DNA of 32,000 nucleotides from Candidatus Hermodarchaeota archaeon (GTDB taxonomy: Archaea; Asgardarchaeota; Heimdallarchaeia; Hodarchaeales; Hodarchaeaceae): assembly GCA_048886185.1 (NCBI GenBank), contig JBHLKY010000004.1, positions 60,001-92,000 of the forward strand, given 5' to 3'. The notes below the pieces were generated by a model. That model ran no database searches. It was not told the origin of the DNA and saw nothing but the letters and a program-made list of their open reading frames with translations. The translations under genes were made by a program, and so were the position numbers. The first letter of the stretch is position 1; every line of letters begins with the position of its first letter. Below are positions 1-32,000 of this stretch, one piece after another.

Positions 1-219
1 ATTATTTTCTTCAAATTTCTGAATTTGTTGCTTCATAATTTTATGAGTTAATTCCTCCCGATTTACCGAGGAGACATGTGGATGTGCTTCTCTAATTTGC
101 TCTTCTGTTTCAATCCACCATTGAGCCAACATACTGGGATCCAGCTTAATACGATTCTTCTTACGGTCTATGGGCTCATCAGGATCCAGCTCCGACCTTT
201 CTGTATTGTTCTTCGGCAT
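1..219 (-). CDS. Hypothetical protein, N-terminal part; 3' end runs off the window
   Basis: Manual translation from ATG at 219: MPKNNTERSELDPDEPIDRKKNRIKLDPSMLAQWWIETEEQIREAHPHVSSVNREELTHKIMKQQIQKFEENN, 73 codons with no stop to the window edge. Not in the ORF track. Confidence 0.7.
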   Translation of the reverse strand, partial: MPKNNTERSELDPDEPIDRKKNRIKLDPSMLAQWWIETEEQIREAHPHVSSVNREELTHKIMKQQIQKFEENN

Positions 220-379
220 AGTTATCTCATCAGAAACAAACTGATATTTAAAAAAATAGGAATCAAATCATTCCTAAAAATCTTTTTAGGAAATCGATTC
301 ACCAGCCTATCTTCCTAAAGCAGTTAATGGTAGAGATGCGATCAATAAACATAAAAAGAAAATCAATATTACGATTTCT

Positions 380-1042
380 ATGTTGAAAGCGTTGTTAGAA
401 AAAATACGTATTAAGCTCTTGTCATTACCTAACTTTATTATATATATTTGGATGATACTTAATATTATTGCTTCATTATATACCATCTATCTCTATAGTT
501 GGCAGTATGTCCATTACCCTATGTTCTTGTGGATATTCATTCCTGATTGTGGAACTTTTGGTATCTTATTTGCTGTTTTTCTATTAGTAACATTGATTTC
601 AAAGCGGAATAATCAAAAGTTAAATCTTATAACATTTATTGGCATCATCAAAGTATTCTTCGCTTCATTCTTGATTTTTATATATAATCCCTATTATTTT
701 GATGTTATATCGTTCATTGGACATCTAGGATTGTTAATCGAAGCTTTCCTACTTCTCCCCTTTATGTTTCCTACGATAAACGATTTAATAATTGGGAGCG
801 GAATACATGGAATCGACTGGTTCTTTGATTTTTTCAATCCATTGTCTGAACTCCCCACCATATTTCTTTATAATGAACCTAATCATCCTACAGCTGCACT
901 TTTTAACGAACTTCTTCTTTTGATAACTTTTGTCAATATTCTTTCTATAATGTCCATTTATTTGCTTCAAAATTATTTAACTAAATCGCAAAAACCCCCT
1001 TCATTTACTAAAGTTTACTCACGAAATTATTTATCAGAATAG
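380..1042 (+). CDS. DUF1405-like integral membrane protein
   Basis: About 5-6 hydrophobic segments. LWIFIPDC resembles the DUF1405 W-x-F-V-P-D-(S/C) motif and GHLGLLIEA resembles its conserved His motif. Confidence 0.65.
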   Translation: MLKALLEKIRIKLLSLPNFIIYIWMILNIIASLYTIYLYSWQYVHYPMFLWIFIPDCGTFGILFAVFLLVTLISKRNNQKLNLITFIGIIKVFFASFLIFIYNPYYFDVISFIGHLGLLIEAFLLLPFMFPTINDLIIGSGIHGIDWFFDFFNPLSELPTIFLYNEPNHPTAALFNELLLLITFVNILSIMSIYLLQNYLTKSQKPPSFTKVYSRNYLSE

Positions 1043-1155
1043 GATTTTCAATATCATAATGTCTTTTTGGTCCCTCTTTGCCATAGAATCTTTTACCACC
1101 ATTAAGGAAAGGTTTAAACGATGTTAATAAAAGAGACTTTTTTGGAGTGAAAATC

Positions 1156-1323
1156 TGGATGGATCACGAAATTCATTAACCATCAATGTTTTTTTTGTCA
1201 CCTGAGATATTCCTCCATCTTTCAGAATTTTTTTCGTTTTTTCCTGAAAGGAGAGTATTTTACTTTTTTTTTGACTAAGAATACCAATTATCGAGCTGGT
1301 GATTGGATGGATCGCGAAATTCA
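1156..1323 (+). repeat. 20-bp direct repeat TGGATGGATC(A/G)CGAAATTCA in the ileS upstream region
   Basis: Copies at 1156-1175 and 1304-1323 differ by one base. The core TCACGAAA also occurs at 1019-1026 and 1321-1328. Confidence 0.8.
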
Positions 1324-1428
1324 CGAAAAAGAATAAACTTAAAGGACAAAAGTGGACAGAGCATACGCTCTTTGAGTTAGTAAAGGTATTACCGTATGTG
1401 AAAGTACGAGATCGGAGGAAGAGGTATA

Positions 1429-4395
1429 ATGAGTAATTCATCGTCTCTCTTTTCTCCTGTGTCTGCGAGGCTTGATTGGAAAGCAGCTGAGGCTACATAT
1501 CTTCGTTTTTGGGAAGAAAAACAAATCTTCCAGAAATTAAAAACTAAGCTTAGGAGTTCAAATCAGAAGTTTAGCTTCATTGACGGGCCTATCACAGCTA
1601 ATAATCCCATGGGTGTTCATACAGCCCGAGGACGTACATTGAAGGACATCTATCAGCGATACTGGGCTATGCGTGGATTTAATCAGCGTTTTCAAAATGG
1701 TTTTGATACCCAAGGCCTCTGGGTTGAAGTTGAAGTTGAAAAAGCTCTTGGATTAAATTCTAAAAATGAGATCATGGAGATGGGATTAGAAACCTTTGTT
1801 ATGCATTGTAAATCACGAGTAGAGAAATATTCTAAGATTATCACTGACCAATCGCGCAGACTTGGACAGCAAATGGACTGGAGTAATAGTTATTTTACTC
1901 ACACTGATCATAACATTGAACATATATGGTATTTCCTAAAGATTTGTCATGAAAGAGGTTGGATCTATCGATCTCGTCTAGTTATGCCATGGTGCCCCCG
2001 ATGTTCTACCAGCCTTTCTACTCATGAAATGGCGGATTCGTACAAGATATTAAAACACCCTTCGGTGTTTTTACAGCTTCCTGTATTGGGAACTCCAAAT
2101 AGATACTTTTTGGTATGGACAACAACCCCATGGACGTTGACAGCAAATACTGCTTTAGCAATCCACCCTGAATTGACTTATTTATTAGTTAAGGTGGATG
2201 ACAAGGAATTCTATCTTGCTGAAGACTCTATAATGGTCTTAAGTTGTGAATATTCAATATTAAAGGTAATTAAAGGAAGAGAGCTTCTAGAATTGAAATA
2301 CGAGGCTCCCTTTGCAGACTTCCCTTTACAAGAAGGAGTCCATCATAAACTGGTTTCTTGGGGAGAAGTATCTTCAGACGAAGGAACTGGGATAGTACAT
2401 ATTGCACCTGGTTGTGGTGCTGAAGACTTTGAATTAGGGAAACAATACAATTTAGATGTTATTGCACCTATCAATGACACTGGGGTGTTAGTAGAAGGTT
2501 TAGGATCGCTTAGTGGATTAGAAACTCATGAGGCAGCCAATCAAATCTTCAGAATGCTTTCTGAGAGAGGGTTCCTGTTTAAGACTGAAACCATTGAGCA
2601 TAGATATCCTGTTTGTTGGCGATGTAAAACTGAACTTGTGTTCAAACTAGAATCTGAATGGTTCATATCCTGTACCGAGATTCGGCCTCTACTTCAGCAA
2701 GCTAACGAAACCGTGAAATGGATACCATCACACGCAGGAAAGCGAATGCATGATTGGTTGGAAAATATGGGTGATTGGTGTATTTCTAGAAAGCGTTATT
2801 GGGGTTTACCATTACCATTCTATCCTTGTGACTGTGGTGAATTGACTGTGGTTGGTAGTCTTCAGGAATTAAAAGAATTAGCCATAGATTCTCTTCAGGT
2901 AGAAAAATTACAAGAGTTACATCGCCCATGGATTGATTTCATACAAATCAAATGTCCAAGCTGCGGGAAGCTGAATGATCGTGTTCCTGAAGTAGGAGAT
3001 TGTTGGTTAGACGCAGGGATTGTCCCCTTTTCTACTCTTGACTATCAATCAAATTATAAATTTTGGAAAGAATGGTTTCCTGCTGATTTAGTATGCGAAA
3101 TGATTGAACAGGTTCGATTGTGGTTTTACTCACAGTTATTCATGTCAGTCGCACTAGAAGGGCGATCACCATTCAAAACTGTAATAGTATATGAGGAAGT
3201 CAGGAGTGAAGATGGCTCTCCTATGCACAAATCTTCAGGAAATGCAATAGATTTTGATTATGCTATCCAGAAGATGGGTGCTGATGTAATGAGATGGAAT
3301 TATGCAACTCAAAAGTCAGATGCATTTCTACGGTTTGGTTTAACAGTTACAGATGAAATTCGTAGAAAATTTATTCCCTTTTGGAATGCGATAAGATTTT
3401 TCCTTAATTTCGCTGTTTTAGATATATCTGATATGTCTCAACTTTCTCATCCTTCCGATAATGTATTTGATCTTTGGATTCTTGCGAGATTGAATGATTT
3501 AATCGATCAATATCACAAAAGCTTCGCCCAATGGGATTGTAAGAAACCTACTCTTTTACTTGAGGAATTCTTTAATGATCTTACCAATTGGTACATACGA
3601 AGTTCACGAAGAAGATTTTGGAAAGAAAAAGATCCATCAACAGATAAAAATGCAGCTTATTCCACACTTTATAAAATATTATTAAATGTGAGTTATCTTA
3701 TAGCCCCTTTCATGCCATTTTTATCTGAACACATTTTTCAGCTTCTTCGAAGTCCATTTAAGAAGCAGTTACCAGAAAGCATTCATCTATGTTCTCTTCC
3801 ATCGAAAAAGGATAATGATAGCAATGAGGAAGTCTTGGACCTGTTCTTAGAATGCCAAAACCTGGTTGAAATCGGTCGATCACTACGGAATAAAGCTAAA
3901 ATCAAATTACGCCAACCTTTATCATTAGCTGTCATCTCAGGGGATTTGAGATTCGCGTCAAGTGAATTCAAAACTCAATTTTTTGAATTCCTAAAACAAG
4001 AATTAAATGTTAAAGAATTAAAATATATAAAGGGATCTACTGATGAATTTTTGATGAAAGAAGAGTATTTGCGTCTGGATTCAAATGAATTTAACTTCTC
4101 TCTTTTCTTAAATACCGCGCTAACTTTTCCTTTACAACTCGAAGGATTGGCTCGAGAAGTAGTGAGGATTATACAACGAATGCGAAAAGATTCAAATCTA
4201 AATTTAGACGCTAAAATTTGTGTTAAATATGAGACCGACTCCGTAAAGCTTTCTAATAGTCTAAAATTGTTTGAGGAATATGTAAAATCAGAAACTTTGG
4301 CTGTAAAATTACTTGCTGAACCCTTAGACGATGCAAAACTATTTTCAATCGATGAATTCAATATCAATCTTGCACTCGAAGTTATTTCAAGCTAG
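1429..4395 (+). CDS. ileS: Isoleucine--tRNA ligase, type 2 (IleRS2)
   Basis: DGPITANNPMGVHT (HIGH region), GFDTQGLWVE, editing motifs WTTTPWTL and GTGIVHIAPG, WCISRKRYWGLPLP, PMHKSSGN (KMSKS region), anticodon domain WYIRSSRRRFW, C-terminal EGLAREVVRIIQRMRK. SD GGAGG upstream. Confidence 0.97.
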   Translation: MSNSSSLFSPVSARLDWKAAEATYLRFWEEKQIFQKLKTKLRSSNQKFSFIDGPITANNPMGVHTARGRTLKDIYQRYWAMRGFNQRFQNGFDTQGLWVEVEVEKALGLNSKNEIMEMGLETFVMHCKSRVEKYSKIITDQSRRLGQQMDWSNSYFTHTDHNIEHIWYFLKICHERGWIYRSRLVMPWCPRCSTSLSTHEMADSYKILKHPSVFLQLPVLGTPNRYFLVWTTTPWTLTANTALAIHPELTYLLVKVDDKEFYLAEDSIMVLSCEYSILKVIKGRELLELKYEAPFADFPLQEGVHHKLVSWGEVSSDEGTGIVHIAPGCGAEDFELGKQYNLDVIAPINDTGVLVEGLGSLSGLETHEAANQIFRMLSERGFLFKTETIEHRYPVCWRCKTELVFKLESEWFISCTEIRPLLQQANETVKWIPSHAGKRMHDWLENMGDWCISRKRYWGLPLPFYPCDCGELTVVGSLQELKELAIDSLQVEKLQELHRPWIDFIQIKCPSCGKLNDRVPEVGDCWLDAGIVPFSTLDYQSNYKFWKEWFPADLVCEMIEQVRLWFYSQLFMSVALEGRSPFKTVIVYEEVRSEDGSPMHKSSGNAIDFDYAIQKMGADVMRWNYATQKSDAFLRFGLTVTDEIRRKFIPFWNAIRFFLNFAVLDISDMSQLSHPSDNVFDLWILARLNDLIDQYHKSFAQWDCKKPTLLLEEFFNDLTNWYIRSSRRRFWKEKDPSTDKNAAYSTLYKILLNVSYLIAPFMPFLSEHIFQLLRSPFKKQLPESIHLCSLPSKKDNDSNEEVLDLFLECQNLVEIGRSLRNKAKIKLRQPLSLAVISGDLRFASSEFKTQFFEFLKQELNVKELKYIKGSTDEFLMKEEYLRLDSNEFNFSLFLNTALTFPLQLEGLAREVVRIIQRMRKDSNLNLDAKICVKYETDSVKLSNSLKLFEEYVKSETLAVKLLAEPLDDAKLFSIDEFNINLALEVISS

Positions 4396-4440
4396 AACTC
4401 ACTAGTAATTCTATCTGTTAATAGTGAGTTTAATTTTTTT
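4396..4440 (+). terminator. Hairpin plus T-tract directly after the ileS stop
   Basis: Perfect 9-bp inverted repeat AACTCACTA (4396-4404) / TAGTGAGTT (4422-4430), followed by T7 at 4434-4440. Confidence 0.5.
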
Positions 4441-4585
4441 CGCACTTCACTCCTCATTTACTTTAATATCAATATTAATAGTTTTAATCAGAGAATCTTA
4501 ACAAAACATACACTTAGTGATGAAAACTCTTTTCTGTGCTTACAAGCCCTTTATTCATTGATCCTAAGGAATAAATAATTCAAAA

Positions 4586-4623
4586 TATATAAAAACAAAG
4601 TAAGATAAAAAATCACATCTTAC
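4586..4623 (+). promoter_or_regulatory. TATA-like box with a downstream palindromic operator-like site
   Basis: TATATAAA at 4586-4593 preceded by an A-run. GTAAGAT-N10-ATCTTAC at 4600-4623, upstream of the CorA-like gene. Confidence 0.35.
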
Positions 4624-4666
4624 AATCCTTCGTTAAAATTTATTTTTTATCTCTCAATACAAAAAG

Positions 4667-6043
4667 TTGAGTAGTATGCCACCAGTGATTGAAAATTTGT
4701 GCCGCAAACATGGTTCCATGCTCGTAACTGATGATCCTGACTTTTTAAATTGTTGTATGCGATGTGAGGTTGCCACTTCATTAGGTTCAGTGGAGATTTG
4801 CCCTCAAAGAGTTCATACATCGAATAGTTGTTGCCCATCCTGCAATATTTTCTTGGAACATGGTTCGGAAGCAATGTTAGCCCATTGGGAAGATCAAGCG
4901 CAATTCTTGTCCGCTTTTCAAATTGTTGTGCCTCTCAGAATTACTGAGGAGGTTATTCGATCCGCTTTCAGACTACAAAAGGTACCAATCAGTCAATTAG
5001 GAATTTTATATGAATGGAAGAACTCTAGAACTCTAGATATTTTATTTGAAAGGCACATCGATTGGGTAATGACGATTAAACACACATACTGGCCCCTTAA
5101 TCTGAATGAAGAAGAATCATTTCTACGAGATCCTTTAATTTATGGTCTTGCAGGTTTTCCATCTCGTGCTGGTGCCTCCCTTTTTTCACAACTTCAAGTG
5201 CTTTTTGAGGATCTAAAAACATGGTTGATAGAAAACTATCAAATTGATCCCTTGGAATTATTTGATGATAATCAGTCTAAAAAGCCATATCAAAATTATA
5301 CTGCTTTTTATGCTTCATATTTTCTCCGATTTGAGAATGCTGAAAATATTACAATCAATATTATGGCCCCAGATTATGAAAAATCGGATGATCCTGAAAC
5401 TTGCATTGTGAGCATGGGAGACAGTCAGATTCCAGTTGTTCTGTTTCAAAAAATCCATGAAGCTTTGGTTATGCAGAAAGGATTAGTGAACTCTTGGTTA
5501 AAGATTGAACCCGCATTAGAGAAAATGTTAGAAGAATTAACAAATATAACTGCAGAAATGCGTACAGTAACAACTTCAACGGTTGTCCAATTAGGTGAGT
5601 TACTAGACCGTACACAAGAAATACAGGCTCAATTCTTAAAACTAAAGCCAGAAATATCTAAAATGCAGGGACATTTGAGTCCAATTGTACCTTTATTATC
5701 GGAACCGATCATTCAAAGGCTTTTACCAAATTTTAACTTGAATCTCATGAATTCTTGGTTAGATTTTGCTAAATCCGTTGAACGTTCCGTTGAAGGAGCG
5801 ACTTCTTATATACAAGGTAAAATGAATTTATTAGCTCTTGAACAGGAAAAACGAACAACTAAAAGACTAAACTTGCTAACTGCGTTATTCGGGTGTCTTT
5901 CAGGATTGAATCTGCTGGTTGCTCTAATAGCTTGGTATCAACCTGAACCACAACCTCAGACATTTTTAATCACTGTCGTTTTAATAACTGGCTTAATCGC
6001 GTTAACCCTCCTTTTTGTTGGTAGAGTTGTATCACGGGATTAA
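4667..6043 (+). CDS. CorA/MIT-like membrane protein (soluble domain, long helical stalk, 2 C-terminal TM helices) with Cys/His-rich N-terminus; start probably ATG 4676
   Basis: N-terminal CRKH..CCMRC..CPQRVH..CCPSC. Amphipathic helices lead into KRTTKRLNLLTALFGCLSGLNLL (TM1), a short loop and a second TM (TFLITVVLITGLIALTLLFVG). No canonical GMN motif. Confidence 0.6.
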   Translation: MSSMPPVIENLCRKHGSMLVTDDPDFLNCCMRCEVATSLGSVEICPQRVHTSNSCCPSCNIFLEHGSEAMLAHWEDQAQFLSAFQIVVPLRITEEVIRSAFRLQKVPISQLGILYEWKNSRTLDILFERHIDWVMTIKHTYWPLNLNEEESFLRDPLIYGLAGFPSRAGASLFSQLQVLFEDLKTWLIENYQIDPLELFDDNQSKKPYQNYTAFYASYFLRFENAENITINIMAPDYEKSDDPETCIVSMGDSQIPVVLFQKIHEALVMQKGLVNSWLKIEPALEKMLEELTNITAEMRTVTTSTVVQLGELLDRTQEIQAQFLKLKPEISKMQGHLSPIVPLLSEPIIQRLLPNFNLNLMNSWLDFAKSVERSVEGATSYIQGKMNLLALEQEKRTTKRLNLLTALFGCLSGLNLLVALIAWYQPEPQPQTFLITVVLITGLIALTLLFVGRVVSRD

Positions 6044-6056
6044 TTCTATTCTTTAA

Positions 6057-6647
6057 TTACTCTTCAAGTTGATCAGGAGGTAAGGCGAATGGATCATGTA
6101 TTCCTCCTTGAATTGCTTGAGTAGTAAATATTTTTTCTCTATCTGTATAGATCTTGTAACCAGTACAGTATGGTAGTTCGCTATATTCACTGCATTGATT
6201 ACAAACTTCATAGTTTTGTTTAGCTCGTCTTTTGTTAAGATAAATGTAACCAGGTATGAAGTTCAATAGGATAAATGCTTTAATTAGCCAATTAGGAGTA
6301 AAAAAAAGAAGTAGAAAGGCTATAGAAAATGAAGTACCTAATAAGAAGCGTGAAATATCCTTAATTCTCCGATTTTCGATAAGAAATGCCGTTATAAGAG
6401 TAGGTAAAATAAGAATATATAATATGAAGCCTACTTGAATTTCAGTAATACCTTTCCACCATCCCAGTAGAGAACCTAGTCCAATCATCAAAAATGATAC
6501 TAGCATACCTGAATATTGCATAAGACATCCACGACACACTTTATTTCCTTGAATTTCATATACATGATCTCTGTAATTAATACAAAGAGGATGATGCGAA
6601 ATTCGATATGGGCCAAGTATTTTATGGTATAGATTATGAGTGGTCAT
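6057..6647 (-). CDS. DUF2085-like Cys/His-rich membrane protein
   Basis: SHHPLC..DHVY..VCRGCLMQYSG before about 4 TM helices, and CNQC..YCTGY after them. Confidence 0.6.
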   Translation of the reverse strand: MTTHNLYHKILGPYRISHHPLCINYRDHVYEIQGNKVCRGCLMQYSGMLVSFLMIGLGSLLGWWKGITEIQVGFILYILILPTLITAFLIENRRIKDISRFLLGTSFSIAFLLLFFTPNWLIKAFILLNFIPGYIYLNKRRAKQNYEVCNQCSEYSELPYCTGYKIYTDREKIFTTQAIQGGIHDPFALPPDQLEE

Positions 6648-6676
6648 GCTTGATGATCCTCAAGAACCAAGAAATC

Positions 6677-8197
6677 TCAGAGATTGTCCTCTAGTTTTTT
6701 ACTTATATGTTTTAGAAATTCCTGATGATGTTTTTCAAGGCTAATTTTAGTTCTTTCTTCAACAGTGGTTAATAAGAAGGTAGGATATCTCTGAAAAGGA
6801 ATTTTTTGAGTAGAATATTTTTCCCAATAACATAATCCTTCTTTGGTGTTACCTTCAATATGATTCAATAGAGCTACTTCATAATGATACTGATTTTCAA
6901 GCACTTTATTTTGTGATTTTTTAACTGCTGGAAGAATAATATCCCTTATCAAAATTATTGCTTGTTTATAATCGTTTCTTACAACATATTCATTCCGATA
7001 ATTATTGCCCAATGTAATGAGTTCATTCCAGATTTTCTTTTTCTTGAAATAATCACACGTTTGTACTAAATACTCCCATGCGAGTTTTGAATTACCAATT
7101 TTTAAGTACATATATCCTAAATTTCCTTGGGTGGAAACAATACTTTCAGGATCATGAGGTTTAATTTTTTTAAGGACTTCAAGTAATTGAAAGTAGATGT
7201 TCAAGGCTTGGTCAAAGTCTTTTTCATTAATCGCAATTTTTGCTAAGTAATCTAAAGAATATCCCTCCCCTCGTAAAGTACGAGTTGGGAGTTCCAAAAC
7301 TCTTTCAAAAACTTTTCTGCCATTTTCTATTTGATTTTGATTTAAATAGCTCTCACCAAGCTCGAGAAGAATATCTTCTGTTGGGTTTATTGAAAAGGCT
7401 TGATTATAAGCGTCAATAGCCTGATCTAGAAAACCAGCAGACTTCGCTGACCTCGCTAGTGTTGTTAAAGCTAAATGTTGTCCTAGAGGATTCTCTATCT
7501 TTTTATAATAAGAAACTGCTTGAGAACTACTTTTCAGCGCATTCGTGAACTTTTTTCGAATCAGAAAAACCTCTGCTAAATTATGATAAGTAGCTGCGAG
7601 GTTGGGAATGTTTTGAACTTCCTCAAAGAGATTGCGAGCTTTATCAAAATGGAATAATGCAAGATCAACCTCCCCATTTTGATAAAACATACTTCCAATA
7701 CTTAGGTGAGAAATAGCAATAGCTTCGGAATTTCCTATATGTTGGGCAATCTCAAGAGCTCTGAAATGAAATTTCTTAGCTTCTTTTAATCGTTGGAGGA
7801 ATACATAAGCATTACCAATGTTATGATATACTTTTGATAATCCCTCATTGTCTTTCGTTTGTTCAAATGCCTTCTCGGCCTTCTGATAATGTGTTAAAGC
7901 TTCGATATAACGCTTATGTATCCGATAAATCTTCCCCAATAGATTTTCAGCATGACCCACCATTGAATAGTTATAAAGTTTATTAAATGAGGGTAAAATT
8001 GTTTCAATTAATTTCTTGGAGTTATTAAAATCCCGAACTGAATAATGTGCTTCTGCTAGCTGATACTTTAATTCAAGCGTTTCCTCTTGTGTTTCTACTC
8101 GAAGAAGTTCCTCCTCCAGTATTTTAATTAAATCATAAAACCTCCCCTGACGAGAATATTCTGTAATCCGTTCATATATCGATGTCATTTCTGTCAA
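6677..8197 (-). CDS. Tetratricopeptide repeat protein
   Basis: Tandem TPR-type units such as NLLGKIYRIHKRYIEALTHYQKA, HNIGNAYVFLQRLKEAKKFHFRAL, LSIGSMFYQNGEVDLALFHFDKA and HNLAEVFLIRKKFTNAL. Alternative ATG at 8188. Confidence 0.9.
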   Translation of the reverse strand: MTEMTSIYERITEYSRQGRFYDLIKILEEELLRVETQEETLELKYQLAEAHYSVRDFNNSKKLIETILPSFNKLYNYSMVGHAENLLGKIYRIHKRYIEALTHYQKAEKAFEQTKDNEGLSKVYHNIGNAYVFLQRLKEAKKFHFRALEIAQHIGNSEAIAISHLSIGSMFYQNGEVDLALFHFDKARNLFEEVQNIPNLAATYHNLAEVFLIRKKFTNALKSSSQAVSYYKKIENPLGQHLALTTLARSAKSAGFLDQAIDAYNQAFSINPTEDILLELGESYLNQNQIENGRKVFERVLELPTRTLRGEGYSLDYLAKIAINEKDFDQALNIYFQLLEVLKKIKPHDPESIVSTQGNLGYMYLKIGNSKLAWEYLVQTCDYFKKKKIWNELITLGNNYRNEYVVRNDYKQAIILIRDIILPAVKKSQNKVLENQYHYEVALLNHIEGNTKEGLCYWEKYSTQKIPFQRYPTFLLTTVEERTKISLEKHHQEFLKHISKKLEDNL

Positions 8198-8258
8198 TGA
8201 TGAAAGAAATTTAACATTTGATATATTTCCCCCTTAAGCTCAAGTTAATTTTTCTGGC

Positions 8259-9071
8259 TTATAAACGTTGGAAAAGAAAAAGATGTATGGTACTCCAAGG
8301 ATTGTAATAATCCTGCAACTCGAGCTGATTTTCGAATTCCTTTAACATATTTTTTCGAATTTCCATCATAGCTTTATTACTGTCTTCTGGGGGATTTTTA
8401 CTATTTAATTCCTGTTGTAAATAACCTTGAGCGTACATTTCAACTGCCCGGAGGCCTATTTCACGCGGCCATTTACAATTAGGCTTAAAGGATTGATGTG
8501 TAACTAAATGATATTCTTGTTTCTGCAAAGAGAGGATTTTCTTAAAAGATTCTTGTGAAATGTTATCTATAAGTACCATGAGTCCTTGAGGTGAAACTGT
8601 TCGGAGTAGTTCAGCCCCTACTTTGACTAAGTTTTCTTCCCCTCTTGTGATAATTATATCCTGTAATCCAAGAAAGCATGTTATACAATTGATTTTTGCA
8701 GATTTTAAAGGCAATTTTACTGCATCTGCAGACATGAGATGAGCTTTTACTCCACCTTGAGTCAATAAAGAAGTGATAATATTATGAGGGGGTTTGAAAT
8801 CGAGATTTAGACCTATCAGTTCAGCTTTAGGAAAACGCCAACCGAGTTCAACTAAAAAAGTTCCATATCCACAAGCAACATCTAAAATAATGAGTTTTTT
8901 GTTAGAATCTAGATGTTCAGCTAATATTGATGTTGCCCAACGAGCAGTACCACCCCAACCAATGTCAAATCCATCAATAATTCGATCTTTATCAGGTAAA
9001 CCTTGGGTAAACCACGTTCTAAGTTTATTTTCTTTATCGATGACATTTTCTTCATCAGAAAATCTTCTCAT
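8259..9071 (-). CDS. Class I SAM-dependent methyltransferase
   Basis: Motif I ILDVACGYG, post-I LIGLNL, motif II/III ADAVKLPLKSAKINCITCF. Confidence 0.85.
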   Translation of the reverse strand: MRRFSDEENVIDKENKLRTWFTQGLPDKDRIIDGFDIGWGGTARWATSILAEHLDSNKKLIILDVACGYGTFLVELGWRFPKAELIGLNLDFKPPHNIITSLLTQGGVKAHLMSADAVKLPLKSAKINCITCFLGLQDIIITRGEENLVKVGAELLRTVSPQGLMVLIDNISQESFKKILSLQKQEYHLVTHQSFKPNCKWPREIGLRAVEMYAQGYLQQELNSKNPPEDSNKAMMEIRKNMLKEFENQLELQDYYNPWSTIHLFLFQRL

Positions 9072-9140
9072 TGAATATCAAAATCCAAATAGTTTCCTCT
9101 TTCTTTTAAACTTAAAGAGAAAATAAGAAGGAATGATTGA

Positions 9141-10175
9141 TTATTTTAATAACCCAGCTGCGTTCTTAATGGCTGTTTCAGTGTCTTTAATGATTCCTTC
9201 AATAATATCAGAAACACTGTCAATAGTATCGATCAAACCAATACTTTGCCCGAGAAGAACGGCTCCATCCTTCACATTACCCTCATAAGCTAATTCATAA
9301 GCTCTGATGGTCTTGGCTATCTCGTCAACATCAAAGGTCGCTTCTTGGGCCATTTTCTCTTCTTTGCTAGCAATAGGTTCATGTGTTAAAGCATAATCGT
9401 TTTTCCATAATCTGATGGGGCCAAAAACTCCTGTTGCCATAATGGTATCCTCTGCTTTTGCAGGTAGTACAACTTGTTTGTAAGTATCATGAAATTCACT
9501 CTCTTTTGAAGCAATAAAACGCGACCCCATGGCAACGGCTCCAGCTCCAAGTGATAATGCAGCAGCTAATCCCTCTCCTGTTGCAAATCCACCACAGGCA
9601 ACCATAGGTACATCAGGGAATTCTTTCTGCACCTGTTGGAGAAGTACTAAAGTACTTACCTTCTCATACGACTGGTGACCACCCCCTTCGCCTCCAGTGA
9701 CTACTAATCCATCAACACCTGCAGATATACATTTTCCAGCCAGCCACAAAGCTGGAGCAACATGAAAATGTTTGATATCTGATTGCTCTTTTAATTTCTG
9801 ATAGTTTGGTGAATTAGGTAAGGTTCTTGCTGAACCAGCGCTTGTGAGGGCATAAACACACTGGTCCCTTATCTTTTGATTTGCCATAATGAATTTTGGG
9901 ATTTCCCAACAAAGCATTTCAGCATTTGGTTCCATTCGAGAAGTCCGTATATTGAAACCAAAGGGTCTATCTGTATATTCGACAACTGTTTGCATATTCT
10001 TCTTCATTTCCTCAACAGGGTCAACACCAGATAAGCCAACATGTGAGAGTACACCTAAACCTCCTGCTTCAGATACTGCTATAGATAAATCCGTGGTGTA
10101 AAAAGGCCCCATGGGTGCCGCAATAATAGGGTGTTTTATACCCAACATTTTAGTTATATTCGTTTCTATTGTCAT
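9141..10175 (-). CDS. Nitronate monooxygenase / FabK-like FMN-dependent oxidoreductase
   Basis: HPIIAAPMG, VSEAGGLG, GGEGGGH, VACGGFATGEG, LGAGAVAMGSRF. Confidence 0.9.
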   Translation of the reverse strand: MTIETNITKMLGIKHPIIAAPMGPFYTTDLSIAVSEAGGLGVLSHVGLSGVDPVEEMKKNMQTVVEYTDRPFGFNIRTSRMEPNAEMLCWEIPKFIMANQKIRDQCVYALTSAGSARTLPNSPNYQKLKEQSDIKHFHVAPALWLAGKCISAGVDGLVVTGGEGGGHQSYEKVSTLVLLQQVQKEFPDVPMVACGGFATGEGLAAALSLGAGAVAMGSRFIASKESEFHDTYKQVVLPAKAEDTIMATGVFGPIRLWKNDYALTHEPIASKEEKMAQEATFDVDEIAKTIRAYELAYEGNVKDGAVLLGQSIGLIDTIDSVSDIIEGIIKDTETAIKNAAGLLK

Positions 10176-10349
10176 AATTCTTCCCTTGATTGTCAGTTCG
10201 TGATTGATATCGATTTTGTACTTAAGAATTACAACAATTATTTAGTATTGTGCTTAGGAATACCAATAAATAGTTGAAATGTACTTATTAAGAATTTGTG
10301 TCGAAAGAAAGGAGAGAGGATTTAATTCTATGAACTGAAGTGACTTTGT

Positions 10350-10877
10350 TCATTGGTCAAGAATAACAACTGTTCCTGCCGCATGATCTCCAATACGTCG
10401 CCCATCTTGGTCTATCAGTGCAACTAGGTAACAACAGCATCCATCAAGACATCCAGGACAACAGTTACGAATAAAAGATTGGCCGATGGTAGCAGGCATA
10501 CCAGTTTGGATGTCAACAACTCTTAATCTCATTAATCCTTTTCCTAAGGATTGTCCTTCTCTTATTCCGTCTTTAACGCAGCTATACACGAAACCAATAG
10601 CAAACCACGATAATATTCCCGAAATCGCACTATCAATAAGATATCCAACAGCTCTCTCTCCGCATGGGGCCTTCATTGCTGGATGATAGGGCCTTGGTTG
10701 AAATAGAGGCCTATAAGTTATGGGTTGAACTGGACGAGGGGCAAAAGATGGTTCTGACGGAGTGGTTTTCCATGCGGGAACTCCTTTTACAGGTCTCTCT
10801 GGTAATTTTTTACCGCAATTCAAACAGTATATACTATCATTGTCTACTTCTGCACCACAGAACGGACAATATCTCAT
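10350..10877 (-). CDS. Zinc-ribbon plus RDD family membrane protein
   Basis: CPFCG..CLNCG double zinc ribbon, Pro-rich linker, then RDD motifs ERAVGYLID, GQSLGKGLMRLRVV, FIRN and RRIGDHAAGTVVI. Confidence 0.9.
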   Translation of the reverse strand: MRYCPFCGAEVDNDSIYCLNCGKKLPERPVKGVPAWKTTPSEPSFAPRPVQPITYRPLFQPRPYHPAMKAPCGERAVGYLIDSAISGILSWFAIGFVYSCVKDGIREGQSLGKGLMRLRVVDIQTGMPATIGQSFIRNCCPGCLDGCCCYLVALIDQDGRRIGDHAAGTVVILDQ

Positions 10878-11032
10878 AAATCAGTCATCTCTTCTTTTGG
10901 TAAATCATAAATGAATGTAGAATAAGGTATTATAAGCCTTCGCTCGATGGCATAAAAACTTATTCTAAACATAATCCTTAAATCATTTCTTCAAACTATA
11001 TTTTCAACCTTCTATTTTTCTTACTGTAAAAA

Positions 11033-11446
11033 GTGACATTCATGACTAAAAAGTTTCCTCGTCCATGGTTCATCAATGTAACTCCCGAAACTGAAAGACT
11101 AAAAGAGCTCGGCCATTTCTGGATTGTAATGGATCAATGTAGACATCTCAACCTATGGAGATTCTCTTTTCTCTCTGATGATGAAACAGGGGAATTCATA
11201 GCGACTGGAGAAGGAAGATTCTATAAGTCAGTCTTAATGATTCACGGTCATGGAACTAAACATAAGATCTTTAATTGGTTAAGTCGTGAATTATGGTACT
11301 TTGGTTTTCGTAAATTATTTGCAATTGATAATGAACAAGCTGAATTTACATTAATCTGTGATGAACTACCACGAATGGATTATGGAATTATCATTGGAAA
11401 ATCTCAAGAGTGGGTAGACTTGACAATTTATACATATACATCTTGA
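11033..11446 (+). CDS. Hypothetical cytoplasmic protein; start probably ATG 11042
   Basis: 137-codon ORF with protein-like composition whose stop overlaps the SD of the sirtuin gene. No recognisable motif. Confidence 0.7.
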   Translation: MTFMTKKFPRPWFINVTPETERLKELGHFWIVMDQCRHLNLWRFSFLSDDETGEFIATGEGRFYKSVLMIHGHGTKHKIFNWLSRELWYFGFRKLFAIDNEQAEFTLICDELPRMDYGIIIGKSQEWVDLTIYTYTS

Positions 11447-11449
11447 GGT

Positions 11450-12220
11450 TTGGAATTGAACCAAGACATCAAAATAAAGCAAGGAGCCGAATTAATCAAG
11501 AATGCGAATTATATTGTGGCTTTCACTGGTTCTGGAATTAGTACAGAATCTGGGATTCCTGATTTTCGTAGTCCAGGTGGACTTTGGGAAAAATATGATC
11601 CAAATGAATATGCAACATACACGACATTTCTAAAATATCCTGAAAAATACTGGACAATGCACAAGGAATTGAGAGATATGGTGATAGATGCTCAACCTAA
11701 TCCAGCTCACAATGCCTTGGCCACCTTGGAGCATGAATACGGTAAACTGAAAGCTGTAATCACACAAAATGTTGATTTCCTTCATTCTAGGTCAGGAAAC
11801 ACAAAAGTACTTGAAATTCATGGAACTACAAAAAGTTCTCGATGTTTAAGCTGTAGTAAGGAGTTTCATTACACTGAGGTTGAGACATTTCTTGATCAAG
11901 GGCAGTTAGTCCCCCGTTGTCCTCAATGTGATGGATTAATTAAAACTAATACTATATTATTCGGGGAACAGATGCCTTATGATGTTATGGAGCAAGCACG
12001 GGAAGAAGTGATTGCTGCTGATCTTTTAATTGTTATAGGTAGTAGTTTGACTGTTTATCCCGCTGCTACACTCCCATCACTCGCTATTCAGACTGGTAAG
12101 CGGTTATTAATCATAAATAAAGAAATGACTCCCATGGACATTTATGCGGACATTGTGATCCGTGGTATGGCGGGAGTGATCATGCCAAAGATTTTATCTG
12201 CTTTAAAAGAGATGAGTTGA
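11450..12220 (+). CDS. cobB: NAD-dependent protein deacylase (sirtuin, Sir2/CobB family); start TTG 11450 or 11456
   Basis: AFTGSGISTESGIPDFRSPGGLW, ITQNVDFLHSRSG, EIHG, Zn sites CLSC and CPQC, ILFGEQMP, IVIGSSLTVYPAA, IINKEMTP. Confidence 0.95.
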   Translation: MELNQDIKIKQGAELIKNANYIVAFTGSGISTESGIPDFRSPGGLWEKYDPNEYATYTTFLKYPEKYWTMHKELRDMVIDAQPNPAHNALATLEHEYGKLKAVITQNVDFLHSRSGNTKVLEIHGTTKSSRCLSCSKEFHYTEVETFLDQGQLVPRCPQCDGLIKTNTILFGEQMPYDVMEQAREEVIAADLLIVIGSSLTVYPAATLPSLAIQTGKRLLIINKEMTPMDIYADIVIRGMAGVIMPKILSALKEMS

Positions 12221-12225
12221 TTTTT

Positions 12226-12852
12226 TTAGGGATTATTGAGAAATTCTTTTTCCATCAGATAAGCATGTTCTTTTCTTGCATAGTAGTTATGTAGAAGCTT
12301 ATTGATTTTATATCCTTGCCTCTGATAGAATTCGATTGCTCCTTGATTTTTATTATGGACTTGCAGCTCAAAATAGTCAATCCCATATTGGGAGGAAAGC
12401 TTAGTTTCAAGTTCTAGCAATAATTTTTTACCAACCTTTTTTCTTTGAAAAGAAGGATCGACTTGGATTGTAATAATCCTACCTAAAGATGCATTTTTTT
12501 CATCCTGTTCTCCAATAGCAAAAGCAATTATCTCGGAATTTTTAGTAAGTTCAACTGTTAAAATGGTATAGATAGGTGTCATTGAGAGAAGCATTGACAA
12601 AATAGATACCCCATAACGCATTTCAGGTGGAAAACAAGCTTTCTCAATTTTGTTAAATTTAGCTGCATCATCTATCGTACCTGATCGAATTGTAATATGT
12701 AAATCATCACTGAGAGCGGTTTGTTTCGTTTTGTTGCCTCCTTGTTTCCACCGTGTACTTCCTAGAAGGATCTTGAAGGCAGGATGTAGATAACACAATG
12801 TCCAGAAATAAATTTCGAAATCTCCTATCACTGTATTGCAAGACAGTAACAA
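12226..12852 (-). CDS. GNAT N-acetyltransferase, RimI/Ard1-like; true start probably downstream of 12852
   Basis: RIITIQVDPSFQRKKVGKKLL (acetyl-CoA motif A), LQVHNKNQGAIEFYQRQGY, NYYARKEHAYLMEK. Confidence 0.9.
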   Translation of the reverse strand: MLLSCNTVIGDFEIYFWTLCYLHPAFKILLGSTRWKQGGNKTKQTALSDDLHITIRSGTIDDAAKFNKIEKACFPPEMRYGVSILSMLLSMTPIYTILTVELTKNSEIIAFAIGEQDEKNASLGRIITIQVDPSFQRKKVGKKLLLELETKLSSQYGIDYFELQVHNKNQGAIEFYQRQGYKINKLLHNYYARKEHAYLMEKEFLNNP

Positions 12853-12939
12853 TAATTAGAAACCCCCCATTCTGTTAACAACCTGTGCTCTAAATGCTAA
12901 AAGTTATCAGCTTATAGAAATAAATGGATAAAGAACCAG

Positions 12940-13455
12940 ATGGTCAGCCATAAATTAGCTACATTAGCATATATTGTTTGTAACAACGAAATTCTTTTAT
13001 TATTCCGGAATAAAAAAGGAGAGAATGATTTTCATAGAGAGAAATACATAGGTATTGGTGGTCGTCTTGAGCCAGGGGAGACACCTCTTGAATGTATCTT
13101 ACGTGAATTGAAAGAGGAAACAGGCTACTCCCTTTCACCTGAAGAAATTAAATTTAGAGGGTATATATATTTTGATGAAATCAACCGTAATAAACTCACT
13201 GAAGATCTCCCTGCTTTCAACTGGCTTGTTTTTCTTTACTATGTTCATGTAACAAAGAAAAATGAATTCATTAACCCAGAGGGAGATTTGCATTGGATCT
13301 CTGTTGATAAAATTCCATATGAGAGAATGTGGGCTGGAGATAGAATTTTTACTCCAAAGCTTCTTGAAACCAAGGAAGTTATTGAAGCAAAATTTCTGTA
13401 CCATGGTGAAGAGATCATTAATTGGAGCTTTGGTAGAAAAACTTATCATGAATAG
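12940..13455 (+). CDS. NUDIX hydrolase, 8-oxo-dGTP diphosphatase (MutT/MTH1-like)
   Basis: Nudix box GGRLEPGETPLECILRELKEETG. C-terminal IPYERMWAGDRIF resembles the MTH1-type MWxxD motif. Confidence 0.9.
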   Translation: MVSHKLATLAYIVCNNEILLLFRNKKGENDFHREKYIGIGGRLEPGETPLECILRELKEETGYSLSPEEIKFRGYIYFDEINRNKLTEDLPAFNWLVFLYYVHVTKKNEFINPEGDLHWISVDKIPYERMWAGDRIFTPKLLETKEVIEAKFLYHGEEIINWSFGRKTYHE

Positions 13456-13503
13456 CTTAAAGCTATTGTAAAATAAACTCTGATTTCAAGGATTAGTAAA
13501 CTT

Positions 13504-14322
13504 ATGCCTCGCTCAAGGTTATTTATCTGGTTTTTAAAAAAAGGATTTCCTCTTCGAACTATTTTTGCTAGGTTCACAAAAATTCCCCTTATTGGTAGAG
13601 TAATGGACTTAATGCTGTTCGATAACGATAAGATTATCTATTTGCCTAAAGATGATGTAATAAAGATCAAAATTGATAAAAAAGTAGAGAACAAAGGTGA
13701 TGTGGTTATTCCTTCAAGCATTCTGGAGGAATTTATTGAGAAAACAAATTATTACTTCATTATGGACTGGTGCATTTGTCGTTCTGCCTCTTCCTGTGAA
13801 CATTACCCAATAGACCTCGGTTGTTTATTTCTGGGAGAGGCTGCAACGAGAATTGATCCCAAACTCGGTAAAAAAGTAACTAAGGAGGAAGCATTAATCC
13901 ATGTGAGACGATGTCGTGAGGCAGGATTAGTACATTTAATTGGCAGAAATAAACTTGATGCTTTTTGGCTGAAGGTTGGTCCTGGAGATAAATTGTTAAC
14001 TGTATGTAATTGCTGTGAATGTTGTTGTTTATGGCGAATACTCCCTCATTTATCAAAGAAAATATCTGAAAAAGTCATAAAAATGCCAGGGGTAGCTGTC
14101 ACTGTTACTGATAGATGCATAGGATGTGGAACTTGCACAAAAACATGTTTTGTTAACGCGATTAAAGTCATGGATAAACGAGCAGTTATTAGTGATGCAT
14201 GTAGAGGCTGTGGGCGTTGTGTCACTGTTTGTCCTCAACATGCATTAACTATTACTATTGAAGGAAAAGAAAATCTTAATGAATCGATCCGGAAAATTGG
14301 CGAAATAATTGACCTTACATAA
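13504..14322 (+). CDS. 4Fe-4S dicluster (ferredoxin-like) protein with Cys-rich N-terminal domain
   Basis: CIGCGTCTKTCF and CRGCGRCVTVCP ferredoxin motifs, plus CICR..C..C and CNCCECCC. Confidence 0.9.
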   Translation: MPRSRLFIWFLKKGFPLRTIFARFTKIPLIGRVMDLMLFDNDKIIYLPKDDVIKIKIDKKVENKGDVVIPSSILEEFIEKTNYYFIMDWCICRSASSCEHYPIDLGCLFLGEAATRIDPKLGKKVTKEEALIHVRRCREAGLVHLIGRNKLDAFWLKVGPGDKLLTVCNCCECCCLWRILPHLSKKISEKVIKMPGVAVTVTDRCIGCGTCTKTCFVNAIKVMDKRAVISDACRGCGRCVTVCPQHALTITIEGKENLNESIRKIGEIIDLT

Positions 14323-14365
14323 GCGATTAAAATAATTTCATGTCGTTTAATTTCCCTCTGCCTTA

Positions 14366-14506
14366 TTAGGGAACTTTTTGAATCTTGAAAGCACAACCAC
14401 ATCGGAGGCAGCGGTAAATTTCTTTTGATTCCTCTTCTGGGAGTGAACTACGTACCAACTGGTGAAGACATGTAATTTGGTAATGAATAGTACTTTTTGA
14501 TTTCAC
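14366..14506 (-). CDS. Small putative zinc-ribbon protein (46 aa), missed by the ORF track
   Basis: GTG at 14506 with GGAG 8 nt upstream. MKSKSTIHYQITCLHQLVRSSLPEEESKEIYRCLRCGCAFKIQKVP contains C-x-H and Y-x-C-x2-C-G. Confidence 0.55.
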   Translation of the reverse strand: MKSKSTIHYQITCLHQLVRSSLPEEESKEIYRCLRCGCAFKIQKVP

Positions 14507-14600
14507 TCTACTGACTCCGGTATTGTATTTTACCCATTTATTGTTTAAAAATTCGTGTGATACGCATTAAGTAAAACGAATAATTTCCATTCTCTCTGTA

Positions 14601-15428
14601 TCAAAAGAAATCTTTCAAGCTCATTTGTCTCTTTAAATAAGTTTTAGTCTTCTCAAATCCATTCACTAAAATATTTTCCTTAGTAAGAATCTTATGTAAA
14701 GCAATGGCATCATTTATAGCATAGCCAGAGAATCTATTATTAATGAGGACAAAGATGGTATCATACATCTTATTAAGCTCAACAAGTCTACGAGTCCACT
14801 CAATTCTTTCATTCTTTTTATCTAGGAAAAATTTACCAAGTTGCTCATCAGGAATAACCAGACGATCTCCTAGTAGACGAATGTAATGAAGTGGAACGTC
14901 CTTATTCTGGTATTCTACAGGGATCTCTAATATTGTTGTTTCAGCTAATGTGACTGCCCAATCAGTTAAGAGATCTTTCACATCCTCTGTAAACCACGAT
15001 TTATCACGAATCTCCAGAACTAATTGCCCCGAAAAGAGAATTGAGCACTTTTTAAGAAGTTGAATCAAAAAGGAGAGAGTTTCTGATGTTTTTCGAAATC
15101 TAGGAGGAAATTGGATTAAAATTACTTTTAATTTGTCTCTGAGGTCTTCCATTCGTGAAAAAAACTTTGTAATTATTTCAGAATTCAATTTAAGGTTGAG
15201 ATCATGAGTAATCTCTCTGATTAATTTTGCACTAAAGATGAATTCATCCGGCGTAGAGCGATACCATCTCTCAATCATGCTTGCTGAAGGAATTCGGTAA
15301 AAAGTGGTGTTAATCTCATTTAGAAGAGAATAATGACTGTAAAACTCAAGCTCATTCTTTACACTTCGTGGGTAAAAAGTACCTCGCCAATGAGTATACG
15401 ACCACCCAGCGGTTCCTATGTAAATCAT
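14601..15428 (-). CDS. DUF72 domain protein
   Basis: IYIGTAGWSY, FYP, EINTTFYRIP, FIFSAKLIREITH, LIQFPPRF, VLEIRDKSWF, HYIRLLG, FVLINNRFSGYA. Confidence 0.92.
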   Translation of the reverse strand: MIYIGTAGWSYTHWRGTFYPRSVKNELEFYSHYSLLNEINTTFYRIPSASMIERWYRSTPDEFIFSAKLIREITHDLNLKLNSEIITKFFSRMEDLRDKLKVILIQFPPRFRKTSETLSFLIQLLKKCSILFSGQLVLEIRDKSWFTEDVKDLLTDWAVTLAETTILEIPVEYQNKDVPLHYIRLLGDRLVIPDEQLGKFFLDKKNERIEWTRRLVELNKMYDTIFVLINNRFSGYAINDAIALHKILTKENILVNGFEKTKTYLKRQMSLKDFF

Positions 15429-15521
15429 TTCTATTTTAGCTAGTTTGAACTGATTTATAAAAGAGCAGCATTACTAAATTCAGAATTTATATTGAATCTC
15501 ATGGAAAGGCTTTTATCTTAA

Positions 15522-15683
15522 TTACAAGGCAAAACCAAATTTTTCTTGAGTATACCATTGGTTATCAATAATAAAGTTCTCATATCTTCTCATTGATTCT
15601 CTGAGATTTACAATTGGGGTAAATCTTACCGATATTGCCCTCTTATCAATAGCCCAAATGTCTTGGCTTAGTTTATCGAACAT
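15522..15683 (-). CDS. Possible small protein (53 aa), missed by the ORF track
   Basis: ATG 15683 to TAA 15522: MFDKLSQDIWAIDKRAISVRFTPIVNLRESMRRYENFIIDNQWYTQEKFGFAL. Co-oriented with both neighbours; no obvious SD. Confidence 0.35.
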   Translation of the reverse strand: MFDKLSQDIWAIDKRAISVRFTPIVNLRESMRRYENFIIDNQWYTQEKFGFAL

Positions 15684-15769
15684 AATTGGGAGTAATATTG
15701 ACTTTTATTGAGCTGATTTTATTATTCTATACCTTTGTATAAAATACCTCTAGGTCTCATGATACTGTT

Positions 15770-16531
15770 TTAACGAAATAATTGATTACGTATCTTCAAG
15801 GCCTTCTCCACCTCATCTGTGATGACATTATCAACCTGTCTTTTGAATGCTGCTTTTAAATACTTGTCATGATTAACAGTCCAAGGATTGACAAGTAAAC
15901 CTAGTTTTTGCGCCTTTTTTATACCTCTGTTCACACTGAAATCACGAAGGATTTTGGTGAGGTATAAGGATCGAAATCTAACCCATTCTTCTGTGATCAG
16001 GTCATAAAAAGGATGAATAGCATCACAATTTAAATCCTTAGCAATTCTTAACTGATTTATAGGAGAATGAAACAGTAGTCCTGTTTGTATATCAGGATCA
16101 ATTTCTTTTATAGTTCTTAGGGGAGTATGATGAAATGAAGAGACTATAATTTTTTTGGGATTCAAACTATATTGGCGAATTAATTCTACTAATTTTCTTG
16201 TCTCTTTTGTAGCGTTCTTCAACTCGATATTTAATATGATTTTATTACCAAACAGTTCGAGAATTTCTTCAAGAGAAGGAATCATTATTCCTTCTGAAAT
16301 TTCAATTGAGGTAAGCTCTTTATGAGTGAGATCTTTAAGGGCGTCAGAGCGGCCTATTTTCCTAAGAGTATAATCATGGAAGCAAACGAATCTCTTATCA
16401 GAAGTTAAAAGAACATCAAATTCAATTCCATCAGCGCCATAATGGATTGCGGTTAGAAAAGCAGGAATAGAGTTTTCTGGTTCTCCATTAACTAGATAAC
16501 CTCTATGAGCAAGTATTTTAATAATTTTCAT
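15770..16531 (-). CDS. Glycerophosphodiester phosphodiesterase (GDPD); frame stays open to 16816
   Basis: ILAHRG, PENSIPAF, GADGIEFDV, VCFHD, NIELK, IVSSF, NPWTVN, VITD. Catalytic domain starts at ATG 16531. Confidence 0.92.
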   Translation of the reverse strand: MKIIKILAHRGYLVNGEPENSIPAFLTAIHYGADGIEFDVLLTSDKRFVCFHDYTLRKIGRSDALKDLTHKELTSIEISEGIMIPSLEEILELFGNKIILNIELKNATKETRKLVELIRQYSLNPKKIIVSSFHHTPLRTIKEIDPDIQTGLLFHSPINQLRIAKDLNCDAIHPFYDLITEEWVRFRSLYLTKILRDFSVNRGIKKAQKLGLLVNPWTVNHDKYLKAAFKRQVDNVITDEVEKALKIRNQLFR

Positions 16532-16676
16532 CTTAAACTTCCTGAAATGGTTCCCATTTTTTGAAATAAAATTAATAATCTGGTTGAGAATTCCCAAAAC
16601 ATAAATGTGTTGATCTATCCCCCCATAAATGTGATAAGACAAATTAGCTGTCAGGATTTTTTCCCATTGGCTGTGA

Positions 16677-17042
16677 TTATTGTTGTCCGTACGATTCAGT
16701 TTTAGGAATTTCAACATTAAGGGATTTAAGTTCCTTTGAGAATCTTCGAGCCAAAGGGCGAATTTCATTTCTCTTGAATCGATATGTAATATCTGCTTTA
16801 TCTCCTTGGACATCATGCCAGGGTTCTACTATTACAACATCATTCACACTGATCCGATATCCTCGTCTAAAACGTCCAGGAATACGAGCGGTACGTTTTA
16901 TTTGATCACTACATAATACTTCCATTCTTCGGGCGCCTAAATTTCGAATAACGACTCCGATAACTTCACTTCCTTTAGGGTAGCGTGTACGCCTTACTAT
17001 CTCTGTTTCTGGCGATCCTTTCTGTTTTCCTTTTCTTACCAC
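16677..17042 (-). CDS. eif1a: Archaeal translation initiation factor aIF-1A
   Basis: EVIGVVIRNLGARRMEVLCSDQIKRTARIPGRFRR..ISVNDVVIVEPW..QGDKADITYR is the eIF1A OB-fold signature. GTG start. Confidence 0.95.
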   Translation of the reverse strand: MVRKGKQKGSPETEIVRRTRYPKGSEVIGVVIRNLGARRMEVLCSDQIKRTARIPGRFRRGYRISVNDVVIVEPWHDVQGDKADITYRFKRNEIRPLARRFSKELKSLNVEIPKTESYGQQ

Positions 17043-17207
17043 TTAATTAGCCTCATTATTTGTGCATTCTTCAGATTTAAAGTTTTAAATTTTCATATTT
17101 ATAAATATCAAGATCTTATTATGTATCTTTCTTAATTTTTTGCCTATTAACACTTCGATAAAGATATCGAAAAATAGGCGGTATTTTTTCAGAGTATCAA
17201 ATCTTCC

Positions 17208-17288
17208 CTTTGTGGTTTGTTTTCCTTTATAACGTAGCAACTATATTGATGAATATAGTTTCAAGGTTCTGAGGAGAAAACCACAGAG
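17208..17288. other. Nested inverted-repeat structure in the aIF-1A/tmk divergent intergenic region
   Basis: Inner perfect stem AACTATATT (17239-17247)-GATG-AATATAGTT (17252-17260). Outer arms TGTGGTTT (17211-17218) / AAACCACA (17278-17285) and TTTCCT (17221-17226) / AGGAGA (17272-17277). Confidence 0.5.
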
Positions 17289-17579
17289 ATAAATCCGTTA
17301 GTTTGATTACTGTAGATTTGCTTCATATATTTTTGGGATTATTTGAAGCTGGTAAAAATAAAGTCATTACATTACTACATTCATATTGGAAGAGATTTCA
17401 TTTAATTCATTGCATTTCTAAGTTCCATTCAGCGTAAAGGAGTATTAAATGGAGTGTCACTTTTCTTTAATGACTCAAGTCATCTCAAAATAATAGAATC
17501 AATAACTTTGAGAAAAAAAACTCATCAATGCGAAGAAATATTCAAAAAACCAGGAATTATAAACATATATAGATAATAG

Positions 17580-18197
17580 ATGACAATTAACAAAAAACAA
17601 AGGCATATTCCACTATTTATTGTTGTCGATGGAGGTGACGGTTGTGGCAAAGATACCCAAACACGACGGATTGCTCAGTATTATTTAAAAAAAGGATGGA
17701 ATGTCCGTATTAGAAGTCATCCTTCTACTGATAATCCGTTTGGTCGTTTTACTAGACAATCTTTAGAAGAGGGAGGAAGGAGAGGTCATCTGAAAGCTGC
17801 TTTATTCTATGCTATTGATGTTATAAGGAGTTTAGTAAAGTATTATCGTCACAATGAAGATGAAGTAATAATTTTTTCCCGATACCTATTAGGTGTTTGT
17901 TATTTACCAACTACTCTAGTATTTTTTGGTTATAACTTTTTTTCAACTTTTTTACCAACAAGTAGATATTTTTTCTTTCTAGATGTGACCCCTGAACTGG
18001 CTAGAGAAAGAATATCTAAACGGGGAAAAGACATTGAAATGTTTGAAACTTTGGCCAGATTGAGGAAAATACGAAGAAAAATGAAGCTGGTTACAACTCA
18101 AAAAAATTGGTTCTTGATTGATGGAAGTGCTTCTCCTTCTAAAGTGTGGAACCAAATTCATCAAGTTCTGAATTATTTAAATTCTAAGAACATTTGA
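17580..18197 (+). CDS. tmk: Thymidylate (dTMP) kinase family protein
   Basis: P-loop VVDGGDGCGKDTQ, IFSRY (DRY equivalent), FFLDVTPELARERI, IDGSASPSKV. Confidence 0.8.
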   Translation: MTINKKQRHIPLFIVVDGGDGCGKDTQTRRIAQYYLKKGWNVRIRSHPSTDNPFGRFTRQSLEEGGRRGHLKAALFYAIDVIRSLVKYYRHNEDEVIIFSRYLLGVCYLPTTLVFFGYNFFSTFLPTSRYFFFLDVTPELARERISKRGKDIEMFETLARLRKIRRKMKLVTTQKNWFLIDGSASPSKVWNQIHQVLNYLNSKNI

Positions 18198-18207
18198 GGT
18201 TCTTAAT

Positions 18208-19500
18208 TTGCCTGAAAATAATAAGGGGTCAATTCGGATTCTCTTTGGATTATCGTCCTTTCAAGTTCTTGCCATGTTCCGTCGTGGCTTATTTTATACG
18301 TATTTATCCATTTATCTTCGATATTTCCTTGGAATGACTGTAACTGAAACAACACTTTTTGCTACTATACCAATGGTTCTTAATGTTAGCTTTCAAACTT
18401 TCGTTTGGGGTGTATTATCAGACAAATTTCAGTTACGACGTACTCTTGTAATTTTGGGGGAGATTCTTGCAGGAATCGGTACGTTGGCTGTATTTTTTAC
18501 GCATAGATTAGTAGATCAAATTTCAGCTGCAGGTTGGGTGATTATAATAGGATTATCAATTGTGGAGATCTTTTGGTCTATGTCTAATAATGGTTGGAGT
18601 GCGCTCATATCCGATTTATTCCCATATGAGGAAAGAAATACAATCCAAGGAAGACTCTCAAGCATAGGAGGCTTAGGTCGAATTTTTGGTGTTTGGATTG
18701 GTGGTTTATTATATGATGGACTTAATCTCCAATATGAAGGGTGGGGATTTTACGAGGGGAGCCTCTTCTTTGTTGCTGCACTTGTTATGTTTCTTTCAAC
18801 AGTCCCTATGGCCTTTGTTCCTGAAGGTGGGGTTTCTCATCAATCTATATCTAATTTTAAGGAGGAAGTATCTCTTAAAACAGATATTACGACCCACCAT
18901 ATTCAAGTATTCATTATTTTTCTTATAGCGATGATATTCATTAATTTCGGAAGAAATAGTATCGCTACGATCTTACCCCAGTATTTATTCTTGCCTTCTC
19001 CTGGTTTTGGTGTTTCTAGTGAAATGCTGTCCTACATCATGAATACTCAATCAATTGCTATTGTTTTAATCGGACTTCTTGTTGGCCGAATAGGACTCAG
19101 ATTAGGTAATGGGAACACCATTTTGCTAGGAGCTATAATATCAATATTTAGTCTTATTTTGCTTGTATTTTCAACAGAATTAAGTTTTATTTTCTTGGCT
19201 AGCTTCCTCAGAGGATCAGCTCAAGTTATTATCATGGCTTCGAGTTATGCATTCGCTTCTCGATTGATTGTAGCCAAAGATCGAGCAAAATTGTTCGGTC
19301 TATTCAATGCGTCTTTTTTCCTTAGTTGGGGTTTAGCTGGAACATTAATTGCTGGACCAATCACAGACTTTCTCTTAATATCTGGTGTAACAAAAGTAGT
19401 GGCATATCGCATAGCATTCTTAACTGGTACTTTAATTACTTTTATTGGAGTCATTTTATTGATATCATTATTAATCTGGATTCAAATAAAGACTTCTTAA
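18208..19500 (+). CDS. Major facilitator superfamily transporter
   Basis: About 12 TM segments. Motif A WGVLSDKFQLRR and its C-half repeat GRIGLRLGNG. TTG start 7 nt after GAGGT. Confidence 0.9.
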   Translation: MPENNKGSIRILFGLSSFQVLAMFRRGLFYTYLSIYLRYFLGMTVTETTLFATIPMVLNVSFQTFVWGVLSDKFQLRRTLVILGEILAGIGTLAVFFTHRLVDQISAAGWVIIIGLSIVEIFWSMSNNGWSALISDLFPYEERNTIQGRLSSIGGLGRIFGVWIGGLLYDGLNLQYEGWGFYEGSLFFVAALVMFLSTVPMAFVPEGGVSHQSISNFKEEVSLKTDITTHHIQVFIIFLIAMIFINFGRNSIATILPQYLFLPSPGFGVSSEMLSYIMNTQSIAIVLIGLLVGRIGLRLGNGNTILLGAIISIFSLILLVFSTELSFIFLASFLRGSAQVIIMASSYAFASRLIVAKDRAKLFGLFNASFFLSWGLAGTLIAGPITDFLLISGVTKVVAYRIAFLTGTLITFIGVILLISLLIWIQIKTS

Positions 19501-19549
19501 GAGATAAAACATTAAACAAGATTACTGGAAGTATAAGCAGGATAGAAGA

Positions 19550-20869
19550 ATGTCTACAATCTCCATCCGCAAAACAAAGGATCCCTTACATAATGTTTTT
19601 GCTTTTATTCCTGGAGAAAAGATGAACATACAAGTACAATTTGGTGATCATGTTCCTCTCCACTACCGTTTACAAATCTTAGACCAGCGAAATAATTCTC
19701 GATTAAATCGATATGGAAAGGGATCAGAGAAAGGATTTGTTTTTGATTGGTGTATCCCACGAACAATTCGCGATGATCATTTTGGAGTGTGGCGGATACA
19801 GGTGGAAGCTGATACTGGTTTCTTTAGTCATTCATTCTTTGTAGAGCATATAGAAAGAATCGAGCCACCTTTGCTTTTTGCTGGTCCAAAAGTTATGGAA
19901 ATTCCAGAGTTAATGGTTCCTTTTCCTATTATAGCGGAGGAAGCAGTTCATATCCCTGATGAAGCGATTAGTGTTACGCCCTCTACAGAAGAACTTACAT
20001 TTGTTAGCAAAACACCTGTTACAGCAATTAAAGGAATTGGTAGAACTTACGCAGACCGTTTAGTGAAGATTCAAGTCTATTCAATCACTGAATTCTGGCA
20101 TTATCCTGATCGTGTAGCTTTGGCAGAAACTATGCGAGTTTCTGATAGCAGATTATCTAAAATGCTTCAAAATGCTGGAGAACTGCTTAATCAGGAAGTG
20201 GAAGGAGTTCTATCTACCCCTCTGGAAGAAGAAGTTACCATTGAGAGAAAAGATCTGCTTTCCATCAAAGGAATCGGACCAAAATCAGTGGAGAAGTTAG
20301 AAAAACTTGGTATCCATTCAAAAACTGATCTTTATGACTATGATGATCTCGAAAATCTTCGGAAAACTTTGCGAATATCGATGTCAAAACTTTCCAACAT
20401 TTTTCTATCCATTGGTAAAATTGTTACTCCAGTTGACGTTACTGAACCAGAAACCACTGATCCATTAATTCAACCAGTTACAAGTGTCAAAGGAATTGGT
20501 GAGAAATCTGCTGAAAAGTTAAGCCAAAGGGGGATAATGACTGTTAAAGATCTCCTAGATGCATCTCTTGGTTTCTTAGAAGGTTTAGCTGGCCAATCGA
20601 CCTTAAATAAATGGAAACAGAATGCTGCCATCTTTGCTGGCCAAGAACCAAAGGGGCTATCACCTATAAACAAAATACAAACTAAAAAAAGTGAACTTAT
20701 CTCAATCTCAGGGATTGGGATTAAAACTGCAGAACAACTCGGTGCTGCTGGAGTATTTACTTTAAATGACCTTGTAGAAAGTGAATTAGAAAAAATAGTA
20801 AAGAAAACAGGATTTTCTCTAAAAAGATTAATTACTTGGCAAGTCCAAGCAAAAAAACTGCTAGATTAA
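19550..20869 (+). CDS. N-terminal Ig/MG2-like beta domain plus four helix-hairpin-helix (DUF4332/RadA-N-like) modules
   Basis: HhH hairpins TAIKGIG, LSIKGIG, TSVKGIG and ISISGIG, each followed by L-x3-G-(I/V)-x-(S/T)-x2-(D/E)-(L/F)-like helices. Confidence 0.85.
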   Translation: MSTISIRKTKDPLHNVFAFIPGEKMNIQVQFGDHVPLHYRLQILDQRNNSRLNRYGKGSEKGFVFDWCIPRTIRDDHFGVWRIQVEADTGFFSHSFFVEHIERIEPPLLFAGPKVMEIPELMVPFPIIAEEAVHIPDEAISVTPSTEELTFVSKTPVTAIKGIGRTYADRLVKIQVYSITEFWHYPDRVALAETMRVSDSRLSKMLQNAGELLNQEVEGVLSTPLEEEVTIERKDLLSIKGIGPKSVEKLEKLGIHSKTDLYDYDDLENLRKTLRISMSKLSNIFLSIGKIVTPVDVTEPETTDPLIQPVTSVKGIGEKSAEKLSQRGIMTVKDLLDASLGFLEGLAGQSTLNKWKQNAAIFAGQEPKGLSPINKIQTKKSELISISGIGIKTAEQLGAAGVFTLNDLVESELEKIVKKTGFSLKRLITWQVQAKKLLD

Positions 20870-21122
20870 TTTTTCTATTCAAAACAAATCTATATCTTAA
20901 TATTATTGAACTTAGGTTTTTTTGTCGCTTAATCTTTAAAAATAAATGTCAATCATTTTATGACAAAATGGTTTAATATTGATATTTTTATCAAGTAATA
21001 TCAAAGAAACGAGTTTCAATGATCATTAGTTGTTGTTAACAATAATCAAGTTCTCTCAAACTAATAGTCATTAGTTAATCTTGTAGTTAAATGAATTTAA
21101 TGTTACTTATGTAAGGATTGAG

Positions 21123-23336
21123 GTGATTAATATGAGTATGTTTAATAATTTGGAAAGTAGGGACAAGAATAATCGTGTAGAAGCAGCGAGAGCTTTAGGA
21201 AATACTCGTACCAAGGCTTCCCTTCGTGCACTACTTGAAGCAGTTGAAAGAGATGATGAAAAAGATGTACGAAAGGCAGCCATTGATTCTCTTATAAAGC
21301 TGAACGATCCTGAAGCTATTCCAATTCTTGAAAGAGTTGCTGAATATGATAGGGATCGGAGTACCAGAAATAAAGCAAAAGACGCTGCTAAATCAATTAG
21401 AGAAACAGGAGTTCCTCTTAAAGACACTGCTTTTTCTGAAGAAGATGCAGACAGAGCACGGGAGGATTATCGTGCTTTAGAAGAACACGAAGCAAAACAA
21501 GCTGGATTACATGTTAGACTAGAGGAGACTTTAAAATATAGAATAAATCAGGATAATGAGTTAGTAGACGAAAATGACTCTCCATTGGACTTCATTAAAG
21601 GGACTGGTAAAGTCAAAGTCACCAATACAGGTAAAAAAGATCGAATCTGGGGAATTGATGCATTTTTAAGGGATATTGATGAAGTTACATTCGACAGAAG
21701 TGAGGATCAAGAAGTTATTGTCTTTGGAAATTCCTTTGGAATAAAAGAATTGGATCCACAAGGATCCAAGGCGGTAACCTTTGATTTTCAGGTTGATGCT
21801 CCCCGAATTAAGATTAAAGAAGAATTTTGGGATTTGGAAAAGCCTGAATCACCTCCTACATTTTCACGAGGTACTGAAACAGGAATGCGCTTTACAATTG
21901 AACTAACAAATGATTTTGATTATAGTCTCAACAATGTGGTACTAAAAAAACATATTCCTGATCCTTCTACAATCCTTGAGAATTTTAAAACTGAAACAGG
22001 CAAATTTACTAAAGAGGGTGAGTATATTCTATGGAAAATAAAAGAGATTCCAGAAAGTGCTGCTATTAAGGCAAGTTGTGAAATGCGAGTAACCTTACCA
22101 GAGGATGTAACTGAACCATATGCAGTCGGGGACACAGTTCTTACTTATCGATGTGTTGAGAAAAGTCTTTCTGGAGTTAATTTAGAAACTATTACAGGAT
22201 CATCATCTGTATTTCAATCTATTTCACGAGATGAGCAAGAGGAGAGTCCTGGAGATTTTGATTGTAATTTTGAATTAGAAAATACCTCAGAGTTCGAGAT
22301 GGATCTTAAAGAAGTGAGAATTTATGAAGGGCCTGTTGACGAGGGAAATATCAGATTAGAATGGTTAGGTAGTGACTTTCCAGAAGAGGAACGGTCAATT
22401 GATCCAGGTGAAACCTTTTCATTGGATCCTTGGACAATTACAGTAGATGAAGACGGTGTTATTCCTCAATTTGGACGAGAACTTGACCTATCAGTCAAAT
22501 ATCTTTATGATGCTGAAATTATTGCAGAGTGTACTCTTCCAGGATACGCGTTACGATTCATGGATGTGGAAGTGTCAAAAACATTCTCACCTATTACTAT
22601 ACCGTCTTATAGACGTACTGAGGTTATGACTGAAAATATTATCCGATCTACTGGAAGTACAGATATAGAATACTTACAACTCCAAGACCGTATCCCAGAT
22701 GGTTTCGAACCTCCCACGAAAGAAGATATCACAATTTTGAAGGATGACAACAAGCTATCAGATGATGATTACACCCTAGAGGTAGCTGACAATAATCTTA
22801 TTATTACAATCGAGCGCCTTGAATACACATCCTTTGGCACATTAAAACAAGAAGAAGAAGTTTACATTAAATATCCATTTTTTGCAACAGCCGCACCTGA
22901 CCATGAGTTTATGGGAAATGTGACCATATTAGTTAATATATTTCCTCCCGTTAAACCTGTTACAGCTGAGGCTGAAGCAGGGCCAATCACCGTTTTGCAT
23001 GAACGACGAAAACTTAAAATTGGTAAAATGGTGCGATCTACTTCGAGTGAGGCTGCTAACGAGTATGAAATTGTTATTAGAGGAGAAAATGAAGGTACAG
23101 CCATTATACGAAACGTTGAAGTGAGTGATTTCTTACCTCAGGGTTTTGAGTTAGTATCCGATACAGAAGAAGATCCCCCAGTTGGATTTGAGGAACATTC
23201 ATCCGTGAAAAATGGTCGTGCTATGAAGTGGATTTATAAAGAGGTTCAACCTGGACAGAAAGTTATGATTCGTTTCAAAATCCGAGCTCCTGGTGACCAT
23301 GATCCAAAAGATGTTTATCGTATGTTGTTAGGGTAA
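21123..23336 (+). CDS. HEAT-repeat plus mu-homology-like plus tandem beta-sandwich (DUF11-like) protein; start probably ATG 21132
   Basis: About 3 PBS/HEAT repeats (RVEAARALG, VRKAAIDSL, TRNKAKDA). Beta region LHVRLEETL..GTGKVKV..NNVVLKKHIPDP..FKTETG..ILWKIKEIP..SLSGVNL. DUF11-like DRIPDGF and VSDFLPQGFELV..WIYKEVQPGQ. SD GAGGTGA before 21132. No signal peptide or TM. Confidence 0.8.
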   Translation: MINMSMFNNLESRDKNNRVEAARALGNTRTKASLRALLEAVERDDEKDVRKAAIDSLIKLNDPEAIPILERVAEYDRDRSTRNKAKDAAKSIRETGVPLKDTAFSEEDADRAREDYRALEEHEAKQAGLHVRLEETLKYRINQDNELVDENDSPLDFIKGTGKVKVTNTGKKDRIWGIDAFLRDIDEVTFDRSEDQEVIVFGNSFGIKELDPQGSKAVTFDFQVDAPRIKIKEEFWDLEKPESPPTFSRGTETGMRFTIELTNDFDYSLNNVVLKKHIPDPSTILENFKTETGKFTKEGEYILWKIKEIPESAAIKASCEMRVTLPEDVTEPYAVGDTVLTYRCVEKSLSGVNLETITGSSSVFQSISRDEQEESPGDFDCNFELENTSEFEMDLKEVRIYEGPVDEGNIRLEWLGSDFPEEERSIDPGETFSLDPWTITVDEDGVIPQFGRELDLSVKYLYDAEIIAECTLPGYALRFMDVEVSKTFSPITIPSYRRTEVMTENIIRSTGSTDIEYLQLQDRIPDGFEPPTKEDITILKDDNKLSDDDYTLEVADNNLIITIERLEYTSFGTLKQEEEVYIKYPFFATAAPDHEFMGNVTILVNIFPPVKPVTAEAEAGPITVLHERRKLKIGKMVRSTSSEAANEYEIVIRGENEGTAIIRNVEVSDFLPQGFELVSDTEEDPPVGFEEHSSVKNGRAMKWIYKEVQPGQKVMIRFKIRAPGDHDPKDVYRMLLG

Positions 23337-23342
23337 ACCCCC

Positions 23343-23361
23343 TTATTTTTTCTTTTTTTTT
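23343..23361 (+). terminator. Oligo-T tract, archaeal-type terminator candidate
   Basis: T6 and T9 runs (23346-23351, 23353-23361) 10 nt after the stop of the HEAT/beta-sandwich gene. Confidence 0.4.
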
Positions 23362-23377
23362 ACTTGGACGGAAAATT

Positions 23378-24160
23378 GTGTCACACGAAAGAGTCGATTT
23401 TGAAAAAATTAAAGCTCTACTTCTTAGTGCAACTCCTGAAGAATTATCAAAGTTCATTCGCTCTGATAAGTCTCAAGATGAGGCGATGTTTCTTTTTTGG
23501 GCGCTGGATTTTCTTGATCAAAGGCTAGAAACGATTCCTTTCAAATCGAAACAATTCTTAAATAAGAATAGAGACTTCTTAAGTCAAACCCAAGAAGTGA
23601 TCTTTAATGAGAGTCTAGAATTTAGTCTAAAAAGTTACTCTCCTGGATTTGTACTAGGAACATTAGAATTCGGTATCCGAGATAGAGAGGCTCAAATTAA
23701 TCGCTACAAAGAATATCTTGAATTAGTAACTAAAATCCAAACTTGGGATGAACTTGGATTTCCAGATGAACAGTTCAAAAAACATTGGGAGGAGAGGATT
23801 AACGATATCGAAGAAATTCAGGATTGGATGAAAACCAGAGCAAGAGATTGGTTATTGGCAATCATTCCAATATATCGTTCTGGTAGGTTTCACAAATCGC
23901 CTGACAAAGTTCTTAAAGCATTGAGAAAAGGACGTAATGATAATACTGTATTTCAAATTCTTGCAGCGTTATTACATTCTAATCCCATTTTAGACCAAGA
24001 AATCAAAGACTTCTGTAGAAAAAATCAGATATCTGTAGTTCAAAAAGCACATTTAGTAAAAGTACTTCAATTATTAGCTCTAAAGACTTCTGATAGTAAA
24101 GTTCAGGAATATTGCAGACTTTTACTTAATTCGAAAGGTATAGAGGGGGTATTAATCTGA
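23378..24160 (+). CDS. Hypothetical all-alpha protein
   Basis: 260-codon ORF with GTG start and amphipathic helical pattern. No recognisable motif. Confidence 0.75.
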   Translation: MSHERVDFEKIKALLLSATPEELSKFIRSDKSQDEAMFLFWALDFLDQRLETIPFKSKQFLNKNRDFLSQTQEVIFNESLEFSLKSYSPGFVLGTLEFGIRDREAQINRYKEYLELVTKIQTWDELGFPDEQFKKHWEERINDIEEIQDWMKTRARDWLLAIIPIYRSGRFHKSPDKVLKALRKGRNDNTVFQILAALLHSNPILDQEIKDFCRKNQISVVQKAHLVKVLQLLALKTSDSKVQEYCRLLLNSKGIEGVLI

Positions 24161-24165
24161 AAAAG

Positions 24166-24585
24166 TTGAAAATATACTTATCTGGGGCAATTAGGGGGGG
24201 TCGTGAGTTACAGGTTAATTATGAAGCAATTAATGACTATCTACAAAGTAATGGCCACGATGTATTAACACATCATGTTGCTTCACCCAAAGTGATGAAT
24301 ATTGAAAATTCAATGTCTGATAGTGAAATCTATAGTCAAGATATTTCTTGGTTAGAAGAGTGTGATCTTTTAATTGCTGAAGTGTCAATTCCTAGTCTCG
24401 GGGTTGGGTATGAAATCTCTTATGCATTATGTCTTAATAAACCAGTTTTAGGACTTTATGAAGAAGATAGAGTCATTTCAGCAATGATCTCTGGAAATAC
24501 CTCTAATAATTTAACACTTTATTCTTATAAAAACATCTCTAATCTTCTATTTTTGATAAAGAAATATTTAGATTCATTTTCTTGA
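24166..24585 (+). CDS. 2'-deoxynucleoside 5'-monophosphate N-glycosidase (DNPH1/Rcl-like; nucleoside 2-deoxyribosyltransferase family)
   Basis: KIYLSGAIRGGR, VLTHHV, IYSQDISWLEECDLLIAEVSIPSLGVGYEI match the DNPH1/Rcl pattern, including the catalytic Tyr, Asp and Glu positions. Confidence 0.88.
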   Translation: MKIYLSGAIRGGRELQVNYEAINDYLQSNGHDVLTHHVASPKVMNIENSMSDSEIYSQDISWLEECDLLIAEVSIPSLGVGYEISYALCLNKPVLGLYEEDRVISAMISGNTSNNLTLYSYKNISNLLFLIKKYLDSFS

Positions 24586-24614
24586 TGAACATCTGTGCAA
24601 TCAATTATAATGAT

Positions 24615-26255
24615 TTAGATGTTTTTCAAAGATAAACTCAATTCATGAATGTCTCTAATTTTTCTACCTTTGCCATAAATTAGCATATCATAAGTTTTTT
24701 GAATTCTATCCCAGTTATTTTCTCTATCAAGTGCCCAATGACGTCCAATGATGGAAACAACCTTAATTTTTCCCATTTCTCTTGCTTTTAATTCAAGTTG
24801 TCTTACGTAATGGGCACCTGCTTCAGGTTTTTCACCCCGACGTCCCAACATACCATGTAAGTAAACATTAGAGATGTTATTTCTTTTAGCGAGCTCCATA
24901 AGAGCCTCAAGATACTTTATCGAGCCATGGGAACTATAAAAGCTGATAATCCCTAATAAATGTAAAGAGGTATCATTCTCCTTTGTATGATTAATTGCTT
25001 TTAAAAAGGAAGGATTTTGAAAGAATTCTCCTGTTTCAATGGCCTCAAAAATTTTAACACGATCACTTACAACACGTCTACCAATCCCCATGTGTAGATG
25101 GCCAATTTCACTATTACCTACTGTACCATCTGGCATTCCTAAGGGGATCCCTGAAGAAATAAGGGTTGTAAAAGGGAACTCAGCTTTGAGCTTATTCATA
25201 TTTGGAGTGCCAAATTCAAGAAATAAATTCCCATATGAATCAGGATTGAAACCCCAACCATCTAAGATTAAGAGAAGAACCTGATGACTAGTATATTTCT
25301 CTCCATTTATCAATAAACTCCTTCCTTCCATTTCTTGAGGCTTTTGTAATCCCATAATATCAAGAATCGTTGGTGCAACATCTATAAGGGAGCCTCCAAC
25401 CCTTATCTGTCTTTTTTTATGATCCTTAGAAACAAATAAAAATGGTACAGGATTAGAGGTATGTCCTGTGTCAATGGATCCGTCAGGGTAAAGCCAAGAT
25501 TCCGCTGCGCCATGATCAGCTGTTACAAGAACTGTGTAACCAGTTTTAATCGCTGCATCCACTATTCGTCCTAGTTGTCTGTCCACTGCTCGAATTGCTT
25601 TTCCCACAATCATTTTCTCTTCTATGTGTCCCATCACATCGCAAGGAGAAATATTCGTTACAATAAGATCATAATTTCCATCTTCCATTGCAGTAATTGT
25701 AGTATCAGCTACTTCAGCTGATTTCATTTCTGGGAATTCTGCCAAATTTTCTGTTTCATGAGATGAGATTATGATTCGATACTCATTCTTGAATTGCTTA
25801 TGTTGCTTACCATTGAAGAAATAAGTCAAGTGAATAGCTTTTTCACTCTCAACACATTTTAAAATGCGTTTTCTTTTATTACTTAAGAATTCCGTAATAC
25901 TGTTTTCCAAATTTGCTGTAGGTGGGAATGCCACGTTGACAGGTAGATCAGGATGATACTCAATCATTGTTGAAACACAGAGATTAAGCGGTACTACTGG
26001 AAAATGCTTAAAATGTTTTGCTGTGAGAGCTTGAGTTAACTCAACTTCTCGTTCACCTCTGATATTAGCAAAAATTAGAGCATCATTGGGTTTAATCCGA
26101 CCGATTGAGTTGTTTCCTTCATCAACAAGTACAAGGGGTTCAAGCTCTTCATCTCCTTCCCCTCTCTTATAGGCTTTACATATTGCTTCTGCAAGAGGAG
26201 TATCATATTTATGTGTTTTCATTATAAATCTCTCGATATTGTGATCATGATTCAT
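24615..26255 (-). CDS. gpmI: 2,3-bisphosphoglycerate-independent phosphoglycerate mutase, circularly permuted; start ATG 26255 or 26222
   Basis: All GpmI motifs are present but in permuted order: GDEELEP, NIRGER, ESEKAIH, FPEMKS, CDVMGH, TADHG, GHTSNPVP, DVAPT, EMEGRSL, and then LLILDGWG, GNSEIGH, LHLLG, GRHWALDRENNWDR. Confidence 0.9.
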   Translation of the reverse strand: MNHDHNIERFIMKTHKYDTPLAEAICKAYKRGEGDEELEPLVLVDEGNNSIGRIKPNDALIFANIRGEREVELTQALTAKHFKHFPVVPLNLCVSTMIEYHPDLPVNVAFPPTANLENSITEFLSNKRKRILKCVESEKAIHLTYFFNGKQHKQFKNEYRIIISSHETENLAEFPEMKSAEVADTTITAMEDGNYDLIVTNISPCDVMGHIEEKMIVGKAIRAVDRQLGRIVDAAIKTGYTVLVTADHGAAESWLYPDGSIDTGHTSNPVPFLFVSKDHKKRQIRVGGSLIDVAPTILDIMGLQKPQEMEGRSLLINGEKYTSHQVLLLILDGWGFNPDSYGNLFLEFGTPNMNKLKAEFPFTTLISSGIPLGMPDGTVGNSEIGHLHMGIGRRVVSDRVKIFEAIETGEFFQNPSFLKAINHTKENDTSLHLLGIISFYSSHGSIKYLEALMELAKRNNISNVYLHGMLGRRGEKPEAGAHYVRQLELKAREMGKIKVVSIIGRHWALDRENNWDRIQKTYDMLIYGKGRKIRDIHELSLSLKNI

Positions 26256-26386
26256 TCGAGTTTTCTTTGAAATTTTTGTTTTTCACAGCGGATCTTTTAT
26301 GTATTTGTTAAGATGAAATTCTAAATCGAGATTAATTATCATAATTATTTTAATTTGGTTTTAAATAAAATGGGTGAATTAAGAAA

Positions 26387-26839
26387 ATGTTGAAAATTGG
26401 TGACATCGCGCCTTCGTTCAAAACTACAACTGATTCTGGTGAGATAGTAGATTCTGAGGCATTAAAAGGCCAGAAATTTGTCCTATATTTTTATCCAAAA
26501 GATAACACCCCAGGATGCACGAAAGAGGCCTGTTCAATCAGGGATAACTACGGAGTATTCCAAAATAGCGGAATACAAGTATTTGGTGCTTCAGGGGGTA
26601 AATCACATCAAAAATTTATTGATAAATATAATCTTCCATTTCCTATTCTTCTAGATGAAAAGCTAGAATTAGCTAAGAAGTTTGGTGCTTACAAGCAAGG
26701 AAATCGTGTTTCTAGAATTACATACTTAATAGATGAGAATGGGAAAATTGAAGGTATTTTTGGAGGGAACGAAGGTGTTGACAAAGTAAACACGAGTGTA
26801 CATGCTGATCAAATCATAGAATTCTGGGAATTAAGATAA
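26387..26839 (+). CDS. bcp: Peroxiredoxin, BCP/PrxQ subfamily
   Basis: LYFYPKDNTPGCTKEAC (peroxidatic plus alpha2 resolving Cys), KYNLPFPILLD, RITYLID. Confidence 0.93.
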   Translation: MLKIGDIAPSFKTTTDSGEIVDSEALKGQKFVLYFYPKDNTPGCTKEACSIRDNYGVFQNSGIQVFGASGGKSHQKFIDKYNLPFPILLDEKLELAKKFGAYKQGNRVSRITYLIDENGKIEGIFGGNEGVDKVNTSVHADQIIEFWELR

Positions 26840-27072
26840 TTATTGATAGATTATATTTATAATTCTACAGGTATTTTTTAAATTAACAAAACACTGATAA
26901 ACGTCTCTGCAACCATTGTACTCAATGTCAATATTGATTGTGAAAATAATTCACTATGAATTTTAAGAATAAATTAAAATGACAATGGACTGAAATTTAA
27001 GTTAGAGTTATAAAAGGAAACTCTGATCATAACAAAGAGAATATACCTTAATTTTTTAAAGGAGAATCAACT

Positions 27073-28161
27073 TTGATGGATAGAGGTATACTATTCAGTG
27101 TTTTTGACAAACAAAAAGGGCTTTCTATTCCAATATTTTATTCTGGAGGAATTAATCAAGATGAAGCAACTCACGTTGCGCGTCGGTCTCAAATGACTTT
27201 AACGATGATGAGTACTACGGATTTGGAGACTGCAGAAGCCATCCTTCCATTCACAGGGCTAGATAAAATTGGTTTCATTCTTTTATTCCAGATCCGACAA
27301 ACAAATCCAGCAGAGCCTTTATGCATTGCCTCTTTATCGTATATTGTAAATCAAGATCAACAAGTATTCCTTTATAATAGAGTTCCATTCTTAAAATTCA
27401 AAGCAGAAGATTTAGCAAGAAAAATTAAAGATGGATTTATCTATACTGGAGCTATAAAATTTCCTAAGGATTTAGCACAAGCCCTTTCAGAATGGCGAGT
27501 TTCAGAGAGAGAAGCTACAGCGGAAATTCAAATCATTGAGCAAAAAGTCATTCTATCGCAAAAGAAAGAAGGTGGAAATATTGAGTTCTTTCTTTCTCAA
27601 ATACGGAAAAAGGAGGATCGTGTTCTTGGAGCATTGTTTAGAAATCGTCCTGTTTTTGTAGCTGGAAGTTCCGATATTTTAGTGGACCTCATGGTTCATA
27701 GTTTGGATATGCTTGTACCCCATCTTAATCTGCGAAAAGTAAGTTATACTAGGGATATAATTGACCCATCTCAGGCTGATATCATTGGGATAAGTAGGGA
27801 TTTAGTAAAAAATTATCCTAAAGAAGTAATACTTGATATGGATAAGAAACAGATAAAAAATGGAGAGCCATGTGTCTATTCCAAAAAGCTGATAAAAACT
27901 ATGCGGAAAAATCCCGATAATATTACTAAAATAGTTAAAGAATCGACGAATAAACTATTGCGAGTTGCAGGTTCATTAGTAGAAGCTTTTTCATATTCAG
28001 AAGAAGAAAAAGAAAGTAGAATTAATGAAATTCAAAAATCACATGATTCGGAATTAATTGAGGTTGCTGCAGAAATTGGAGCCCAACGAAATCCGTTAAT
28101 TCGTGAACTTCTATTGCAACGCGTATCTGCAAGATTTTTGGATTGGATGGGGGATCTCTGA
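27073..28161 (+). CDS. DENN-like protein (uDENN/longin, cDENN-like core, helical dDENN-like region); start ATG 27076
   Basis: ILFSVFDKQKG..PIFY (longin/uDENN first strands), CIASLSYIV, then VLGALFRNRPVFVAG..LVDLMVHSLDMLVP..ADIIGI..VILDMDKKQI (cDENN-like order of elements), then a helical tail. SD GGAG upstream. Confidence 0.7.
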   Translation: MMDRGILFSVFDKQKGLSIPIFYSGGINQDEATHVARRSQMTLTMMSTTDLETAEAILPFTGLDKIGFILLFQIRQTNPAEPLCIASLSYIVNQDQQVFLYNRVPFLKFKAEDLARKIKDGFIYTGAIKFPKDLAQALSEWRVSEREATAEIQIIEQKVILSQKKEGGNIEFFLSQIRKKEDRVLGALFRNRPVFVAGSSDILVDLMVHSLDMLVPHLNLRKVSYTRDIIDPSQADIIGISRDLVKNYPKEVILDMDKKQIKNGEPCVYSKKLIKTMRKNPDNITKIVKESTNKLLRVAGSLVEAFSYSEEEKESRINEIQKSHDSELIEVAAEIGAQRNPLIRELLLQRVSARFLDWMGDL

Positions 28162-28184
28162 AGAAAATTTAATAAAGATATAAG

Positions 28185-29156
28185 CTAGGTGGTAACCCCC
28201 AGCATTCTTTTAGCCCAATCTGGGGTTAAAACTCCGATCCACATTAGTACAGGATAAATCATAAGGAAGAAACGAGAGATTGTAGCAATAATTCCTTCGT
28301 AACCCTGAAGGGCAGTAATTAATCCTGTGATCATTGAAGGATTAATAATTTCAATAGTAAACGCAATTGATAATAGAGTTTGACTGATTAGTATCCATAG
28401 TAATCGTCTCCATGTTGGTGACCCTCGTTGAAACAAACTTACAGTCAAATAAAGGAAAAGAAAGTCAATACTCCAAAGTGGAATAAAAAAAAGGATCCAA
28501 AGTATGACATTCAGAAGTGGGTCATGTTCTGGACTCCAATCTGAGCCTGAAAAATGCCATTGAAATGGTGCTGTGGTTATTAGAATTAAATAAATTAGGA
28601 TTAGAATGATGGGAGGTATTAAATATTTCCTACTCATATCAGGAAAGAATGAAATCACAAAAAATACTGCTGCAATGATTGCCATTGAGGAAGTAATCCA
28701 AGCTAATGCTGCTCCTGCCCATCCTACAGCGAATACATTGATTTCTATATACTCTATAATACTTTGCATAGGAGGTATTGGTGGTTCAGTTATTGTGTCT
28801 GGCGTAGTTGCAGTTACATCTACTAAAAGTAGTAAAATAACCTGTTCAATGAGCAAGAAGAACATTCCTAGTCCTCCAAAGATAAATTCTAGTGCAAGAT
28901 ACAATGTTTGTCTTTTTTCAGTTCGTTGATAAGAAAAAAACAACCGAAATCCAAATGAAAGAAATAGAATAATGCCTATTGCTATAAATGCGACTCCTAA
29001 GAGTTCGATTGGATCTCTATCTGTAAGTTGCACTATGGAATTTTGCATAACGATCATCTCATCTTTTTTCTTGATTGAAAAATTAACCTCAAAAATCTTT
29101 CTTAAAAGTTTTAAAACTTGTAGATGATAATTTATTATATTGGAGATAAAATTCAT
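28185..29156 (-). CDS. Orphan seven-transmembrane protein; start more likely ATG 29057 or 29048
   Basis: Seven hydrophobic segments counted, a Pro/Thr-rich loop after TM2, and a C-terminal WIGVLTPDWAKR motif. Confidence 0.75.
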   Translation of the reverse strand: MNFISNIINYHLQVLKLLRKIFEVNFSIKKKDEMIVMQNSIVQLTDRDPIELLGVAFIAIGIILFLSFGFRLFFSYQRTEKRQTLYLALEFIFGGLGMFFLLIEQVILLLLVDVTATTPDTITEPPIPPMQSIIEYIEINVFAVGWAGAALAWITSSMAIIAAVFFVISFFPDMSRKYLIPPIILILIYLILITTAPFQWHFSGSDWSPEHDPLLNVILWILFFIPLWSIDFLFLYLTVSLFQRGSPTWRRLLWILISQTLLSIAFTIEIINPSMITGLITALQGYEGIIATISRFFLMIYPVLMWIGVLTPDWAKRMLGVTT

Positions 29157-29188
29157 AATTATTCTGGGTAGAAACCTCCTCCTTTCAG

Positions 29189-30673
29189 GTGAAAATTTTG
29201 GGTACCACTGTTCGCAGTATTGATGACCTTGGAGCTGAATTTGAAAAGTATGTTGTTCTTTTGCGCGAACAACGGTACAACCAAAAGGCTGGACTTTCGT
29301 ACGAGAAGAGTCTCATGGAATCGCTATCTGAAACATTGGTTGGCCTAAGTTCAGAGTTTCTGAGCTCATACGAAAAACCAAAGGCGTTTTATTTGAATGC
29401 TATAGACACGATCGCTGAAGCTCGAAAACTTCCACTATCCATAGATATCTACGATAAACGAATGTCAGTAATTTCATCTCAAACCTTGAAAATTAACGGA
29501 AAAGCAGTAAATTGGGGAACTTGGAGGCAATTTAATGCCCAAACTGAAAATCCAAATGATAGAAAATTAGTATTTGATGAATTTATTAGCAAGATACCTG
29601 ATCTTACTCCCTCCATTGTCAAACGCTTCAATATTTCTCGTCAAGTCTATTCTCTTTATGGCTCCTCACCTTTAACAGCTTATTTAGAAAAAGAGTTCCT
29701 TTCATATGAAGAGTTACAAGATAAGATATTCGCTCTTGGAGATGGGGCAAGAAAACCATTCTTAGAGGCTGCAGATCATTTTGCCCCGAAAATTCTTGGA
29801 AAAGAAAACTTTGAATATTTTGATGATTTCTATGTTACCCGAGCCCGAATCTATTCACCATTAAACAAATATTTCGAAAAGAAGAATCCATTGAAGCTTA
29901 TAGGATCAATTCTTTCAAATTGGGGATTTGCAGAGGACATTTCACAGATTAAAGTCGATAATGAGGATCGGGAGAAAAAATCTCCTTCTGCGTTTTGTAC
30001 AGTAATAAAAATTCCAACCGATGTCCGAGTGACTTATAAACATGTCTCACCTTTCAGTGACTTCACCAGTGTGTTTCATGAGTTTGGACATGCTATTCAC
30101 GGAACATCAGGGAATCCGCAAGATCCTTTTTGGAAAAAATATATTGTTCCTAGAAGTGTTGCTGAAACTTTCTCTCTGTTCCTTGAAATGCTGTTACAAT
30201 ATCCTCTCTTTCTGCAGCAAGAGCTCGAGTTATCTGAAGAGGTCACACGAAAAATTCTTAATAGCAGACATTTCATGAATCTCTACTTTCTTGCTTTTTA
30301 CTCTGCTAATTCTTTAATGAAATTGGAATTCTGGAAGCGGGATTATACCTCTGAACAGGCATCCGCTCGGTTCCAGGAATTGACAAAAAGATTTTTTTGG
30401 GAAATGCCAGGAGAATACTGGCTTTTACATCACATTATGCCTGATTATGATCTTTACACTCCATCCTATTTATTAGCGAGTATTCGTGCAAAGGAATGGA
30501 TTAATCAAATGATTGATGAGTATGGCGAGGAATTTTGGAAAAGTACACAGGCAGGCGACGTTTTTAGGGACTTAGCAGCCACTCGGGGGGAATTTGATCT
30601 GACAGTATGGGATATGGATCCACTACCTTATCTCGAGGAACAGTCCCAATTTGACTTTGATAACTCAGAATGA
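29189..30673 (+). CDS. Gluzincin metallopeptidase, M3-like (oligoendopeptidase)
   Basis: HEXXH in VFHEFGHAIH, downstream Glu ligand in AETFS, REKKSPSAFC, YTPSYLLA. No signal peptide. Confidence 0.85.
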   Translation: MKILGTTVRSIDDLGAEFEKYVVLLREQRYNQKAGLSYEKSLMESLSETLVGLSSEFLSSYEKPKAFYLNAIDTIAEARKLPLSIDIYDKRMSVISSQTLKINGKAVNWGTWRQFNAQTENPNDRKLVFDEFISKIPDLTPSIVKRFNISRQVYSLYGSSPLTAYLEKEFLSYEELQDKIFALGDGARKPFLEAADHFAPKILGKENFEYFDDFYVTRARIYSPLNKYFEKKNPLKLIGSILSNWGFAEDISQIKVDNEDREKKSPSAFCTVIKIPTDVRVTYKHVSPFSDFTSVFHEFGHAIHGTSGNPQDPFWKKYIVPRSVAETFSLFLEMLLQYPLFLQQELELSEEVTRKILNSRHFMNLYFLAFYSANSLMKLEFWKRDYTSEQASARFQELTKRFFWEMPGEYWLLHHIMPDYDLYTPSYLLASIRAKEWINQMIDEYGEEFWKSTQAGDVFRDLAATRGEFDLTVWDMDPLPYLEEQSQFDFDNSE

Positions 30674-30689
30674 TGTAATAACAATTGAT

Positions 30690-32000
30690 TTACACTGTAA
30701 AAATATTCCAATCATTGTCTAATTGTTCCATTCTATCAAGAATAATCTCAAAATTAATTAAAGCATCAATAGGGGTAATTCGATCATTTTCAATGTCTGC
30801 GATTAAATATAAATTTTGTTGAGCATTCATATAAATCGAATTTGTATTATTGTTAGTTATATCCCCTCTAACCAACTCTTGCCAATTCTCAACAGCACTC
30901 TCATTTAAGAGTTCCCCTTTAACATTTGTGAGATTCTCATAAGTGCTATTGGCACTAATTTGAGACAGAGTAAAATTATTTATAGCATTATCAGGTTCAA
31001 AGAGTCCCCCCTGAATAGTGGCTGTTAGGGTTTCGTTAAAGCTATATGAACCCAATGAAAAATATTTTATTGACTGAAGTGTGCCATTTAATGCTGAAAC
31101 GTATTGATCTGCAAAATTAATTCTCGAAGAAGCAGAATGAGTAAAATCTTCTAAGTCATCTAGTAGGAAATTGAGTTCATCAAGCTCCTCAAACTCAATA
31201 TATTCTTGAGAATCAATAACCGAACTCATATTTTCCAATCCTATTTTTGCTTGCTTTAAATATTCAGAAGTGTCATTTAATCCAATATCGATGTTGTTCC
31301 AACGAGGATCGAGAACGTTTGAAGAATTTGAGAAATCTATTGCTTGAATTTCGATAAGTGTGTTGTTTAATGACTGAAACATGTAGTTCGTATTCTTTAA
31401 TGAATATAAAAGATATTTTGTAATCTGATGTAAATTAAGGCTAAAAATAGTCAGATCACGGAATGGGATCACTGATCTTTTGGGTAAACTCTCAACATCA
31501 ACGTTTCTCATTGCTAATGAGGCATTATAATCTTTTTCAGCTTCTATAAGAATTCTTGATTTAAAATCAAATTTATTAAGGCTATCAAAGACTAAACTGA
31601 GCTTATAGGTACTATTTATCCATGGAACTATTCCAGAAACGACTGTAATTAGAATCGGTAATCCAATTTCGAGTTCAGAAAGCAAACTGGCCATTTCATC
31701 GAAAACGGAATAATTAAAGGTCTCCTGTACTTCACTTAAAAGGGCTAAAATTGGATCTTCAATGGTTGTTAGATTATTTACCCCATGTTGCATTAGTTTT
31801 AGTGCCTCTCTCATCTCAGCATCATATTCTTGGAAAAAACTTGATCCAAGACCTTCTTGGTAGGAGCTTTCAATAGAATTAAGTAAAATATCAAAGCTCT
31901 GATTCATTCCTAATTGAAGATTATAATACCCCCATAAAATATTAGAAAAATAGGGTACGGTATTAGCTAGCACTGTTGTTAGGGTTAATATCTCAGGTAA
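30690..32000 (-). CDS. C-terminal part of a large helical, probably surface-exposed glycoprotein; 5' end outside the window
   Basis: Frame is open to the window edge (..LPEILTLTTVLANTVPY..). Acidic amphipathic helices and 16 N-x-S/T sequons in the 427-aa tracked part. Confidence 0.8.
   Translation of the reverse strand, partial: LPEILTLTTVLANTVPYFSNILWGYYNLQLGMNQSFDILLNSIESSYQEGLGSSFFQEYDAEMREALKLMQHGVNNLTTIEDPILALLSEVQETFNYSVFDEMASLLSELEIGLPILITVVSGIVPWINSTYKLSLVFDSLNKFDFKSRILIEAEKDYNASLAMRNVDVESLPKRSVIPFRDLTIFSLNLHQITKYLLYSLKNTNYMFQSLNNTLIEIQAIDFSNSSNVLDPRWNNIDIGLNDTSEYLKQAKIGLENMSSVIDSQEYIEFEELDELNFLLDDLEDFTHSASSRINFADQYVSALNGTLQSIKYFSLGSYSFNETLTATIQGGLFEPDNAINNFTLSQISANSTYENLTNVKGELLNESAVENWQELVRGDITNNNTNSIYMNAQQNLYLIADIENDRITPIDALINFEIILDRMEQLDNDWNIFTV

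Follow-up and report, generated by a model that had tools for sequence, protein, structure and literature searches.

Cofactor-independent phosphoglycerate mutase (iPGM) is a textbook two-domain enzyme of glycolysis, serves as a drug target in both parasites and bacteria, and relies for catalysis on hinge-mediated closure of the two domains. The chain of the canonical enzymes GpmI and GpmM (TIGR01307; PDB 1EJJ, 1O98, 4NWJ and 5VPU) runs colinearly through an N-terminal part of the phosphatase domain, an inserted transferase domain and a C-terminal part of the phosphatase domain. For the B. stearothermophilus enzyme (1EJJ), we take the phosphatase domain to comprise residues 1-76 and 311-511 and the transferase domain residues 77-310, following the published description of that structure. 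The transferase domain of iPGM repositions the dephosphorylated substrate. The same reaction is catalysed by ApgM (TIGR00306; Pfam PhosphMutase and Metalloenzyme), which belongs to the same alkaline-phosphatase-type superfamily but carries a different inserted domain. Phosphopentomutase (DeoB) shares the metalloenzyme core and differs in its cap domain; it uses a phosphorylated hydroxyl side chain (Thr) and two metal ions to move phosphate within a sugar. Redundant PGM isozymes are common, and E. coli, for example, contains both dPGM and iPGM. In other enzyme families, natural circular permutants are known, which likewise combine an identical fold with a rotated order and a short linker over the old termini. 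Such permutants originate from a tandem duplication whose two ends are subsequently trimmed.

Here, we describe a circularly permuted protein of the iPGM family, encoded in a stretch of 32,000 nucleotides (the window) from the metagenome-assembled genome of a Candidatus Hermodarchaeota archaeon (GCA_048886185.1, contig JBHLKY010000004.1, positions 60,001 to 92,000). The protein shares both domains with canonical GpmI/GpmM, at 38% identity over both halves, and retains the catalytic Ser, the seven metal ligands, His123, Arg153, Arg185, Arg191, Arg261, Arg264, Lys336 and the hinges. In contrast to the canonical enzymes, in which the phosphatase domain is split, its phosphatase domain is continuous and its transferase domain is split, with the order 217-510, linker, 5-216. 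It also lacks Asp151, Asp154 and His125 and has gained an Arg, and it is neither the sole PGM of the organism nor the one that is near-universal in the genus. The protein is clearly separated from the other two families, with 30.3 bits for the ApgM model TIGR00306 (cut-off 320), and 53 and 43 bits for the phosphopentomutase models NF009049 (cut-off 254) and NF003766 (cut-off 256), respectively.

Architecture of the permuted chain

The gene consists of a single open frame on the minus strand (24615-26255, stop codon included), which is devoid of internal stops and encodes 546 amino acids from the ATG at 26255. Translation probably starts at Met12 (ATG at 26222), giving a protein of 535 amino acids, because the identical recorded protein has this length, homologues and orthologues begin at the same position and residues 1-12 are disordered in the structural model. 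When the protein was compared with solved structures by phmmer, the match to 1EJJ (E 7e-110 overall) was divided into two pieces: query residues 21-316 correspond to 1EJJ residues 217-510 (193 bits), and query residues 325-536 correspond to 1EJJ residues 5-216 (180 bits, gapless). The chain break lies exactly between 1EJJ residues 216 and 217. A profile search of the protein placed query residues 16-315 on positions 209-504 of TIGR01307, and a search of the whole genome with this model recovered model positions 208-504 followed by 2-212 within one stop-free frame. In the whole-genome search each piece singly remained under the cut-off of 330.65 bits, whereas the summed score reached 441 bits. 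The stricter model NF003897 gave 368 bits against a cut-off of 862, and the Pfam families Metalloenzyme (PF01676, 181 bits) and iPGM_N (PF06415, 167 bits) were both matched in two stretches. NCBIfam contains no dedicated model for permuted iPGMs, the best being TIGR01307 in two pieces. The original prediction, made from the sequence, had proposed a GpmI with swapped halves; the phmmer alignment to 1EJJ and the two-piece match to TIGR01307 bear this out. The canonical colinear order is absent from the window protein, and we consider its circular-permutation anatomy to be practically certain.

The first of the two blocks (residues 21-316, equivalent to canonical residues 217-510; 25308-26195, minus strand) comprises the C-terminal transferase part, hinge 2 and the C-terminal phosphatase part. 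It contains the catalytic residues R66/R69 (R261/R264 in canonical numbering), K139 (K336), D206/H210 (D403/H407), D247/H248 (D444/H445) and H265 (H462). The linker NGEKYTSH (residues 317-324; 25284-25307, minus strand), delimited by phmmer and the junction alignment, leads from the ancestral C-terminus to the ancestral N-terminus; the earlier assignment of INGEKYTS, i.e. residues 316-323, to bases 25287-25310 is correct. Across all permuted homologues, the linker is 8-12 residues long and variable in sequence. The second block (residues 325-536, equivalent to canonical residues 5-216; 24648-25283, minus strand) provides the N-terminal phosphatase part, hinge 1 and the N-terminal transferase part, including D332 (D12), S382 (S62), H386 (H66), H443 (H123), R473 (R153), R505 (R185) and R511 (R191).

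Given the domain limits assumed for 1EJJ, the chain thus passes through the C-part of the transferase domain, hinge 2, the C-part of the phosphatase domain, the linker, the N-part of the phosphatase domain, hinge 1 and the N-part of the transferase domain. The nesting of the two domains is therefore inverted: a continuous, alkaline-phosphatase-like phosphatase domain (residues about 113-396; 25068-25919, minus strand), supported by sulfatase-fold matches to model residues 114-379, lies inside a split transferase domain. In the permuted chain, the ancestral termini, both located in the phosphatase domain, are joined by the 8-residue linker, and the new termini are located in a loop of the transferase domain at 1EJJ residues 216/217.

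For structural modelling, 55 permuted sequences served as input to AlphaFold2; the model reached a mean pLDDT of 93.0 and a pTM of 0.88, with disorder limited to residues 1-12 and 541-546. Solved iPGMs were by far the top structural matches. The structure alignment placed model residues 19-316 on 1EJJ residues 214-510 (Z 22), and the comparison with the S. aureus enzyme 4NWJ gave an rmsd of 1.9 Å over 291 residues; Foldseek and VIA-align are sequential aligners, and only one half (approximately 300 residues) was aligned, also in the comparison with 1O98. The structure prediction, which had been suggested as a check, therefore recovers the iPGM fold. In the ESM Atlas, two clusters of mostly Chloroflexota proteins matched the model with TM scores of 0.89-0.90 over 511-519 residues, and the length of these matches implies that the permuted order is common to them. 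The suggestion that the new chain break may alter domain closure found no support, because both hinge peptides are retained and there is no sign of disturbed closure.

Occurrence and origin of the permuted family

Contigs of three sequencing runs each span positions 24400-26500 unbroken and with zero differences at a word depth of 12-28, although these runs are sediment metagenomes of one study that is maybe the source of the window, and hence are not independent of it. Read coverage across 25250-25350 had been recommended as a check, and the separate assemblies of these runs bridge the junction. A further run (X5, from an estuary), with a small share of the words, yielded no contig. A whole-genome search detected the two-piece arrangement in a single frame in 12 genomes of the genus, including that of the window; when a contig-end fragment in genome G011 is counted, the permuted gene is present in 13 of the 22 genus genomes. 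The 11 orthologues that were fetched from the genus are intact, 66-79% identical and conserved in gene order, and their pairwise dN/dS has a median of 0.108 (range 0.08-0.16).

The permuted order is not restricted to this genus. The best 120 clusters at 90% identity are all colinear with the window protein and cover 75-98% of the query, and at least 93% in all but one truncated record. Their sources are Asgard archaea, at 64-79% identity, as well as Syntrophales, other Deltaproteobacteria and Aminicenantes, at about 50%. Sorting all 271 fetched proteins by which half comes first yielded 134 permuted, 135 canonical and 2 partial sequences. The junctions of 18 diverse permuted members can be aligned, and their new termini are equivalent. 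In contigs representing one genome per species, the permuted form was encountered in Syntrophobacterales, Chloroflexi/Anaerolineae, Thermoanaerobaculaceae, Omnitrophota, Clostridiales, Ruminococcaceae and Butyricicoccus pullicaecorum ET57. Homologues with the same junction, as were to be sought in other taxa, hence exist in several bacterial phyla and in a cultured isolate, and the window protein is a member of a large permuted family rather than a one-off. Together with the contigs of the three runs and the intact orthologues of the genus, these bacterial homologues confirm that the gene is a natural permutant. No description of such a protein had been known to the original prediction, and our full-text literature searches found no paper describing a permuted iPGM.

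Each of seven long homologues (644-5027 aa) contains one copy per half, i.e. a tandem-duplication intermediate is absent from this set. The long frames preceding the permuted gene at loci L015 (1038 aa) and L018 (700 aa) were considered as possible fusions; they contain no extra domain and were dismissed as GC-rich read-through.

For phylogenetic trees, the permuted sequences were rotated back, for alignment only, and 71 canonical iPGMs were included. The 30 permuted rows form one group nested among the canonical rows, with a single label change (SH-aLRT 89). In a second analysis, all alignment columns adjoining the linker or the new termini were removed and nine permuted genes were added. The free quick tree without junction columns left the basal rows P0127 and P0131 out of the main permuted clade. 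Constraint to a single clade improved the tree by 55 log-likelihood units over the free quick tree (p-AU 0.886), and the separate placement of these two rows is therefore not read as a second origin. A single permutation event is the best-supported reading of these trees.

The window protein belongs to a clade of nine Asgard rows (support 100), which is located inside a clade of permuted sequences only (19 or 24 rows, depending on the tree; support 99) that includes Syntrophales, Chloroflexi, Aminicenantes and Thermoanaerobaculaceae. Canonical iPGMs from other families of the same archaeal class are placed elsewhere in the tree. Among 301 genomes sampled evenly over the phylum, 12 genomes of the genus contain the permuted gene; the only further carriers, G068 and G292, have proteins of 50% and 40% identity, respectively, that fall into different permuted subclades. 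With the canonical iPGMs as outgroup, the nesting of the Asgard clade within bacterial rows indicates that an ancestor within the Asgard genus received the gene from anaerobic bacteria, the direction being deduced from this topology. The permutation would accordingly have arisen in a bacterial enzyme whose active site was fully canonical, and one bacterial gene with rebuilt loops would later have been acquired by the ancestor of some members of this Hodarchaeales-like Asgard genus.

Conserved catalytic residues and stepwise pocket change

Active-site positions were mapped via the alignment with 1EJJ. All seven metal ligands of the iPGM set (D12, S62, D403, H407, D444, H445 and H462) are present in the window protein; these residues and H66, H123, R185, R191, R261, R264 and K336 are found in it and are invariant in all 30 permuted rows. 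Arg153 is kept in the window protein and in 27 of the 30 permuted rows. The retention of the metal ligands, the Ser and the substrate Arg/Lys positions, which the original prediction had noted, is thus confirmed, and among the 30 permuted rows only Arg153 varies. Ser382, which corresponds to the phospho-accepting nucleophile Ser62 of 1EJJ, is encoded at 25110-25112 (minus strand), exactly where it had been located, and is Ser in 30/30 permuted and 70/71 canonical rows. The protein was considered probably active, and the complete set of catalytic and metal-binding residues, maintained under purifying selection, argues in the same direction; judged from its sequence, the window enzyme is almost surely functional. 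Its chemistry is probably unchanged from that of iPGM. The two metal ions would activate Ser382, and an anionic phosphoester, bound by the Arg/Lys/His cluster, would pass its phosphoryl group to this residue. The phosphoryl group would then be returned to another oxygen, as in a mutase, or transferred to water, as in a phosphatase.

Different from this conserved core, two loops of the pocket have been remodelled. Their drift had been recognized previously, and the alignment defines them as FYSSHGS (residues 439-445; 24921-24941, minus strand), which surrounds His443 (His123) and replaces the canonical DGGVHSH, and GRRG (residues 471-474; 24834-24845, minus strand), which replaces DGRD. In the latter, Arg153 is kept, Asp151 and Asp154 are both lost to Gly and an Arg is gained at position 152 in place of Gly; in the former, His125 is replaced by Ser. 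The full canonical pocket is consequently not present. Of the 71 canonical rows, 70 have Asp at position 151 and 66 have it at position 154; the latter position is Gly in the window protein and in 21 of the 30 permuted rows. Roles in the canonical enzyme have reportedly been assigned to Asp154, His123 and His125.

Within the permuted family, these loops differ between lineages in steps that match the tree. The basal rows P0127, P0130, P0131 and P0217 have GVHS or a near variant (AVHA in one case) together with DGRD. An intermediate clade, including Butyricicoccus and Anaerolinea, combines SSHG with DGRS-like sequences, and the crown clade, to which the window gene belongs, has (F/H)(Y/F)SSHG and GRRG, motifs that are common to 19 crown rows. 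As the basal rows are canonical at both loops, the permutation preceded the rebuilding of the pocket, and the pocket changes are not a result of the chain break. The lineage rebuilt its loops in order, SSHG first and GRRG second. The conservation of the crown motifs looks like a new constraint and not like decay, and one may speculate that the more cationic pocket fits a more anionic ligand. Permuted iPGMs provide a clear example of a circular permutation that was followed by stepwise pocket rebuilding. Moreover, a large family with inverted domain nesting and retained chemistry represents a natural test of how connectivity affects domain closure.

Cellular role and genomic context

The window genome encodes two further types of PGM: a dPGM (contig C9, 13467-14198; 396 bits, cut-off 81.7) and an ApgM (contig C21, 7200-8372; 419 bits, cut-off 320). 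Of the 22 genomes of the genus, 21 encode dPGM, 13 the permuted gene and 8 ApgM, and all eight ApgM holders also have the permuted gene. Considering its presence in 21 of 22 genomes, dPGM is most likely the housekeeping PGM of the genus. A comparable situation is seen in bacteria, where a canonical iPGM, ApgM or dPGM with a full score accompanies the permuted gene in 9 of 10 genomes, the tenth being a metagenome-assembled genome of unknown completeness; counting the window genome, another full-scoring PGM accompanies the permuted gene in 10 of the 11 genomes examined. Since dPGM and ApgM are also encoded in the window genome, naming the permuted gene "the" phosphoglycerate mutase exceeds the evidence. 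Automatic annotation nevertheless labels permuted proteins as "phosphoglycerate mutase" or "alkaline phosphatase family protein", and this glycolytic step may consequently be assigned to the wrong gene when the metabolism of Asgard archaea, Syntrophales, Chloroflexi and Aminicenantes is reconstructed.

The presence of dPGM and ApgM and the new, conserved and more cationic motif in the pocket loops lead us to read the protein as an accessory paralogue that would retain iPGM chemistry and whose preferred substrate, by a little over an even chance, has shifted from plain 3-PG/2-PG. More tentatively, and with somewhat less than even expectation, the crown permuted iPGMs could represent a new phosphomutase or phosphatase for a phosphoester more negative than 3-PG, such as a bisphosphorylated acid-sugar, or a sugar or inositol phosphate; for inositol phosphate, the window itself offers no support. 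In bacteria, such an enzyme would partner with HAD, histidine-phosphatase or Macro-type phosphatases, and a lateral transfer would have brought it into one Asgard genus. Should the substrate indeed differ, the name phosphoglycerate mutase would conceal a widespread phosphoester pathway.

The gene neighbourhoods of bacterial relatives with 38-52% identity are varied, with phosphatases as a recurrent element. One, three or five tandem HAD hydrolases are encoded directly upstream of the permuted gene in Butyricicoccus, Anaerolinea and a Clostridiales MAG (L019, L022 and L023), and in the Anaerolinea genome ApgM follows directly downstream. In three Chloroflexi-type loci (L016, L020 and L117), a His_Phos_1 gene overlaps the downstream end, and one of these loci has a NUDIX gene upstream; two Syntrophales loci (L015 and L095) contain a downstream Macro-domain gene. 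In one basal permuted member, whose motifs are canonical, the gene overlaps that for phosphoglucose isomerase.

The last observation shows that the permuted topology is compatible with glycolysis, and the protein could also be a genuine but redundant third 3-PG/2-PG mutase isozyme, in which the permutation is neutral and the loops tune kinetics or metal use. This principal alternative deserves serious consideration, but we regard it as rather doubtful. It is in line with the summed TIGR01307 score above the cut-off and with the complete retention of the metal ligands and the Arg/Lys/His substrate residues; every residue that holds the glycerate carboxylate or phosphate in canonical iPGM is kept, which fits an unchanged substrate equally well. 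Furthermore, co-occurring PGMs do not prove a new function, since redundant isozymes are widespread. It is more difficult to reconcile with the substitution of the highly conserved Asp154 by Gly, with two loops that display a new conserved motif instead of relaxed sequence, with two further PGM types in the same genome, of which dPGM is near-universal in the genus, and with bacterial relatives that adjoin phosphatases and not glycolytic genes.

Some of these features also fit a phosphatase, in which the phosphoserine intermediate would be hydrolysed and the phosphate not handed back: the phosphatase domain is complete, the loops with lost residues belong to the transferase domain and the relatives are linked to other phosphatases. 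Such an activity appears improbable as the main function, because purifying selection maintains the entire transferase domain, including five invariant Arg and His123, which would be puzzling if retention of the substrate and its re-phosphorylation were dispensable. An assembly artefact or a decaying pseudogene has a negligible probability and is excluded by the three run assemblies that bridge the gene without differences, the same order and gene context in 11 genus genomes at a dN/dS of about 0.11, the zero internal stops, the permuted gene of the isolate B. pullicaecorum ET57 and further permuted genes on closed contigs of 3.2 and 4.9 Mb.

The archaeal neighbourhood is conserved within the genus and follows the order HEAT/MHD-like protein, 260-aa ORF, nucleoside-2-deoxyribosyltransferase (NDT)-like gene, permuted gene on the opposite strand, usually the peroxiredoxin gene bcp, and a 362-aa ORF. 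In the window and across the genus, the permuted gene is monocistronic and lacks informative neighbours. In the window it is convergent with the NDT-like gene and divergent from bcp, both of which are uninformative with respect to its function; bcp is located next to the permuted gene in 6 of the 12 genus genomes, including that of the window.

A basal member in a glycolytic setting

One basal permuted iPGM, in which the canonical GVHS and DGRD motifs are kept, is encoded next to a glycolytic gene (L122:3556-6626), where the last 4 bases of a phosphoglucose isomerase gene overlap with it. This overlap suggests that the permuted topology itself is compatible with service in glycolysis.

Phosphatase-type and Macro-domain neighbours in bacteria

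Permuted iPGMs of the intermediate clade are preceded directly upstream by tandem paralogous HAD-family hydrolases (L019:3335-8478; L023:1-5926; L022:5176-5949). An Anaerolinea MAG carries three such hydrolase genes, a Clostridiales MAG carries five, and Butyricicoccus pullicaecorum has a single one. At the Anaerolinea locus, a gene for the archaeal-type enzyme ApgM follows the permuted iPGM 10 bases downstream. In three loci, all of the Chloroflexi type, the permuted stop codon is overlapped by a His_Phos_1 gene (L016:7554-8180; L117:6590-7216; L020:877-1485), the nearest family of which is the putative phosphomutase MSMEG_4193 (only 167 bits against a cut-off of 204). Two Syntrophales genomes encode a Macro-domain protein directly downstream of the permuted gene (L095:9612-10142; L015:7816-8340), which scores 223 bits against the O-acetyl-ADP-ribose deacetylase model and thereby exceeds the cut-off of 200.

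Genomic surroundings in the archaeal genus

In the window, the permuted gene is convergent with a gene encoding a 139 amino acid long nucleoside 2-deoxyribosyltransferase-like protein (24166-24585, + strand; PF05014, 52 bits), and 29 bases separate the end of this gene from the permuted stop codon. The pair is kept in nine of the eleven fetched genus loci, and one of the remaining two stops at a contig edge. NCBIfam contains no model that gives a name to the 139-residue protein. At the other end of the permuted gene, the start region (26220-26257) offers two candidate ATG codons, at 26255 and 26222; the 11-residue N-terminal extension is open only in the window and in its nearest relative, L106. 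A TATA-like A/T-rich stretch is present near the start, at about 26293-26300.

A HEAT-repeat protein of 737 amino acids (21123-23336, + strand) is encoded nearby and carries DUF11 in its C-terminal part, together with a weak match to the adaptor-complex mu-homology family PF00928 (28.6 bits, below the cut-off of 31.6). Ten further genomes of the genus encode this protein with 66-87% identity over the aligned part only, and its spacing from the permuted iPGM is two genes in every case. The HEAT-repeat protein may be a trafficking protein of eukaryote-like type.

Elsewhere in this genome, beyond the window, there are genes for a GpmA-type dPGM (C9:13467-14198, 396 bits) and an archaeal ApgM (C21:7200-8372, 419 bits). 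With the permuted gene, this single archaeon thus holds three PGM-type enzymes that are unrelated or only distantly related. Within the genus, ApgM is restricted to genomes that also hold the permuted gene.

Unusual permuted members

Permuted iPGMs occur in two further Asgard genomes, with 50% identity in G068 (L113, contig C27) and 40% in G292 (L114, contig C163), and group with different bacterial subclades. They represent either independent transfers or bacterial contigs that contaminate the MAGs. A complete permuted iPGM module is also located deep in the interior of a predicted protein of 5027 amino acids (P0217, residues 3859-4378).
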